From: Prevotella sp.
GTDB lineage: Bacteria > Bacteroidota > Bacteroidia > Bacteroidales > Bacteroidaceae
Length of the DNA stretch: 64,000 nucleotides
Direction of reading: 5' to 3'
Assembly: GCA_022775105.1 (NCBI GenBank)
Contig: JALFIX010000141.1
Location: 7,614-71,613 of the forward strand
The translations under genes and the position numbers were made by a program. Numbering within the stretch: position 1 is the stretch's first letter; the number at the start of each line of letters is the position of its first letter. Shown piece after piece: positions 1-64,000 of the stretch. Under the pieces are notes generated by a model. The model made no database searches and was not told the origin of the DNA. It was given only the letters and a program-made list of their open reading frames with translations.

Positions 1-2
1 TG

Positions 3-425
3 CTGACATTCTCGTTCTATGCCAAGCCCCGCCAGAAGGAGAAGATAAGCTTGAAGGACGCGTTTATCATCGGTGTGGCACAGGCATGCGCAGTGATGCC
101 GGGACTGTCGCGCTCGGGCAGTACGATAGCCACCGGCTTGCTGCTTGGCAATAAAAAGGAGTCGCTGGCACAGTTCTCGTTCCTGATGGTGATACCGCCG
201 ATCTTAGGCGAGGCATTGCTCGACGTGATGAAGGCAGTGAAGGGCGAGGAAGCCTTTGGAGGCATCGACATGCTGCCGTTGGCAGTGGGATTCATTGCCG
301 CCTTTGTGTCGGGATGTTTGGCATGCAAGTGGATGATTAACATAGTGAAGAAGGGCAAGCTGATTTACTTCGGCATCTACTGCGCCATAGCGGGAGTTGT
401 GACGCTGATTTGCAGCTTGATTTAA
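3..425 (+). CDS. uppP: Undecaprenyl-diphosphate phosphatase (UppP/BacA), 3' part only; the gene starts upstream of the window
   Basis: Frame is open from pos 3 to TAA 423-425. The translation ...[26 protein letters not shown]...[14 protein letters not shown]... matches the conserved UppP core and is rich in hydrophobic TM segments. Confidence 0.85.
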
Positions 426-427
426 TT

Positions 428-517
428 AACACAGAGACACAGAGGTACAGAGATTAATTTTTTAAGTTATGATTAAGATACAGAGAGAAAAACTCTGTGA
501 TTCCGTGACTCTGTGTT
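428..517. repeat. Inverted-repeat hairpin element of the AACAC[AG][AG]AGACAC family (arms 428-452 and 493-517)
   Basis: Left arm is AACACAGAGACACAGAGGTACAGAG. The reverse complement of the right arm is AACACAGAGTCACGGAATCACAGAG. The element starts 3 nt after the uppP stop. Confidence 0.8.
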
Positions 518-1241
518 CAACAATATAAATTTGACGTTTGTGAATTTCATAGAAGGCGAATACATATATCTGAACAAGCCGTACAGGATGTCGAGCTTCG
601 GTGCATTGGCCCGCGTGCGCTACCTCATTTCGCAGAAAGAGGGAGTGAAGAGGGTTAAGACAGGACATGCGGGCACGCTTGACCCGCTTGCCACGGGAGT
701 GCTGATACTCTGTACAGGCAAGAAGACCAAGGAGATAGAGCGACTTCAGTATCATACCAAGGAATATACTGCCACGCTGCAGTTGGGAGCAACCACTCCG
801 AGCTACGACATGGAGCACGAGGTGGATGCCACTTATCCCACTGAACATATCACTCGCGAGCTGATAGAGGAGAAGCTGAAGCTCTTCGTTGGAGACATCG
901 AACAGGTGCCGCCCGCATATTCCGCCTGTAAGGTGGGGGGCGACAGGGCATACAAGCTGATGCGCAAGGGCAAGGACGTGGAGCTGAAGCCCAAGAAGCT
1001 GCATATCGACGAGATAGAACTTACGGACTTTGATGCCGGGAAGATGCAAGCAAGCATCAGGGTGGTGTGCGGAAAAGGTACATATATCCGCGCCTTGGCA
1101 AGGGACATCGGAGAGGCTCTGGGCAGTGGTGCTTATCTCACGGCACTGTGCCGCACGAGGTTGGGCGACGTGAGGATAGAGGATTGTGTGAAGCTCGACG
1201 ATGTGCCGGAGTGGCTGGGTCGCGTCTGTGACGCGAGATAA
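513..1241 (+). CDS. truB: tRNA pseudouridine(55) synthase TruB
   Basis: Catalytic-Asp motif GHAGTLDPLATGVLILCTGKKTK, plus PPAYSACKVGG and GTYIRALARDIG. Start uncertain: there is no ATG before the conserved N-terminus. GTG513 lies inside a repeat arm; TTG531 and GTG540 are alternatives. Confidence 0.9.
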   Translation: MFNNINLTFVNFIEGEYIYLNKPYRMSSFGALARVRYLISQKEGVKRVKTGHAGTLDPLATGVLILCTGKKTKEIERLQYHTKEYTATLQLGATTPSYDMEHEVDATYPTEHITRELIEEKLKLFVGDIEQVPPAYSACKVGGDRAYKLMRKGKDVELKPKKLHIDEIELTDFDAGKMQASIRVVCGKGTYIRALARDIGEALGSGAYLTALCRTRLGDVRIEDCVKLDDVPEWLGRVCDAR

Positions 1242-1243
1242 AA

Positions 1244-1267
1244 GAATTAAAGAATTAAAAAATTAAA
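1244..1267 (+). repeat. Tandem octamer array GAATTAAA GAATTAAA AAATTAAA directly after the truB stop
   Basis: TAA at 1248, 1256 and 1264 falls in three different frames. Confidence 0.7.
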
Positions 1268-1283
1268 GTTTTATATTGATATA

Positions 1284-2444
1284 ATGAAGTTATCGGAATT
1301 TAGCTTTAACTTGCCAGAGAGCAAGGTGGCTTTAGAGCCTCCTTACAAGGCATTTAAGAATGACGACGGAACGGTCGATAAGATTTATCGCCGCGACGAG
1401 TGTCGTCTGATGGTTCTTCACCGCAAGAGCCAGAAGATAGAGATGTTTAAGACGGATGAGGACGGCAAGGAGATTAAGGGAGCTGATGGTAATAATGTGT
1501 ATATGACATTCCGCGACGCCATCAACTATTTCGAAGAGGGCGACACCTTCGTATTTAATGACACCGCCGTATTTCCCGCACGTCTTTATGGCACAAAGGA
1601 GAAGACCGACGCAAAGATTGAGGTTTTCCTGCTGAGGGAGCTGAATGCCGAGTTCCGTCTGTGGGACGTGCTCGTGGAGCCTGCCCGCAAGATACGCATC
1701 GGCAACAAGCTGTTCTTCGACGGCGACGGTCCTATGGTGGCTGAGGTGATAGACAACACCACGAGCCGCGGGCGCACGCTGAGATTCCTCTATGACTGTC
1801 CTCACGAGCAGTTCAAGCGGGAGCTTTATGCCCTTGGCGAGGCGCCGCTGCCGAGATACATTGTTGACCGCCGTCCTGCCACTCCCGACGATATGGAAAA
1901 CTTCCAGACGATATATGCTAAGCATGAGGGTGCAGTGACAGCTCCTGCCACTGGTTTGCATTTCAGTCGCGAGATGATGAAGATGATGGAAATCAGAGGC
2001 ATAAACTTCGCCTTCATTACCCTGCACTGCGGATTGGGGTGCTTTGACCCTATTGAGGTGGAGGATTTGTCGAAACACAAGATGAACTCCGAGCAGATGA
2101 GGATAACCAAGGAGGCCTGTGACTTGGTGAACGAAACCAAGGACAAGGAACGCAGGGTGTGCGTAGTGGGTATCTCCACTGCAAGGGCTACTGAATCGGC
2201 AGTAGGAACCGACGGCAGGCTTAAGGAGTTTGACGGCTGGACCAACAAGTTCATCTTCCCGCCGTATGACTATGGGCTTGCCAACTCGATGATTACCAAT
2301 TTCTATCATTCAGAGTCGATAATGCTGATGGCTACGGCAGCCTTCGGCGGCTATGACCTTGTGATGGAGGCATATCACTTGGCTGTTAAGCACGACTACC
2401 GTTTTGGATGCTACGGCGACGCAATGCTGATATTGGATGATTAG
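1284..2444 (+). CDS. queA: S-adenosylmethionine:tRNA ribosyltransferase-isomerase QueA
   Basis: 386 aa. N-terminus [13 protein letters not shown], with [22 protein letters not shown] and [17 protein letters not shown] blocks typical of QueA. Confidence 0.9.
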
Positions 2445-2468
2445 GAATTAGAAATTAGGGATTAGGAA
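2441..2468 (+). repeat. Tandem heptamer array TTAGGAA TTAGAAA TTAGGGA TTAGGAA spanning the queA stop and ending at the folK TTG start
   Basis: TAG at 2442 (queA stop), 2449, 2456 and 2463 covers all three frames. The word is the same as at 18203. Confidence 0.8.
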
Positions 2469-2882
2469 TTGAAGCATACGGTATATTTGGGCCTCGGCAC
2501 TAACCTTGGGGACAAGGAGGAGAATATCGGCGAGGCTGTACGGAGAATAGGGGAGTTGATTGGCACCGTGGAGTGTCAGTCAACTCTTCTCGTTAGTGAG
2601 CCATGGGGATTCGAGTCGGAGAACACGTTTGTAAATGCTGCCTTAAGATGTTCGACGGAGTTGGAACCAATGGACGTTCTGGAAAAGACCCAGGAGATAG
2701 AACGGGCGATGGGCAGGACTCAGAAGTCAGTTGACGGACAATATCACGACCGTATCATCGACATAGACATACTTATGTATGACGACTTGCATATTGACAC
2801 AAAGACACTAAAATTGCCACATCCTTTGATGAAAGAGCGTGATTTCGTTATGATTCCTCTTGAAGAAGTGTTAAATCATTAA
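2469..2882 (+). CDS. folK: 2-amino-4-hydroxy-6-hydroxymethyldihydropteridine diphosphokinase (HPPK, FolK)
   Basis: 137 aa with a TTG start. YLGLGTNLGDKEEN, EPWGFES, DRIIDIDIL and LPHPLMKERDFVMIPLEE are HPPK hallmarks. Confidence 0.85.
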   Translation: MKHTVYLGLGTNLGDKEENIGEAVRRIGELIGTVECQSTLLVSEPWGFESENTFVNAALRCSTELEPMDVLEKTQEIERAMGRTQKSVDGQYHDRIIDIDILMYDDLHIDTKTLKLPHPLMKERDFVMIPLEEVLNH

Positions 2883-2953
2883 CAATTTGTTATTATTTTC
2901 CCTTAATTGTCGATTTTTTCTATTAAAAATTTGGTGAATTAATATAAATTGTA

Positions 2954-2961
2954 TAATTTTG
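2954..2961 (+). promoter_or_regulatory. Bacteroidetes -7 promoter box TAatTTTG upstream of the first SusC
   Basis: Matches TAnnTTTG(CA); 43 nt upstream of ATG 3004. Confidence 0.55.
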
Positions 2962-3003
2962 CACCCAATTTTTAAAGATTGAGAAAAGTACAAAGTAAAT
3001 CTT

Positions 3004-6000
3004 ATGGAAAAACGCATTGAAACACTTTTAGTGTGCCTGTTTCTGTTTATAGGAACAGTTTTTGCGCAAACGAAAGTGTCGGGAACAGTCGTTTCCCAAG
3101 AAGACGGTGAGCCGGTTATCGGTGCGTCTGTCATGGTGGAAGGAGCCAAGACAGGTGCAATCACCGACGTTAATGGTAATTTTTCACTCCCTGTACCTCC
3201 CGGCAAGAAGATTGTCGTGAGCTATATTGGTATGGTGTCGCAGACACTGAAGGCCAAGGAGGGAATGAAAGTTGTGCTTGCGCCTGACGCCCAGACATTG
3301 GGCGAGGTGGTTGTGACCGGTATGCAGAAGATGGACAAGCGCCTCTTTACGGGAGCAACCACGAAGGTTAGTGGTGACAAGGTGAAACTCGACGGTGTGA
3401 GCGACGTGAGCCGTGCCCTTGAGGGCAAGGCAGCCGGAGTGTCGGTGCAGAACGTGTCGGGAACATTCGGTACGGCTCCCCGTATCCGCGTCCGCGGTGC
3501 CACGTCTATCTACGGTAGCTCCAAGCCCCTGTGGGTTGTGGATGGCGTGATTATGGAGGACGTGACCGAGGTGGATGCCGACGCATTGTCATCAGGAGAT
3601 GCCGCCACGCTTATCTCCTCGGCGATAGCAGGATTGAACGCCGACGACATCGAGAGCTTCCAGATTCTGAAGGACGGTTCTGCCACCTCTATTTATGGTG
3701 CGCGCGCGATGGCGGGTGTGATTGTAGTCACAACCAAGAAAGGTCACCAGGGCAGCAACAAGATAAGCTATACTGGTGAGTTCACAATGCGCCTGAAGCC
3801 AAGCTACAGCAACTTCAACATCATGAACTCGCAGGAGCAGATGGCTGTGTATAAGGAGATGGAGCAATCGGGCATCATCAACTTTGCCAAGACCTATCGC
3901 GCTTCCGACAGTGGTGTGTATGGCAAGATGTATCATCTGCTCAACAGCTACGACGAGACATCCGGCACATTCGGTCTTGCAAACACCACCGAAGCCCGCA
4001 ACGCCTATCTGAGAGAGGCTGAATACAGGAACACCGACTGGTTTGACCTGCTCTTCAGCAACGCCATCTCGCAGAACCATTCGATAAGTATGTCATCGGG
4101 TACGGACAAGGCACAGTACTATACCTCTTTCAGTATCATGGACGATCCGGGATGGTACAGGCAGAGCAGTGTGCAGCGATACACGGGAAACATCAATGCG
4201 CTTTATAATATATCCAAGAAGGTGACCGTGAATATCATAGGCAATGCCGCCTATCGTAAGCAGAGAGCACCGGGAACACTCGGCCAGAGTCTTGACCCCG
4301 TGTCGGGAGAGGTGCGCCGTGACTTCGACATCAACCCCTATTCTTATGCCTTGAACACATCGCGTACGCTCGACCCCAACGAGTCGTACATCAGAAACTA
4401 TGCCCCGTTCAACATCTTCAGTGAACTGGACAACAACTTCATGAACTTCAATGTGGTGGATACCAAGATACAGGGCGAGCTGAAATACAAGCCGATAACA
4501 AAGGTGGAGATTTCGGTGCTCGGAGCATACAAGTTCTCGACCACAACCCAGGAGCACGAGATACACGACTATGCCAACCAGGCATGGGCATACAGGGCTA
4601 TGGACGACGCCACGGTGAGAGACGCAAATCCATGGCTATACACCGACCCCGACAAGGTGAACTCGCTGCCGGTGAGCGTGCTGCCTGTGGGAGGATTCTA
4701 CCGCGAGACAAAATACAGGATGAACAGCTGGGATTTCCGTGCCACTGCCAACTATAACGATGTGTATGCCGACGACCATATCGTGAATCTCTTCGGAGGT
4801 ATGGAGGTGAACAACCTTGAGCGCCGTCGCACATTCTTCCATGGAGTGGGCATTCAGTATGACATGGGTATGCTGCCGTCCTACGACTACCAGTACTTCA
4901 AGCAGGGTCAGGAGGAAGGCACACAGTACTTCTCGGTGGTCGATAGCTACACCCGTTCGGCTGCCTTCTTCGGCACTGCCAACTACTCGTGGAAGGGCAG
5001 ATACAGCGTGAACGGAACAGTGAGATATGAAGGAACCAACAAGTTGGGCAAGAGCCGCTCGGCGCGCTGGTTGCCCACATGGAACGTGTCGGGAGCATGG
5101 AACATACACGAGGAACCTTGGTTTGAGAATGTCAGCTCGGTATTGTCGAACGCCACACTGAGGGCATCATACTCGCTGACAGCCGACCGCGGACCTTCGA
5201 GCATCACCAACTCAAAGGTGGTGATCACAAGCTACAACCCCTGGCGACCCTCCACCGACGTGAGCGAGACGGGATTGGGCATCAACGACTTGGAGAACAG
5301 TGAACTGACATACGAGAAGAAGCACGAGTTCAACATCGGAGCCAACGTGGGATTCCTCAACAACCGCATCAACGTGGAGGTTGACTGGTATCGCCGCAAC
5401 AACTACGACCTCATCGGAGCTGTCACCACAACCGGTGTGGGCGGACGAGTGACGAAATATGCCAACGTGGCAAGTATGCGTTCGCACGGTATTGAGGTGT
5501 CATTATCGACACGCAATATCGTGACCAAGGACTTCAAGTGGAACACCGACTTCATCTTCTCGAAGACAAAGAACACGGTGACGGACTTCGACTCCAACGT
5601 GAGAGTGATTGACATGGTGACGGGTACAGGATTCACAATGTCGGGTTATCCCGTGCGCTCATTGTTCTCGTTTGACTTCCAGGGATTGAACGAAGACGGA
5701 GTGCCGACGTTCATCAACGAAAACGGACAGGTGACAACCTCTGACATCTATTTCCAGGAGTACAACGAGAAGAGCCACTTGGTATATGAGGGGTCCATCG
5801 ACCCGACCATGACCGGTTCGTTCGGCAACGTATTCCAGTACAAGAACTTCAAGCTGAACGTGTTCATGACATACGCCTTCGGCAATGTAATACGCCTCGA
5901 CCCGGTGTTCAAGAGTTCATACAGTGACCTCACCGCCATGCCGAAGGAGTTCAAGAACCGCTGGACGGTGCAGGGTGACGAATTGATAACCAACGTGCCC

Positions 6001-6318
6001 GTAATCGCCGACTCACGCCTGCTTCAGAACGACCCTTATCTGAGCTATGCCTATAACGCATACAACTACTCAACAGAGCGCGTGGCGAAGGGCGACTTTA
6101 TCCGCATGAAGGAGATTTCGCTGACATACGACTTCCCCGCCAAGCTCATCCAGCCGCTGAAGCTGACAGCCCTCTCGCTGAAGCTACAGGCCACCAACCT
6201 GTTCCTCATCTATTCGGATGACAAGCTAAACGGTCAGGACCCCGAGTTCTACAATAGCGGCGGTGTGGCATCGCCAATGCCGAAACAGTTTACGTTAACG
6301 TTGAGATTGGGAATATAA
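3004..6318 (+). CDS. SusC/RagA-family TonB-dependent outer-membrane transporter (no N-terminal STN signalling domain)
   Basis: 1104 aa. Signal peptide, then a carboxypeptidase-regulatory-like fold (VSGTVVSQEDGEPVIGASVMVEG..TDVNGNFSL). A plug region follows (LGEVVVTG...RIRVRGATSI), and the barrel ends ...FTLTLRLGI. A SusD gene follows immediately. Confidence 0.93.
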   Translation: MEKRIETLLVCLFLFIGTVFAQTKVSGTVVSQEDGEPVIGASVMVEGAKTGAITDVNGNFSLPVPPGKKIVVSYIGMVSQTLKAKEGMKVVLAPDAQTLGEVVVTGMQKMDKRLFTGATTKVSGDKVKLDGVSDVSRALEGKAAGVSVQNVSGTFGTAPRIRVRGATSIYGSSKPLWVVDGVIMEDVTEVDADALSSGDAATLISSAIAGLNADDIESFQILKDGSATSIYGARAMAGVIVVTTKKGHQGSNKISYTGEFTMRLKPSYSNFNIMNSQEQMAVYKEMEQSGIINFAKTYRASDSGVYGKMYHLLNSYDETSGTFGLANTTEARNAYLREAEYRNTDWFDLLFSNAISQNHSISMSSGTDKAQYYTSFSIMDDPGWYRQSSVQRYTGNINALYNISKKVTVNIIGNAAYRKQRAPGTLGQSLDPVSGEVRRDFDINPYSYALNTSRTLDPNESYIRNYAPFNIFSELDNNFMNFNVVDTKIQGELKYKPITKVEISVLGAYKFSTTTQEHEIHDYANQAWAYRAMDDATVRDANPWLYTDPDKVNSLPVSVLPVGGFYRETKYRMNSWDFRATANYNDVYADDHIVNLFGGMEVNNLERRRTFFHGVGIQYDMGMLPSYDYQYFKQGQEEGTQYFSVVDSYTRSAAFFGTANYSWKGRYSVNGTVRYEGTNKLGKSRSARWLPTWNVSGAWNIHEEPWFENVSSVLSNATLRASYSLTADRGPSSITNSKVVITSYNPWRPSTDVSETGLGINDLENSELTYEKKHEFNIGANVGFLNNRINVEVDWYRRNNYDLIGAVTTTGVGGRVTKYANVASMRSHGIEVSLSTRNIVTKDFKWNTDFIFSKTKNTVTDFDSNVRVIDMVTGTGFTMSGYPVRSLFSFDFQGLNEDGVPTFINENGQVTTSDIYFQEYNEKSHLVYEGSIDPTMTGSFGNVFQYKNFKLNVFMTYAFGNVIRLDPVFKSSYSDLTAMPKEFKNRWTVQGDELITNVPVIADSRLLQNDPYLSYAYNAYNYSTERVAKGDFIRMKEISLTYDFPAKLIQPLKLTALSLKLQATNLFLIYSDDKLNGQDPEFYNSGGVASPMPKQFTLTLRLGI

Positions 6319-6330
6319 TTTAGGTTTTTG

Positions 6331-6360
6331 AGGAGTTAAGGAGTTAACTCCTTAACTTCT
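6331..6360. repeat. 30-bp near-perfect palindrome between SusC and SusD
   Basis: AGGAGTTAAGGAGTT|AACTCCTTAACTTCT: 15-bp arms, one mismatch, no loop, built from the octamer GAGTTAAG. It is preceded by TAGGTTTTTG (6321-6330). Confidence 0.75.
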
Positions 6361-6384
6361 TAACTTCTATATATAAAAAAGATT

Positions 6385-7959
6385 ATGAATAAAAAAATAT
6401 TGATACTGACGGTTGCGGCAGGAATGGCATTGACCTCGTGCGATGACTTCCTCGACAAGATGCCCGACAACCGCACCGAGATAAACACCGCCGAGAAGGT
6501 GACCAAACTGCTCGTGTCGGCATACGCCGAGAGCAACGTCAACTACCTGTGCGAAATGGCTTCGGATAACACTATGGACAACGGGGCCAACTACACCATC
6601 GGCGAAAGACAGCAGCAGGAGGCTTACCTGTGGGAGAAAATCACCGGCAACGGCAATGACTCGCCACTGAGCTTCTGGAACAATACATACCTCGCCATAG
6701 CGTCAGCCAACCAGGCCCTCGCTTCAATAGAGGAAATGGGCGGTCACGAGACGATGAAGGCACAGAGGGGAGAGGCACTGCTGTGCAGGGCATGGGCACA
6801 CTTCTGCCTTGCCAACTTCTTCTGTCAGGCATACGCACCTCAGACAGCTGACCAGAACCTCGGCTTACCATACGCCACAGAGCCTGAGACAACTGTTAAG
6901 CCGGAATACACCCGCGGCACATTGGCAGAGCTGTATGCCAACATCGAGAAGGACATCGAGGAGGGATTGCCGTTGATAGACAACAACCTATATACGGTGC
7001 AGAAATATCACTTCAACACCAATGCGGCATACGCTTTCGCCACGAGATTCTATCTCTATTATCAGAAGTGGGACAAGGCGATAGAATGTGCCAACAAGGT
7101 GTTGGGAAATACTCCCGGCAAGGTGATGCGCGACTGGAAGACGATATATGCCATGGCTGCCGACTTCACCTCGCGCTGCAATGAGTTCGTATCGACAAAG
7201 TCGGCGGCAAACTTCCTGCTGCAGACAGCCACATCGCAGATGCCCTTTTGGATAGGACCATATAATATAGGTACGCGTTATGGACACAACGCCACCTATA
7301 TCTGCAACATCGAGACCTACCGTGCCTCAGGACTTTGGGGAGCATACGGCACGAGCAGCGACCTGTATATGGCAAACTCATGCTGGGGTATTGAGCAGAA
7401 GATATGCTATACGAAATATCGTCAGGACATGCAATATGTGGATAAGGTGAACGGCATAGGTTATCCCATGGTGGTGACTGTGCCGCTGACAGGTCCCGAG
7501 ACATTGCTCTGCCGTGCCGAGGCATACGTTCACACCAAGCAATACGACAAGGCCGTGGCTGACATCAACACATGGATGGAATACAACTGCCGCACGAAAT
7601 TTGACATTGTCATCGAGGACATCGAGGCGATATACGGAGACATGGAATACAGTGAGGACGCCGAGGGCAACCCCCTGCCGGCATCGCAGTACTCAACACC
7701 GAAGAAGCGTCTGAACCCCGCCGGATTCACAGTGGAAGACGAGACAGAGGAGAGTCTGTATCACTGCCTGCTGCACATGCGCCGCTGCGAGATGATCATG
7801 GACGGAATGCGCTGGCAGGACATCAAGCGATTCGGCATCGAGATTGCCCACAACCGTGCGGGAACCACTCCCGACATCCTGCGCAAGGACGACCTGAGAA
7901 GGGCATTCCAATTGCCCGACGATGTAATATCGGCAGGACTTGAGGCAAATCCGAGGTAA
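6385..7959 (+). CDS. SusD/RagB-family nutrient-binding outer-membrane lipoprotein
   Basis: 524 aa. Lipobox ...GMALTSC followed by DDFLDKMPDNR, a typical SusD N-terminus. Position is directly 3' of SusC. Confidence 0.9.
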   Translation: MNKKILILTVAAGMALTSCDDFLDKMPDNRTEINTAEKVTKLLVSAYAESNVNYLCEMASDNTMDNGANYTIGERQQQEAYLWEKITGNGNDSPLSFWNNTYLAIASANQALASIEEMGGHETMKAQRGEALLCRAWAHFCLANFFCQAYAPQTADQNLGLPYATEPETTVKPEYTRGTLAELYANIEKDIEEGLPLIDNNLYTVQKYHFNTNAAYAFATRFYLYYQKWDKAIECANKVLGNTPGKVMRDWKTIYAMAADFTSRCNEFVSTKSAANFLLQTATSQMPFWIGPYNIGTRYGHNATYICNIETYRASGLWGAYGTSSDLYMANSCWGIEQKICYTKYRQDMQYVDKVNGIGYPMVVTVPLTGPETLLCRAEAYVHTKQYDKAVADINTWMEYNCRTKFDIVIEDIEAIYGDMEYSEDAEGNPLPASQYSTPKKRLNPAGFTVEDETEESLYHCLLHMRRCEMIMDGMRWQDIKRFGIEIAHNRAGTTPDILRKDDLRRAFQLPDDVISAGLEANPR

Positions 7960-7960
7960 A

Positions 7961-7995
7961 TGAAGAGTGAAGAATGAAGAGTGAAGAATGAAGAA
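7961..7995 (+). repeat. Tandem heptamer array TGAAGA[GA] x5 between SusD and the HExxH lipoprotein gene
   Basis: TGA at 7961, 7968, 7975, 7982 and 7989 covers all three frames. The array also creates ATGs at 7960, 7974 and 7988. Confidence 0.8.
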
Positions 7996-8878
7996 TTTGA
8001 CTTATATGAAGAAATATATATTCATGGCGGCAATGGCCTTAGCATTGGGAGCCTGCAGCAGCGAGGACCTCGACTCGAAGAGTGTGTTCGACGATTCGGT
8101 GTCGATGCCTGAAAATGATTTCGACAGATGGTTGAAGACCAATTATGTCGGAGAATACAACATACAGTTGAAATACCGGTTTGAGTATAGTGAGAGTGAC
8201 ATGAGCTATAATCTCGTGCCCGCAGAATACGACAAGTCGATAGCTATAGCCAAGTTGACCAAATACCTGTGGCTCGACGCATACGCAGAAGTGATGGGCA
8301 ACACGTTTATACGCACATATTGCCCTAAGTTGATACATCTCGTGGGTTCGCCGCAGTATAACACCGACGGTTCGGTGAGCATCGGTGTAGCCGAGGGAGG
8401 TATGAAGATCACACTGTGTAATATCAACAGTATCGACTTGGATAACCTCGACGTTGAGTTCCTCAACTATTGGTACTTCCATACGATGCACCATGAGTTC
8501 ACGCATATCCTCCACCAGACAAAGGACTATCCTACGGAGTATAAGGAGGTTACACCCTCCGACTACCGTTCGCAGAGCTGGGTGAACCTTACTGACCAGG
8601 AAGCACTCGACCTTGGATTCATATCGCCCTACGCGTCGATGAACACCGACGAGGACTTGTGCGAGATGATGTCCAACTATGTGACACATACCAAGGAATA
8701 CTGGGACAACCTCGTGGGCAAGGCAAGTGAGGCCGGTCAGGTGGCGCTGAAGACAAAACTGGAAATTCTGCGCTCATATATGCAGGACAGCTGGCAGATG
8801 GACATAGACGCAGTGAGAGACGAGGTGCTCAAGAGACAGGAGCACTTGGGAGAACTGGATTTGAAATCACTTAATTAA
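7988..8878 (+). CDS. HExxH zinc-metallohydrolase lipoprotein (Peptidase_Mx1 / substrate-import-associated type)
   Basis: Lipobox LALGACSSEDLD and zinc motif TMHHEFTHILHQ. It lies 28 nt after SusD, the usual context for this family as I recall it. Start is either 7988 (inside a heptamer array) or ATG 8006. Confidence 0.8.
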   Translation: MKNLTYMKKYIFMAAMALALGACSSEDLDSKSVFDDSVSMPENDFDRWLKTNYVGEYNIQLKYRFEYSESDMSYNLVPAEYDKSIAIAKLTKYLWLDAYAEVMGNTFIRTYCPKLIHLVGSPQYNTDGSVSIGVAEGGMKITLCNINSIDLDNLDVEFLNYWYFHTMHHEFTHILHQTKDYPTEYKEVTPSDYRSQSWVNLTDQEALDLGFISPYASMNTDEDLCEMMSNYVTHTKEYWDNLVGKASEAGQVALKTKLEILRSYMQDSWQMDIDAVRDEVLKRQEHLGELDLKSLN

Positions 8879-8881
8879 GGA

Positions 8882-10195
8882 ATGACCGCTATGATGAAAA
8901 AGATATTTTATCTGTTGACAATGGCTGTAGCCGTGATGACAGTGGTGTCATGCAGCAACGAGGAAGACGACCTCTTCGGCGACTCGTCGGCTAACAGGGC
9001 TAACGCAGAGGTGAAGAAGACCATCGAGGTGCTAAGTGCACCGTCGAACGGCTGGATTATGCAGTATTTCCCCGGTGAACCCTCAGAGTGGGGCGGATAT
9101 AACATGCTGGTGAAGTTTGATGCCGACGGCAAGGTGAAGGTGGCAAACGAGGTGTCGTTTGCCGACTATACCGAGACGAGTTACTACAGTGTGAAGCAGA
9201 GTGCGGGAGTGATGCTCTCTTTTGACACATACAACAACCTCTTCCACGTGTTCAGTGACCCTTCGGCACCGCTTGCCGGCGATCAGGGCACAGGTATGGA
9301 AGGCGACTACGACTTCAGCGTGATGTCGGCAACTGCTGAGAAGGTGGTGCTCAAGGGAAGAAAGCAGGGCACATACGTGGAGCTGACCCCTATGCCCACG
9401 GACATGACATGGGAGGACTATCTGAAGAAACTGACAGTGGTGAAGAACGAGATGCTGTCGCTGAAATACACGCTTGACATCAATGGCAAGCAGCTCATAG
9501 GTTCACCATACCGCCGCACGCTCGTGTTCAATGACACAGATGCCGACGGCAATGCCACGACGATAAGCGTGCCGTTTGTGTTTGCCCTCGACGGTATGAA
9601 CACCTACGGCAAGGTGAACGTGGATGGAGTGGATATCACGGGATTCAAGTATTCGGAGGATGGCAACTTCGTGTCTCGCGAGGGTGACGCTTCGGTTGTG
9701 TTGAAGCAGGTGGAGCAGCCCTTGAACCAGTTGCTCATCGGCTACCAGTGGTTCTGTTCATACGAGAACATGGGTACATACGGCAAGAAGGCGTGGGCAT
9801 ATTTCGGTCAGGGACTTGAGGAGATTGGCGACGTTCTGATATATGCCTTGGTGGGCACATTCAACAGCCGCTTCGGTTTCCATTTCGCAAGCCTTGCCTC
9901 CGACGGCAATGCCTATTCGGGCGGCTTGAACATGGACGTTACCCTGATAAGCGACAACAAGGTGAAGATGCAGTTCAACCAGAGCGGATATGGCAGCGGT
10001 GCATGGTATCACGAATATGCAAAGATGGATTACGCCCTCTTCCCGTTCGGCTACAACAAGGCGAAGACCTTCACCATCACTACCGACAACGCCAAGATGC
10101 CGTCGTATCTGATACTGTCGGACGACAGTGACAAGAACAACGTCATCAAGCTGAGCTATTCGGTGGTTTATTTCCCGTTCTTGGTGGAAGAATAA
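8882..10195 (+). CDS. DUF4302-like surface lipoprotein, usual partner of the HExxH lipoprotein
   Basis: 437 aa. Lipobox MTVVSCSNEEDDLF with an acidic export-type tail, and only a 3-nt gap to the previous gene. Family name is from memory of the usual gene order and could not be verified here. Confidence 0.6.
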   Translation: MTAMMKKIFYLLTMAVAVMTVVSCSNEEDDLFGDSSANRANAEVKKTIEVLSAPSNGWIMQYFPGEPSEWGGYNMLVKFDADGKVKVANEVSFADYTETSYYSVKQSAGVMLSFDTYNNLFHVFSDPSAPLAGDQGTGMEGDYDFSVMSATAEKVVLKGRKQGTYVELTPMPTDMTWEDYLKKLTVVKNEMLSLKYTLDINGKQLIGSPYRRTLVFNDTDADGNATTISVPFVFALDGMNTYGKVNVDGVDITGFKYSEDGNFVSREGDASVVLKQVEQPLNQLLIGYQWFCSYENMGTYGKKAWAYFGQGLEEIGDVLIYALVGTFNSRFGFHFASLASDGNAYSGGLNMDVTLISDNKVKMQFNQSGYGSGAWYHEYAKMDYALFPFGYNKAKTFTITTDNAKMPSYLILSDDSDKNNVIKLSYSVVYFPFLVEE

Positions 10196-10245
10196 TAAAT
10201 AGATTACGAGTTAATTAACATATTATTTATTTAAAACTTAAAATT

Positions 10246-12126
10246 ATGAGAAAAATTTACTATTTGTTTTTGACAATGCTGTTTGGCATGGTCGGAATGA
10301 CTGTCAATGCACAGGAGGCGAAGTCAATGAAGGTTATCTTCAACGTTGACAATCCTGACAACATCACAATCAATGTTGATGGTGTTGCTCAGCCACTTGT
10401 ACAAGGTGACAATGAAATCACACTCAATGCACCTTATGGTTACTACAATTCTGTGTATGTGAATGCTACTGATGGCAATTTCATTACTAAGGCAACAAAG
10501 GATGGTGCTAATCAGCTTTACAATCCCTACAACACCTCATGGTCGTTTTATCCGTCAGACTCGGATGCAGACAAGATAATTTTCATTGAGACTATTGCAG
10601 GAACAGATGCCCGTACAGCAAGCTGCACCGTGACTGTTGACGATGCTTCAAAGGTAAGAGTACAGCGCAATGGTACTTATACAACGGTTGATCTGCAGAA
10701 TGGCGAGAACACCGTATCTTATATACCAGGATATGAGACAATGTTGATGATTAGTCCAGCAACCTATGGAACTACATTGTACAAGGCAACTCTTAATGGT
10801 GAGGATTTGGTATATTCTAATGGATATTCTGCAAATCTCAACAGTGAGGGTGGAGATAAGATCGACATTCTGGCAAACTTCCCAGAGGGACTTACTTATA
10901 ATATCAAGCTGACTTATGTTGACATAGAAAAGGCTAAGGGTGTAGTTACAGGTGTTACTGTTGACGGTACAGCTATTGATACTTTCAATGACGCAGAAGG
11001 TTTTGATGTGCCGGCTGGAAAGGCTGTTGCCATTTCTTTTGACAACCAAAACTACAAAATTAACGGTGTGACCGTAAATGGTAAGTCTGAAAATGTTTAT
11101 TCTTCATACAGTTTCACTCCAACTGCTGACACAGAGATTAACATTGATGCCCACAAGTATGGCACAGTTAAGGCTACTCTGGATATTGACAACAAGGACA
11201 ACGTGACAGTTTATAAGGGATATTCTTACAATAATGACATTATTGCGGTAGAAAATGGTAAAAATGATATTGAACTTTCTGAGAACAATGCAGTTATTAC
11301 CATCAAGGCTAACTCCGGTTGCTTCATTACATCGGTGACATACGGTGAGACAACTCTCTCTAATCAGAGCGAATATATAATTAAACCTGTTACCGACGGA
11401 ATGGTAATCTCAGTTGTTTCCGGTGCCATCGTTCGCGACAAGTCGTTCACTCTTAACATCGACGACATTACAGCAGCTCAGTATGGCTTCACTTTGACAC
11501 GTGCTTCTGACCGCAGTAATGTAGAGGGTCTTGTAACAGGTAAAAACACGGTGGCTTTTGCCGAAAGTGAGACTCATTACCAGCTTGGTGCTTATGGCGC
11601 TCCTGTATTTGGAGTGTTCAATAGGGGAGTGATGATTAATCCAAACTATCAGGGGAGCTCTTCTGTTGAGTTTGATGTGGAAGATGGAGATGTAATTAAT
11701 GCTTACGTTAAGGAACTTCCTGCAACCTACAATGTGAAGTTCGAGTTGGGTGAAGATATTTATTCTTATCAGTTCAATGAGGTTTCTGCAAGCTTTGTTG
11801 GAGCTTCTGCCCAGTGGATGAATATGGGATATACTGCTATGGATGGTTTCAAATTTCAAATATTCATTAAGCCAATGGATGGCTTGAATATTAAAGTTAA
11901 GGCAGGTGAAACACCTGTCGTTGCAAATGAAGAGGGTGTTTTCATAGTACCTGTTTATGAAGCTACAACAATCAGCATCACCAAGTCAACAGGCACAGGC
12001 ATCAACAGCATCAATACCGAGAATGCCGACAATTCATTCTATACACTCCAGGGTGTTAAGGTCAGAGGCAAGCTGAACAAGGGCTTGTACATCAAGAATG
12101 GCAAGAAGGTATTGGTAAATGAATAA
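10246..12126 (+). CDS. Secreted protein of unknown function with tandem beta-sandwich-like modules and a T9SS C-terminal sorting domain
   Basis: 626 aa. Signal peptide ...MTVNAQE. Recurrent ~90-aa modules (..NGxN.I.L......I.A..G..IT.VT.NG..). C-terminus FYTLQGVKVRGKLNKGLYIKNGKKVLVNE is a typical type-A T9SS CTD. Confidence 0.8.
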   Translation: MRKIYYLFLTMLFGMVGMTVNAQEAKSMKVIFNVDNPDNITINVDGVAQPLVQGDNEITLNAPYGYYNSVYVNATDGNFITKATKDGANQLYNPYNTSWSFYPSDSDADKIIFIETIAGTDARTASCTVTVDDASKVRVQRNGTYTTVDLQNGENTVSYIPGYETMLMISPATYGTTLYKATLNGEDLVYSNGYSANLNSEGGDKIDILANFPEGLTYNIKLTYVDIEKAKGVVTGVTVDGTAIDTFNDAEGFDVPAGKAVAISFDNQNYKINGVTVNGKSENVYSSYSFTPTADTEINIDAHKYGTVKATLDIDNKDNVTVYKGYSYNNDIIAVENGKNDIELSENNAVITIKANSGCFITSVTYGETTLSNQSEYIIKPVTDGMVISVVSGAIVRDKSFTLNIDDITAAQYGFTLTRASDRSNVEGLVTGKNTVAFAESETHYQLGAYGAPVFGVFNRGVMINPNYQGSSSVEFDVEDGDVINAYVKELPATYNVKFELGEDIYSYQFNEVSASFVGASAQWMNMGYTAMDGFKFQIFIKPMDGLNIKVKAGETPVVANEEGVFIVPVYEATTISITKSTGTGINSINTENADNSFYTLQGVKVRGKLNKGLYIKNGKKVLVNE

Positions 12127-12168
12127 ATGTTATTAAATGTATTGTAATACACGATAATTAACTCTTTT

Positions 12169-12211
12169 AAGAGGGGTAGGGAAGACATAATTGTTTTTCC
12201 TTACCCTTCTT
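12169..12211 (+). terminator. Hairpin between the 626-aa T9SS gene and the S8 peptidase gene
   Basis: AAGAGGGGTAGGGAA / TTCCTTACCCTTCTT form a 15-bp stem (two G-T pairs) with a 13-nt loop, followed by T-rich sequence. Confidence 0.5.
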
Positions 12212-12247
12212 TGTTATTTTCTCATATAGTACTCAATTAAGGTTATT

Positions 12248-14593
12248 ATGAATTTTAGATTTTTAACCGTGTCGCTGATGATGGCGGCACTGTCCGCACA
12301 GGCTCAGGTGAAATTGGGTATCTCCGAACAGGTGAGGCTCAGGGAACTGAGGTCGGAATTGCGGCAAACCGATGTTTTCCAATTTAAGAAAAACACATCG
12401 CAGAGAGCGAAAGAACTCATTGGCGTGAATCCCTCACACGCATTGGCTATCGTGCAGATGGCTGAGGGAACAACGGAAGAAGACCTGAAGGCGCAAGGTG
12501 TGAACGTGATTCGCAGCCGCAGTGGCTTCGCCTTCATTGCCGTGCCTTTGGATGACGCCGAGCGCGTGGCATCAGCAAAGGGAATAAAGAGAATACAGTT
12601 TGAGCGTCCGGTGCAGCAGAAGCTGAAGTATGCGCGTTTTGACACTGGCGTTGACAAGATACATCAGGGTATGGGCCTTTCGCAGGCTTATACCGGCAAG
12701 GGAGTTGTATGCGGCATCGTTGACCAGGGATTTGACCTCAGCCACATCAACTTCATAGATGAGAACGGTGACCCGAGGGTCAAGTACTTCGAGAACGTCT
12801 CATATAACTACAATTACAGGAATCCCACCGACCCTATCGCCGTAAGAACGATATACAATACCCCGGACGCAATACTTGGATATAAGACAGATTCCGAGAC
12901 AACATACCATGCTACCCATACCATGGGAATCATGGCAGGAAGCTATAAGGGCACCACAAAGGCGGCACTGTTGGCTGACACAGAGTCGAAGGTGGCTATC
13001 TCCGACATGCCATGCCCGTTCTATGGAGTGGCATACGACTCAGACATCGTGGCTGCCAACTGCGAGGAATACACCGACATCCTTATTGCCATAGCTGTGG
13101 AGGATTTGCTGGGTTATGCAGAGGCATACAACAAACCGATGGTGGTAAACCTTTCCCTTGGTACTAACCAAGGCTCGCACGACGGCAAGGCTGTGGTATG
13201 CCAGTTCTTTGATGCTATAGTTGAGGAACTGAATGCCAAGATTGTTATGGCTACGGGTAATGAGGGCGACCAGAAAATCGCAGCCAACAAGACATTCACG
13301 GCTGACGACAATATATTCCAGACTTTTATCACGGGAGATATATTTGAGACACCTGAGGGTAACATTTATGTACGCTCAGGACAGGTGGATATTTACGGTA
13401 ACGACTTGAATCCGTTCAAGTCATTGCAGGCTATAGTGTGGAACACAACACGTGGTAAGGTGGCGAAGAGATTTAACCTGGAAATCAATGAAGAAACCTT
13501 GGGAACAGGTAAATACTGGTGCTCAAGCTCCGACTATCAGGAGTATGAGGATGATGTGGTTGACGCTACACTCGCACAGTATTTCAGTGGAACAATAGGA
13601 CTTTATAGTGAGGTTGATAGTACAATCGGTCGCTCTCATTGTATTGTTTCGTTTGACCTTGTCGATAATGCTGATAAAAACATTGATAACAACTATAAGA
13701 TAGGATTTATAGTAGAAGGCGAAGCCGGTCAGAGAGTGGATGCCTACACCGTTGGTTATTTCCATGGCTTGAGCGACTGTGGCATTGAAGGATTCACCGA
13801 TGGCTCAAGCAACGGTTCGGTAAGTGACATGGCTTGCGGAAAGCGAACGCTGAGTGTCGGTTCTTATAACACATCCGAGGCTTGGGCGCAATTGGACGGT
13901 TTCCCTTATAGCCAACCTGATGCCGGTATCGAACTTGGCAAGGTTTCTCCATTCTCGTCATACGGAACACTGATTGACGGACGTAATCTGCCGGATGTAG
14001 TGGCTCCGGGTGCATATATTATATCATCAATGAACAGATATTATATGGACGCCTTGAATTATGATGACCCGACAGAATTGTTGAGCGGTGTGGCTACTGT
14101 TAACGGTAAGGATTATCCATACGCATGGGCGGCTGGTACATCCATGGCTTGCCCAATGGTATCGGGTATCATCGCACTATGGCTTGAAGCTGACCCTACG
14201 CTTACCATTGACGACATTCGCGACATTATCAAGAAGACCTCACGAATGGATGCCGACATGCTGGAGGCTGATCCAGTGAAGGTGGGCGCAGGAAAGATTG
14301 ACGCTTACGAAGGACTTAAGGAAGTGCTCAGACGCAAGGACGAGTCGGGAGTGAAGGGCGTGAATGCCGACGACAACCGACTGGTAGTCTCTCAGTCGGG
14401 AGAGCGCGGAGTGAAGGTGTTCCTTGCCGGTGCCAAGGCTCTGAAGACTGAAGTGTTCACAATGGCAGGAGTGAAGGTGTTGGAGCAAAACACCAACGGC
14501 GACGAGACCCTCATCGACCTCAGTGGCAAGAACAAGGGTTCGTATGTCATCCGCGTCAACGGCAAGCAGTCGAAGTGTATTCTTGTGAAGTAA
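12248..14593 (+). CDS. S8 (subtilisin-family) serine peptidase with T9SS C-terminal sorting domain
   Basis: Catalytic triad contexts: CGIVDQGFD (Asp), YHATHTMGIMAGS (His), AGTSMACPMVSGIIALW (Ser). Signal peptide present. C-terminus VFTMAGVKV...GSYVIRVNGKQSKCILVK. Confidence 0.9.
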   Translation: MNFRFLTVSLMMAALSAQAQVKLGISEQVRLRELRSELRQTDVFQFKKNTSQRAKELIGVNPSHALAIVQMAEGTTEEDLKAQGVNVIRSRSGFAFIAVPLDDAERVASAKGIKRIQFERPVQQKLKYARFDTGVDKIHQGMGLSQAYTGKGVVCGIVDQGFDLSHINFIDENGDPRVKYFENVSYNYNYRNPTDPIAVRTIYNTPDAILGYKTDSETTYHATHTMGIMAGSYKGTTKAALLADTESKVAISDMPCPFYGVAYDSDIVAANCEEYTDILIAIAVEDLLGYAEAYNKPMVVNLSLGTNQGSHDGKAVVCQFFDAIVEELNAKIVMATGNEGDQKIAANKTFTADDNIFQTFITGDIFETPEGNIYVRSGQVDIYGNDLNPFKSLQAIVWNTTRGKVAKRFNLEINEETLGTGKYWCSSSDYQEYEDDVVDATLAQYFSGTIGLYSEVDSTIGRSHCIVSFDLVDNADKNIDNNYKIGFIVEGEAGQRVDAYTVGYFHGLSDCGIEGFTDGSSNGSVSDMACGKRTLSVGSYNTSEAWAQLDGFPYSQPDAGIELGKVSPFSSYGTLIDGRNLPDVVAPGAYIISSMNRYYMDALNYDDPTELLSGVATVNGKDYPYAWAAGTSMACPMVSGIIALWLEADPTLTIDDIRDIIKKTSRMDADMLEADPVKVGAGKIDAYEGLKEVLRRKDESGVKGVNADDNRLVVSQSGERGVKVFLAGAKALKTEVFTMAGVKVLEQNTNGDETLIDLSGKNKGSYVIRVNGKQSKCILVK

Positions 14594-14613
14594 TAATATA
14601 ATAAGGTAAAGAT

Positions 14614-17600
14614 ATGAAAAGACTATTTAAAACCTGGCTCGGCTTTGCATCTTTGATGAGCGCAATGCTGTGCCTGCCCCAGACAGTGACGGCGGCAGAG
14701 GAAGAGCCGATTATCGAGTTCAAGACCGTCGTGAACGAAGTTTCGGGCGGTACGTCTGTAACAATATTTATCGGCGGATTCAATAAGGAGGAGGATTACC
14801 TCGATATTGACTGCGGATATGGATTGGAGGAACAGGAGATGGGTATCGCATCGTTTGACAAGGAATCGCAGGGATGGAGCGGAGGTATGACTTATACCTG
14901 CACCCCAAAGGACGGTGTAGTGAAAATCTATGGTGATGCCTCAAACATCGGTGTAATCAACTTCGAGGGTAGCTACATCTCGCAGCTCAAGATGGCTGAG
15001 ATGCCAAACCTTTATTACCTGAATCTCGACCACAACCAACTGGAAGCTCTCGACTTGAGCAACCAGTCGGCATTGCAGTATATCACCGTGGCTGACAACC
15101 CATTCAATGTTAAACCATTGGTGATTGGCGGCAACAAGCCAAACCTTCAGTTGCTCGCCATAGGACAGACAGAGAACATCGACCAGTCGTTCAACATCTC
15201 TGACTATCCCTCTCTTGTGTCATTCGACGCATACGCCTGCAAGGGACTTAAGACGCTCGACCCGAGCGGTTGCCCTAACCTGCAGCAGCTCTCACTCGAC
15301 GGCACACAGCTGACTTCATTGGACGTGAGCAACAACCCCAACCTGACTATCCTCAATATCAGTGATACCAATATCCCTGAAATTGACCTTAGCGGACTTG
15401 ACTTTCTCCAGCAGTTCTATGCTGACCGTCAGGGCACACAGACGAAACTCAAGAAGCTCGACGTAAGCATGAACCGTTCGTTGGTGTATCTCTTTGCGGC
15501 AGGCAACAACTTCACAGAGATTGACCTCACAAAGAATGTTTATCTGCAGCAGCTCTATCTCGCCGACAACCTGTTGACGAATATCGACCTGTCGAAGAAC
15601 CGTAACCTTGTGAACGTCATCTTGCGCAACAACTGTTTCACTTTCGCCACACTGCCCGAACCTCAGGGCACGTGGAGTCAGTATGACTACTATCAGCGCA
15701 ACATGAACGTGCCTTCAACCGTTAAGGTAGGCGATGTGATTGACCTCTCGGACAAGGTGCTGCGTGAGGGTACTACAACTACATGCGCTGTATATTTGGT
15801 GAATGAGACGGAGCTGACAACCACTCTGCTCGACGAGAGCTATTATAAGTATGAGAACGGAAAGATAACATTCTTGGAAGTGCCGTCAGATTATGTGTAT
15901 GTGGCATTCGCCAATGACATGTTCCCAGACCTGCAGCTCGACTATCTGCCTTTGCGTACCAACAACTTCAGGGTTAGAAGTGCCGAGGATTACGGCAAAC
16001 CCGACCAAATGCTCTCACTGTCGGCAAAGATCGGAAGCAACGGTGCTGACGTGAAGGCTAAGATTGGTGTGGCAGGAGCCACGGAGGCAAATCCCAAGAC
16101 TTTCTTCGTTGACTTCGGAGACGGAGTGATGAAGGAGTTCAAGGCTACATCGGAGACAATACCCGCCGAGGTGAACGTGGAAGGTCATAGTGCTTATGGC
16201 ACAGTAGTGTTGTATGTAGAGCAGGATGACCAGCTGAGCGCTCTTGCCATTGAGGACGTGAAGCTCAACAGTATCGACCTGAGTGCGGCTCGCGCCATGC
16301 AGTATCTGAAGCTGACAGGCACAAACCTCTTCAGCATAGACCTCGGATATAACAAGGGATTGAAGAGCCTCGTGCTCAACGGCAACAACTTTGCGTCACT
16401 CAACATACGTGGTGTGAACGACTACTATCAGAAGAACTTCCTGCAGGACATCGACCTCAGCGACAACGGTATGTTCAGTGTGACACTCAACGACATGGGC
16501 ACCATCCACAACCTCAACCTTAGCAATAACATGCTTGAGGAGGTGTCATTCAAGGACGGTGACAACATCGAGACACTCGATATCAGCAACAACTACTTCA
16601 CAACAGTGGATGTGAACTACAGTACGCAGATGACAAAGCTGAACATCAGCAACAACCAAATAACATCAGTGGTGCTGCCGACAGAATTGTCGCTGAAGGA
16701 GTTTGACTGCTCAAACAACGGACTTTCATTTGCCACACTGCCAGTGTTGTCAGGACTTGACAAATATGAGTATGCACCGCAGAACGACGTGACAGTGGCA
16801 ATGCTTGCCCCTGGAATTGACCTCGAAGACCACAATGTGAACAATGCCACGGAATACGTATGGAAGCTGGAGGACGGAACTGTGCTTAAGGAAGGCACTG
16901 ACTATACCATCACCAACGGTATGACACGATTCCTCGCGCCCATCTTCGATAAAAACGTATATTGCGAGATGACAAATCCTGCATTCCCGGGACTTGTTCT
17001 CAAGACAACTGTCGTGAAGGCTTCGGATATGCCTAAACATAAGTTGGCTACATTCACAACACTTGAAGACGGAGATGCAACAATGATTCTCAGGGCTTCA
17101 GCTCCTACGGTTATCTGCATCGACTGGAAGGGTGGCGGTGTGTCAGTGGAGACATACGCAGTGGATGACAACCTTGTCACACTGCCAGTGAAGACGCATG
17201 CTGGAGGCGAATGTGCCGTTTATGCTTACGACGCAGACGCTCCACTTTATGTGTTTAATCTCACCAATGCCAAGTTGGCTGATGTTGACCTTACGAACAT
17301 GACTCAGCTTGTGCTTGCAAATATTGACAATGCAGGTATCTCGGAAATCAAGTTGCCCAACAGCAAAAAACTGATGGAGGTTAAGCTCAACAACAATAAT
17401 TTTGAGGATATCGACCTCTCTAAGTATGCAGACCAGTTGGTGCTCGTGTCAATGAACAACAACAAGTTGACGTCATTCGACGCCACGAAGTTCAGTAACC
17501 TCCGTTTGTTGTATCTTGCCAACAACCAGTTGGAGAATGTTGACCTCAAGAACAACGAGTTGTACTCCCTTGACCTCTCTGGTAATCTCCTCAAGACACT

Positions 17601-18213
17601 TGACGTAACCAAGGTGCCAGAGCTTTACCAACTCTTCCTGACCAACAACCAACTTTCTACTATTGACATCTCGAAGTCGAGCAAGTTGAATATCTTGCAT
17701 ATCGGTATGAATCATTTCCGCTTCAGCACACTGCCACTACCAGGCAAGTATGCCGACTATCAGTATGGTGAGCAGGAGAAGATTGACATCACCGTGGATG
17801 ACAATGGTGTGGTTGACTTGTCTTCGGAGAAGGATGTTGACGGAACTCCGACAACATTCAGATGGTTTATTGATGAACCATGGTATGACGAGGATACAGG
17901 TGAGTTGACAGGAGAGGAACTCTACGTGGATGACGAGTACTTCGTGAAGGATGGTGTCACAACATTCGCAGTGGCATTAGACAATATTGTCGGTGCCATG
18001 CTCAACGAGAAGTTCCCCAACCTCACTATTTATACTAACCCGATTGATGTGAAATCCGTGAGCGCAATACAAGGCGTGGAAGCTGATGACGTGAATGCCC
18101 CAGTGAAGGTATATAGCATTAGCGGTGTAGAAGTTGGCAGCGGAAAACTCAATAATCGCGGAATGTATATCGTCAAGCAAGGGAAGAAGGCGAGGACGAT
18201 AGTTAGGAATTAG
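14614..18213 (+). CDS. Large leucine-rich-repeat surface protein with T9SS C-terminal sorting domain
   Basis: 1199 aa with a signal peptide. Three blocks of ~22-aa LRRs (e.g. LYYLNLDHNQLEALDLSNQSALQYITVADN) are separated by non-LRR domains. C-terminus VKVYSISGVEVGSGKLNNRGMYIVKQGKKARTIVRN. Confidence 0.88.
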   Translation: MKRLFKTWLGFASLMSAMLCLPQTVTAAEEEPIIEFKTVVNEVSGGTSVTIFIGGFNKEEDYLDIDCGYGLEEQEMGIASFDKESQGWSGGMTYTCTPKDGVVKIYGDASNIGVINFEGSYISQLKMAEMPNLYYLNLDHNQLEALDLSNQSALQYITVADNPFNVKPLVIGGNKPNLQLLAIGQTENIDQSFNISDYPSLVSFDAYACKGLKTLDPSGCPNLQQLSLDGTQLTSLDVSNNPNLTILNISDTNIPEIDLSGLDFLQQFYADRQGTQTKLKKLDVSMNRSLVYLFAAGNNFTEIDLTKNVYLQQLYLADNLLTNIDLSKNRNLVNVILRNNCFTFATLPEPQGTWSQYDYYQRNMNVPSTVKVGDVIDLSDKVLREGTTTTCAVYLVNETELTTTLLDESYYKYENGKITFLEVPSDYVYVAFANDMFPDLQLDYLPLRTNNFRVRSAEDYGKPDQMLSLSAKIGSNGADVKAKIGVAGATEANPKTFFVDFGDGVMKEFKATSETIPAEVNVEGHSAYGTVVLYVEQDDQLSALAIEDVKLNSIDLSAARAMQYLKLTGTNLFSIDLGYNKGLKSLVLNGNNFASLNIRGVNDYYQKNFLQDIDLSDNGMFSVTLNDMGTIHNLNLSNNMLEEVSFKDGDNIETLDISNNYFTTVDVNYSTQMTKLNISNNQITSVVLPTELSLKEFDCSNNGLSFATLPVLSGLDKYEYAPQNDVTVAMLAPGIDLEDHNVNNATEYVWKLEDGTVLKEGTDYTITNGMTRFLAPIFDKNVYCEMTNPAFPGLVLKTTVVKASDMPKHKLATFTTLEDGDATMILRASAPTVICIDWKGGGVSVETYAVDDNLVTLPVKTHAGGECAVYAYDADAPLYVFNLTNAKLADVDLTNMTQLVLANIDNAGISEIKLPNSKKLMEVKLNNNNFEDIDLSKYADQLVLVSMNNNKLTSFDATKFSNLRLLYLANNQLENVDLKNNELYSLDLSGNLLKTLDVTKVPELYQLFLTNNQLSTIDISKSSKLNILHIGMNHFRFSTLPLPGKYADYQYGEQEKIDITVDDNGVVDLSSEKDVDGTPTTFRWFIDEPWYDEDTGELTGEELYVDDEYFVKDGVTTFAVALDNIVGAMLNEKFPNLTIYTNPIDVKSVSAIQGVEADDVNAPVKVYSISGVEVGSGKLNNRGMYIVKQGKKARTIVRN

Positions 18214-18265
18214 AAGTTAGAAATTAGAAGTTAGGAATTAGGAATGAGAAGTGAGAAATAAGACA
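18203..18265 (+). repeat. Nine tandem heptamers (TTAGGAA/TTAGAAG/TGAGAAG/TAAGACA) spanning the stop codon of the LRR gene
   Basis: Every unit carries TAG, TGA or TAA. The gene's own stop (18211-18213) is in unit 2. Confidence 0.85.
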
Positions 18266-18306
18266 ATGTTTGGTTAAATAGGGTTAAATATTTAGGCAGA
18301 ACGTAA

Positions 18307-18334
18307 ATTTCTCATTTCTCATTTCTCATTTCTC
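18307..18334 (+). repeat. ATTTCTC x4, complementary to the TGAGAAG/TGAGAAA units at 18245-18258
   Basis: Can form a ~14-bp stem with 18246-18259 and is followed by TCTTTTTT, giving a terminator-like hairpin upstream of the rpsO promoter. Confidence 0.7.
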
Positions 18335-18346
18335 AATCTTTTTTCG

Positions 18347-18354
18347 TACCTTTG
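18347..18354 (+). promoter_or_regulatory. -7 box TAccTTTG upstream of rpsO
   Basis: TAnnTTTGCA match 53 nt upstream of ATG 18407. Confidence 0.6.
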
Positions 18355-18406
18355 CACCCGCATTTTAGCAAACAGTATTTATAACATTATTAATTTAATT
18401 AAATCT

Positions 18407-18676
18407 ATGTATTTAGATCAGGCAAAAAAACAAGAGATCTTTGGACAGTACGGAAAGTCTAACACTGATACTGGTTCTGCTGAGAGCCAGATAGCATTGT
18501 TCTCATACCGTATTTCCCACTTGACGGAACATCTGAAGAAGAACCGTAAAGATTATACTACTGCAAGATCCCTGACCCAGCTCGTAGGTAAGCGTCGCGC
18601 CCTGCTCGACTATCTCTACGACCGCGACATCAATCGCTATCGTGCGATTATTAAGGCTCTCGGACTCCGTAAGTAA
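18407..18676 (+). CDS. rpsO: 30S ribosomal protein S15
   Basis: 89 aa; ...TGSAESQIALFSYRISHLTEHLKKNRKDYTTARSLTQLVGKRRALLDYL... is canonical S15. Confidence 0.95.
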   Translation: MYLDQAKKQEIFGQYGKSNTDTGSAESQIALFSYRISHLTEHLKKNRKDYTTARSLTQLVGKRRALLDYLYDRDINRYRAIIKALGLRK

Positions 18677-18696
18677 GTAGGAAGCTGAAAGACATC

Positions 18697-18732
18697 AATC
18701 CCGCAGACCATTCGGCTTGCGGGATTATTTTT
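18697..18732 (+). terminator. Rho-independent-type terminator/attenuator after rpsO
   Basis: AATCCCGCA...TGCGGGATT stem followed by ATTTTT. No promoter box is seen before typA, so read-through is possible. Confidence 0.65.
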
Positions 18733-18751
18733 ACAGAAGAAAGGAAAACAA

Positions 18752-20551
18752 ATGCAAGATATTAGAAACATTGCAATTATTGCCCATGTTGACCATGGCA
18801 AGACTACCCTGGTGGATAAGATGATGCTCGCGGGTAACCTTTTCCGTGATGGACAAGACCTCAGCGGGCAGGTTTTGGATAGCAACGATTTGGAGCGTGA
18901 GAGAGGTATCACTATCCTCTCGAAAAACGTGTCCATTAACTGGAAAGGAACGAAAATCAACATTATCGATACTCCGGGACACTCTGACTTCGGTGGTGAG
19001 GTTGAGCGTGTGCTTAATATGGCTGACGGTTGTCTGTTGCTCGTGGATGCCTTTGAAGGTCCGATGCCACAGACGCGATTCGTGCTGCAGAAGGCTTTGC
19101 AGATAGGACTGAAACCAATTGTCGTGGTTAACAAGGTGGACAAGCCTAACTGTCGCCCGGAAGAGGTGTATGAGATGGTGTTCGACCTGATGTTCTCGCT
19201 TAACGCAACGGAAGACCAATTGGATTTCCCCGTTGTATATGGTTCGGCTAAGAACGGATGGATGAGTGCCGACTACAACAAGCCTACTGACAATATCACA
19301 TACTTGCTTGACAAGATTGTGGAGGTGATACCTGCACCAAAGGTGATAGAGGGTACTCCGCAGATGCTCATCACGTCGCTCGACTATTCGAGCTACACCG
19401 GACGTATTGCCGTGGGCAGGGTGCATCGTGGTGTGCTTACTGAGGGTCAGAACATATCCATATCGCATCGCGACGGAAAGATTGAGAAGACAAAGATTAA
19501 GGAACTGCACGTGTTTGACGGTATGAGCCGCAAGAAGGTGGCTGAGGTGCAGAGTGGCGACATCTGTGCCATCATCGGTCTTGATAGATTTGAGATTGGC
19601 GACACCATCTGCGACTTTGAGAATCCCGAACCGCTGCCTCCCATTGCCATCGACGAACCGACAATGTCGATGCTCTTCACTATCAACGACTCGCCGTTCT
19701 TCGGTCGTGAGGGTAAGTTTGTTACATCGCGTCATATCAACGACCGTCTGCAGAAGGAACTTGAGAAGAACCTGGCATTGAGGGTTAGACAGTTTGAGGA
19801 TTCCACCGACAAGTGGGTGGTCAGCGGGCGTGGCGTGCTGCATCTGTCAGTACTCATCGAGACAATGCGCCGTGAGGGATATGAACTGCAGGTGGGTCAA
19901 CCTCAGGTTATATATAAGGAAATCAACGGCGAGAAGTGTGAGCCTATTGAGGAGATGACAATCAACGTGCCCGAGGAGTTCGCATCAAAGATGATTGATA
20001 TGGTGACTCGCCGCAAGGGTGAGATGACATCTATGGAAACACAGGGCGACCGTGTTAATATCGAATTTGACGTGCCTTCAAGAGGTATTATCGGTCTTCG
20101 CACCAATGTGCTGACGGCAAGTCAGGGTGAGGCTATCATGGCTCATAGATTCAAGGAGTACCAGCCTTATAAGGGAGACATCGCAAGGCGTGTGGCAGGT
20201 TCGATGATTGCCCTTGAGAACGGTACTGCATACGCTTATTCAATAGACAAACTGCAGGATCGCGGTAAGTTCTTCATCGACCCAGGTGACGAGGTTTATG
20301 CCGGTGAGGTGGTTGGAGAGCATGTGCATGACAACGACTTGGTGGTGAACGTGGCAAAGGCAAAGCAGTTGACCAATACCCGTGCCAGCGGTTCGGACGA
20401 CAAGGCACGCATCGTGCCTCGAACAGTACTTTCGCTCGAAGAGGCTCTCGAATATATCAAGGAGGACGAACTTGTGGAGGTTACTCCCAAGAGTATGCGT
20501 ATGCGCAAGACAATCCTCGACCATAACGAGAGAAAGAAGGCGAGCAAGTGA
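18752..20551 (+). CDS. typA: Translational GTPase TypA/BipA
   Basis: 599 aa; IRNIAIIAHVDHGKTTLVD (G1), DTPGHSDFGGEVER (G3), NKVDK (G4); length and C-terminal domain fit BipA. Confidence 0.95.
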   Translation: MQDIRNIAIIAHVDHGKTTLVDKMMLAGNLFRDGQDLSGQVLDSNDLERERGITILSKNVSINWKGTKINIIDTPGHSDFGGEVERVLNMADGCLLLVDAFEGPMPQTRFVLQKALQIGLKPIVVVNKVDKPNCRPEEVYEMVFDLMFSLNATEDQLDFPVVYGSAKNGWMSADYNKPTDNITYLLDKIVEVIPAPKVIEGTPQMLITSLDYSSYTGRIAVGRVHRGVLTEGQNISISHRDGKIEKTKIKELHVFDGMSRKKVAEVQSGDICAIIGLDRFEIGDTICDFENPEPLPPIAIDEPTMSMLFTINDSPFFGREGKFVTSRHINDRLQKELEKNLALRVRQFEDSTDKWVVSGRGVLHLSVLIETMRREGYELQVGQPQVIYKEINGEKCEPIEEMTINVPEEFASKMIDMVTRRKGEMTSMETQGDRVNIEFDVPSRGIIGLRTNVLTASQGEAIMAHRFKEYQPYKGDIARRVAGSMIALENGTAYAYSIDKLQDRGKFFIDPGDEVYAGEVVGEHVHDNDLVVNVAKAKQLTNTRASGSDDKARIVPRTVLSLEEALEYIKEDELVEVTPKSMRMRKTILDHNERKKASK

Positions 20552-20581
20552 TGTAACTGTTCTACGAATTCGGTTAATTTA

Positions 20582-20629
20582 AACACAAAGACACAAAGGA
20601 ACTACTTTGTTTCTTCGTGTCTTTGTGTT
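20582..20629. repeat. Compact hairpin of the AACACAAAGACAC family after typA
   Basis: AACACAAAGACACAAAGGAAC-TA-CTTTGTTTCTTCGTGTCTTTGTGTT; the outer 13 bp pair perfectly. Confidence 0.8.
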
Positions 20630-20665
20630 AAAAATATTATTCCCAGAACAGTTTCCAAAAGATTA

Positions 20666-21358
20666 TTAATTATTAATTCTTAACAAGAATTCCCTTGTCG
20701 TTTCGAAAGAGTTGTCGGCAATGGTATTCCAAAAGTCGTGATACATTGCGGCATTGGTGTCATTTAGGGGAATGTCGCTGATTACACGGAAGGAAATGAA
20801 CGGTATGCCGTAGATATGGCATGTCTGCGCTATTGCCGCCGACTCCATATCTACGGCTGCTGCTTCGGGGAAATGTCCCACAATCTCGCGCATTTTCTCC
20901 TTTGAGTCAACAAACCAGTCGCCGGTGACTATTAATCCGGCATGTACCCTTGGTGATACCGCCTTGGCTTTCTCCACAAGTTCAGATGGAGAGGTATAGC
21001 GTGCAGGCATACCCTGCACCTGACCATATACGGTTTTCCCCATCGCCTCACCGCAATAGACATCGTGATATGCAAGTTCGGTGCTTGCCACGATGTCCAT
21101 CACCTCCATGTCGGTGCGTCCGCCTCCGGCACATCCTGTGCTTACCATCAAATCGGGGTTATATCGGCGAATCATCTCGCTGGCTCCAATGGCAGCGTTC
21201 ACCTTTCCGATACCACACTGATGGAGCACAAGTTCATTGTCTCCAAGTCTTCCCGTGACGAATTTTCTGCCTCCGTCAATCTCGACCTTAAGTCCGTCGA
21301 GCAGTTCGCTTATGCGACGGAATTCCTTGTCCATCGCGATAATTATGCCAATCTTCAT
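20666..21358 (-). CDS. mtnN: 5'-methylthioadenosine/S-adenosylhomocysteine nucleosidase
   Basis: 230 aa; MKIGIIIAMDKE, VSTGCAGG and AVDMESAAIAQTC motifs of the Pfs/MtnN family. Confidence 0.88.
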   Translation of the reverse strand: MKIGIIIAMDKEFRRISELLDGLKVEIDGGRKFVTGRLGDNELVLHQCGIGKVNAAIGASEMIRRYNPDLMVSTGCAGGGRTDMEVMDIVASTELAYHDVYCGEAMGKTVYGQVQGMPARYTSPSELVEKAKAVSPRVHAGLIVTGDWFVDSKEKMREIVGHFPEAAAVDMESAAIAQTCHIYGIPFISFRVISDIPLNDTNAAMYHDFWNTIADNSFETTREFLLRINN

Positions 21359-21359
21359 G

Positions 21360-21464
21360 TTATAATTCTTTTAACCACCTTTTCCCTGGTTTTGTATATG
21401 AAAATATAACAAGCGATACACCAACAAAGGCACAAATCCCAAACAATAACTCAAGCATTTCCAT
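21360..21464 (-). CDS. Candidate 34-aa hydrophobic micro-ORF (not in the ORF track)
   Basis: ATG 21464-21462 ... TAA 21362-21360 translates to MEMLELLFGICAFVGVSLVIFSYTKPGKRWLKEL, one TM-like helix with a basic tail. It starts 1 nt after the upstream stop and ends 1 nt before the mtnN ATG. Confidence 0.3.
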   Translation of the reverse strand: MEMLELLFGICAFVGVSLVIFSYTKPGKRWLKEL

Positions 21465-21465
21465 A

Positions 21466-21714
21466 TTATCTATATTTTAATATTTGATTAGCAAATAAAG
21501 CAAGAGAAGATGTTGCAATTAATCCCAAAACAAAAATACTCCAATTAATAATTTTTGTATCATCTGTTAATAAAGGACTAAGTCCACCTAAAACTAAAGC
21601 TGCAAAAATCAGTTTTGCAAGATCAAAGAAAAATCCCGCAAGTTTTTCTCTGCGCAAATTATTTCTTTGCTCAACCTTTTCGTTTGCTTTTCTTTTAGTC
21701 TCAAATTCACTCAT
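21466..21714 (-). CDS. Small two-TM membrane protein, unknown function
   Basis: The ORF is open from 21732, but a TAtcTTTG box (21730-21737, minus strand) overlaps that codon, so ATG 21714 (MSEFETKRKANEK...) is more likely. A charged N-terminus is followed by two hydrophobic helices. Spot counts give ~27-30% GC. Confidence 0.5.
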   Translation of the reverse strand: MSEFETKRKANEKVEQRNNLRREKLAGFFFDLAKLIFAALVLGGLSPLLTDDTKIINWSIFVLGLIATSSLALFANQILKYR

Positions 21715-21729
21715 AGTTTTTTTTTGGGG

Positions 21730-21737
21730 CAAAGATA
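21730..21737 (-). promoter_or_regulatory. -7 box TAtcTTTG (minus strand) for the small-ORF/mtnN unit
   Basis: Plus strand reads CAAAGATA; lies ~16 nt upstream of ATG 21714. Confidence 0.4.
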
Positions 21738-21821
21738 GTGCTTTTTATTGTAATAACCAAGAAAAGGACAATAAAATATTGTTTTTTTTGTTTAGTATGC
21801 TTAAAGTTCTATTTTTTTTTG

Positions 21822-21829
21822 TAACTTTG
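21822..21829 (+). promoter_or_regulatory. -7 box TAacTTTG upstream of the YfhO-like gene
   Basis: TAnnTTTG match 30 nt upstream of ATG 21859. Confidence 0.5.
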
Positions 21830-21858
21830 TGCCCGAAAAACAAAAAACATTGATATCG

Positions 21859-24330
21859 ATGAATAGATTTAAGAAGTGGCTGCCGGATATTTTGGCAGTG
21901 TTGTTGTTTGTGGTTTTATCATTTGCATACTTCTTTCCAGCTGACATGGAAGGACGTATATTGTATAGGCACGACTCCGCTGCAGGGGCAGGATTCGGAC
22001 AGGATGCGTCGCAGTATAACAAGCAGACGGGAGAGATTTGCCGTTGGACAAATTCTGCCTTTTGTGGTATGCCAACATACCAGAGTGCGCCGTCCTATAA
22101 AAGCATGGATGCCCTGCATGGCGTGGCTGACGCATATCATCTGTGGTTGCCTGACTATGTATGGTATCTTTTCGCATACCTTCTTGGATTCTATATCTTG
22201 CTGAGGGCATTCGACTTCCGTCAGTCATTAGCAGCCTTAGGTTCTGTGCTTTGGGCTTTCAGCACATATTTCCTGATTATCATTGCTGCCGGACATTACT
22301 GGAAGGTGATGGCGTTGGCATATCTGCCGCCAATGATAGCCGGTATAATTTTGGCTTATAGAGGTAAGTATCTGTGGGGATTGGTGGTTACTGCCATCTT
22401 CGCGGCACTGGAAGTGCAGGCAAACCATGTGCAGATGACTTACTATTTCCTGTTTGTAATATTGGCAATGGTGGTGGCTTATTTTGTGGATGCCTTGCGC
22501 AAGCGTCAGTTGGTTCATTTCCTGAAAGCATCGGGAGTGTGTGCCGCCGGTGCGTTGATTGGTATTTTGGTGAATATCTCCAATCTTTATCACACTTGGG
22601 AGTACAGCAAGGAATCAATGAGAGGCAAGAGCGAACTCGTGAAGGCCAATTCCGCCAATCAGACGAGCAGCGGTCTTGACCGTGACTATATCACACAATG
22701 GAGCTATGGAATAGAAGAGACACTTACATTGCTCATCCCAAATGCCAAGGGAGGAGCTACAGTGCCTCTCACCCAAAGCAAGACTGCCATGGAGAAGGCT
22801 GATAACAACTATACTTATATTTATCAGCAGTTGGGACAGTATTGGGGTGACCAGCCTATGACCAGCGGCCCTGTATATGTGGGAGCGTTTGTGGTGTTCC
22901 TTTTCCTTTTGGGACTTTTTATTGTCAAGGGACCTGTCAAGTGGGCTTTGCTTGCTGCCACCATACTGTCGATACTGTTGTCATGGGGACGCAACTTCAT
23001 GCCGTTCACAGACTTCTTCCTCGACTATGTGCCGATGTATGCCAAGTTCCGCACAGTGGCTTCGATATTGGTAATAGCGGAGTTCACCATGCCGTTGCTT
23101 GCCATGTTGGCATTGAAGAAAGTGATTGACGAACCTGATTATATCAAGAGCCATAAGAAATACCTGTACATCAGTTTTGCCTTTACGGCAGGTCTTTGCC
23201 TGTTGTTTGATATATGTCCGGGTATGTTTGAATATATTTCTGCTCAGGAGCGTCAGGCATTTGCTGGTGCGCCGGCTGATCAGCTCGCGCCTCTGTTCGC
23301 AAATCTCAAGGAGATGCGCGAAGCTGTGTTTACAGCTGACTGCCGTCGTTCTCTGTTTGTGATATGTGCAGGATGCGTGCTGGTGTTCTTGTATCTGCGT
23401 GGAAAGATGAAGATGCAGTATTACGTGGGTCTTACCTTGGTGCTTTGTCTTGCCGACCTTTGGATTGTCAACAAGCGTTATCTCAATGACGAGATGTTCG
23501 TGGAGGCGAGTGTCAAAGACCAACCGGTGCGTAAGGACGGTTCAATCGATTTCATCCTTCATGACAAGTCGTTGGGTTATCGTGTGCTTAATCTCTCAAC
23601 GAGCACGTTCAATGAGAATGAGACATCTTACTATGTTAATAGTATTGGAGGTTATCACCCTGCCAAGCTGCGCCGCTACCAGGAGTTGGTGGACGCCCAT
23701 GTGCATAAAGAGATGGGAGCCATCTTCAATGCAGTCAGCAAGGCTCAGGGCGACATGACAAAGGTGAATGGCGACAGCATTTACCCCGTATTGAACATGC
23801 TCAATGCCAAATATTTCATATTGCCGCTCGAAGGTGGGCAGACAGTGCCTCTGACAAATCCGTATGTATATGGCAGCGCATGGATGGTGGATAAGGTGAC
23901 ATACGTTGACAATGCCAACAAGGAGTTGGATGCTCTCTCGAAAATGTCATTGCGTCATGAGGCAGTGGCTGACAAAAAGTTCAGCGAGGTGCTTGGAAAC
24001 AGCAATACGCAGGACGGCGAGAGTGTGGTGACACTGAAGGTGTATGGTCCTAACCATGCCGAGTATGATGTGAATACCACTAAGGGCGGTGTTGTTGTTT
24101 TCTCTGAGATATATTATCCGGGATGGACAGCCACAGTGGATGGTGAACCTGTGGAGGTAGGACGCGTGAACTATGTCCTGCGCGCCATCAAGGTGAAGCC
24201 AGGAAACCATAAGGTAATCCTGAACTTCGACCCGCAGACGGTGAAGACCACAGAGACAATAGCATATATAGCATACGCTCTGTTGCTGTTAGTCATAGTG
24301 TTCCTTGGAGCAAGAAAACTGAGGCGATAA
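21859..24330 (+). CDS. YfhO-family polytopic membrane protein (putative glycosyl-transfer/lipid-linked glycan function)
   Basis: ~823 aa counted from ATG 21859 (MNRFKKWLPDILAVLLFVVLSFAYFFPA...). The track start at 21829 overlaps the promoter box. Many TM helices and a large C-terminal extracytoplasmic domain, as in Bacteroidales YfhO-like proteins. Confidence 0.8.
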   Translation: MNRFKKWLPDILAVLLFVVLSFAYFFPADMEGRILYRHDSAAGAGFGQDASQYNKQTGEICRWTNSAFCGMPTYQSAPSYKSMDALHGVADAYHLWLPDYVWYLFAYLLGFYILLRAFDFRQSLAALGSVLWAFSTYFLIIIAAGHYWKVMALAYLPPMIAGIILAYRGKYLWGLVVTAIFAALEVQANHVQMTYYFLFVILAMVVAYFVDALRKRQLVHFLKASGVCAAGALIGILVNISNLYHTWEYSKESMRGKSELVKANSANQTSSGLDRDYITQWSYGIEETLTLLIPNAKGGATVPLTQSKTAMEKADNNYTYIYQQLGQYWGDQPMTSGPVYVGAFVVFLFLLGLFIVKGPVKWALLAATILSILLSWGRNFMPFTDFFLDYVPMYAKFRTVASILVIAEFTMPLLAMLALKKVIDEPDYIKSHKKYLYISFAFTAGLCLLFDICPGMFEYISAQERQAFAGAPADQLAPLFANLKEMREAVFTADCRRSLFVICAGCVLVFLYLRGKMKMQYYVGLTLVLCLADLWIVNKRYLNDEMFVEASVKDQPVRKDGSIDFILHDKSLGYRVLNLSTSTFNENETSYYVNSIGGYHPAKLRRYQELVDAHVHKEMGAIFNAVSKAQGDMTKVNGDSIYPVLNMLNAKYFILPLEGGQTVPLTNPYVYGSAWMVDKVTYVDNANKELDALSKMSLRHEAVADKKFSEVLGNSNTQDGESVVTLKVYGPNHAEYDVNTTKGGVVVFSEIYYPGWTATVDGEPVEVGRVNYVLRAIKVKPGNHKVILNFDPQTVKTTETIAYIAYALLLLVIVFLGARKLRR

Positions 24331-24331
24331 A

Positions 24332-25663
24332 TTACTCCACATAATTGTGTGTTACGTTGTGGCGAATATATGAGCTATGACCGTATTCCGCCACAACGCA
24401 GAAGCAGATGAAAACGAGGATAAATGAGACATTAGTGGCGGGCAGAGCCATGAATGTCCAGTTCATGTCTATTATGAATGCCTGAAGAGGCGGGAATACC
24501 GAACCACCGAGGATGGACATGATAAGACCGGCTCCGCCAATCTTCACGTTGTCGCCTACACCACGAAGGGCAATGCCATATATGGTAGGGAACATCAGCG
24601 ACATGGTGGCACTGACAGCCACAAGGCAATAAAGACCGTTGCGGTCGGTGAAAAGAATAACACCGGCAGTAGCTGACGCCGCCACTACGGCAAGAATCAT
24701 AAGCAATCGCCCGGGTTGGATGTATTTCAGGAACCATGTACAGATAAACCTGCTCACGGTAAAGAATACGAGAGCCACAATATTGTATTTCTGTGACAGT
24801 ATTTCTGCTGCACGCTCATCCATGCCCTCATTCATGAATATGTGGGTTCCATACTGTATAATAAACGTCCAGCACATCACCTGGGCACCGATATAGAAGA
24901 ACTGTGCGATTACACCCTCGCGATAGTTGGCTGTGTGGTATAGTTCACGCAGGGAGGTGCTGAGTTTCTTGCCCGAGTGGGTGTCCCCGTTCTTAGGCAT
25001 GCTGGTGACACGGATAAGGACAAGTAGGAGGATTACTGCGGCACCTATATATACGTATGGTTGGATAAGTACCCCCAGGTCGTGGTCGCGTATGATATTA
25101 AATTGTATGTCAGTCAATCCCTTGCGAGTCTCTGAATCCATAGGACTCATTCTTGCCTGCACATATTCCATGGCGACATACATGCCTGCCAGACATCCTA
25201 TTGGGTTGAATGCCTGGGCAAGGTTAAGACGCTGGGTGGCTGTCTCCTCGCTTCCCATACAGTAAATATAAGGATTGCAGCTCGTCTCAAGGAATGACAA
25301 ACCGCAAGTCATTATGAAGTAGGCAAGCAGGAAGGGGTAATAAATTCCCGTCATCTTTGCCGGCAGGAACAGCAGAGCGCCTGCGGCATACAATCCGAGA
25401 CCTATCATAACACCCGCCTTGAACGAATATTTCTGTATGAATATGGCAGCAGGGAATGCCATAACAAAGTAGCCCAAGTAAAATGCTACTTGGACGAATG
25501 CACCTTCTGTAACACTCATCCTGAAAATCTTTGAGAATGCTTTTACCATAGGACTTGTCACGTCGTTGGCAAATCCCCACAGGGCAAAGCACGCTGTCAC
25601 CATAATGAATGGAATGAGCAGGCTCACTCCGTCTTTGGTCAATAATCCATTGTTTTTTTCCAT
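24332..25663 (-). CDS. fucP: L-fucose:H+ symporter (MFS, FucP family)
   Basis: Best start is ATG 25663 (MEKNNGLLTKDG...). ..FALWGFANDVTSPMVKAFSKIF.. and 12-TM organisation resemble FucP. The gene is divergent from fkp. Confidence 0.85.
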   Translation of the reverse strand: MEKNNGLLTKDGVSLLIPFIMVTACFALWGFANDVTSPMVKAFSKIFRMSVTEGAFVQVAFYLGYFVMAFPAAIFIQKYSFKAGVMIGLGLYAAGALLFLPAKMTGIYYPFLLAYFIMTCGLSFLETSCNPYIYCMGSEETATQRLNLAQAFNPIGCLAGMYVAMEYVQARMSPMDSETRKGLTDIQFNIIRDHDLGVLIQPYVYIGAAVILLLVLIRVTSMPKNGDTHSGKKLSTSLRELYHTANYREGVIAQFFYIGAQVMCWTFIIQYGTHIFMNEGMDERAAEILSQKYNIVALVFFTVSRFICTWFLKYIQPGRLLMILAVVAASATAGVILFTDRNGLYCLVAVSATMSLMFPTIYGIALRGVGDNVKIGGAGLIMSILGGSVFPPLQAFIIDMNWTFMALPATNVSFILVFICFCVVAEYGHSSYIRHNVTHNYVE

Positions 25664-25693
25664 GTCTTTAGGCTTTTTATTATCAATCGGGCG

Positions 25694-25701
25694 CAAAAGT
25701 A
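25694..25701 (-). promoter_or_regulatory. -7 box TActTTTG (minus strand) upstream of fucP
   Basis: Plus strand reads CAAAAGTA; 31 nt upstream of ATG 25663. Confidence 0.5.
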
Positions 25702-25717
25702 CAAATATTTTTGGAGA

Positions 25718-25755
25718 AAATGCAAGATTTATCAAATAAATGCAAGTTTTATCAA
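25718..25755. promoter_or_regulatory. Two 18-bp direct repeats AAATGCAAG[AT]TTTATCAA (20-bp spacing) between the fucP and fkp promoter boxes; candidate operator
   Basis: 25718-25735 and 25738-25755 differ at one position and lie between the two divergent -7 boxes. Confidence 0.4.
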
Positions 25756-25765
25756 TTATTTCCAT

Positions 25766-25773
25766 TAACTTTG
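25766..25773 (+). promoter_or_regulatory. -7 box TAacTTTG upstream of fkp
   Basis: TAnnTTTG match 31 nt upstream of ATG 25804. Confidence 0.5.
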
Positions 25774-25803
25774 CCGAAAAAAGTTGCATACTAAGAACAA
25801 AAT

Positions 25804-28506
25804 ATGAAAAAACTGCTCTCTTTGCCCCCTAATCTTGTGGGCTCTTTTCATCAGATTACAGGATTAAGTCCTGATGAGTATTTCTGCACCAATGACCCAG
25901 TGGGTCATAAGCTTGGCAGCGGTGGCGGCACAACATATCTGCTCGAACAGTGCTATGCACATGAAATGGAAAAACAACTCCCGTGCCCGTCGCACCAGCA
26001 ACGGGTTCTCCCATCATTCTCCTCCTGGCTTGCCTCCGAGAAGCGCATCCTGCTACATGCCGGAGGCCAGAGCCGCCGATTGCCGTCGTATGCCCCGTCG
26101 GGAAAGATACTCACTCCCATTCCTGTATTCCGATGGGAGAGGGGACAACGCCTGTCGCAGTCGTTGCTCACGCTTCAGTTGCCATTATATGAGAGGTTGA
26201 TGTCCATTGCTCCTTCCAATGTTCATACAATGATAGTGAGTGGCGATGTGTATATACGTGCAGCAGAGCAGTTGCCGCCTGTGCCCGAGGCAGATGTGAT
26301 ATGTTATGGCTTGTGGCTTGATTCCTCGATAGCCAAGGACCATGGTGTTTTTGTTTCCGACCGCAGGACTCCATCTGTGCTCAAGCAGATGTTGCAGAAA
26401 CCGTCTGTGGAAAAACTTCAGGAATTACTTGGTTCACATTTTTATCTTACCGATATCGGAGTGTGGCTTTTGTCCGACAAGGCGGTTAAGGCATTGATAA
26501 GCCATTCCAAGAAGGATGGGGAAATCATTGAGTATGACCTTTATTCTGAGTTTGGATGTACCTTGGGTACTGACCCGATTATCGACGATCCGGAGTTGCG
26601 CGAACTCTCGGTCGCCATCCTGCCGTTGCCGGGAGGCGAGTTCTATCATTTCGGTACGAGCCGTGAGATGATTTCATCTACTGTCGCCATCCAGAACATC
26701 GTCAACGATCAGCGCGAGATTATGCACAACGGCAGAAAACCGCATCCGTCCATCTTTGTTCAAAATGCCATAACACGAATCCCGATCACTTCCGACAATA
26801 CAAATATCTGGATAGAAAACTCATACGTGGGTCCGTATTGGGAGATTACCCATGATAATATAATCACCGGAGTTCCTGAGAATGACTGGCACATTAAGCT
26901 TGCTCCGGGTGATTGTATAGATGTGGTTCCCATAGGGGATTCATCCTATGCCATCAGGCGATATAATATCGACGACCGCTTTGCGGGAGCTGCCCAGCAG
27001 GCTCCGGTTTTCCCGGTTTATCCATCATTGCCACCCGACGCTGACGCGCCGGACATGGAGGCTGAAAGGTGGATTTCTGCTGAGGGGATTTCCACGGAGG
27101 CTAACCTTGTCAGGCTTTTCGGGCAGCGTCGTTCTTTCCAGAAGGAGAACTGGGCGGCTCTTGCCGCCAACTGGCGTCATAGCGTTTTCTATCAGCTAGA
27201 CCTGGAGGATGCCGCCCGTCATTTCAATGAGATGGATATTCCCATGCCACCGTCTCTCCCTGATGATGCCCCGCTGCTCACCCGCATCAAGGACGCTATG
27301 TTCAGAGGCAATAGCGGCGACGCTTTCACACTATTACAAAAGGGACTTACCGACACTGTCCGCACGGAAAAGCAACACCCCCGGATGTCTGTCTATAGCG
27401 ACCAGATAGTCTGGGCGCGAAGTCCCGTGAGGATTGATATTGCAGGAGGATGGACAGACACACCGCCTTTCTGTCTGATGGAGGGAGGAAACGTCATTAA
27501 CCTTGCCATAGAACTCAACGGGCAACCTCCCCTGCAGGCATACGTGCGTCCTTGCCGTGAGAGACATATTGTATTGAGAAGTATCGACTTGGGCGCAGTT
27601 GAGATTGTTGAGACATTCGAACAGCTGGCATATTATAATAAGGTGGGAAGTCCGTTCTCCATTCCCAAGGCTGCCTTGGCACTTGCCGGATTCCTTCCTG
27701 ACTTTGCCGCCAATCCATATCCCACGCTTGAAGCCCAATTGGAAGACTTCGGTTGTGGAATCGAACTTAGTCTTCTGTCTGCCATTCCGGCGGGCAGCGG
27801 ATTGGGCACAAGCAGTATTCTCGCTGCCACCGTGCTTGGTGCCATCAGTGATTTCTGCTCATTGGCATGGGACAAGAACGAGATATGCAAGCGCACGCTC
27901 GTACTCGAACAGCTCCTTACAACAGGAGGAGGATGGCAAGACCAGTTTGGCGGAGTGCTTGGTGGCATAAAGCTTCTTCAGTCGCAGAAGGGATTCAACC
28001 AGCAGCCACTTGTAAGATGGATGCCCGATGACCTTTACACACAACCCGAATATGCATCATGCCACCTGTTGTACTACACAGGTATCACCCGCACCGCTAA
28101 GACCATCCTCGCTGAGATAGTGCGCCGCATGTTCCTCAACAGCAATGAGCAGTTGCGGCTCCTGCGCGAGATGAAGGCACATACGCTCGATATGTATGAC
28201 GCCATACAAAGGCAGGACTTCGTCAGGATGGGACAGCTCATTGGCACGACATGGCAACAAAACCAGATGCTGGATAGCGGAACCAATCCCGATGCCGTTC
28301 GCCATATCACGGATATGGTGGATGACCTGTGTCTTGGGTATAAACTGCCCGGAGCGGGAGGTGGCGGCTATCTGTATATGGTTGCGAAAGACCCGGAGGC
28401 TGCCGCACGCATCAAGCAGACAATATCAGCAAATGTAACAACTCCCAATGCCCGTTTTGTAGATATGACACTGAGTAAGAAAGGACTTCAAATCACCCGC
28501 AGCTAA
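25804..28506 (+). CDS. fkp: Bifunctional L-fucokinase / fucose-1-phosphate guanylyltransferase (Fkp)
   Basis: 900 aa. N-terminal GDP-fucose pyrophosphorylase part (..GSGGGTTYLLEQCY..). C-terminal GHMP kinase part with the PAGSGLGTSSILAATVLGAI ATP-binding motif. Confidence 0.88.
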   Translation: MKKLLSLPPNLVGSFHQITGLSPDEYFCTNDPVGHKLGSGGGTTYLLEQCYAHEMEKQLPCPSHQQRVLPSFSSWLASEKRILLHAGGQSRRLPSYAPSGKILTPIPVFRWERGQRLSQSLLTLQLPLYERLMSIAPSNVHTMIVSGDVYIRAAEQLPPVPEADVICYGLWLDSSIAKDHGVFVSDRRTPSVLKQMLQKPSVEKLQELLGSHFYLTDIGVWLLSDKAVKALISHSKKDGEIIEYDLYSEFGCTLGTDPIIDDPELRELSVAILPLPGGEFYHFGTSREMISSTVAIQNIVNDQREIMHNGRKPHPSIFVQNAITRIPITSDNTNIWIENSYVGPYWEITHDNIITGVPENDWHIKLAPGDCIDVVPIGDSSYAIRRYNIDDRFAGAAQQAPVFPVYPSLPPDADAPDMEAERWISAEGISTEANLVRLFGQRRSFQKENWAALAANWRHSVFYQLDLEDAARHFNEMDIPMPPSLPDDAPLLTRIKDAMFRGNSGDAFTLLQKGLTDTVRTEKQHPRMSVYSDQIVWARSPVRIDIAGGWTDTPPFCLMEGGNVINLAIELNGQPPLQAYVRPCRERHIVLRSIDLGAVEIVETFEQLAYYNKVGSPFSIPKAALALAGFLPDFAANPYPTLEAQLEDFGCGIELSLLSAIPAGSGLGTSSILAATVLGAISDFCSLAWDKNEICKRTLVLEQLLTTGGGWQDQFGGVLGGIKLLQSQKGFNQQPLVRWMPDDLYTQPEYASCHLLYYTGITRTAKTILAEIVRRMFLNSNEQLRLLREMKAHTLDMYDAIQRQDFVRMGQLIGTTWQQNQMLDSGTNPDAVRHITDMVDDLCLGYKLPGAGGGGYLYMVAKDPEAAARIKQTISANVTTPNARFVDMTLSKKGLQITRS

Positions 28507-29333
28507 TGGACTTCAGGACTATTGTGGATATTCCTTCTCCCGGTTTCCGTATAGAACCGGGAGACAGGATTCTTACCGTGGGTTCGTGCTTTGCCGACCA
28601 TCTCGGTAAGAAATTCCGCGACGAGGCATTTCCCGCGGATGTCAATCCTTACGGGGTGATGTATAATCCCGCAAGCATCCTCCATACCGTGGAGCGATAT
28701 GGCAAAGCCGTGGATGTGGCAATCTTCACGCTTGGCACTAATCACGTCTATCGGTTGAAGGAGACGGGTGAGATTGTTGACAACTGCCAGAAGCGTCCTC
28801 AGTCACTCTTTCATGAAGAGGAACTTTCGGTGGATGATTGTCGAGGGTATCTTGAAAAGGCTATAGGTGTCTTGCGACAGCTTAATCCTGATGTAAAGGT
28901 CTTCATAACTGTTTCGCCGATAAGATACGCCAAGTATGGTTATCATGGCAGTCAGTTGTCGAAGGCATCATTGCTCTTGGCGGTTGACAAGCTTTTGGGG
29001 AGTCAATCCATTGCAGCTGGTGAGACGCTGGCATATTTCCCTGCCTATGAGATAGTCAATGATGAGTTGCGCGATTATCGCTTCTATGCTCCCGATATGC
29101 TCCATCCGTCTCAGCAGGCGGTGGATTATATATGGGAGAGATTCGTGGAAACGGTGTTCAGCGATGCTGCCAAAAGCTATCTTCAAGAGTGGAAACCGAT
29201 AAAGGAGGCATTGGCGCATCGCCCGTTCAATCCAGACTCCGATGCCTACCGTTCGTTTCTTGCCCGCACTTTGGAGCAGAAAGGTAAACTTGCAAAGAAG
29301 TATCCATGGCTAAGCCCACAACAGAATCAATAA
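28506..29333 (+). CDS. GSCFA-domain protein (function unknown)
   Basis: 275 aa containing the eponymous motif ..RILTVGSCFADHLGKKF... Its ATG overlaps the fkp stop (TAATG at 28504-28508). Confidence 0.8.
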   Translation: MDFRTIVDIPSPGFRIEPGDRILTVGSCFADHLGKKFRDEAFPADVNPYGVMYNPASILHTVERYGKAVDVAIFTLGTNHVYRLKETGEIVDNCQKRPQSLFHEEELSVDDCRGYLEKAIGVLRQLNPDVKVFITVSPIRYAKYGYHGSQLSKASLLLAVDKLLGSQSIAAGETLAYFPAYEIVNDELRDYRFYAPDMLHPSQQAVDYIWERFVETVFSDAAKSYLQEWKPIKEALAHRPFNPDSDAYRSFLARTLEQKGKLAKKYPWLSPQQNQ

Positions 29334-29391
29334 AAGATATGTATATAGGGTTAAAAAACGCAAAATGAGTTGTAGGGTGAAAAAAATGTTG

Positions 29392-29399
29392 TATATTTG
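29392..29399 (+). promoter_or_regulatory. -7 box TAtaTTTG upstream of the beta-barrel OMP gene
   Basis: TAnnTTTGCA match 30 nt upstream of ATG 29429. Confidence 0.5.
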
Positions 29400-29428
29400 C
29401 AGCATTATTAATTAATAAATAATGAGAA

Positions 29429-30136
29429 ATGGTTAGAATAATAATTGAAAAATCATTGATTGCCATATTACTATTGTTTGTGGCAATGCCTATTGAGGCG
29501 CAGAATTATCATAGCGGACGTCCTGAAAGACCTGTATATAATGGCGGGTATGGGAAGAATACGTATGGTGGTAATGAGTTGTATTACGGTCTTCGACTGG
29601 GATTGGGTTTTGCCACGGTCAACAACTCGGAGATAGAAGACTACGATGCTCCCAGTTCGCGTACTGGACTTAACCTTGGTGCCGTTATAGGTTATCAGTT
29701 GTCGCCATCTGCTCCCGTATATCTTGAGTCGGGATTGTTTTATACAGAGAAGGGTGGACGCAACAACAATATTCCTTCTCAGAAGATTGACTACAACCTC
29801 AACTATCTTGAGTTGCCCATACTTGTGAAGTATTGTATTGACATAGATGGTGAGTTCTCCATCCAACCGTATGTCGGAGGCTATTTGGCTTGCGGTGTGG
29901 GAGGCAAGATAAAGCATCATAACAATAAGAACCTTGACGAGAGGTATTTAGAATCCGCTTTCTCTGACACGTATTTCAAGCGTTTCGATGGCGGTCTTCG
30001 CTTTGGATGTGGAGTGGAATACAATATGCTGTATGCAGAGATGTCCTACGAGTTCGGTCTTGCCAATATCAGCCATGATGATTTTGAGAAAACCCGTAAC
30101 TCCTGCTTCTACCTCAATATCGGAGTCAATTTCTAA
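29429..30136 (+). CDS. Small outer-membrane beta-barrel (porin-family) protein
   Basis: 235 aa. Signal peptide ..AMPIEAQ, alternating beta-strand pattern, LNYLELPILVKY motif, C-terminal aromatic ...YLNIGVNF. Confidence 0.75.
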   Translation: MVRIIIEKSLIAILLLFVAMPIEAQNYHSGRPERPVYNGGYGKNTYGGNELYYGLRLGLGFATVNNSEIEDYDAPSSRTGLNLGAVIGYQLSPSAPVYLESGLFYTEKGGRNNNIPSQKIDYNLNYLELPILVKYCIDIDGEFSIQPYVGGYLACGVGGKIKHHNNKNLDERYLESAFSDTYFKRFDGGLRFGCGVEYNMLYAEMSYEFGLANISHDDFEKTRNSCFYLNIGVNF

Positions 30137-30257
30137 ATATAATATAATAAGGTATAACGTGTGGGCGATAACGAACATTTTCAGTGACAAATCGAACAAA
30201 ATGAAAGTTTTTTTGAAAAAAGTTGGAAAAAAATTAGTTTAATTCAAAAATAATTGT

Positions 30258-30265
30258 TACCTTTG
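30258..30265 (+). promoter_or_regulatory. -7 box TAccTTTG upstream of the coiled-coil lipoprotein/OmpA operon
   Basis: TAnnTTTG match 94 nt upstream of ATG 30359 in an AT-rich spacer. Confidence 0.5.
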
Positions 30266-30358
30266 CCCCAAAATTCATTAATGATGGTGTTATATACGTA
30301 TAAAATTTAAGATAAAAACAATTTAATAATAATAAGTCTAATTTTAATTTTAAAAGAG

Positions 30359-32746
30359 ATGAAAAGAAAATTAACAAGTATTATGCTTATGTCCGCCCTT
30401 CTCGTGGGTGGCGCAAGCACATTCGTTTCTTGTAAAGACTATGATGGCGAGCAGGCTGCTGTGTCTAATGCTTCCATCAGAGGGCTTCAGGAGGAACTTC
30501 AGAAGCAGATTGCTGCTCTTGAGGCTCTTAAGAGTGAGATTGACTCAAAGCTTGCCGGCAAGGCTGACAAGACAGAGGTTGACCAGAAGATTGCTGAGCT
30601 TGACGCTAAGATTGACAGGGCTGTCAATGAACTTAAGACACTTATCGCCGGAGTCAGCGAGTGCAAGTGTGATCTCACAGAACTGCTCCAGACACAGGCT
30701 TGGATTTTGTCGGTTAAGAATGACCTCACCGCTTTGCTGCAGAAGAACCTCGTTACTGTTGACCAAATAAGCGATTTCCTGACTAAGGATGAATTGGCCA
30801 AGTTGGGTTATCTGACAGAAGAGGATATCAAGGGATTCCTGACCAAGGAGGACTTGGAAGGACTTCTTACTCCGGATGACTTGAAGGAGTTGAAGAAGAT
30901 GTTTGAGGATCTCCAGACACTTTTAGGTCCAAACCTTGAGAATGTAATTACTAAGGCAAATATTTACGACTATTGTAAGATTTACTTTGAGAGTGATGAG
31001 GCAAATGCCATCTTAACTAATCAGATCCTCAAGAACTTGAACGATTTGTTCGCTGCCACAGGTCTCACTCCTGAAAACATCGAGCAACTTAAGGATTTGC
31101 TTGAGCAGGTTGACCAGCTGGCTGCTATGAGTTCGAAGATTCAGGAACTCGAAAATAAGGCTAATTACTTGGATGGAAAATATGGACAGTTGAATTCATA
31201 TGTTCAGGAACAGATTCAGAAACTGTGGGAAAAGGTGAACAACGCAGGTGGCGGCGGTAGCACCGTTTACTCTCCTTCAATCAATCTGGATATGGTTTCT
31301 AATCATATCTATGGTACATTGAACTCACCGTTTGGTCTGAAGTCTTATGTGCTTGCCGGTTTTGTGGGAGATGCAATTTCTTACACAAAATTCCATGATG
31401 TGAAAATCGGTGGTAGCCAACCTCTTGCTTCCTCAAATGCAGGAAAGCTCTATCTCACTGTTAACCCAATTCAGGTAAATGCTTCTGGATATAACATCGG
31501 TTATTTGGTAGGTCGTGATGGCAATAAAGCTCCAGGATTTGATTCTTTTGTTCTTCAGGCAGATGATACTCCTGTTACTATGACAAGCACAAAGGCATCT
31601 AATGGCTTAGGTGGATATGTAGCAGAAGCCAAGCTTGTGGATCCTGCGGCAGCTAAGATAAATATCAATAAGGACGATTTGGCTGATGTAGCAAGAAACG
31701 TTCTTGGTAAGCTCCGTGGTGAGGAGGCTCTTGATATTACAGGCATTGCAAAGACTATTTATGGTACTGTAGCAAACTCTATCGACCAGCTTTATGGTTT
31801 GTACATACCAGCAGGTGAAGGACATCTCCCATCTGTATCTGAATACAATATCGCCGCAATGACAATTAAGCCTCTTAGCTATGCTACTTTGGAGGGTTCA
31901 AGTGTATCTTTGAAGACTATTCCTCAGCTCGAGGACTTCCTCGGTATTCATATCGATGACATTAAGAATGATTTCATCTGGAATCCTATTGATGTTGATA
32001 ATTCTATGGATGTTGAGATTACTATTGAGTTGCCAGATCCTGAATCATTCAGAATTAATGGTACAATACCTACTCCAAGTGCTGATGTTAGTACAGGCGT
32101 AGCCCATGTAGATGGGGAAGGTAATATTATTTGGGATTCAAAACCAACTGTAACAATTGGATCTATCGATATATCTTCTATAAAGGTTGAATATGATACA
32201 AAAGAAACGACATATAATGCAGTTGTTACCATAAGAGAACTGCAGAGAGTCGTTGACCAGATTAACGACCAGGTTGGCGGTATGATGGACAATGCCAACA
32301 ATCTCCTTGACAAGGTTCAGGGTGGTATCGATAAGGTTAACAAGGGTGTAGTTGCTCGTCTTAACAGTGTTATCGCAAAGACCAACAAGATTCTTGATAA
32401 CCCCAACACCGTTCTTCAGCCAGTGTTGTTGTATGCTGACGGTAATGGCGCAGGACGTATCAGCGAGTCTCCTATAGCTCCAACTCGTTTGAATCTCAAC
32501 GGCAAGTCTGAGGCTTCAATCCTGTTTGTTGCTACTTCATACAGTGCCGAGCTTCTCGCTCCAGCCTACAAGAAGTACATCAGCGTAGAGGGTCAGGGTG
32601 CTTCATTCGACCAGAGTGGTGTTATTGATGGTGCTACAAACATTATCAGATTTACAGCTAAGCCTGGTAAATATACCATCAAGTTTGATGCAGTTGACTA
32701 CTATGGCGAGCAGCGCGAGAAGACATACTATGTCGAGGTTAAATAA
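30359..32746 (+). CDS. 795-aa lipoprotein: long N-terminal coiled-coil region plus C-terminal beta-rich domains; family not recognised
   Basis: Lipobox GGASTFVSC followed by KDYDGEQ. Residues ~35-290 have heptad-like charged/Leu-rich sequence (LQEELQKQIAALEALKSEIDSKLAGKADKTEVDQKIAELDAKIDRAVNELKTLI...). A GGGGS linker follows, then Gly/Asn/Thr-rich beta-type sequence. Confidence 0.75.
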   Translation: MKRKLTSIMLMSALLVGGASTFVSCKDYDGEQAAVSNASIRGLQEELQKQIAALEALKSEIDSKLAGKADKTEVDQKIAELDAKIDRAVNELKTLIAGVSECKCDLTELLQTQAWILSVKNDLTALLQKNLVTVDQISDFLTKDELAKLGYLTEEDIKGFLTKEDLEGLLTPDDLKELKKMFEDLQTLLGPNLENVITKANIYDYCKIYFESDEANAILTNQILKNLNDLFAATGLTPENIEQLKDLLEQVDQLAAMSSKIQELENKANYLDGKYGQLNSYVQEQIQKLWEKVNNAGGGGSTVYSPSINLDMVSNHIYGTLNSPFGLKSYVLAGFVGDAISYTKFHDVKIGGSQPLASSNAGKLYLTVNPIQVNASGYNIGYLVGRDGNKAPGFDSFVLQADDTPVTMTSTKASNGLGGYVAEAKLVDPAAAKININKDDLADVARNVLGKLRGEEALDITGIAKTIYGTVANSIDQLYGLYIPAGEGHLPSVSEYNIAAMTIKPLSYATLEGSSVSLKTIPQLEDFLGIHIDDIKNDFIWNPIDVDNSMDVEITIELPDPESFRINGTIPTPSADVSTGVAHVDGEGNIIWDSKPTVTIGSIDISSIKVEYDTKETTYNAVVTIRELQRVVDQINDQVGGMMDNANNLLDKVQGGIDKVNKGVVARLNSVIAKTNKILDNPNTVLQPVLLYADGNGAGRISESPIAPTRLNLNGKSEASILFVATSYSAELLAPAYKKYISVEGQGASFDQSGVIDGATNIIRFTAKPGKYTIKFDAVDYYGEQREKTYYVEVK

Positions 32747-32776
32747 TTCATTTTGGAAATTTAAACAGAATAGATT

Positions 32777-33910
32777 ATGAAAATTAAGAATATTCTAATG
32801 TCCGGTGTAATGGCAATGAGTTGTCTTGTTGCCAGTGCACAGGACGCACCCAAGACCGAATACGTATTCAATCCCCATTGGTACGTTCAGGGTCAGGTTG
32901 GTGCTCAATATACCCTCGGCGAGGTGTGCTTCGGAGACCTGATTTCTCCGAATATCCAGCTCGGCGTAGGTCGCCAGTTCAGCTCTGTTTTTGGAGCGCG
33001 TTTCTCAGTAAACGCTTGGCAGAGCAAGGGTGGTATTAACGTTTATGGTTGGGAAACAGGCTATAAGATTGGTTCAGAGAACTATAGCTTTAAGTATTTC
33101 GCACCGATGCTTGACGGAACTATCAATCTGTCAAATGCCCTTTGCGGTTACAATCCCAAGCGTACCGTTAACGTTGGTATCCTTGCCGGTATTGGTGCAA
33201 ACATAGCATTCAGCAATGATGATGCTAACTCATTGGCTCCGAATATCAAGGAGCAGAACTTGGGCGCAGAGAATCTGCAATATCTTTGGGACGGAACAAA
33301 GGTTCGCTTTGTTGGTCGCGTAGGCGCTAACATCGATTTCCGTCTTAGCGATGCTCTTGCTCTCGGTATTGAGGCAAATGCCAATGTACTGAGTGACAAG
33401 TACAACTCAAAGAAGGCAGGCAACTGCGACTGGTATTTCAATGCCCTCGTAGGCCTTCGTTACAACTTTGGCAATACTTATACAACACGCACAATCACTC
33501 CTGCAGCTCCTGTAGAGAAGGTTGTTGAGCGCATTGTTGAGAAGATTGTCGAGGTTCCCGCAAAGGCTGAGGAGAAGGTTGAGCAGCCATATATCCGTCG
33601 TGAGATTTTCTTCACTATCTCTCAGAACAGAATCAACGAGGAAGGTTACACCAAGATTCAGGAAGTTGTTGACTTCATGAAGAAGTATCCTAAGTCAATC
33701 GTTAATGTAACTGGTTATGCTGACCGTGGTACAGGTTCTGCTAAGTTCAACGACCGCATTGCAGCACGTCGTGCCGATGTTGTTGAGAAGGAACTTATCA
33801 ACCGTGGTATTTCACGTGACCGCATCATCAAGTCTTCTAAGGGTTCACGTGTTCAGCCATTCGAAGAGAACGACAAGAACCGTGTGACTATTTGTGTTGC
33901 TTTTGATTAA
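32777..33910 (+). CDS. OmpA-family outer-membrane protein (N-terminal beta-barrel, C-terminal peptidoglycan-binding OmpA_C domain)
   Basis: 377 aa. Signal peptide ..LVASAQD, barrel region, linker PAAPVEKVVERIVEKIVEVPAKAEEKVEQP, then VTGYADRGTGSAKFNDRIAARRADVVEKELINRG. Confidence 0.9.
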   Translation: MKIKNILMSGVMAMSCLVASAQDAPKTEYVFNPHWYVQGQVGAQYTLGEVCFGDLISPNIQLGVGRQFSSVFGARFSVNAWQSKGGINVYGWETGYKIGSENYSFKYFAPMLDGTINLSNALCGYNPKRTVNVGILAGIGANIAFSNDDANSLAPNIKEQNLGAENLQYLWDGTKVRFVGRVGANIDFRLSDALALGIEANANVLSDKYNSKKAGNCDWYFNALVGLRYNFGNTYTTRTITPAAPVEKVVERIVEKIVEVPAKAEEKVEQPYIRREIFFTISQNRINEEGYTKIQEVVDFMKKYPKSIVNVTGYADRGTGSAKFNDRIAARRADVVEKELINRGISRDRIIKSSKGSRVQPFEENDKNRVTICVAFD

Positions 33911-33941
33911 TAGATTGTATAATAATTAATTGAAAAATATA

Positions 33942-33989
33942 AGTCGGTCTTATTTCTATGTCATAAACATAGTGTAAGACCGGCTTTTA
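33942..33989 (+). terminator. Terminator hairpin after the OmpA-family gene
   Basis: AGTCGGTCTTA...TAAGACCGGCT (11 bp, one G-T pair), with inner CTATG/CATAG pairing, then TTTT. Confidence 0.65.
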
Positions 33990-34002
33990 TGTAATAAATA
34001 GC

Positions 34003-35208
34003 ATGAAAAATATTTTAGCATCTTCCATTCTTTCTTTTTTGTCTTGTACTTTCGCTTACGGTCAACTTGGTGGTGACGGTTATTATAGAGCACGTAACCT
34101 ATACACTAATAACTATGTTAGTATCGTAGATAACTATGGCGAAATCAACATTGCAACGACAAAGGCAGATCTTGAGGCAATTAAATCATTTAGTTTTGAT
34201 ATCGTTTGCTCAGATCCTGGTTCAATAGTCTATGTTGAAAGAAAAGGTAGCATAACTTCTAATGGTAAAACCTGCGGTTCATATAATTTGAGTGGACAAG
34301 GTACAAGCACGTATTCCATTATTAAGTATTATCTTGGAATTATGCCTGTTGGAAATACATATCAGATTTTTGCCACGGCTAATGGTCAAACGGCCAAACT
34401 TGGAGATGACTTTGATAAAGATGAAGATTTACCTGTAGGTCAACCTACGAGTCAAGGCAAGGCGAGTAACTGGTCTTGGAACATTTATCCCGTAAATTCC
34501 GAAACTGATTGTTATTTTGGAGTAAAGCCCACTGTTAAGGCAAATGGGAATTATTATGCTACAATGTATGCAGATTTTGGTTTTACCCCTGCAGCATCTG
34601 CTAAGGGTATGAAGGTCTATTATGTAGATACTATATGGGAAGGAAAGGCAGTAATCAGAGAGATTAATGGTGAAGTACCTGCTAATACACCAGTTATCTT
34701 CCTATGTCCTTCTGAATCTCCTTCTGGAAATAGGCTTGATATTGCAAAGAATAACGCCAAGCTTGAAAGCTCCAACCAACTTTCAGGAGTTTACTTTCGT
34801 ATAGCTACCGGTGATCCAAATCATAAAAATTTTGTTGGATATGATCCGAATACTATGAGAATCTTAGGAGTTTGCAAAGATGGAACTCCTGGATTTGTTA
34901 AGATGGAAGCCGGTGTTTGGGAACCTGAGTATTGGTATCAAATAGCAATACCTGATTATAATGAAGGTAATCCATTGCCTGCCAATTCGGCTTATCTGAA
35001 GGTTCCCGCCGGTTCACCCGACGAACTTCCATTGTTGGATTATGCTGATTATCCATTGGCAGGAATCAGTGGTGTTGAGGCTGATTCCAATACTTCTTCA
35101 GATATTAGGACACTTAGTGGTATGACCGTACGCAAGAATGCGGCAACTACCGAAGGTCTTTCTTCAGGTATTTATATCTGGAACAATAAGAAGATTGTAG
35201 TTAAGTAA
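34003..35208 (+). CDS. Secreted protein of unknown function with T9SS C-terminal sorting domain
   Basis: 401 aa. Signal peptide ..CTFAYGQ. C-terminus DIRTLSGMTVRKNAATTEGLSSGIYIWNNKKIVVK. Spot counts give ~32-42% GC, clearly below neighbouring genes. Confidence 0.7.
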   Translation: MKNILASSILSFLSCTFAYGQLGGDGYYRARNLYTNNYVSIVDNYGEINIATTKADLEAIKSFSFDIVCSDPGSIVYVERKGSITSNGKTCGSYNLSGQGTSTYSIIKYYLGIMPVGNTYQIFATANGQTAKLGDDFDKDEDLPVGQPTSQGKASNWSWNIYPVNSETDCYFGVKPTVKANGNYYATMYADFGFTPAASAKGMKVYYVDTIWEGKAVIREINGEVPANTPVIFLCPSESPSGNRLDIAKNNAKLESSNQLSGVYFRIATGDPNHKNFVGYDPNTMRILGVCKDGTPGFVKMEAGVWEPEYWYQIAIPDYNEGNPLPANSAYLKVPAGSPDELPLLDYADYPLAGISGVEADSNTSSDIRTLSGMTVRKNAATTEGLSSGIYIWNNKKIVVK

Positions 35209-35288
35209 GCGAAAACTCCTTGGTTAGCTCTTAAAAAGTTCTTTTGTTAGCTACCAAAAGTTCTTTCATTAGCTATCAATATCATATA

Positions 35289-35325
35289 ACAAAGGCTATC
35301 TTCATACTGCGAAGATAGCCTTTGT
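35289..35325. terminator. Bidirectional terminator between convergent genes (34003-35208 and the CotH-like gene)
   Basis: Perfect 15-bp stem ACAAAGGCTATCTTC / GAAGATAGCCTTTGT with a 7-nt loop. Confidence 0.7.
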
Positions 35326-35332
35326 TGTATTC

Positions 35333-37711
35333 TTAATGAGCAAAGTTCTTTCTGCTCTTCTTTCCCTGTCGTGAGATTATTATCTCAGGGGAGTTGGTTC
35401 CTTTGATTCTAACGCCTTTAAGGTTGTAATGTTCGGCAGTCTTGTTGTCCATTATAACACTGTTGATGCCTGTGGCCTCGCCAATGATTGCCTCAATGGC
35501 AATGCTTCTGCATGATGGCATAAGGAATGAATATTCAGCTCCTTCAACAACCTCAGTTTTCTGTACGTTACTATTGTCTGTGGTGGTTACCTTCCATCCA
35601 GTAATGGCATATCCGTCCTTAAGCGAAGATCCTGTTATTGTCATGCGGCGGTCCTTGAAGAATTTGCCGTCGAAGAATGCTTCGCTCAGTTTAACGCCAT
35701 TCATCAGAATTTCTGTCTCGGCACGCTGGTTTTCGTCCATAGCCTTATTGACAGTCAAGGGCAGGGGAGTGCCGAGCTGATAGTATTCGGCAATGTATTT
35801 GTAAAAGTATGTCGGTCGGTTGGCTATCCAGTTGCGGGCGTTGTTCATCTCCTCCGTATAGTTGGGCCACCATTTGTTGACCAATTCGCGGTGATAGGGA
35901 TATTCATACTTTATCATCTCATACATGGGATTCCATACGGCGAATGTTCCGCGCGAGTTGAGCCAGTCACCCATGTAGATGGCGGCACGGTCGATAAACT
36001 CGCGCTTGAAGTCGCCGTCTTCCATCAGTCGGCGGAAGAGCCGGGTGTGGTCATATTGGTTTGCCCAACTTGTGTCAGGGTCATAATTGGGGTCGTATAT
36101 CCACTTGATTGTATTGAATGACGCACTGACTCCATAGAGTCCAAGTCCGAAGTCCGTGTCCTTCATAATCCATCGCCATCGTCCTCCTTCTTCTGTCGGT
36201 CTCCACATCACGATGTTGTTGCCGGGGAAGTCACGGTTGTTGTAGAACAGGTTGACAAGCATGAGGTTGAGGAACTCCATGGTGTCCATCCACTGCTCGT
36301 ATTCGGCGAGGGTATGCCCATGTTCGGTGTAGAAAGCCTTGAAGGCGTTGTAGTTGTCCCATGTGCCTTCTTTTAGTTCCCACCAGTTTTCAAACATGTC
36401 GAGGTCTTCAAGTCCATCGTAGTTGGTGTAGATATTATCCTCATTGCTGCGCTCTCGTATATTGAGCATACCGGTGTATTGCCCGTTGATATATACGATG
36501 GCTGGTCGCCATGCCTGATAGTCGATATCCACATGCTTTGCGGTGTTGCATTGTATGATGGCATCGCGCATGTAGAGATAGTCGAAGTCGTTTCCGGCAT
36601 TGCGCAATGCTATTGACTTGAAGTCGGTGATGCCCGGTCGCTGGTCGGGGAAGAACTCATAGTCGAGACGCTTTGCGCCGAAGCGTTTGTTGGCATACAA
36701 GGCAAGTGACTTCATCTTGTTGCCTCTTGTCGCTCCGCCCATGATACGGGTCTCGCAAAGCTGGTTTATCTGGCTTTCCTGCTCAGGTTCGAAGAAAAAC
36801 TCAATGTTGGTGGGGCGTCGCCAGTCAAACTCATAGTTCTTCTTCCCGCTTTGGTAGGTGCCGTCAACATAGATGCCTATCTTGTTGTCATAGAAGTATT
36901 TGTTGTCGGTGGATATGGAAATCACGGGCAATGTGATGTCTCTCGTGAAGAAGATATATGACTGAGTGGAGGAACGTGGTGAGAGTTTGCCGTCCTTGAA
37001 CAGCTTTGCCTTGACCACGGTTGTTTTGTTGATATTGATGGGCGATGAGTAGAGATAGCTGGTTCTTGTAGGTTCAGAGCCGTTGGTGGTGTATCTGATT
37101 TCCGCTCCTTCAGAGCCTTCGGGGATGGAGAGTTCGAGTTTGAAGGCTTGTCCGTTCTTCATTACTCTGCCTTTTTCGCTGAAAACGGGAGAACCGAGGA
37201 TGTCCTTGCAGGTCTCTCCGCAGTTGGTGGCTGCGGGAGTGGGAGTAGCCATATATCCCCATGTGTCGCTTCCGTCGGTTTTGCGTCCGTAGGCGATGTT
37301 GGGTGCGGGTTGTTTTTTCAGTCCTTCCACCTTGTCGATGATGTTTCCGTTGTTGAAGAGATAGACGTTGCAGCCTTTCCCTGATTCAAGTCGGAATGGG
37401 GTGTGAAGACCGTTTTCCACCTTGTCGCAATAGACGAGGATGTGCTTTCCCGGCTGTAGGGTTATGCCGGGCAACTTCCATGCCTTGTCGGCATTGTCCT
37501 TGTCGGAGATTGCATACTGGTTGAGGTTCACTGATGTAGTTCCGCTGTTGTAGAGTTCGACCCATGAGTCGGGGAACTCGTTGATGTCATCCATTATGCA
37601 GTCGATGTTTGACTGCATAAGCTCGTTGATGACTACTTGGGCGGGGGCAGTTGCAATTGATGTTGCAAGTGCGAGGGCTGTGGTCGTTTTTTTTAGTGAG
37701 ATTCTTTTCAT
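35333..37711 (-). CDS. CotH-kinase-family protein with N-terminal lamin-tail-like domain and probable T9SS C-terminal domain
   Basis: 792 aa with a signal peptide. LTD-like VVINELMQSN...WVELYNSGTTSVNLNQYAISD. CotH-like block FKSIALRNAGNDFDYLYMRDAI.. C-terminus HYNLKGVRIKGTNSPEIIISRQGKKSRKNFAH is CTD-like. Confidence 0.8.
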   Translation of the reverse strand: MKRISLKKTTTALALATSIATAPAQVVINELMQSNIDCIMDDINEFPDSWVELYNSGTTSVNLNQYAISDKDNADKAWKLPGITLQPGKHILVYCDKVENGLHTPFRLESGKGCNVYLFNNGNIIDKVEGLKKQPAPNIAYGRKTDGSDTWGYMATPTPAATNCGETCKDILGSPVFSEKGRVMKNGQAFKLELSIPEGSEGAEIRYTTNGSEPTRTSYLYSSPININKTTVVKAKLFKDGKLSPRSSTQSYIFFTRDITLPVISISTDNKYFYDNKIGIYVDGTYQSGKKNYEFDWRRPTNIEFFFEPEQESQINQLCETRIMGGATRGNKMKSLALYANKRFGAKRLDYEFFPDQRPGITDFKSIALRNAGNDFDYLYMRDAIIQCNTAKHVDIDYQAWRPAIVYINGQYTGMLNIRERSNEDNIYTNYDGLEDLDMFENWWELKEGTWDNYNAFKAFYTEHGHTLAEYEQWMDTMEFLNLMLVNLFYNNRDFPGNNIVMWRPTEEGGRWRWIMKDTDFGLGLYGVSASFNTIKWIYDPNYDPDTSWANQYDHTRLFRRLMEDGDFKREFIDRAAIYMGDWLNSRGTFAVWNPMYEMIKYEYPYHRELVNKWWPNYTEEMNNARNWIANRPTYFYKYIAEYYQLGTPLPLTVNKAMDENQRAETEILMNGVKLSEAFFDGKFFKDRRMTITGSSLKDGYAITGWKVTTTDNSNVQKTEVVEGAEYSFLMPSCRSIAIEAIIGEATGINSVIMDNKTAEHYNLKGVRIKGTNSPEIIISRQGKKSRKNFAH

Positions 37712-37726
37712 GATTTTTATTTTTTT

Positions 37727-37770
37727 TAGGTGGGGGTAGGGGGTGTAGGTTGGGGTAGGTTTTTTAGGGG
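37727..37770. repeat. TAGG-word array (period 9-10 nt) between dacB and the CotH-like gene
   Basis: TAGGTGGGGG TAGGGGGTG TAGGTTGGGG TAGGTTTTT TAGGGG read on the + strand, which is antisense to both flanking genes. Confidence 0.6.
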
Positions 37771-39032
37771 GAGGAGAGGGCTTCGCAGATTTTGTCTTGC
37801 AGGGCGCGGGCTTGGCTGTCTTTCAGGATGCCGTTGTTGATGATGGCAAAACAGAGGGTGTGGTTGTTGGGGGCGGTGCAGTAGCCGGCGAGGGATTGCA
37901 CACCGGTTAGGGTGCCGGTTTTTGCCCTTACGTTTTCTGCTGTGGATGAGGATTTCATACGGCGCTTTAGGGTGCCGTCGGTGCCGGCAATGGGCAGGGA
38001 TGGGTAGAGATGGAGATAGATATTGCTGTTGCGGTAGGCGTATTTCAGCAATTCCACTTCCAACTCTGCGGTTACATAATTATATAATGATAATCCGCTG
38101 CCGTCGGCAAAGATGTAGTCGGCGGGATTGAGCCCGATTTTCCTAACCAATCGTTTGATGATGTTGCGCGCGTCTTGGGCAGTGGCGGGATGTTTGCCGG
38201 ATGAGGCCGCCAACTGATAGAAGAGGGCTTCGGCGTATAGGTTATCGCTGTCTTTCATCATCTTCATCAGTATCTGGTCGAGGGAATGTGTGCGGTCGAG
38301 AATCTCGTATGCGTCAGTGGGAGTGTCTCCCTCAAGTATATTGCCAATAATGACAACACCGGCATCCACTAATTCCGCGACGAAGTGTTGCATAAATTCG
38401 TCCTTGCGCGAAATGAGCAAGGGTGAAAGAACGGGGTTGTCGTCATCCCAACACCATCCCCAGCCAAGACGGTCCTCGTTTTTCATCATCTTGTCCGCCA
38501 CAAGGCTTCCTCTTATTGTGTCAATGCCAAGCGAGCGGATTCCCTCTACGAAGGCAGTCATGTCATCAGAATTGAAACGGGGGTCGAAGCCTCCTATGCA
38601 ATAAACATCGCCATTGAGCACGTTGTCCTTGATTTCTCCTGTATATTTCAATGATGTCCTGAAGAGATAAGAGCCGCCGAGGCGGTCGATGGCGGCTATG
38701 GCAGTTATCAGCTTCATGGTGGATGCCGGGCGGAGGGTTGTTTTCTCGTTGTGGCGGATGATGGTTTTACTGTCGGTGAGGTCATATACCATCAGCCCGA
38801 TGTTGGAGGTATGGAGGAGGGGGGATGAGGCGAGGAGGGAGTCAATTCTACCCGCCGCTGACGTGACGGGCACGGGGGCTGATGATGAGGGGAGGGAATT
38901 GGGGTGGGAATATAGGAGGGAATCGTGGAGGGATATGGTTGGGCTGTCCGCAGCTGAGGCTGCGGGCATTGGGTATATGAATGAGGCAATAAATGCCAAT
39001 ATAAAAGCTAAAATACTCTTCATCGGGTGCAA
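37764..39032 (-). CDS. dacB: D-alanyl-D-alanine carboxypeptidase/endopeptidase (PBP4, peptidase S13)
   Basis: SxxK (PASTMKLITA), SxN (KDSDNLYAE) and KTG (RAKTGTLTG) motifs. The track start is TTG 39032; ATG 39023 (MKSILAF..) is more likely. Confidence 0.85.
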   Translation of the reverse strand: MHPMKSILAFILAFIASFIYPMPAASAADSPTISLHDSLLYSHPNSLPSSSAPVPVTSAAGRIDSLLASSPLLHTSNIGLMVYDLTDSKTIIRHNEKTTLRPASTMKLITAIAAIDRLGGSYLFRTSLKYTGEIKDNVLNGDVYCIGGFDPRFNSDDMTAFVEGIRSLGIDTIRGSLVADKMMKNEDRLGWGWCWDDDNPVLSPLLISRKDEFMQHFVAELVDAGVVIIGNILEGDTPTDAYEILDRTHSLDQILMKMMKDSDNLYAEALFYQLAASSGKHPATAQDARNIIKRLVRKIGLNPADYIFADGSGLSLYNYVTAELEVELLKYAYRNSNIYLHLYPSLPIAGTDGTLKRRMKSSSTAENVRAKTGTLTGVQSLAGYCTAPNNHTLCFAIINNGILKDSQARALQDKICEALSSP

Positions 39033-39101
39033 AATTACTCAAAAATCGAGTAATAAACAAAAAATAACGCAACTCTTTTTCTTTATATGAATAAAAATAC
39101 T

Positions 39102-39109
39102 TAAATTTG
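39102..39109 (+). promoter_or_regulatory. -7 box TAaaTTTG upstream of nadB
   Basis: Context AAATTTGCAGCCAAA is shared with the box at 56457; 41 nt upstream of ATG 39150. Confidence 0.55.
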
Positions 39110-39149
39110 CAGCCAAAATGAGAATTGCTCTCATAAAAAGCATGAATAT

Positions 39150-40736
39150 ATGGTTTTTAAGTATGACTTTCTGATTATCGGCGCAGGAGTAGCCGGTATG
39201 AGTTACGCCCTTAAGGTAGCAAGAGCGCACAAAGGTAAGGTGTGCATGATATGCAAGACTTCCCTCGACGAAGCCAACACGTCATTCGCACAAGGTGGAG
39301 TGGCTTCGGTGACAAACCTGGAGCTGGACAATTTCGACAAGCACATCGAGGACACGATGATTGCCGGCGACTATATCTCTGATCCCAAAGCTGTGGAGCA
39401 GGTGGTGAGAAATGCGCCGGAGCAGATCCGTGAACTGGTGGAGTGGGGTGTCAACTTCGACAGGAAGGAGAACGGTGAGTTTGACCTTCACCGCGAGGGA
39501 GGACACTCGGAGTTCCGCATACTTCATCACAAGGACGACACGGGAGCCGAGATACAGCGTGGCTTGATGGCGGCAGTGCGCAGTTGTCCGGATATAACGA
39601 TTAAGGAAAACCACTTCGCCGTGGAGATTATCACCCAGCACCACTTGGGTGCAAGGGTGACCCGCCGCACACCGTATATCAACTGCTATGGAGCATACGT
39701 GCTTAATCCCGACACTCAGAAGGTGGATACTTACCTGAGCAAGGTGACGGTGATGTGTACGGGCGGTTGCGGTGCCGTGTATCAGTCAACGACGAATCCC
39801 GTAATCGCCACTGGCGACGGTGAGGCCATGGTATATCGCGCCAAGGGCACTGTGGCGGACATGGAGTTCGTGCAGTTCCATCCCACGGCATTGTATCATC
39901 CCGGCGAGACTCATCCCGCCTTCCTAATCACCGAGGCAATGCGCGGATATGGCGGTATCCTGAAATTGCCAAATGGCGAGACATTCATGGAGAAATATGA
40001 CGAGCGTCTGTCGCTTGCCCCGCGTGATATTGTTGCAAGGGCAATTGACAAGGAGATGAAGATACACGGTCTTGACCACGTGTGTCTCGACGTCACTCAT
40101 AAAGACCCGGAAGAGACGCGAAAGCATTTCCCGAATATTTACATGAAATGCAAGTCGATGGGTATTGACATCACCACCGACTATATTCCTGTTCGTCCAG
40201 CTGCGCATTACATGTGCGGAGGCATAAAGGTAGATTTGAACGGATTGTCGAGCATAGACAGGCTATATGCCTTGGGAGAATGTTCTTGTACCGGTTTGCA
40301 TGGCGGCAACCGACTGGCAAGCAATTCTCTTATCGAGGCAGTTGTTTATGCAGATGCCGCCGCAAAGCACTCGTTGGAGCATGTGGATTTGTATGACTTC
40401 AATGACAAGGTTCCGGAGTGGAATGACGAGGGTATGCTGACCAACGAGGAGAAGGTGCTTATCACGCAAAGCGTGAAGGAGGTGGGCGAGATAATGTCGA
40501 ATTATGTTGGCATTGTCAGGAGTGACTTGCGCCTGAAGCGCGCTTGGGACAGGCTTGACATGCTTTATGAGGAGACGGAGAACCTGTTCAAGAGGGTTAA
40601 GGCAAGCCGGGATATTTGTGAGCTTCGCAATATGATTAACGTGGGATATTTGATTACGCGTTGGGCGATTGAGAGGAAGGAATGCCGAGGGCTGCATTAT
40701 ACTATTGATTATCCTGTGCATGCTTATGATAAGTAG
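39150..40736 (+). CDS. nadB: L-aspartate oxidase
   Basis: 528 aa. FAD fold YDFLIIGAGVAGMSYAL, plus ..GGNRLASNSLIEAVVY.. and RGLHYTIDYP typical of NadB. Confidence 0.92.
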   Translation: MVFKYDFLIIGAGVAGMSYALKVARAHKGKVCMICKTSLDEANTSFAQGGVASVTNLELDNFDKHIEDTMIAGDYISDPKAVEQVVRNAPEQIRELVEWGVNFDRKENGEFDLHREGGHSEFRILHHKDDTGAEIQRGLMAAVRSCPDITIKENHFAVEIITQHHLGARVTRRTPYINCYGAYVLNPDTQKVDTYLSKVTVMCTGGCGAVYQSTTNPVIATGDGEAMVYRAKGTVADMEFVQFHPTALYHPGETHPAFLITEAMRGYGGILKLPNGETFMEKYDERLSLAPRDIVARAIDKEMKIHGLDHVCLDVTHKDPEETRKHFPNIYMKCKSMGIDITTDYIPVRPAAHYMCGGIKVDLNGLSSIDRLYALGECSCTGLHGGNRLASNSLIEAVVYADAAAKHSLEHVDLYDFNDKVPEWNDEGMLTNEEKVLITQSVKEVGEIMSNYVGIVRSDLRLKRAWDRLDMLYEETENLFKRVKASRDICELRNMINVGYLITRWAIERKECRGLHYTIDYPVHAYDK

Positions 40737-40776
40737 GTTTTGTAGGTTTTGTAGGTTTTTGTAGGTTTTGTAGGGG
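40734..40776 (+). repeat. TAGGTTTTG x4 (+TAGGGG) filling the whole nadB / murF-alr spacer
   Basis: Units at 40734, 40743, 40752 (10 nt), 40762 and 40771. The first TAG is the nadB stop, and the murF ATG follows at 40777. Confidence 0.8.
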
Positions 40777-43446
40777 ATGAAATATTCTATTGAGAAGATT
40801 GCTACGCTCATCGGGGCGCGGCGGATTGGGGATGCGGAGGCTACTGTCAGCTGGCTGCTCACTGATAGCAGGTCGCTTTGTTTCCCTGAGGAGACCTTGT
40901 TTTTTGCATTGAAGTCTGGACGTAATGACGGACACAAATATATTCCGGAGCTTTATCGCCGCGGAGTTAGGAACTTTGTGGTGGAGATAGGGGCTGGGAG
41001 GATTGCTGCCGGGAGAATTGCAGCAGGAAGACTCGCTGATGGAAAACTCGCAGCTGATGCTGCGAGCACGGGGGCTAAGCTCGATGGAAGCGGATTTGCT
41101 GGAGCTAATTTTCTGGAGGTGGTTAGCCCGTTGGAGGCATTGCAGAGACTGGCGGAGAGACATCGGGATGAGTTTGATATTCCTGTTGTGGGAATTACGG
41201 GCAGTAACGGGAAGACGATGGTGAAGGAATGGCTTTATCAGTTGCTTTCGCCACGGGTTATTGTTACACGCTCTCCCAAGAGCTATAACTCGCAGATTGG
41301 AGTGCCGCTTTCGGTTTGGCTTCTTAATGAAAAGACGGAAGTGGGCCTGTTTGAGGCGGGAATCAGTCAACCGGGTGAGATGCAGGCCTTGAGAGATATT
41401 GTCCAGCCTACCATCGGAGTGCTAACCTCTTTGGGTACGGCACACCAGGAGAATTTCCGTTCTATGGATGAGAAATGTCAGGAGAAACTGACGTTATTCC
41501 ACGATGCAAAGGTTGTTGCGTATAATTCGGATGACAATGTGGTCAGCCGTTGTATGCGCAAGTCGGGGTATCGCGGGGAGAAACTGTCATGGAGCAGGGA
41601 AGACCCCCAGGCGGCGATGTTCATAAAGAAAGTGGAGCGACGTGACACGGTTTCCACCTTATATTATATATATAAAGGACAGGAGGGGCGGTATCATCTG
41701 CCGTTTATCGACGATGCCTCGCTGGAATGTTCCATCGCAGCGGCTGTGGTGGCATTGTATCTTGGGGTTACGGCAGAAGAACTGGACGTAAGGATGTCGC
41801 AGTTGGAGCCGGTGGCGATGAGACTGGAAGTGAAGGAGGGACGGCATGGCTGTACTCTTATCAATGACTCGTATAACTCGGATATCAATTCGCTGGATAT
41901 AGCGCTTGATTTTATGAGCCGAAGGCCGGAACAGGAAGGCAAACGACGTACGCTGATACTTAGTGATATCTATCAGAGCGGAGAAGCGGCTGAGTGCCTG
42001 TATGAGAGAGTGGTGGAGCTGGCTGTGAACCGCGGTGTGACTAAGTTCATCGGGATAGGAAAGGAGATAACGGCTGGGCTGGCGGCTGGGCTGACGACGG
42101 GACGCGGCCAGGCAGCAAAACTGCCTGGAACGGTGGCTGGGCTGACGGTGGGATGCGGCCAGGCAGCAAAACTGCCTGGAACGGTGGCTGATGCGAGGAC
42201 GCGGGGGGATGTTCGGTTCTTCTTTTTTGGGGATGTTGATGAGTTTTTGCGGTCGGAGGTGTTTGAGGGACTGAGGGACGAGGTGGTTCTTATTAAGGGA
42301 GCGCGCGCCTTTGGTTTTGATCATATCACTGAACAGCTGGAACAGAAGGTGCATGAGACGATATTGGAGGTGAACCTGAATGCCGTGGTGGAGAATCTCA
42401 ATCATTTCCGCTCATATATGAAGCCAGAAACCAAGATGATTTGTATGGTGAAGGCAGATGCCTACGGAGCCGGAGCCGTGGAGGTGTCGAAGATACTTCA
42501 GGAGCACAGGGTGGATTACTTGGCAGTGGCAGTTGCCGATGAAGGAGTGACACTGCGCAAGAACGGCATTACGAGCAATATCATGATAATGAATCCCGAG
42601 ATGACTGCCTTCAAGACAATGTTCGACTATGAACTGGAGCCGGAGGTGTATAGTTTCCGCCTTATGGATGCCCTCATCAAGGCAGCTGAGAAAGAGGGAA
42701 TAACTAACTATCCCGTACATATAAAGCTCGATACAGGTATGCACCGCCTTGGTTTCGACCCTGTGAATGACATCGACGAGGTTATCAACCGCCTGAAACA
42801 TCAGAATGCAATCATTCCCCGTTCGGTATTCTCGCATTTCGTAGGCAGCGACAGTGATGACTTTGACAATTTCTCGGCACATCAGTTTGAACTCTTTGAT
42901 GCCGCAAGCACTAAACTGCTGGCAGCTTTCGACCACAAGATATTGCGGCATATAGACAACAGTGCGGGAATAGAGCATTTCCCCGAACGACAGTTGGATG
43001 CCTGCCGTCTTGGTCTCGGTCTTTACGGAGTAGATAGTCGTGACAACCATATCATCAATACCGTGAGCACTCTGAAGACAACCATATTGCAGCTGCGTCA
43101 TGTGCCCAAGGAAGAAACCGTGGGATATAGCCGCAAGGGAGTATTGACGAGAGACAGTATAATAGCTGCAATTCCGATAGGCTATGCCGACGGATTAAAC
43201 CGCCATCTCGGACGCGGCAAGGGGTATTGTCTCGTAAATGGTCAGAAGGCACCTTACGTGGGGAATATATGTATGGACGTGGCATTGATAGATGTCACCG
43301 ACATACCGTGTAACGAGGGCGATACGGTGGAGATATTCGGCGAGCATCTGCCGGTGACGGTATTGTCGGATATCCTCGAAACCATCCCTTACGAAGTGCT
43401 TACAGGAGTAAGTAACCGCGTAAAGAAGGTGTATTACAAGGATTAA
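40777..43446 (+). CDS. murF/alr: Bifunctional UDP-N-acetylmuramoyl-tripeptide--D-alanyl-D-alanine ligase / alanine racemase (MurF-Alr fusion)
   Basis: 889 aa. Mur-ligase P-loop GITGSNGKTMVKEW. The Alr half starts ETILEVNLNAVVENL..MVKADAYGAGAVEV (PLP-Lys context). Two in-frame tandem-repeat insertions are present (see repeats). Confidence 0.9.
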   Translation: MKYSIEKIATLIGARRIGDAEATVSWLLTDSRSLCFPEETLFFALKSGRNDGHKYIPELYRRGVRNFVVEIGAGRIAAGRIAAGRLADGKLAADAASTGAKLDGSGFAGANFLEVVSPLEALQRLAERHRDEFDIPVVGITGSNGKTMVKEWLYQLLSPRVIVTRSPKSYNSQIGVPLSVWLLNEKTEVGLFEAGISQPGEMQALRDIVQPTIGVLTSLGTAHQENFRSMDEKCQEKLTLFHDAKVVAYNSDDNVVSRCMRKSGYRGEKLSWSREDPQAAMFIKKVERRDTVSTLYYIYKGQEGRYHLPFIDDASLECSIAAAVVALYLGVTAEELDVRMSQLEPVAMRLEVKEGRHGCTLINDSYNSDINSLDIALDFMSRRPEQEGKRRTLILSDIYQSGEAAECLYERVVELAVNRGVTKFIGIGKEITAGLAAGLTTGRGQAAKLPGTVAGLTVGCGQAAKLPGTVADARTRGDVRFFFFGDVDEFLRSEVFEGLRDEVVLIKGARAFGFDHITEQLEQKVHETILEVNLNAVVENLNHFRSYMKPETKMICMVKADAYGAGAVEVSKILQEHRVDYLAVAVADEGVTLRKNGITSNIMIMNPEMTAFKTMFDYELEPEVYSFRLMDALIKAAEKEGITNYPVHIKLDTGMHRLGFDPVNDIDEVINRLKHQNAIIPRSVFSHFVGSDSDDFDNFSAHQFELFDAASTKLLAAFDHKILRHIDNSAGIEHFPERQLDACRLGLGLYGVDSRDNHIINTVSTLKTTILQLRHVPKEETVGYSRKGVLTRDSIIAAIPIGYADGLNRHLGRGKGYCLVNGQKAPYVGNICMDVALIDVTDIPCNEGDTVEIFGEHLPVTVLSDILETIPYEVLTGVSNRVKKVYYKD
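40993..41052 (+). repeat. In-frame 15-bp tandem repeat x4 inside murF-alr (AGRIA AGRIA AGRLA DGKLA)
   Basis: GCTGGGAGGATTGCT / GCCGGGAGAATTGCA / GCAGGAAGACTCGCT / GATGGAAAACTCGCA, codons 73-92. Confidence 0.8.
42085..42186 (+). repeat. In-frame 51-bp tandem duplication inside murF-alr (AGLTTGRGQAAKLPGTV / AGLTVGCGQAAKLPGTV)
   Basis: 42085-42135 and 42136-42186 differ at 3 of 51 positions. The repeat starts at codon 437, near the MurF/Alr junction. Confidence 0.85.
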
Positions 43447-43463
43447 TTGACAAAAAACAAACG

Positions 43464-43497
43464 TTTACGGCATTTTTCTTAGGAAAAGTGCCGTAAA
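43464..43497 (+). terminator. Hairpin after murF-alr
   Basis: TTTACGGCATTTTTC / GAAAAGTGCCGTAAA, 15-bp stem with one mismatch and a 4-nt loop. No T-tract on the + strand follows; an A-run does. Confidence 0.45.
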
Positions 43498-43512
43498 TTA
43501 AAAAAAAATACT

Positions 43513-43520
43513 TATCTTTG
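43513..43520 (+). promoter_or_regulatory. -7 box TAtcTTTG upstream of the MFS transporter
   Basis: TAnnTTTGCA match 49 nt upstream of ATG 43569. Confidence 0.55.
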
Positions 43521-43568
43521 CAACGTTTTTCGGAATAATAATTTTAAAAACAACCTATTATATTAAAA

Positions 43569-45038
43569 ATGAATGCTATTAAGACAAAGACAATGACCAA
43601 CTTCAGATGGGTCATGTGTGCACTGCTGTTCGTAGCAACAACAGTCAATTATCTGGACCGACAGGTGCTTTCATTGACATGGAAGGACTTCATCGCTCCT
43701 GAGTTTCATTGGACCGACGACAACTACGGAACCATCACAGCCGTATTCTCCATCGTCTATGCAGCATGTATGCTTTTCGCTGGAAAGTTCGTTGACTTCA
43801 TGGGTACCAAGAAAGGTTATCTGTGGGCCATCGGTGTATGGTCGGCAGGTGCAGTAGCCCATGCCCTTTGTGGCTGGCTGACAGTACAGTTGGAGGGGTA
43901 TGCATCTGTAGCAGACATGGCAGCCGTAGAAACCGGAAGTGCCGCCGCCCTTCTTATAGCCACCACCAGTGTATGGCTTTTCGTGGCAGCCCGCTGTGTT
44001 CTTGCCCTTGGTGAGGCAGGCAACTTCCCCGCCGCCATCAAAGTTACGGCAGAGTATTTCCCCAAGAAGGACCGTGCTTTCGCGACATCAATATTCAATG
44101 CCGGTGCATCTGTTGGTGCGCTTGCCGCTCCTGCCACCATTCCATTGCTTGCACAGTATTTCAAGGACCTCGGCATCGGTGGAGGTTGGGAAATGGCATT
44201 CGTCATCATTGGTGGACTTGGATTCATCTGGATGGGATTCTGGGTATTCCTCTATGAGAAGCCCGAGAAGTCAAAGCATGTGAACGGTGCAGAGCTTGTA
44301 TATATCCATCAGGACGACGAGACTCCTGCTGCAGAAACCAAGACAGAGGAGAACGAGCCGCAGATCTCATTCCTGCGTTGCTTCACCTTCCGTCAGACAT
44401 GGTCGTTCATCACAGGTAAGTTCTTCACCGACGGTGTTTGGTGGTTCTATCTGTTCTGGGCACCAGCATATTTCTCTGACCAGTATGGCTACAAGTCAAG
44501 TTCGTCAGAGGCTATCATGCTTATCTTCACCCTCTATGCTATCGTGACAGTATTGTCAATTTATGGTGGTTATCTGCCCAAGCTCTTCGTGGAGAAGAAA
44601 GGTATGAATCCATATAGCGGTCGAATGTTGTCGATGCTCATCTTCGCATTCTTCCCGTTGCTCGCCCTCTTTGCCCAGCCATTGGGTGCTTATTCAGCAT
44701 GGTGGCCAGCCATCATCATCGGATTGGCAGGAGCAGGACACCAGGCATGGTCAGCCAACCTGTTCTCAACCATCGGTGACATGTTCCCGAAGTCAACAAT
44801 CGCCACCATCACAGGTATTGGCGGTATGGCAGGAGGTATCGGTTCGTTCCTCATCAACAAGGGAGCGGGTGCGCTCTTCACCTACAGTGAGGCACAGGGC
44901 ACAGCCTTCTCGTTCCTCGGTTTCGATGGAAAGGAAGCCGGCTATATGATAATCTTCTGCATCTGTGCCGTGGCATACCTTGTGGGATGGGTAATCATGA
45001 AGGCGCTTGTGCCGAAGTACAAGCCTGTTGTAGCGTAA
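43569..45038 (+). CDS. MFS transporter, hexuronate/anionic-sugar (ExuT-like, ACS subfamily)
   Basis: 489 aa; ..FRWVMCALLFVATTVNYLDRQVLS.. N-terminal signature and 12 predicted TM segments. Confidence 0.8.
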   Translation: MNAIKTKTMTNFRWVMCALLFVATTVNYLDRQVLSLTWKDFIAPEFHWTDDNYGTITAVFSIVYAACMLFAGKFVDFMGTKKGYLWAIGVWSAGAVAHALCGWLTVQLEGYASVADMAAVETGSAAALLIATTSVWLFVAARCVLALGEAGNFPAAIKVTAEYFPKKDRAFATSIFNAGASVGALAAPATIPLLAQYFKDLGIGGGWEMAFVIIGGLGFIWMGFWVFLYEKPEKSKHVNGAELVYIHQDDETPAAETKTEENEPQISFLRCFTFRQTWSFITGKFFTDGVWWFYLFWAPAYFSDQYGYKSSSSEAIMLIFTLYAIVTVLSIYGGYLPKLFVEKKGMNPYSGRMLSMLIFAFFPLLALFAQPLGAYSAWWPAIIIGLAGAGHQAWSANLFSTIGDMFPKSTIATITGIGGMAGGIGSFLINKGAGALFTYSEAQGTAFSFLGFDGKEAGYMIIFCICAVAYLVGWVIMKALVPKYKPVVA

Positions 45039-45058
45039 AAAAGACCTACCTAATATAG

Positions 45059-45117
45059 AAATCCGTGAAAGCAGTGATATTAGCTAAGATAGTATCACTG
45101 ACTTTCACGGATTTTTT
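45059..45117 (+). terminator. Long-stem terminator after the MFS transporter
   Basis: AAATCCGTGAAAGCAGTGATA ... TATCACTGACTTTCACGGATTT (about 21 bp, one bulge) followed by TTTT. Confidence 0.7.
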
Positions 45118-45195
45118 GTACCTTTAGATAAGATAGGCTGCATCTCGGAAATAAAAAAAAATCATTTTTTATTTTGTATTTCTCTCGATTTGCAC

Positions 45196-45203
45196 TATCT
45201 TTG
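45196..45203 (+). promoter_or_regulatory. -7 box TAtcTTTG upstream of the GH36 gene
   Basis: TAnnTTTGCACCC, the same extended context as rpsO and SusC1; 34 nt upstream of ATG 45237. Confidence 0.55.
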
Positions 45204-45236
45204 CACCCGAGATTAATAACCTAAAAATATAAAGAA

Positions 45237-47447
45237 ATGAAGAAAAGAAAGATTACACTATTCATTAGCTCTTGCCTCATGGCTTTAGGGACCATGGCAG
45301 AGAACGTGTGCATCTCGACATCGACATCGTCACTCGTGGTGGATGCAACAAAGGGAAAGGAACTTAAATTCGTGTATTACGGGGCAAAGCTCTCGGCAAC
45401 CGACCTGAAGACAGTGGGCGAGTTTGATATCAACGGAGGTGGATACACCAACTTCGCAGCATATCCGACATACGGATTCAACTGCGACAAGGAGTATGCC
45501 CTATCAGTCGTTCATGCCAATGGAGACATGGCATTGCAGCTTGTCCTTGAGGACGTGGAGAAACGTGACGGCGGTGTCACGGTCTTCAAGATGAAAGACA
45601 AAATCCAGCCCTTCTATGTAAATGTGTGTTATCGCGTGCGTCCTGAGTCGGAGATAATAGAGACATGGACAGAGATAACCAATCAAGAGAAGAAGACAGT
45701 GAGACTGACACGCTTTGACTCCGGCAGCCTTCTGATACGCCGTGGCAATGTGTGGGTGTCACATCTCTATGGCTCATGGGCTAATGAGGGAATGTTGTGC
45801 GAGGAACCGCTCAATGCCGGAATGTTGGTGATAGAGAACAAGGACGGAGTGCGCAACTCGCATACATCCCACGGCGAGATAATGATTTCGCTCGACGGAA
45901 AACCACGCGAGAACTCAGGTGACGTGATAGGTGCAGCCATCTGCTATACAGGTAATTATAAGTTGCGCCTTAATACCCACGACGATGAGTTCCATCAGCT
46001 CTTCGCCGGTATCAACGAGGAGGCATCCGAATATCAGCTTGCCAAGGGAGAGACCTTCACCACACCAGTGCTTGCCCTTACCTTCAGCCGTGAGGGACTG
46101 AGCGGAGCATCGCGCAATTTCCACAAGTGGGGCAGAAAGTATATGCTTGCCCACGGCAATAAGGTGCGCGACATACTGCTCAACAGTTGGGAAGGTGTTT
46201 ATTTCGATATAAATGAGCAGGGCATGGACCAGATGATGTCCGACATTTCATCCATGGGAGGCGAACTCTTCGTGATGGACGACGGATGGTTTGGCGACAA
46301 GTATCCACGCAAGACCGACAACTCGTCGCTCGGCGACTGGATGGTGGATAAGAACAAACTGCCCAACGGAGTGCCGGGACTGGTGAAAAATGCCAAGAAG
46401 CATGGAATAAAGTTCGGTATATGGATTGAGCCGGAGATGACCAACAGTGTGAGTGAGCTTTACGAGCAGCACCCCGACTGGGTGGTGAAAGCCCCCGGAC
46501 GAGACTTGCAGATGGGACGCGGCGGCACGCAGTTGGTACTCGACATGGGCAATCCCAAGGTGCAGGACTTCGTGGTGTCGGTAGTGGATAATCTCATGAA
46601 GGAAAATCCCGACCTTTACTATATCAAGTGGGATGCCAACATGAACATAAGCAACCATGGTTCGCAGTACTTGACAATGGACAAGCAGAGTCATCTGTTG
46701 GTGGAATATCACCGTGGATTGGAGAAGGCATTGAAGAGAATACGCGAGAAATATCCTGATCTCGTTATCCAGGACTGTGCATCAGGAGGCGGACGCGCCA
46801 ATTGGGGCTATATGCCATACTTCGACGAGTTCTGGGTGAGCGACAACACCGATGCCCTTCAGAGAGTGTATATGCAGTGGGGCACAAGCTATTTCTTCCC
46901 AGCTCAGGTGATGGCATCGCATATCAGTGCAGCCCCCAACCACCAAACCCAGCGTGTGATACCATTGAAATACCGCATCGACGTGGCAATGAGCGGACGA
47001 CTCGGTATGGAGATACAGCCCAAGAACATGACCGACGAGGAAAAGGCTCTGTGCAAGAAAGCCATAGCCGAATACAAGACGATTCGCCCGATAGTGCAGA
47101 TGGGAAATATCTATCGTCTTGTGTCGCCATACGACAAGCAGGGAGTGGCATCGCTGATGTATGTGGATGACGCCAAGCAGAAGGCTGTGTTCTATTGGTG
47201 GAAGACCGAAACCTTCGTCAACCAGCATCTGCCGAGAGTGAAGATGGCAGGACTTGATGCCAACAAGAAATACCGCATACACGAGCTTAACCGCATCGAC
47301 AACGAGCCGCTTGCCTTTGAGGGAAAGATTTTTTCCGGAGCTTATCTGATGGCAAATGGATTGGAGATACCTTATACGCATAATGTCGATCATCATAAGA
47401 AGACGGCTTGGGCGAGCAGGGTGATTTTGATTGAGGAGGTTTTGTAG
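45237..47447 (+). CDS. Alpha-galactosidase, glycoside hydrolase family 36
   Basis: 736 aa; FVMDDGWFGDKYPRKTDNSSLGDW, YIKWDANMNI and QDCASGGGRANWG blocks characteristic of GH36. Confidence 0.88.
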   Translation: MKKRKITLFISSCLMALGTMAENVCISTSTSSLVVDATKGKELKFVYYGAKLSATDLKTVGEFDINGGGYTNFAAYPTYGFNCDKEYALSVVHANGDMALQLVLEDVEKRDGGVTVFKMKDKIQPFYVNVCYRVRPESEIIETWTEITNQEKKTVRLTRFDSGSLLIRRGNVWVSHLYGSWANEGMLCEEPLNAGMLVIENKDGVRNSHTSHGEIMISLDGKPRENSGDVIGAAICYTGNYKLRLNTHDDEFHQLFAGINEEASEYQLAKGETFTTPVLALTFSREGLSGASRNFHKWGRKYMLAHGNKVRDILLNSWEGVYFDINEQGMDQMMSDISSMGGELFVMDDGWFGDKYPRKTDNSSLGDWMVDKNKLPNGVPGLVKNAKKHGIKFGIWIEPEMTNSVSELYEQHPDWVVKAPGRDLQMGRGGTQLVLDMGNPKVQDFVVSVVDNLMKENPDLYYIKWDANMNISNHGSQYLTMDKQSHLLVEYHRGLEKALKRIREKYPDLVIQDCASGGGRANWGYMPYFDEFWVSDNTDALQRVYMQWGTSYFFPAQVMASHISAAPNHQTQRVIPLKYRIDVAMSGRLGMEIQPKNMTDEEKALCKKAIAEYKTIRPIVQMGNIYRLVSPYDKQGVASLMYVDDAKQKAVFYWWKTETFVNQHLPRVKMAGLDANKKYRIHELNRIDNEPLAFEGKIFSGAYLMANGLEIPYTHNVDHHKKTAWASRVILIEEVL

Positions 47448-47465
47448 GTTTTTGTAGGTTTTTTG
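47437..47465 (+). repeat. AGGTTTTG TAGGTTTTTG TAGGTTTTTTG array spanning the GH36 stop
   Basis: Same TAGGTTTTG word as at 40734 and 6321. TAG 47445-47447 is the GH36 stop. Confidence 0.7.
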
Positions 47466-47498
47466 AAAAAGGTCTCCTTTTTGGGGAGACCTTTTTTT
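47466..47498. terminator. Bidirectional terminator between GH36 and the convergent MerR gene
   Basis: AAAAAGGTCTCC-TTTTTGG-GGAGACCTTTTTTT: A-run, 7-bp GC-rich stem, T-run. Confidence 0.7.
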
Positions 47499-47847
47499 AA
47501 ATTATTGCGTCGAGCTGCTTCTTCATCAGTTGCAGCTCGTCGCGTATTTCTATCAGCTTGCTTAGCACCTCGGCGGTCTTGTCGGCACCGGTGCGGTTGG
47601 CATTGATGATTTTTTTCGCGGCTGCAATCTTGAAACCACGCACTTTGACAAGGTTGTATATAAGCTGAATCTGCTCAATATCCTTGTCCGAATATTGTCT
47701 CACCTTACCCGCTCCGCGGGTCTTCGGCTTCAGATACGGGAACTCCTGTTCCCAGTATCTAAGTGTACTCTCATTTATGCCAAATTTTTGCGCAACTTCG
47801 GCAATTGAGTAGTATAACTTCAAGTTTTTATCCAAATTTAATGACAT
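47497..47847 (-). CDS. MerR-family transcriptional regulator
   Basis: 116 aa; [28 protein letters not shown] followed by a coiled-coil tail. Confidence 0.85.
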
Positions 47848-47885
47848 ATTTCACTTTTTTTTCTATTCATTTCCAAAAACATTTG

Positions 47886-47893
47886 CAAATATA
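47886..47893 (-). promoter_or_regulatory. -7 box TAtaTTTG (minus strand) upstream of the MerR gene
   Basis: Plus strand reads CAAATATA; 39 nt upstream of ATG 47847. Confidence 0.45.
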
Positions 47894-47905
47894 CGCAAAA
47901 TAAAC

Positions 47906-47913
47906 TATCTTTG
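47906..47913 (+). promoter_or_regulatory. -7 box TAtcTTTG upstream of alaS
   Basis: TAnnTTTGCA match 44 nt upstream of ATG 47957. Confidence 0.55.
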
Positions 47914-47956
47914 CAACAATTTTCAGAGAAAAATTGAAATAAAACATAAAAAAGAC

Positions 47957-50572
47957 ATGATGACAGCAAATGAAATCCGCGATTCGTTCAAGAATTACTT
48001 CGAATCGAAAGGACATGCAATCGTACCGTCTGCTCCTATGGTAATCAAGGACGACCCTACGTTGATGTTCACTAATGCTGGTATGAACCAGTGGAAAGAC
48101 GTTATCCTCGGCACACGTGACCCGGAGCCACGCCGCCGTGCAGATTCACAGAAGTGCCTCCGTGTAAGCGGTAAGCACAACGACCTCGAAGAGGTTGGAC
48201 ACGACACTTATCACCACACCATGTTCGAGATGCTCGGCAACTGGAGTTTCGGTGATTACTTCAAGGAAGGTGCCATCGACATGGCATGGGAATATCTTGT
48301 GGATGTATTGAAACTCGACCCCAAGGACCTTTACGTTACAGTATTTGAAGGCTCTGAGGAGGAAAACCTCGTGCGCGACGATGAGGCTGCCTCTTATTGG
48401 GCTAAGCATGTGCCTGCCGACCATATCATCAACGGCAACAAGCACGACAACTTCTGGGAGATGGGCGACACGGGACCCTGTGGACCTTGCTCGGAGATTC
48501 ACCTCGACTCACGCACTCCCGAGGAGAAGGCAAAAGTGCCCGGACGCGAACTCGTCAACAAGGATGACCCCCAGGTAATCGAGATTTGGAATATCGTGTT
48601 CATGCAGTTTAACCGCAAGGCTGACGGCTCGCTCGAACCGCTCTCGATGAACGTTATCGACACCGGTATGGGATTCGAGCGTCTTGTACGCGCCATGCAG
48701 GGCAAGCACTCCAATTATGACACCGACATCTTCCAACCCATCATCAAGGAGATTTCACGTCTCTCGGGCAAGCAGTATGGCGAGAAGGAAGAGACCGACG
48801 TGGCAATGCGCGTTATCGCCGACCACCTGCGTGCCGTATCGTTCTCCATTGCCGACGGTCAGTTGCCAAGCAATGCCAAGGCAGGATATGTCATCCGCCG
48901 CATCCTTCGCCGTGCCGTGCGCTATGCCTACACCTTCCTCGACCAGAAGGAATCCTTCATGTATAAGCTCTTGCCCGTGTTCATCGGCGAGATGGGCGGT
49001 GCCTATCCCGAACTTGTGGCACAGCGCGAACTCATCGGTCGCGTGATGAAGGAAGAGGAAGACTCGTTCCTCCGTACACTCGACAAGGGTATCAACCTTC
49101 TCAACCAGGCAATGGACGAGTTGAAGGCCAACGGCAAGACCGTGCTCGACGGTGCCCAGGCATTCCGCATGTTCGACACCTACGGCTTCCCCCTCGACCT
49201 CACCGAACTCATCTGCCGCGAAAACGGATATACTGTGGATGAGGCTGGATTCAACGTTGAGATGGAGAAGCAGAAGGCACGCGCCCGCAATGCCGCTGCC
49301 GTGGAGAATGGCGACTGGGAGATATTGCAGGAAGGCGAACAGCATTTCCAGGGATATGACTACACCGAATATGAGTGCCATATCCTAAGATATAGAAAGG
49401 TGACACAAAAGAAACAAAGTTTCTTTGAACTTGTCCTCGACAACACCCCGTTCTATGGCGAGATGGGAGGACAGGTGGGCGACCGCGGCGTGCTCGTCAG
49501 CGAGAACGAGACCGTGGAGATTATCGATACCAAGCGCGAGAACAACCAGAGCATACATATAGTGAAGCAGTTGCCGAAAGACCCGACAGCCGACTTCATG
49601 GCATGTGTGGATGTTGACAAGCGCAACGCCTGTGCCGCCAACCATACCGCCACCCACTTGCTCGACTATGCCCTCAAGCAGGTATTAGGCGACCACGTAG
49701 AGCAGAAGGGCTCGTATGTAAGTCCCGACACCTTGCGCTTCGACTTCTCACATTTCCAGAAGGTTACCGACGAGGAACTTCGTCAGGTGGAGCGTATGGT
49801 CAACTCGATGATCCGCGAGGACTTGCCTCTCGACGAGCATCGCGACACACCTATAGAGGAAGCCAAGAAACTTGGTGCCATCGCCCTCTTTGGCGAGAAG
49901 TATGGCGACAAGGTGCGCGTCGTTCGTTTCGGTCCTTCATGTGAGTTCTGCGGTGGTATTCATGCCTCATCCACAGGTCGCATCGGCATGTTCAAGATAA
50001 TCTCCGAGAGCAGTGTTGCCGCCGGCATCCGCCGTGTTGAGGCAAAGACAGGCATCGAGTGCGAGGAGATGATGTATGCCCTTGAGGATAGTATCAAGGC
50101 CATACGTTCATTATTCAACAATGCCAAGGACCTGCGTGGAGTAATCCAGAAGTATATCGAGGAGCACGACACGATGAAGAAGAGCATCGAGGCATTCCAG
50201 GCACAGGCCGTTGAGCGTGCCAAGGCTTCGTTGGTAGAGAAGGCCCGCATCGTCAACGGTGTCACCGTGGCATCTGCCGTTCTTCCCATCTCCGCCCAGG
50301 CTGCCAAGGACCTTGCCTTCAAGGTTCGCGAGGCAATCGGCGAGAATCTGCTCTGCGTCATCGGTAGTGTAGAGGCAGGCAAGCCGATGCTCACCGTGAT
50401 GATGAGCGAGGATGTCGTTAAGGAACACAATCTCAATGCCGGTCAGCTCGTGCGCGAGGCAGCCAAACTGATACAGGGAGGCGGTGGCGGTCAGCCACAC
50501 TTCGCCACTGCGGGAGGAAAGAATCCCGATGGACTAAGTGCCGCTGTCGATGCGATTATCGCGAAGCTGTGA
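47957..50572 (+). CDS. alaS: Alanine--tRNA ligase
   Basis: 871 aa; [29 protein letters not shown], editing-domain HTATHLL, and DHHA1 tail [14 protein letters not shown]. Confidence 0.96.
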
Positions 50573-50592
50573 CGGCGTCGGATTGATAATTT

Positions 50593-50616
50593 AAACACAG
50601 AGACACGGAGATACGG
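50593..50616 (+). repeat. Solo arm AAACACAGAGACACGGAGATACGG followed by a T9 run, after alaS
   Basis: Same word family as 428-452. I found no inverted partner before the next element. Confidence 0.6.
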
Positions 50617-50626
50617 ATTTTTTTTT

Positions 50627-50799
50627 AAACACAAAGAAACAAAGGAACAAAGTTTTCTTTAGGTAGGAAGGTAACAAGCGACTTAAAAGTCGCCACGAAG
50701 CCTTGCGGGTAGAAAACTTTGTGGACTTTGTAAGCAGCTTTGCTGCTCATAGTATCTTCCGTTAGCGAAAAAAACTTTGTATCTTTGTGTCTTTGTGTT
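50627..50799 (+). repeat. 173-bp structured repeat element, copy A (candidate ncRNA / MITE-like element)
   Basis: 25-nt inverted arms (50627-50652 / 50775-50799) enclose an 87-bp core (50673-50759) shared with copy B. Internal hairpins are GCGACT-TAAA-AGTCGC, CCACGAAG..CTTTGTGG and GCAGC-TTT-GCTGC. Confidence 0.8.
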
Positions 50800-50847
50800 C
50801 AATAAATTAAATCAATAATAAAATAAAACTACTTAAAAAATAACGTT

Positions 50848-52914
50848 ATGAGAAAAACTATCTTAAAATCTCTGTTGCTGTCATTCCTTTGCATGGTGGC
50901 AACAGTAGTCTTCGCTGAAGAGAAGACTCCCGCCTTTCCCGGTGCCGAAGGTTTCGGACGCTACGTGACTGGCGGACGCGGCGGTAATGTCTATCACGTG
51001 ACATCACTCGTCGACGACGGTTCGGTGGGAACCCTCAGATGGGCACTCGGCAAGTCGGGTGCAAAGACTATCGTGTTCGATGTGTCGGGAACAATTCATC
51101 TCAAGTCAGCACTCAACATCTCCACAGGCAATGTCACCATAGCAGGACAAACCGCCCCCGGTGATGGTATCTGCGTGGCTGACTATCCAGTGGCTATAAA
51201 GGCCAACAACGTCATAGTGAGATATATGAGATTCCGATTGGGTAACAACAACGTGCTCGTCAATGGTGCCGACGGATGGGATGGTTTTGGGGGATTCGAC
51301 CAGCAGGACTGGATGATTGACCACTGCTCTGTGAGTTGGTCTATCGACGAGTGTCTCTCCGTGCTTGGTAACAAGAACACCACCGTGCAGTGGTGTCTCG
51401 TGGCTCAGAGCCTTGTTAACTCCGGACACTCCAAGGGTGCCCACGGCTATGGCGGCAACTGGGGTGGTAGCGGAGCCTCGTTCCACCATAATCTGATAGC
51501 CCACCACGGCAGCCGCACTCCGCGTCTTGGCCCGCGTCCCACTACACAGCTCGACGAGCGTATGGACATGCGCAACAATGTCATTTATAACTTCGGCGGC
51601 AACGGATGCTACGGCGGTGAGGGCATGAAAGTCAACATCGTAAACAATTACTACAAACCAGGACCAGGTACTCCCACCGACAAGAAGGGATACCGCATTG
51701 CAGGAGTGGGAATACGCACCAATGAATACGTGAATACCTATCCAGCCTATGCTCCCGCACTTCATCTATGGGGAAAATATTATGTAACAGGTAATTACAA
51801 CAGTAAATATACCACAGTTAACCAGGACAACTGGACATACGGAGTAATCAACCAGATTGATGCCAACAATTGCGACGGTACTTTCACTCAGGAGACCAAG
51901 GACTCCATTAAGCTCACTGAGCCTATTGATTATATCCTTACAACAACCCACTCAGCCGCAGATGCATACGCGAGAGTGCTCGACTTTGCCGGAGCAAGTC
52001 TTCACCGCGACAGCTTTGACGAGCTGATGGTAAGCGATGCCCGCAACAGTAAGGCTACATACACCGGCAGTGGATTGAGCAAGGGTTTTGTAAATTCACA
52101 GGACGACAACAAGCCCGCCGATGCAGACGAGACATGGAGCGCATGGCCTACACTAGCCTCCAGTGAAGCCCCGAAAGACACCGACGGCGACGGTATGCCC
52201 GACGAATGGGAGCTTGCCAATGCCCTCGACCCGACCAATCCCAACGACGGCAAGACCATTGGTGCCGACGGCTATTCAAATCTTGAAAACTATCTCAACT
52301 CGCTCGTTGCCGACATCACCACATCGCAAAACCTTGGTGGCGAACTTATGGGAAGCACTGTGGAAGAGATAGAGGTGCCTGTGACATCAACACTTGACAT
52401 CACCCCCGAGACTGCCAACGGCGACTGGACATTCTCAAATGGTTGCAGCATCACCATGTCAACTGCCAAGGGTTATTCCACAAGCAAGAACTGCGGAATA
52501 CAGAGTATTAAATATTCCAACAATGTCACATATACAATCCATCTGCCCGAGGGCGTTGCCGTGAGCAGCATTGATTTCCAGGGATTTACCAATGAGGATG
52601 GTGTGGATGGCTATCTCGCCCAACTTAATGGCAAGACCTTCAGTTCCTCTGATTATGTTTTCCCTTCAAGGACAGGCAATCAGGCTGTTTCGTATAATGT
52701 GAAGTTGGACACCCCCGCATCCGGCAGTGTCAGTGTCAAGTTCGTGAAGCAGGTGGGCATGAGAATGACTCTCAACACTGTATCCATCACAGGCATCATC
52801 CCCATAACCCTCGACGTTGATTCAGATTCCAGGACATTCAACCTCGGCGGTCAGCCCGCAGGCAAGAACTCCAAGGGAATTATTATTCAAAACGGCAAGA
52901 AAGTATATAAATAA
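50848..52914 (+). CDS. Pectate lyase (PL1-like) with TSP3-like calcium-binding repeat, extra beta-sandwich region and T9SS C-terminal sorting domain
   Basis: 688 aa; FPGAEGFGRYVTGGRGGNVYHVTSL, DWMIDHCSVSWSIDE and HHGSRTPRLG of PL1; DTDGDGMPDEWELANALDPTNPNDG; C-terminus RTFNLGGQPAGKNSKGIIIQNGKKVYK. Confidence 0.85.
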   Translation: MRKTILKSLLLSFLCMVATVVFAEEKTPAFPGAEGFGRYVTGGRGGNVYHVTSLVDDGSVGTLRWALGKSGAKTIVFDVSGTIHLKSALNISTGNVTIAGQTAPGDGICVADYPVAIKANNVIVRYMRFRLGNNNVLVNGADGWDGFGGFDQQDWMIDHCSVSWSIDECLSVLGNKNTTVQWCLVAQSLVNSGHSKGAHGYGGNWGGSGASFHHNLIAHHGSRTPRLGPRPTTQLDERMDMRNNVIYNFGGNGCYGGEGMKVNIVNNYYKPGPGTPTDKKGYRIAGVGIRTNEYVNTYPAYAPALHLWGKYYVTGNYNSKYTTVNQDNWTYGVINQIDANNCDGTFTQETKDSIKLTEPIDYILTTTHSAADAYARVLDFAGASLHRDSFDELMVSDARNSKATYTGSGLSKGFVNSQDDNKPADADETWSAWPTLASSEAPKDTDGDGMPDEWELANALDPTNPNDGKTIGADGYSNLENYLNSLVADITTSQNLGGELMGSTVEEIEVPVTSTLDITPETANGDWTFSNGCSITMSTAKGYSTSKNCGIQSIKYSNNVTYTIHLPEGVAVSSIDFQGFTNEDGVDGYLAQLNGKTFSSSDYVFPSRTGNQAVSYNVKLDTPASGSVSVKFVKQVGMRMTLNTVSITGIIPITLDVDSDSRTFNLGGQPAGKNSKGIIIQNGKKVYK

Positions 52915-52966
52915 ACAAGTATTGGAAGTAATTTTTAGTAACTATTCAGCTAATCCTATATATTAG

Positions 52967-53139
52967 AACACAAAGACACAAAGAAACGAAGATTATATTT
53001 TGATACAAAGACAACAAGCGACTTAAAAGTCGCCACAAAGGCTTGCAGTGGGAAAACTTTGTGGACTTTGTAAGCAGCTTTGCTGCTCATAGTATCTTCA
53101 AACAGCGAAAAATGCTTTGTTTCTTCGTGTCTTTGTGTT
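52967..53139 (+). repeat. 173-bp structured repeat element, copy B
   Basis: Same length and orientation as copy A. The core at 53013-53099 differs from copy A at 6 clustered positions. Arms are 52967-52990 / 53115-53139. Confidence 0.8.
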
Positions 53140-53199
53140 TAAAATTATACTAGCTGAATATTTACGTGGTTTAAATATTAGTATAAATAAAATTAAGAT

Positions 53200-55773
53200 A
53201 TGAAGAAAAACCTGATAATCCTCATTATTTCCTTCGCATTGGGAGCAACGGCCCAGACAACGCTCCCATATAAGGACATAAACCTGACTCCCGAGCAGCG
53301 TGCCGATGACCTCATCAGTCGCCTCACACTCAAAGAAAAAACAAAACTGATGATGGACCAGTCGGAGCCTGTCGAACGCCTCGGCATTCCCCGTTTCCAA
53401 TGGTGGAATGAGGCTCTGCATGGAGTGGGGCGCAATGGCTACACCACCGTCTTCCCCATCACCATGGGTATGGCGGCATCATGGGATGACGCACTGCTCT
53501 ATCGCTGCTTTGATGCCGTGAGCGACGAGGCACGCATCAAAAACACCCAGGCAAAGAGCAAGAACGAGATGAACCGCTATCAGTGTCTCTCCTTCTGGAC
53601 TCCCAACATCAATATCTTCCGCGACCCAAGATGGGGACGCGGACAGGAAACCTACGGCGAAGACCCATACCTCACATCACGAATGGGTTTGGCAGTGGTC
53701 AACGGACTTCAAGGTCCGCGTGACACCAAATACAAGAAACTCCTTGCCTGCGCCAAGCACTATGCCGTACACTCAGGACCCGAATGGAACCGCCATTCCT
53801 TCAACATCGAGAACCTCCCCGAGCGCGACCTTTGGGAGACTTATCTCCCCGCCTTCAAGACATTGGTACAGGAGGGAGACGTGGAGGAAGTGATGTGCGC
53901 CTATCAGAGTATCGATGGTGATCCTTGCTGTGGTAATACCCGATATCTCCAGCGCATTCTTCGCGACGAATGGGGATTCAAGGGCGTTGTAGTCAGCGAC
54001 TGTGGAGCCATCCGCGACTTCCATCAAAAGGATTGTCATGGAGTGTCGGAGACCCCCGCAGATGCGGCAGGAAAGGCTGTCATTGCCGGCACCGACCTCG
54101 AATGTGGTTCGGTATATAAGAGCATTCCGCAAGCCATCGCCGAAGGCAAGCTGACAATGAAGGACATCGACACATCGCTCAAAAGACTGCTCGTGGCGAG
54201 AATAAAACTCGGCGACCTCGACGACGACAAGCTCGTATCGTGGACATCCATACCCCAAGACCGTCTCTGCTCATCAAAACACAATGCCCTTGCCTACGAG
54301 ATGGCGCAGAAGAGCATCGTGCTCCTTCAAAACAACAACAACGTACTTCCCCTCAAGAAAGACGACTTGAAAATAGTTGTGATGGGACCCAATGCCAAGG
54401 ACAGTGTCATGCAGTGGGGCAACTATAGCGGTTATCCCCACCACACCGTCACCATTCTCGAAGGCATTGAGAAGAAACTCAACGGACGCGGAACAGTGAA
54501 ATACGTTGATGGTTGTGGGCATGTCAGCAACACCGTCAGGGAAAGCCGCTTCTCCTCACTGACCACACCCACGGGAAAATCAGGAATGGAAGTCAAGTAT
54601 TGGAACAACATCACGATGAGCGGCAATCCCAATGCCACCGCCGTCCATACCAGTGCCGTCAATCTCAACAATGGCGGAAATACCGCCTTCGCCCCCGGCG
54701 TTGAACTCGAGAACTTCACGGGATGCTACAAGGCCATGTTCAAGGCAGACAGGAGCGAGGAAGTGACATTCGAGGTGGAGGCCGACGACGGCTATCGCAT
54801 CATCATCAACGGCGACACCCTGCGTGACAGGTTCCGACCCGCTCACGGTGTCCAGAAATGGTCGAAGTCATACAGGGTAAAACCGGGCGACAAGTATGAC
54901 ATTCAGATAGATTATATACAGATGTCAGGCATGGCCCACATGAGGTTTGACGTCTTCACCACCAAGGAAAAAACCGTCAGCGACATATTGTCCGAAATCT
55001 CCGATGCCGACTATGTCGTATTTGCCGGAGGCATATCCCCGCGTCTCGAAGGCGAGGAGATGAAGGTGGATGCTTACGGATTCAAGGGCGGCGACCGCAC
55101 CGACATCCAGTTGCCCCAATGCCAGCGCGAACTGGTGAAGGCCATCCGCGACTCGGGCAAGAAGGTCATCTTTGTCAACTGCTCAGGCTCTGCCATCGCC
55201 CTCGTGCCCGAAACCGAGACCTGCTCGGCCATCCTTCAGGCATGGTATCCAGGCGAAAGGGGAGGCGATGCCGTGGCTGACGTGCTCTTCGGCGACTATA
55301 ACCCTTCGGGCAAGCTGCCCATAACGTTCTATCGCTCGGTGGATGACCTTCCCGATTTTCTCGACTACACGATGACCAACCGCACATACCGTTATTTCAA
55401 CGGCTCTCCGCTGTGGCATTTCGGTTATGGCATGAGCTACACCACATTTGCCTTTGGCTCTCCGAAATACAAGGACGGCAAGGTCACTGTTGACGTCACC
55501 AACACTGGAAAGTGCGACGGCGACGAGATTGTTCAGGTATATCTTCGCCACACCGCCGACAAGAACGGTCCGAAGAAGACTCTCCGCGGTTTCAAGCGTG
55601 TCAGTATCAAGGCTGGAGAGACCAAGAAAGTGGTAATCGACATGCCCAAAGAGAACTTCGAGACATGGGATGCCGCTACCAACACCATGCGGGTTATTGG
55701 AGGCAAATATGACATCATGGTGGGCAACAGCAGTCGTGATGCCGACCTGAAGCATCTGAAAGTTCAATTGTAA
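53200..55773 (+). CDS. Glycoside hydrolase family 3 enzyme with inserted PA14 domain
   Basis: 857 aa with a signal peptide. GH3 blocks ..FWTPNINIFRDPRWGRGQETYGEDP.. and GFKGVVVSDCGAI (nucleophile Asp). PA14-like insert ..GCYKAMFKADRSEEVTFEVEADDGYRIIINGD.. Confidence 0.9.
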   Translation: MKKNLIILIISFALGATAQTTLPYKDINLTPEQRADDLISRLTLKEKTKLMMDQSEPVERLGIPRFQWWNEALHGVGRNGYTTVFPITMGMAASWDDALLYRCFDAVSDEARIKNTQAKSKNEMNRYQCLSFWTPNINIFRDPRWGRGQETYGEDPYLTSRMGLAVVNGLQGPRDTKYKKLLACAKHYAVHSGPEWNRHSFNIENLPERDLWETYLPAFKTLVQEGDVEEVMCAYQSIDGDPCCGNTRYLQRILRDEWGFKGVVVSDCGAIRDFHQKDCHGVSETPADAAGKAVIAGTDLECGSVYKSIPQAIAEGKLTMKDIDTSLKRLLVARIKLGDLDDDKLVSWTSIPQDRLCSSKHNALAYEMAQKSIVLLQNNNNVLPLKKDDLKIVVMGPNAKDSVMQWGNYSGYPHHTVTILEGIEKKLNGRGTVKYVDGCGHVSNTVRESRFSSLTTPTGKSGMEVKYWNNITMSGNPNATAVHTSAVNLNNGGNTAFAPGVELENFTGCYKAMFKADRSEEVTFEVEADDGYRIIINGDTLRDRFRPAHGVQKWSKSYRVKPGDKYDIQIDYIQMSGMAHMRFDVFTTKEKTVSDILSEISDADYVVFAGGISPRLEGEEMKVDAYGFKGGDRTDIQLPQCQRELVKAIRDSGKKVIFVNCSGSAIALVPETETCSAILQAWYPGERGGDAVADVLFGDYNPSGKLPITFYRSVDDLPDFLDYTMTNRTYRYFNGSPLWHFGYGMSYTTFAFGSPKYKDGKVTVDVTNTGKCDGDEIVQVYLRHTADKNGPKKTLRGFKRVSIKAGETKKVVIDMPKENFETWDAATNTMRVIGGKYDIMVGNSSRDADLKHLKVQL

Positions 55774-55797
55774 ACGACTTGTCAACTGAACTCAAAC

Positions 55798-55885
55798 GCA
55801 GGTATCTGCGTTGGCTATTGCAGGTATCTGCGTTGGCCATCGCAGGTATCTGCGTTTGCTATTGCAGGTATCTGCGATTAGGACC
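55798..55885 (+). repeat. 22-bp tandem repeat x4 (GCAGGTATCTGCGTTGGCTATT) after the GH3 gene
   Basis: Units at 55798, 55820, 55842 and 55864, the last degenerate. Each unit contains the mini-hairpin GCAG-GTAT-CTGC. No spacers. Confidence 0.85.
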
Positions 55886-55894
55886 GTAGTAGAG

Positions 55895-56018
55895 AGGGGT
55901 GACAGGTTGACACTTATATATAAAAAAGTCGTGTGAGAGGAAATTAACGTACTATATAGTAAGCGAATTTCCCGTTATAGGTTTTTTCTATATAATATAG
56001 TGTCACCCTGTCACCCCT
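55895..56018. repeat. 124-bp element bounded by 20-bp terminal inverted repeats
   Basis: AGGGGTGACAGGTTGACACT (55895-55914) against the reverse complement of AGTGTCACCCTGTCACCCCT (55999-56018) has one mismatch. Pairing extends inward through A/T-rich sequence. Confidence 0.8.
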
Positions 56019-56040
56019 TGTCATTTTGGATTTATTATTA

Positions 56041-56289
56041 TTACTTGATGAACTTCTTGCCATTCTGGATGAGCAGACCCTTGCTGGCTGCACGACAGGC
56101 GAGGTTGTAGGTCGGAGTGTTCTGATTGGCATTAAGTTTTACAGAAGACCTCAAGGGTATAAGATTCTTCCACGGGGTCATCAGCAGAAAGACGACCGTT
56201 GATGAAATCGTTGGCGCATCCATATCGCATGAGCTGACCACAGCCACAAGCGACATCGCCATTGCGGATGCTTTTATATAATTATTCAT
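56041..56289 (-). pseudogene. Possible remnant of a T9SS cargo gene (signal peptide fused to the last strands of a CTD)
   Basis: 82 aa. MNNYIKASAMAMSLVAVVSSC is a lipobox-like start. The C-terminus TPTYNLACRAASKGLLIQNGKKFIK mirrors CTD ends such as TFNLGGQPAGKNSKGIIIQNGKKVYK, with nothing recognisable in between. Confidence 0.35.
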
Positions 56290-56456
56290 ATTATTCCTTA
56301 ATTATATAAATTATTCAAGTAATATAAATAAGGTATATAGAAAGCTTTTGCATATAATTACAAATATTATGCGCACCTTACTGACCTTAAAATATAAATA
56401 TTGTTAACAAATCGCATTTTTTTGAGGGAATATTACTAATTACAATTTATTTTCTA

Positions 56457-56464
56457 TAAATTTG
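56457..56464 (+). promoter_or_regulatory. -7 box TAaaTTTG upstream of the second SusC
   Basis: AAATTTGCAGCCAAATTGCAAA contains a TTTGCA(N7)TGCAAA inverted repeat; 73 nt upstream of ATG 56537. Confidence 0.5.
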
Positions 56465-56536
56465 CAGCCAAATTGCAAAACAGAATCAAAAAAATAAGAA
56501 TAATTATATAATAACTAAAACAAACAAAACGCTATC

Positions 56537-59500
56537 ATGAAAGAAAGAACAGCGAAACGATCTGGCAAGTTACTTGCCCTATTGGCACTAATGCTATTGC
56601 TGCCATTGGGAGTTATTGCCCAGGTCATTACAGTGAAGGGTACTGTTATTGATTCTCAGGGTGAGACAGTGATAGGTGCCAGCGTGGTAGAGAAAGGCAA
56701 CGTGAAGAATGCCACGGTTACCGACTTCGACGGTAATTTCACATTGAAGATTGCCAAAGGAAAGACACTCGTGATTAGCTTTATCGGTATGGAAACGCAA
56801 GAGGTGAAGGCTGCGCCTACCCTCAATATCACTATGCGCGACGATACCAAGGCTATTGAGGAAGTTGTGGTTATCGGTTATGGCGGCTCCAAGGCACGCA
56901 AGGACCTCACCGGTTCGGTGGGTTCGGTGAGCGGAAAGCGACTGGAGTCAGTGCCTGTGACATCGGCTGCCGTTGCCCTCCAGGGTAAGATTTCCGGTGT
57001 GCAGGTGACCACCGTCGATGGTCAGCCTGGTGCCGATGTGCATATCCGAGTCAGAGGTGGTACGTCAGTGACCCAGAGTAACGAACCTCTTTATATTGTC
57101 GATGGTTTCCAGACAGATAACATCAACGATATCCCTCCGTCGGACATCGCGTCTATCGACGTTCTCAAGGATGCCTCCCTTACAGCCATTTATGGTGCCA
57201 AGGGTGGTAACGGTGTAGTTATCGTCACCACAAAGTCCGCCAAGGAAGGTAAGGTTCAGGTGTCGTTCAACGGCAACCTCTCCGTAAGCTCTCTTGCACG
57301 CAAGCTCGACCTTATGAACGCCGCCGACTTCGTCAAGTATCAGTATCAGTGGCATGCTTGCAACGGTACACGCTCAACTAACGCCAAGTTCTTCAAGGCA
57401 AACTTCGGTAACCCATACGACCTTGACATGTATGCAGCGCTGCCGTCGCACGACTGGCAGGACGAGGTGATGGGCGAGAATCCGATCAGCTACTCTGCCA
57501 ACCTCAATATCGGTGGTGGTAGCGACAAGGTGAAGTTCAACCTCTCGCTCACCAACAGTGAGGATAACGGTATCATCCTTGGTTCAGGCGTTCGCCGCAC
57601 CACACTCAACATGAAGACCAACGTGAAGCTCAGCGACAAGTTGACATTCCAGATTAACCCTAAGTTTACATTCCGTCGTGACGAGGGTGCCGGTGGTGAC
57701 AACATTGGTACAGGTGGTATTATCGACGTGCTTCAGTATCGTCCTACCAACGGTCTGCGCGAGTATGGATATATCGACCCATCATACGCCGATCCCGACG
57801 AGGAGGAACTCTTCAACTATACCAATCCTAAGAATGACATCGCCATCAACCAGTTGGTAAAGCATTCGTATAACTATTCAACCGGATTGTCACTCGACTG
57901 GAAGCCCATCAAGGGACTCACATTGCGTACCGAGGGTACAATCGGACTGAAGTGGAACGACAAGAAGCGATTCTATGGCGCACTGACAGACACTGGACAG
58001 AAGCACAACAACCAGCCATTGGCACAGTTGGACAACTCTTTTGCCCTCAGCTATATTTGGACAAACACCGCAAGCTATAACTTCTCGTTGAAGGATGTGC
58101 ATAACTTCTCGCTCCTTGCAGGACAGGAAATCCAGCACTACGACAAGAGTTCGGAGTCGATGATTAACCGCTATTTCCCGCGTTCATTCTCTGCCTCGGA
58201 TGCATGGAACAACATGAGCTTCGGTACACCTTATATTAATAGTTCGTCACTCTCTACACCCGACCGTACCGCTTCGTTCTTCGGACAGGTGAACTATAAC
58301 TTCGACCACAAGTACCTCCTCAGCGGTACGTTCCGTGCCGACGGTTCAACCAAGTTCGCCCCGGGCAACCAGTGGGGTTACTTCCCGTCAATATCAGGAG
58401 CGTGGGTGCTCTCAGAGGAGAAGTTCATGAAGAACATCAAGTGGATTGACATGCTGAAGATACGTGCCGCCATCGGTCTTTCGGGTAACAACCGTATCGA
58501 TAACGACATGTGGCGCCAGCTCTATGCTATCAATACTACAGGCGGTCCCGGCTTTGGCGAGACAACACTCTATGGCGAGCAGTACTACGGCAATGCCGGT
58601 GGCTCAAAGTTCACCAACAGGGATATCAAGTGGGAGACAACCATCACACGTAACATCGCTGCCGACATCACACTCTTCGGCGGACGTCTCACCGTCACTC
58701 CCGAATTCTACTGGTACACCACCAAGGACCTGCTCTACAAGTCAGACATTCCTTCGGTAGTGGGATATACCAGCCAGATGCAGAACATCGGACAGGTGAC
58801 CACCAAGGGTATCGAGCTTTCTATCAGCGGCGACATTATCCAGGGCAAGGACTATGTGTTGTCTGCCAACCTTTCTATGGGCTTCAACAAGAAGAAGATT
58901 GACAAGCTCAACGGTACCGACGATGTGGTTTGGGACCAGAACGACCGCTGGAAGTCATCTTATAACGACTATTGTCTGAAGGTGGGCAGTGAGGTAGGTC
59001 TTATCTACGGTTTCGTATATGACGGACTTTACACAATGGACGAGTTCTACTTCGACCCGCTCAACAACTTCCAGGCAGTGCCTTGGGGTTCGAGTGCCGC
59101 TGACAACGGAACATCAAAGAACTGCGCTCCGCGTGCAGACGGTTATGTGACCGTCATCAACGATGTATCGGGTACATCCAACTCTGGTATAGCCACAATG
59201 CCGGGTAAGATTAAGTTCAAGGATCTCAACGGTGACGGACGCATCACTGAGGACGACCGCACCGTGATTGGTAACACTAACCCGAGAATCCAGGGAGGTT
59301 TCGGTCTTTCAGGACAGTGGAAAGACTTTGACTTCACCGCAAACTTCACCTATATGCTCGACTTCGACATCAACAATGCTACAGCTTACGCATTGTCGTC
59401 ATCTGGTGGCAACAAGAACACCTTCAAGAACGTCCTTGCCAAGTTTAATGATGCATGGCTATACAACGACCTTACGGGCGAGCTTACAGGCACTAAGGGT

Positions 59501-59869
59501 GATATCCTCTACAAGCTCTACTATGTGGATAACGGACTCGACATCTACAAGAATGCCAACCAGGGCAAGACACTGTGGAACCCGACCGACGTGACCACCA
59601 ACCTCACACAGTCATACTTCATCGAGGACGGTTCGTTCTTGCGTTGCAATGACATCACCATCGGTTATAGCCTTCCAAAGAACATACTGAAGAAGGTAGG
59701 TCTCAGCAAGGCACGTTTCTATGTGTCAGCCACCAACCTCTTCATCATCACAGGATATAGTGGCTACGACCCCGAGGTTGACATCCAGACGGGACTCACC
59801 TGCGGTATGGACTGGAACCGTTATCCACGCAGTCGCGGCTTCGTCTTTGGTACAAACATTACATTCTAA
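56537..59869 (+). CDS. SusC/RagA-family TonB-dependent outer-membrane transporter (no STN domain)
   Basis: 1110 aa. ITVKGTVIDSQGETVIGASVVEKG..TDFDGNFTL regulatory-like fold, plug region (IEEVVVIGYG...HIRVRGGTS), C-terminal ...GFVFGTNITF. Confidence 0.93.
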   Translation: MKERTAKRSGKLLALLALMLLLPLGVIAQVITVKGTVIDSQGETVIGASVVEKGNVKNATVTDFDGNFTLKIAKGKTLVISFIGMETQEVKAAPTLNITMRDDTKAIEEVVVIGYGGSKARKDLTGSVGSVSGKRLESVPVTSAAVALQGKISGVQVTTVDGQPGADVHIRVRGGTSVTQSNEPLYIVDGFQTDNINDIPPSDIASIDVLKDASLTAIYGAKGGNGVVIVTTKSAKEGKVQVSFNGNLSVSSLARKLDLMNAADFVKYQYQWHACNGTRSTNAKFFKANFGNPYDLDMYAALPSHDWQDEVMGENPISYSANLNIGGGSDKVKFNLSLTNSEDNGIILGSGVRRTTLNMKTNVKLSDKLTFQINPKFTFRRDEGAGGDNIGTGGIIDVLQYRPTNGLREYGYIDPSYADPDEEELFNYTNPKNDIAINQLVKHSYNYSTGLSLDWKPIKGLTLRTEGTIGLKWNDKKRFYGALTDTGQKHNNQPLAQLDNSFALSYIWTNTASYNFSLKDVHNFSLLAGQEIQHYDKSSESMINRYFPRSFSASDAWNNMSFGTPYINSSSLSTPDRTASFFGQVNYNFDHKYLLSGTFRADGSTKFAPGNQWGYFPSISGAWVLSEEKFMKNIKWIDMLKIRAAIGLSGNNRIDNDMWRQLYAINTTGGPGFGETTLYGEQYYGNAGGSKFTNRDIKWETTITRNIAADITLFGGRLTVTPEFYWYTTKDLLYKSDIPSVVGYTSQMQNIGQVTTKGIELSISGDIIQGKDYVLSANLSMGFNKKKIDKLNGTDDVVWDQNDRWKSSYNDYCLKVGSEVGLIYGFVYDGLYTMDEFYFDPLNNFQAVPWGSSAADNGTSKNCAPRADGYVTVINDVSGTSNSGIATMPGKIKFKDLNGDGRITEDDRTVIGNTNPRIQGGFGLSGQWKDFDFTANFTYMLDFDINNATAYALSSSGGNKNTFKNVLAKFNDAWLYNDLTGELTGTKGDILYKLYYVDNGLDIYKNANQGKTLWNPTDVTTNLTQSYFIEDGSFLRCNDITIGYSLPKNILKKVGLSKARFYVSATNLFIITGYSGYDPEVDIQTGLTCGMDWNRYPRSRGFVFGTNITF

Positions 59870-59903
59870 CAATGTCGTATAAAGAATAAATAAAACAGAA
59901 GAT

Positions 59904-61994
59904 ATGAGACTAAAGAATATTTTATATACAGGAATGGCGTTACTCTCGCTTACTGCCTGCAACGACTTTTTAGATGTTGATGCACCGTCATCATACACCG
60001 AGGAGTTCGTGTATGGTCAGAAAACCGAGATTAACCGTGCGCTCAACGGTGTTTATGCGCAAGCTCTTGTGGGCGACCTCTATGGCAACGCCTATCAGAG
60101 TACTTTCGTGCTCAACAGCGATGTTGACATGAGCATCAGTTCCAATTCTGCTCACGCCCACAACACCTACAGACGTTTTGACTGTGACGACCAGGGCAGT
60201 GATATCAACAAATACTGGACTGCGTCGTATAATCTTATCGAATATGCCAACAGGTTCATTAGGTCTTTGCAGAACAGTCCTCTCTATAATACTGGCGACA
60301 AGGAAATAATGCAGTGGATGGGTGAGGCGAAGTGCCTGCGCGCCATGGCTTATCACGACCTCGTGGTGATGTTCGGCGACGTGCCTTTCACTTTCTCGCC
60401 GTCATCAGAACTCGGTTCTAACTTTGTTATTCCTGTTGCCGACCGTCAGACTATCCAGGATTCGCTCATCAACGACCTCAAGGGCATTGCGCCTTATATG
60501 TCATCGGGCAACTCTGTGACTGTTGAACGTTGCTCCAAGGAGTTTGCCCAGGCAATGGTTGCACGTATAGCTCTCACAGCAGGTGGCTACTCGCTGCGTC
60601 CTGACAAGAGCAGCCCAAAAAGCTACGGCAAGATGGAGCGCCCGTCAAACTATATTGAATATTATAAGGTGGCAAGGGAATATGCCGACTCGGTTATCAC
60701 CTCGGGCACACACTCGCTGACATTGCCCTATCAGGACGTGTTCGTGAAGGAGTGCAACTATGCGCTTGTAAACAACGACGACGTTATCTTCGAGCTTCCT
60801 TTCTCTAAGGAGGGCAATGGTGATACAGGATATGCCCAGGGACCGTCTTATGCCTCATACGAGGGCAAGACCGTAGGAGCATGGGGAGAGTGTAATGGCG
60901 GTGTGCGTCTCAACGCTTTCTACCGTTTCCTCTTCAGGGACAACGATATTCGCCGTGAGTTTGTCAACGGATTGTGGTATTACTCTTACTTCACCAATGC
61001 CGACGGAGTGCTTCAGGACTCTGTTTATATCCGTAATGACTACAGTGTTCATTGCAACAAGTGGTCGAAACTGTGGACCGACGAGACCCTCGCATTGGGT
61101 AACGACAAGAGCGGAAGCACCGGTATCAACTATCCATATATGCGCTATGCAGATGTATTGCTTATGTATGCTGAGGCCGACAACGAGATCAACGGTATGC
61201 CATCCGACAAGGCAATCGAGTGCCTGTCAAAGGTTCACAACCGTGCGTTCCTCAATGGCGATGCCGATTTTGTTAGTCAGGCATCTGCATCCAAGGCTGC
61301 ATTCCATAAGGCAGTGCTCGACGAGCGCAAGTGGGAGTTTGCAGGCGAGAACTCGCGTTGGCGTGACCTCGTGCGCACAAACACCTATGCTGAGGAACTT
61401 GTATATAGCTTCCTCCGCTATTATTCAGTAGGTATGCAGAATGCAGGAAGTACCACAGGATTTGAGGATGCAATCAACGAGCATGACGGTAAGCAGTATA
61501 TCGACAACCTGCCTGAGCGTATCTACTATCATGCCTACAAGTTGGATGAGCCTATCACTCCGCTTGGTTTGCGTGTCTGTGGCCCGCAGCTCTATGGCAA
61601 TGTGCTCAACAGTGGTGCAGTGGTTTATACATATCCCAACCAGTCTTTGAAGAGCCTTCGCGTGTATAACGCATACAAGCCATCCACAATGCCCGTGAAG
61701 AGCTATATCACCAACTTTGGTTTCCAGGCAGCCGCATGGAACTACGCCGACTTCTATCAGTGGGGTGACACAGATGCCGGTACTCCCAAAGACCAGTGCA
61801 AGTACTCCTTCTATGGATATATCCGTTCTGACGACGGTGGCAACATCTGGCTAATAAAGGACGGAGTGCAGACCCTCTTCCCGACAACCATCCCGAGTGC
61901 AGAGGAACTGCCGGTAGTGCGCTACATACTGCCTTATCCTAACCTCGCCATCCAGCGTTCGGCAGGTGCATACAAGAATTATTATGGTTATTAA
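59904..61994 (+). CDS. SusD/RagB-family nutrient-binding lipoprotein
   Basis: 696 aa. Lipobox LLSLTAC followed by NDFLDVDAPS; placed 34 nt after SusC. Confidence 0.9.
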   Translation: MRLKNILYTGMALLSLTACNDFLDVDAPSSYTEEFVYGQKTEINRALNGVYAQALVGDLYGNAYQSTFVLNSDVDMSISSNSAHAHNTYRRFDCDDQGSDINKYWTASYNLIEYANRFIRSLQNSPLYNTGDKEIMQWMGEAKCLRAMAYHDLVVMFGDVPFTFSPSSELGSNFVIPVADRQTIQDSLINDLKGIAPYMSSGNSVTVERCSKEFAQAMVARIALTAGGYSLRPDKSSPKSYGKMERPSNYIEYYKVAREYADSVITSGTHSLTLPYQDVFVKECNYALVNNDDVIFELPFSKEGNGDTGYAQGPSYASYEGKTVGAWGECNGGVRLNAFYRFLFRDNDIRREFVNGLWYYSYFTNADGVLQDSVYIRNDYSVHCNKWSKLWTDETLALGNDKSGSTGINYPYMRYADVLLMYAEADNEINGMPSDKAIECLSKVHNRAFLNGDADFVSQASASKAAFHKAVLDERKWEFAGENSRWRDLVRTNTYAEELVYSFLRYYSVGMQNAGSTTGFEDAINEHDGKQYIDNLPERIYYHAYKLDEPITPLGLRVCGPQLYGNVLNSGAVVYTYPNQSLKSLRVYNAYKPSTMPVKSYITNFGFQAAAWNYADFYQWGDTDAGTPKDQCKYSFYGYIRSDDGGNIWLIKDGVQTLFPTTIPSAEELPVVRYILPYPNLAIQRSAGAYKNYYGY

Positions 61995-62015
61995 TTCCCA
62001 AAATTGAATAAAGAC

Positions 62016-64000
62016 ATGAAGAATATATTTCGTAATATGTTGCTTTTGCTCACAGCAAGTACATCGGCACTGATGGTGTCATGTAGTGACGATGACGACA
62101 CTGTGTCAACCAACCTCGATAGACAGTTCATGACAATGTTCATAACTGACTACACACGAGGAAAAGGAACTGACTATCCCTACAACTGTGGTCTGGACGG
62201 CGCATATCCTCATGGCAACACCATCCACCTCTATTGGTATGGAGTGAAGGAGGAATTCGGATGTGCCGGCTATCAGATACAGATGGCTCTCCAACCCAAG
62301 GTGAGCAATGGTCCTGAGGCTTGGGCAAAGATTCAAGGTACAAGTGACTTGTTGATAGACACTATCGTGGGTCCCAATGTGCTCGACCTGATTATCCCCG
62401 ACCTTCAGTACTCCACCGACTACCGCTTTGCCATCCGTGCATTGTCAGACCGTGACAACAACGTGACCGACTTTTCGCACGCATCCAACTGGTATGGACA
62501 CGGCAACGGACGCCAGTGGCAGGAGTATATGGGAATCAAGACCAATGACCGCTATGAGACTCCGTTCGCTGTGTATGTCAACCAGGCACAGACAACCGAG
62601 ACAACCATGCACGTTTGTATCAACACCAACGTGAAGGACTTCATCAAGGAGTTCAGTGGCGTTACCACTGCCGATATGGAAAATATCAATGCCATGGAGA
62701 CATTCACCATGGACGACATACTCGCGGCTCTTCCAAATATCTCTGCCGAAGACAAGGACAAGCTTGAGAGCTATTACACCAACTTCAATGTCGATCCCGA
62801 CGGAGAGTTCGGTTACAAGTACCTTACAGTTAAGCCTTCTCCCAACAACCCCAACTCATCCGTTGGCGAAAAGTGGAAGAATTATGAGCTTACTGCACAG
62901 GACCGTGAGAGAGGATATGTGGATATCGACGGTCTGTCGCCCAACTCAGTGTATGTGATTGACCTTATTGACCCCAATGTGAAGGTTGCTGTTGACGCCA
63001 AGTACAACACCTGCACTTCACGTTCTGACGGTAAACCGGGCGAGCCTATCCTGCTGAGTCACTCTGAATTGATGGCAAAGTATGGTACAAGCCGTGCCGA
63101 CACATTCGCTTTGGCAACAGAGTTTAATGCCGCTCCTATCAGTCCTACACTGCTCGACTTCATCTCCAACACCAACTATGCAGAGGGACAGACTTTCTAT
63201 CTTGAGGGTGGAAAGACATACTACCTCGATGGAAACGATATCACATGTAAGGGATTCACTCTCGCCACCCGTCCTGAGGACGTGGCTAACGGACTCCGTG
63301 CAAAGGTGATTAGCGGTATTGGCAAGAACTCCTTCTACTCCGCTACAAATGGTGAGCAGTGGCAAGGCTCTTACACAATGTTTATGTTCGGTCGTCAGCC
63401 AGAGGCCGGTGAGGGTGGTGAGATCTACATGAAGAAGCTCGCTTTCTATGACATTGACTTCGACAACCCGAAGGCATTCAACTACGGCGACAATGCCGCC
63501 GGAGCAGGAACTGCCTCTGGTAACTACTTCTTCAACATGTATTCCAACGGTATGGCAGTGACACTCGACAGTCTTGTTATCGAGAACTGTACGTTCAAGC
63601 GTCTTGTGCGTGGATTCATCCGTGAGCAGGGTGCCAACTATAAGGTTTGGAACCATGTGCTCGTGAAGAACAACCAGTTCTTCGACTGTGGTTACTACAA
63701 CCAGGGTGCTGGTGGTTATTGCTGGATAGCCGGTTCGGGTAACAATCCCGCTTCAAACCTCTACAAGGATATGAAGATTATCGAGAACACATTCTACGAC
63801 AGCCCATTCCCCGCATTCTTCAGCGAGGAGTCAGGACAGTCGGGATGGACTGCAGGACCATGGAACATCACGTTCTCCAACAACACTCTCGTAAACTTCA
63901 ACACACGTGCCAACGGTTCTATCTTCAAGATGCGTAACCTGCCCAATGGTTCTGTATATAATGTAGAGAACAACCTCTTCGTATTGACCAAGCAGGAAGG
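62016..64000 (+). CDS. PUL surface lipoprotein with FN3-like N-terminal domain and right-handed beta-helix (DUF4957/DUF5123-like or lyase-like); 3' end lies outside the window
   Basis: Not in the ORF track. My translation from ATG 62016 is open to the window end (>660 codons): MKNIFRNMLLLLTASTSALMVSCSDDDDTVS... Later sequence has beta-helix-type repeats (..LVIENCTFKRLVRGFIRE..VLVKNNQFFDCG..IIENTFYDS..ITFSNNTLVNF..). Confidence 0.8.
   Translation, partial: MKNIFRNMLLLLTASTSALMVSCSDDDDTVSTNLDRQFMTMFITDYTRGKGTDYPYNCGLDGAYPHGNTIHLYWYGVKEEFGCAGYQIQMALQPKVSNGPEAWAKIQGTSDLLIDTIVGPNVLDLIIPDLQYSTDYRFAIRALSDRDNNVTDFSHASNWYGHGNGRQWQEYMGIKTNDRYETPFAVYVNQAQTTETTMHVCINTNVKDFIKEFSGVTTADMENINAMETFTMDDILAALPNISAEDKDKLESYYTNFNVDPDGEFGYKYLTVKPSPNNPNSSVGEKWKNYELTAQDRERGYVDIDGLSPNSVYVIDLIDPNVKVAVDAKYNTCTSRSDGKPGEPILLSHSELMAKYGTSRADTFALATEFNAAPISPTLLDFISNTNYAEGQTFYLEGGKTYYLDGNDITCKGFTLATRPEDVANGLRAKVISGIGKNSFYSATNGEQWQGSYTMFMFGRQPEAGEGGEIYMKKLAFYDIDFDNPKAFNYGDNAAGAGTASGNYFFNMYSNGMAVTLDSLVIENCTFKRLVRGFIREQGANYKVWNHVLVKNNQFFDCGYYNQGAGGYCWIAGSGNNPASNLYKDMKIIENTFYDSPFPAFFSEESGQSGWTAGPWNITFSNNTLVNFNTRANGSIFKMRNLPNGSVYNVENNLFVLTKQE

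Follow-up and report, generated by a model that had tools for sequence, protein, structure and literature searches.

The two similar repeats that bracket the pectate-lyase (PL1) gene, copies A and B, are very probably members of a small non-coding MITE family with IS66/ISBst12-type ends and a long internal hairpin, rather than a new gene or regulator. They lie in a 64,000-nucleotide stretch of Prevotella DNA, referred to here as the window. A preliminary description of the sequence had listed a miniature mobile element among several possible roles, and it is this alternative that proved correct: the family has the small size, terminal repeats, 8-bp target-site duplications and dispersed copies with presence/absence polymorphism of a MITE. 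Because copies are scattered intergenically in several gut Prevotella genomes and carry IS66-family ends, we regard the element as an ordinary selfish repeat.

A repeat search of the window recovered a direct repeat of 150 nt (50653-50802 and 52993-53142) with 85% identity and a spacing of 2340 nt. Copies A and B have exact stretches of 38 nt and 24 nt in common, in the same orientation, and the core 38-mer occurs exactly twice in the window compared with no occurrence in 100 shuffles. In an ungapped comparison 81 of the 87 core bases are identical and all six differences are confined to 50697-50711, in agreement with the original account of a core with six substitutions within 15 nt. The inverted arms claimed for both copies were also found (made of ACACAAAG-type words; those of copy A are 39 nt long and 85% complementary, those of copy B 35 nt and 83%), as were the strongly diverged arm-core spacers (12/20 bases identical in spacer 1, 9/15 in spacer 2) and the distances of 48 and 60 nt from copies A and B to the downstream ATGs. 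The core had been proposed to be selectively maintained or recently converted. A simpler reading is that A and B fall into two subfamilies of one multi-copy family, for which the six substitutions are diagnostic. The A-type sites of copy A recur in four other copies (L001, L006, L011 and L018; L numbers denote the fetched loci).

Features of the repeat family in the window (positions on the 64,000-nucleotide stretch)
Feature	Position	Strand	Details
Family-2 hairpin repeat	428..517	+	ACACAGAG arms, 34-nt loop; between bacA/uppP-like and truB genes
Core-less short superfamily member	20553..20656	+	GTAACTGTTCT.../...AGAACAGTTTCC ends, ACACAAAG arms, 6-nt loop
Orphan left arm of older family-2 hairpin repeat	50590..50623	+	ACACAGAG/ACACGGAG words, then T run
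Copy A	50625..50803	+	A-type; model positions 27-206 only; nhmmer 120.7 bits
Core of copy A	50673..50759	+	A-type, ...CACGAAGCCTTGCGGGTAG...
Copy B, full-length MITE, 228 bp	52938..53165	+	nhmmer against family consensus: model 1-227, 195 bits
Left terminal inverted repeat of copy B	52938..52950	+	GTAACTATTCAGC; identical to Geobacillus pHTA426 IRL
Left arm of copy B	52967..52991	+	ACACAAAG-type octamer words
Core of copy B	53013..53099	+	B-type, ...CACAAAGGCTTGCAGTGGG...; three local hairpins in fold
Right arm of copy B	53115..53139	+	Inverted-repeat search
Right terminal inverted repeat of copy B	53153..53165	+	GCTGAATATTTAC; one mismatch to consensus GCTGAATAGTTAC

The family consensus is 228 bp long, has a micro-ORF that is not conserved as its sole ORF and contains no transposase ORF. 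Since the complete element is ~228 bp, copy B truly spans 52938-53165; its outward continuation to a terminal inverted repeat on either side had been missed in the preliminary description. The 13-nt terminal inverted repeats GTAACTATTCAGC and GCTGAATAGTTAC are present in most B-type copies, copy B included, and similarity between copies ends exactly at GTAAC...GTTAC. The complete element consists of 13-nt terminal repeats enclosing inverted arms of ~25 nt, built of ACACAAAG-type octamers, which in turn enclose a core of ~110 nt with three small predicted hairpins. Copy A has no outer terminal repeats and so lacks that hallmark of a MITE, and several other A-type copies have neither terminal repeats nor a detectable duplication.

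A search for further copies of the core, as the preliminary description had proposed, was productive. A 21-mer core probe identified 28 further true copies in five Prevotella/Prevotellaceae MAGs, and a left-end probe 16 additional ones in a single pig-gut co-assembly. The repeats are thus not specific to this locus: no fewer than 44 copies are known beyond the window, all of them intergenic. None of the 38 copies that nhmmer detected in the window and in the initial set of loci overlaps an ORF. Certain copies contain nested repeats (e.g. L050 and L055). In L058 an IS110-family remnant lies within the end of the element, and L047 has a 57-nt insert that agrees with this remnant in position and right end. 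Contigs of short-read assemblies break inside the repeats. The element had no BLAST match among PLSDB plasmids or INPHARED phages, and two core sub-patterns matched none of the viral contigs scanned; the terminal repeat gave four matches in viral contigs, apparently by chance, in unrelated sequence.

Perfect 8/8 target-site duplications flank five of the 17 distinct full-length copies (L019, L046, L049, L053 and L057) and three more match at 7/8, while none of the 17 reaches 7/8 in an offset control. L007, the right end of which is partly deleted, has an 8/8 duplication, L048 a 7/8 duplication, and copy B only 4/8. The left terminus of the element is identical at 13/13 positions to the IRL (GTAACTATTCAGCCC) of the Geobacillus pHTA426 IS, which has an 8-bp duplication (AACTCGTC) and a transposase that matches Pfam DDE_Tnp_IS66 at 218 bits as well as zf-IS66. 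Relatives from B. thuringiensis and Acaryochloris have a similar type of ends and 8-bp duplications, and seven IMG/VR relatives (31-89% identity) have GTAACTATTCAG-type ends, with perfect 8-bp duplications in six of them. In ISDge4 of Deinococcus the ends are GTAACTGCTCAGCA and the direct repeat is 8 bp long (PMC12898284). Because its termini, GTAACTATTCAG(C), and its 8-bp duplication match those of single-ORF IS66-family ISs of the ISBst12 group, we classify the element as an IS66/ISBst12-type MITE. Unlike these ISs, it has no transposase gene, and its interior of octamer arms and three-hairpin core is dissimilar to the IS interiors with which it was compared.

The absence of a transposase or recombinase nearby was borne out, with no such Pfam domain in any of the window's 33 ORFs that reach 110 aa. 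IS66-type transposases were likewise not found in the window or in ~0.5 Mb of fetched loci, and an ISBst12-type transposase used as tblastn query found no match in any locus. The element being non-autonomous, the absence of a transposase nearby is expected. Isolated terminal repeats in the fetched loci were considered as traces of a parent IS and dismissed; their number, interrupted copies aside, is close to that expected by chance.

Comparison across strains gives some history of the locus. PL1 and GH3 are separated by only 6-9 nt in L036, L037 and L069, which represent empty sites, compared with 285 nt in the window. Relative to L069, copy B is accompanied by 48 extra flanking nt, and TATAAATAA bounds the block of 276 nt as a whole; copy B therefore did not arrive by one simple insertion into an L069-type site. 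It is probably an old insertion, common to strains with 95-99% identical PL1, whose duplication has since decayed. In L034 and L035 it has lost 83 nt internally, between CTTTGTG repeats, and in L061, L063 and L064 the 3' half of copy A is replaced. Such mosaics were probably produced by recombination among similar arms.

Two more members of the same hairpin-repeat superfamily and a half-arm occur in the window (428-517, 20553-20656 and 50590-50623), all overlooked previously. The 428-517 repeat has near-identical counterparts in L005 and L034, and the 20553-20656 repeat lies directly 3' of a typA/bipA-like stop codon. The half-arm is the left arm of a family-2 hairpin, and copy A occupies its former loop position. 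This hairpin is complete in the orthologous spacers of L034 and L035, and a remnant of its right arm is retained in L061, L063 and L064. Copy A is a derivative without terminal repeats that sits within an older hairpin repeat.

Four other explanations were weighed against a MITE. The element or its core could be a functional structured RNA, either a cis-acting UTR element on PUL mRNAs or an sRNA, with mobility as its means of spreading; we consider this unlikely. The folds of A and B are very stable on either strand (-63.5 to -66.3 kcal/mol, z-scores of -6.2 to -9.5 relative to shuffled sequences). On the plus strand, both copies fold into the three hairpins named in the preliminary description; on the minus strand only A does so, the core being paired differently in the MFE structure of B. 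Across copies, stems show about one third of the variation seen in loops and spacers (0.050 against 0.148, p about 1e-6), which hints that constraint may extend beyond the transposase-binding ends, although the same pattern is also expected from DNA hairpin or cruciform formation or from descent from a master copy. Covariation gave little to a structured RNA: in the alignment of copies a single pair of 40 shows a compensatory change (GC to AU, in hairpin 1 of L017), the covariation term is +0.93, and single-side changes (G·U versus A·C), which amount to few independent events, do not significantly favour either strand. At the gathering score no Rfam family was found; the best candidate, RF04184 (BTnc060, a Bacteroides sRNA), reached 29.8 versus 228.9 bits with 111 nt unaligned and was set aside as a match typical of long hairpins in general. 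A terminator scan detected no hairpin with U-tract above background. The orientation of copies is weakly biased, 20:9, toward that of the downstream gene, but both orientations occur, as do 5', 3' and convergent placements. A promoter is similarly doubtful. The Bacteroides promoter motif is TAnnTTTG at -7 with TTTG about 19-21 nt upstream. The TAtcTTTG box reported for copy A is indeed there (TATCTTTG, 50780-50787), but as a promoter it does not stand, there being no correctly spaced -33 TTTG, and no TAnnTTTG box occurs in copy B or the family consensus. A sigma-70 scan, which is not designed for Bacteroidetes, gave nothing above background. BrickBuilt, a related Bacteroidales MITE, does have promoter elements with bidirectional transcription capability (PMC4596501), which lends a structured RNA some plausibility by analogy. 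With no Rfam family and the one compensatory pair, the proposed UTR element or sRNA is unsupported.

To the idea that the minus-strand micro-ORF (MSSKAAYKVHKVF...) is a small-protein gene we give almost no credence. Both window copies keep its frame open, for 41 and 44 aa as first described, but across 30 copies it is not conserved: 10 have GAG or AAG where the others have ATG, 1-nt indels in hairpin loops create at least three reading frames after residue 13, and the length to the stop ranges from 10 to 55 aa. As start, frame and length all vary, a conserved gene is refuted. It is also very improbable that a RAYT (HUH/Y1) transposase, rather than a DDE enzyme, spread the repeats and that they are palindromes of the REP/REPIN kind. 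Long imperfect intergenic hairpins, the core-less versions (20553-20656 and L056) and the A-type copies without terminal repeats or duplications would fit such an origin, and IS110-family elements, a remnant of which lies in L058 at the position where L047 has its insert, are known to target REP-like sequences. Perfect 8-bp duplications, on the other hand, are a DDE hallmark that HUH/Y1 transposition does not make, the termini equal those of the ISBst12 group, and a Y1_Tnp domain is absent from the window ORFs. Little more can be said for the copies as substrates for programmed or recurrent deletion or duplication of the PL1 cassette, a role that the preliminary description had raised and that we find highly doubtful. 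Direct copies 2340 bp apart with exact stretches of 38 and 24 nt could recombine in principle, and arms have recombined elsewhere, as the mosaics and the 83-nt deletion attest. Yet RecA-dependent events should be rare given such short exact homology, and ~16 independent contigs that extend across either the alaS-PL1 or the PL1-GH3 junction all have PL1 in single copy, with neither loss nor duplication.

As a MITE, the element is not a new class of system. The class is known and common, since a census of Bacteroidota, Prevotella included, counted 81,380 different MITEs in 46,051 genomes (Nucleic Acids Res. 2024, PMC11602168). Our literature search found no paper with the arm, terminal or family-2 sequences. 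BrickBuilt of Porphyromonas gingivalis contains a 23-nt tandem minisatellite and has bidirectional promoter activity in promoter-probe assays (PMC4596501). Like BrickBuilt and other MITEs of that species, the present element is multi-copy, strictly intergenic, modular, structured, non-coding and bounded by small inverted repeats in a member of the Bacteroidales (PMC4596501); it differs in its 8-nt periodic inverted arms and in having no detected promoter, and the two have no sequence in common. It also resembles the BIMEs/REPINs of E. coli, the pneumococcal BOX and RUP elements and the Neisseria Correia elements, all modular, intergenic mosaics with long hairpins that are likely co-transcribed, and shows the same nesting and arm-to-arm recombination. 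REP/REPINs move by RAYT without duplications, and Correia elements have TA duplications and ends unrelated to an IS. The Prevotella element, by contrast, makes 8-bp duplications and has IS66-type ends.

Given termini and a duplication of this type, mobilisation in trans by an ISBst12-type DDE transposase is the most likely route. The enzyme, encoded elsewhere in the genome, would bind both ends and integrate the element at a staggered 8-bp cut; we infer both its identity and its presence in Prevotella. Where the element lies between co-oriented genes it is probably co-transcribed, so that the mRNA would contain a very stable hairpin (~-64 kcal/mol). If the expression of PL1 or GH3 is affected at all, this would be a by-product, with no designed function. 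There is a small chance that the internal module, the 8-nt periodic arms of ACACNNAG words with the three-hairpin core, has been co-opted and is under selection for its structure instead of being passive cargo. It could then act as an RNA hairpin on which the stability or read-through of polycistronic PUL mRNAs depends, or as a binding-site array for a host or transposon protein, and such a function would be common to all members of this superfamily of intergenic hairpin repeats in Prevotella, whether or not they have IS66-type ends.

Taken together, our results suggest that ends of the IS66/ISBst12 type mobilise a hairpin-rich MITE in Prevotella. The family disrupts short-read assemblies of gut Prevotella, gives rise to false annotations of "hypothetical protein" genes, and makes the intergenic distances within polysaccharide-utilisation loci differ between strains. 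Formerly tight operons can be split by such elements, as PL1 and GH3 have been, from 6-9 nt apart to 285 nt. Strains that naturally carry or lack the insertion would make it possible to measure how a -64 kcal/mol hairpin affects the expression of PUL genes.

Copies A and B, the two structured repeats bracketing the PL1 gene, form a 150-nt direct repeat (50653-50802 versus 52993-53142, 85% identity), and each is closed by inverted arms built of ACACAAAG-like octamers. Their 87-nt cores agree at 81 positions, with all six differences inside 50697-50711, and the spacers are far more diverged. The preliminary description of these features is borne out, except that it made the element too short. 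Alignment of copies gives a full element of ~228 bp, ordered from left to right as GTAACTATTCAGCTAATCCTATATATTAG, left arm AACACAAAGACACAAAGAAACGAAG, spacer, core, spacer, right arm and TAAAATTATACCAGCTGAATAGTTAC, and similarity among copies stops precisely at GTAAC/GTTAC.

Repeats and genes of the locus, with related repeats elsewhere in the window
Feature	Position	Remarks
Family-2 hairpin repeat	428-517	ACACAGAG/ACTCTGTG arms, 34-nt loop; between a bacA/uppP-like gene and truB; near-identical elements in L005, L034 and other strains' alaS-PL1 spacer
GGAGTTAAG / CTTAACTCC repeats	6313-6370	only occurrence in the window; between SusC and SusD of the first PUL
Core-less short form	20553-20656	GTAACTGTTCT.../...AGAACAGTTTCC ends, ACACAAAG arms, 6-nt loop; directly follows the typA/bipA stop codon; flanking octamers match at 6/8
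alaS	47957-50572	
Orphan family-2 arm	50590-50623	
Copy A	50625-50803	outer inverted repeats absent; matches model positions 27-206 only
PL1, 688 aa	50848-52914	no Pfam-A match at E<=0.001; close homologues publicly named pectate lyase
Copy B	52938-53165	outer inverted repeats present, hence the true span
GH3	53200-55773	
Other long palindromes	55793-56018	cluster in the 763-nt GH3-SusC gap, including CAAACGCAGGTATCTGCGTTGG.../...CTGCGTTGGCCATCGCAGGTATCTGCGTTTG and AGGGGTGACAGGTTGACAC.../...GTGTCACCCTGTCACCCCT; probably another repeat family
SusC/SusD pair		further downstream of GH3

The search for further copies that had been called for revealed a multi-copy, dispersed and intergenic family. 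A 21-mer core probe gave 31 matches in a one-genome-per-species collection, 28 of them true copies from five Prevotella/Prevotellaceae MAGs (~17 in Prevotella sp. PUUB57_bin.008 and ~8 in SUG1453), and a left-end probe added 16 copies, all within one pig-gut co-assembly. With nhmmer, 38 copies were found across the window and the first fetched group of loci, every one of them outside ORFs; both orientations occur, with a weak excess co-directional with the downstream gene (20:9). The contig that encodes the exact PL1 protein measures just 2264 bp and breaks off inside the repeats at both ends, as is typical of an assembly-breaking repeat.

To look for target-site duplications, we compared the 8 nt on either side of 17 distinct full-length insertions, using a 10-nt offset as control. 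Flank pairs were identical in five (TGATACCC, AGCGTCAC, GGAAAAAT, AAGTTAGG and TATACATA) and matched at 7/8 in three more, versus 0/17 at 7/8 for the offset. A copy with its right end partly deleted (L007) has a perfect 8-nt pair, GGGGAAAT, and the flanks of another (L048) match at 7/8. Together with gain and loss at orthologous loci, these duplications support a miniature mobile element, one of several roles proposed earlier; they contradict a REP/RAYT reading.

Orthologous loci record gain, loss and decay of the element. PL1 stop and GH3 ATG are 6 nt apart in L036/L037 (PL1 93% identical) and 9 nt apart in L069, which encodes the window's exact GH3 protein. L034/L035 (95%) carry copy B at the same site minus 83 nt between two CTTTGTG repeats. 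Copy B came to its site along with 48 additional nt, the block being bounded by TATAAATAA. The element, with a hairpin of -64 kcal/mol, splits the PL1-GH3 operon. Set against window 52800-53215, L069:1-120 lacks the MITE, and its PL1 3' end has clearly diverged more in DNA sequence; the comparison indicates a recombination breakpoint at the PL1-GH3 junction, at the TATAAATAA repeat. The alaS-PL1 spacer varies from 265 to 304 nt among contigs with identical AlaS protein. In L061, L063 and L064 a complete family-2 hairpin replaces the 3' half of copy A, and the remnant there of a further, outer family-2 right arm shows that an older hairpin repeat holds copy A in its loop. In the PUUB57 lineage this spacer (L036:3245-3501) is occupied by unrelated repeats, namely GCCCTGAAAGGGC hairpins together with an extended CCCTCC/GGGAGG palindrome, in place of the hairpin elements, so the spacer is a hotspot of repeat turnover.

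The six core differences pointed out in the preliminary description are subfamily-diagnostic sites and nothing more. B-type copies read ...CACAAAGGCTTGCAGTGGG; among A-type copies (copy A, L001, L006, L011 and L018), copy A reads ...CACGAAGCCTTGCGGGTAG and the others CACAAAG. A-type and family-2 hairpins are without terminal repeats. A third, chimeric subfamily in PUUB57_bin.008 (L004, L006, L013 and L016) joins the MITE core's right half to a GC-rich repeat, ...GGCGGGACGCCCACGCTCCCAGAGGC...CCAACCGTACTGG; the breakpoint is recurrent and lies immediately upstream of AAAACTTTGTGG. Repeats of other kinds are nested within L050 and L055, and short tandem or inverted GGAGTTAAG / CTTAACTCC repeats occur in the right flanks of L025 and L026 and inside L054. 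In L058 (985-1490, minus strand), a ~500-nt insert interrupts the left terminal repeat (GTAACTATTCT, insert, CTAATCC...); its frameshift-corrected translation scores 22.3 bits (cutoff 21.3) with Pfam Transposase_20, the C-terminal domain of IS110/IS116/IS902. At that position L047 (~674-775) carries 57 inserted nt, also ending ...TGTTATATAGGAG. These inserts resemble the decayed remains of an IS110-family element whose target was the MITE end.

Other roles had been proposed. The minus-strand micro-protein is rejected, as the ATG is missing in 10 of 30 copies, indels in the loops change the reading frame, and the stop is reached after 10-55 aa. The promoter-like box, TATCTTTG, is found only in copy A, without a -33 TTTG, and the family consensus has none. 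Deletion or duplication of the PL1 cassette between the direct copies was not seen: across ~16 contigs spanning the junctions, PL1 was neither lost nor duplicated.

With regard to an RNA role, both copies fold much better than shuffled sequence on both strands. Of the four minimum-energy folds, all but the minus-strand fold of copy B, where the core pairs differently, contain the three core hairpins described earlier. Rfam gave no family at gathering score (best BTnc060, 29.8 versus 228.9 bits, with 111 nt skipped in the alignment). The covariation check was unfavorable: RNAalifold on 26 copies found a single compensatory change among 40 pairs, and its covariation term was +0.93. Against the single-sequence fold of copy B, with the search key excluded, variation in the other 25 copies was 0.050 at paired versus 0.148 at unpaired positions (p about 1e-6), and 0.053 versus 0.137 in the interior alone (p = 0.0015). 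This preferential stem conservation fits a need to form hairpins, whether in DNA or in RNA; alternatively, it could result from shared descent and the mutability of spacer A/T runs.

For the mobile element, an 8-bp duplication indicates a DDE enzyme. A Deinococcus paper describes ISDge4, of the ISBst12 group within the IS66 family, as ending in GTGACTACTCAGCA and GTAACTGCTCAGCA, with an 8-bp direct repeat (PMC12898284). We compared annotated IS elements directly for ends and 8-bp duplication. The MITE, with ends GTAACTATTCAGC, shares its 13 terminal nt identically with the IRL, GTAACTATTCAGCCC, of a Geobacillus pHTA426 IS66-like IS (IRR GTATCTATTCAGCCC, duplication AACTCGTC), whose transposase scores 218 bits with Pfam DDE_Tnp_IS66 and also matches zf-IS66. 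Relatives from Bacillus thuringiensis (ends GTAACTACTCAGCTT, duplication CAAAATTT) and Acaryochloris (ends GTTACTGCCCAGGCT, duplication ACAAATGC) are similarly built, and seven from IMG/VR, 31-89% identical, have GTAACTATTCAG-type ends, with a perfect 8-bp duplication in six. As noted before, no transposase lies nearby (0/33 window ORFs with such a domain), and tblastn with the Geobacillus protein found no cognate Prevotella transposase in ~0.5 Mb of fetched loci. Judged by its ends and duplication length, the MITE goes with IS66-family elements of the ISBst12 group. Our literature search found no paper containing its sequences, so the family, as such, appears to be undescribed. As a class, MITEs are already known from Bacteroidota and frequent there: a census counted 81,380, Prevotella included (PMC11602168), and P. 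gingivalis carries intergenic MITEs of modular make-up, BrickBuilt among them (PMC4596501).
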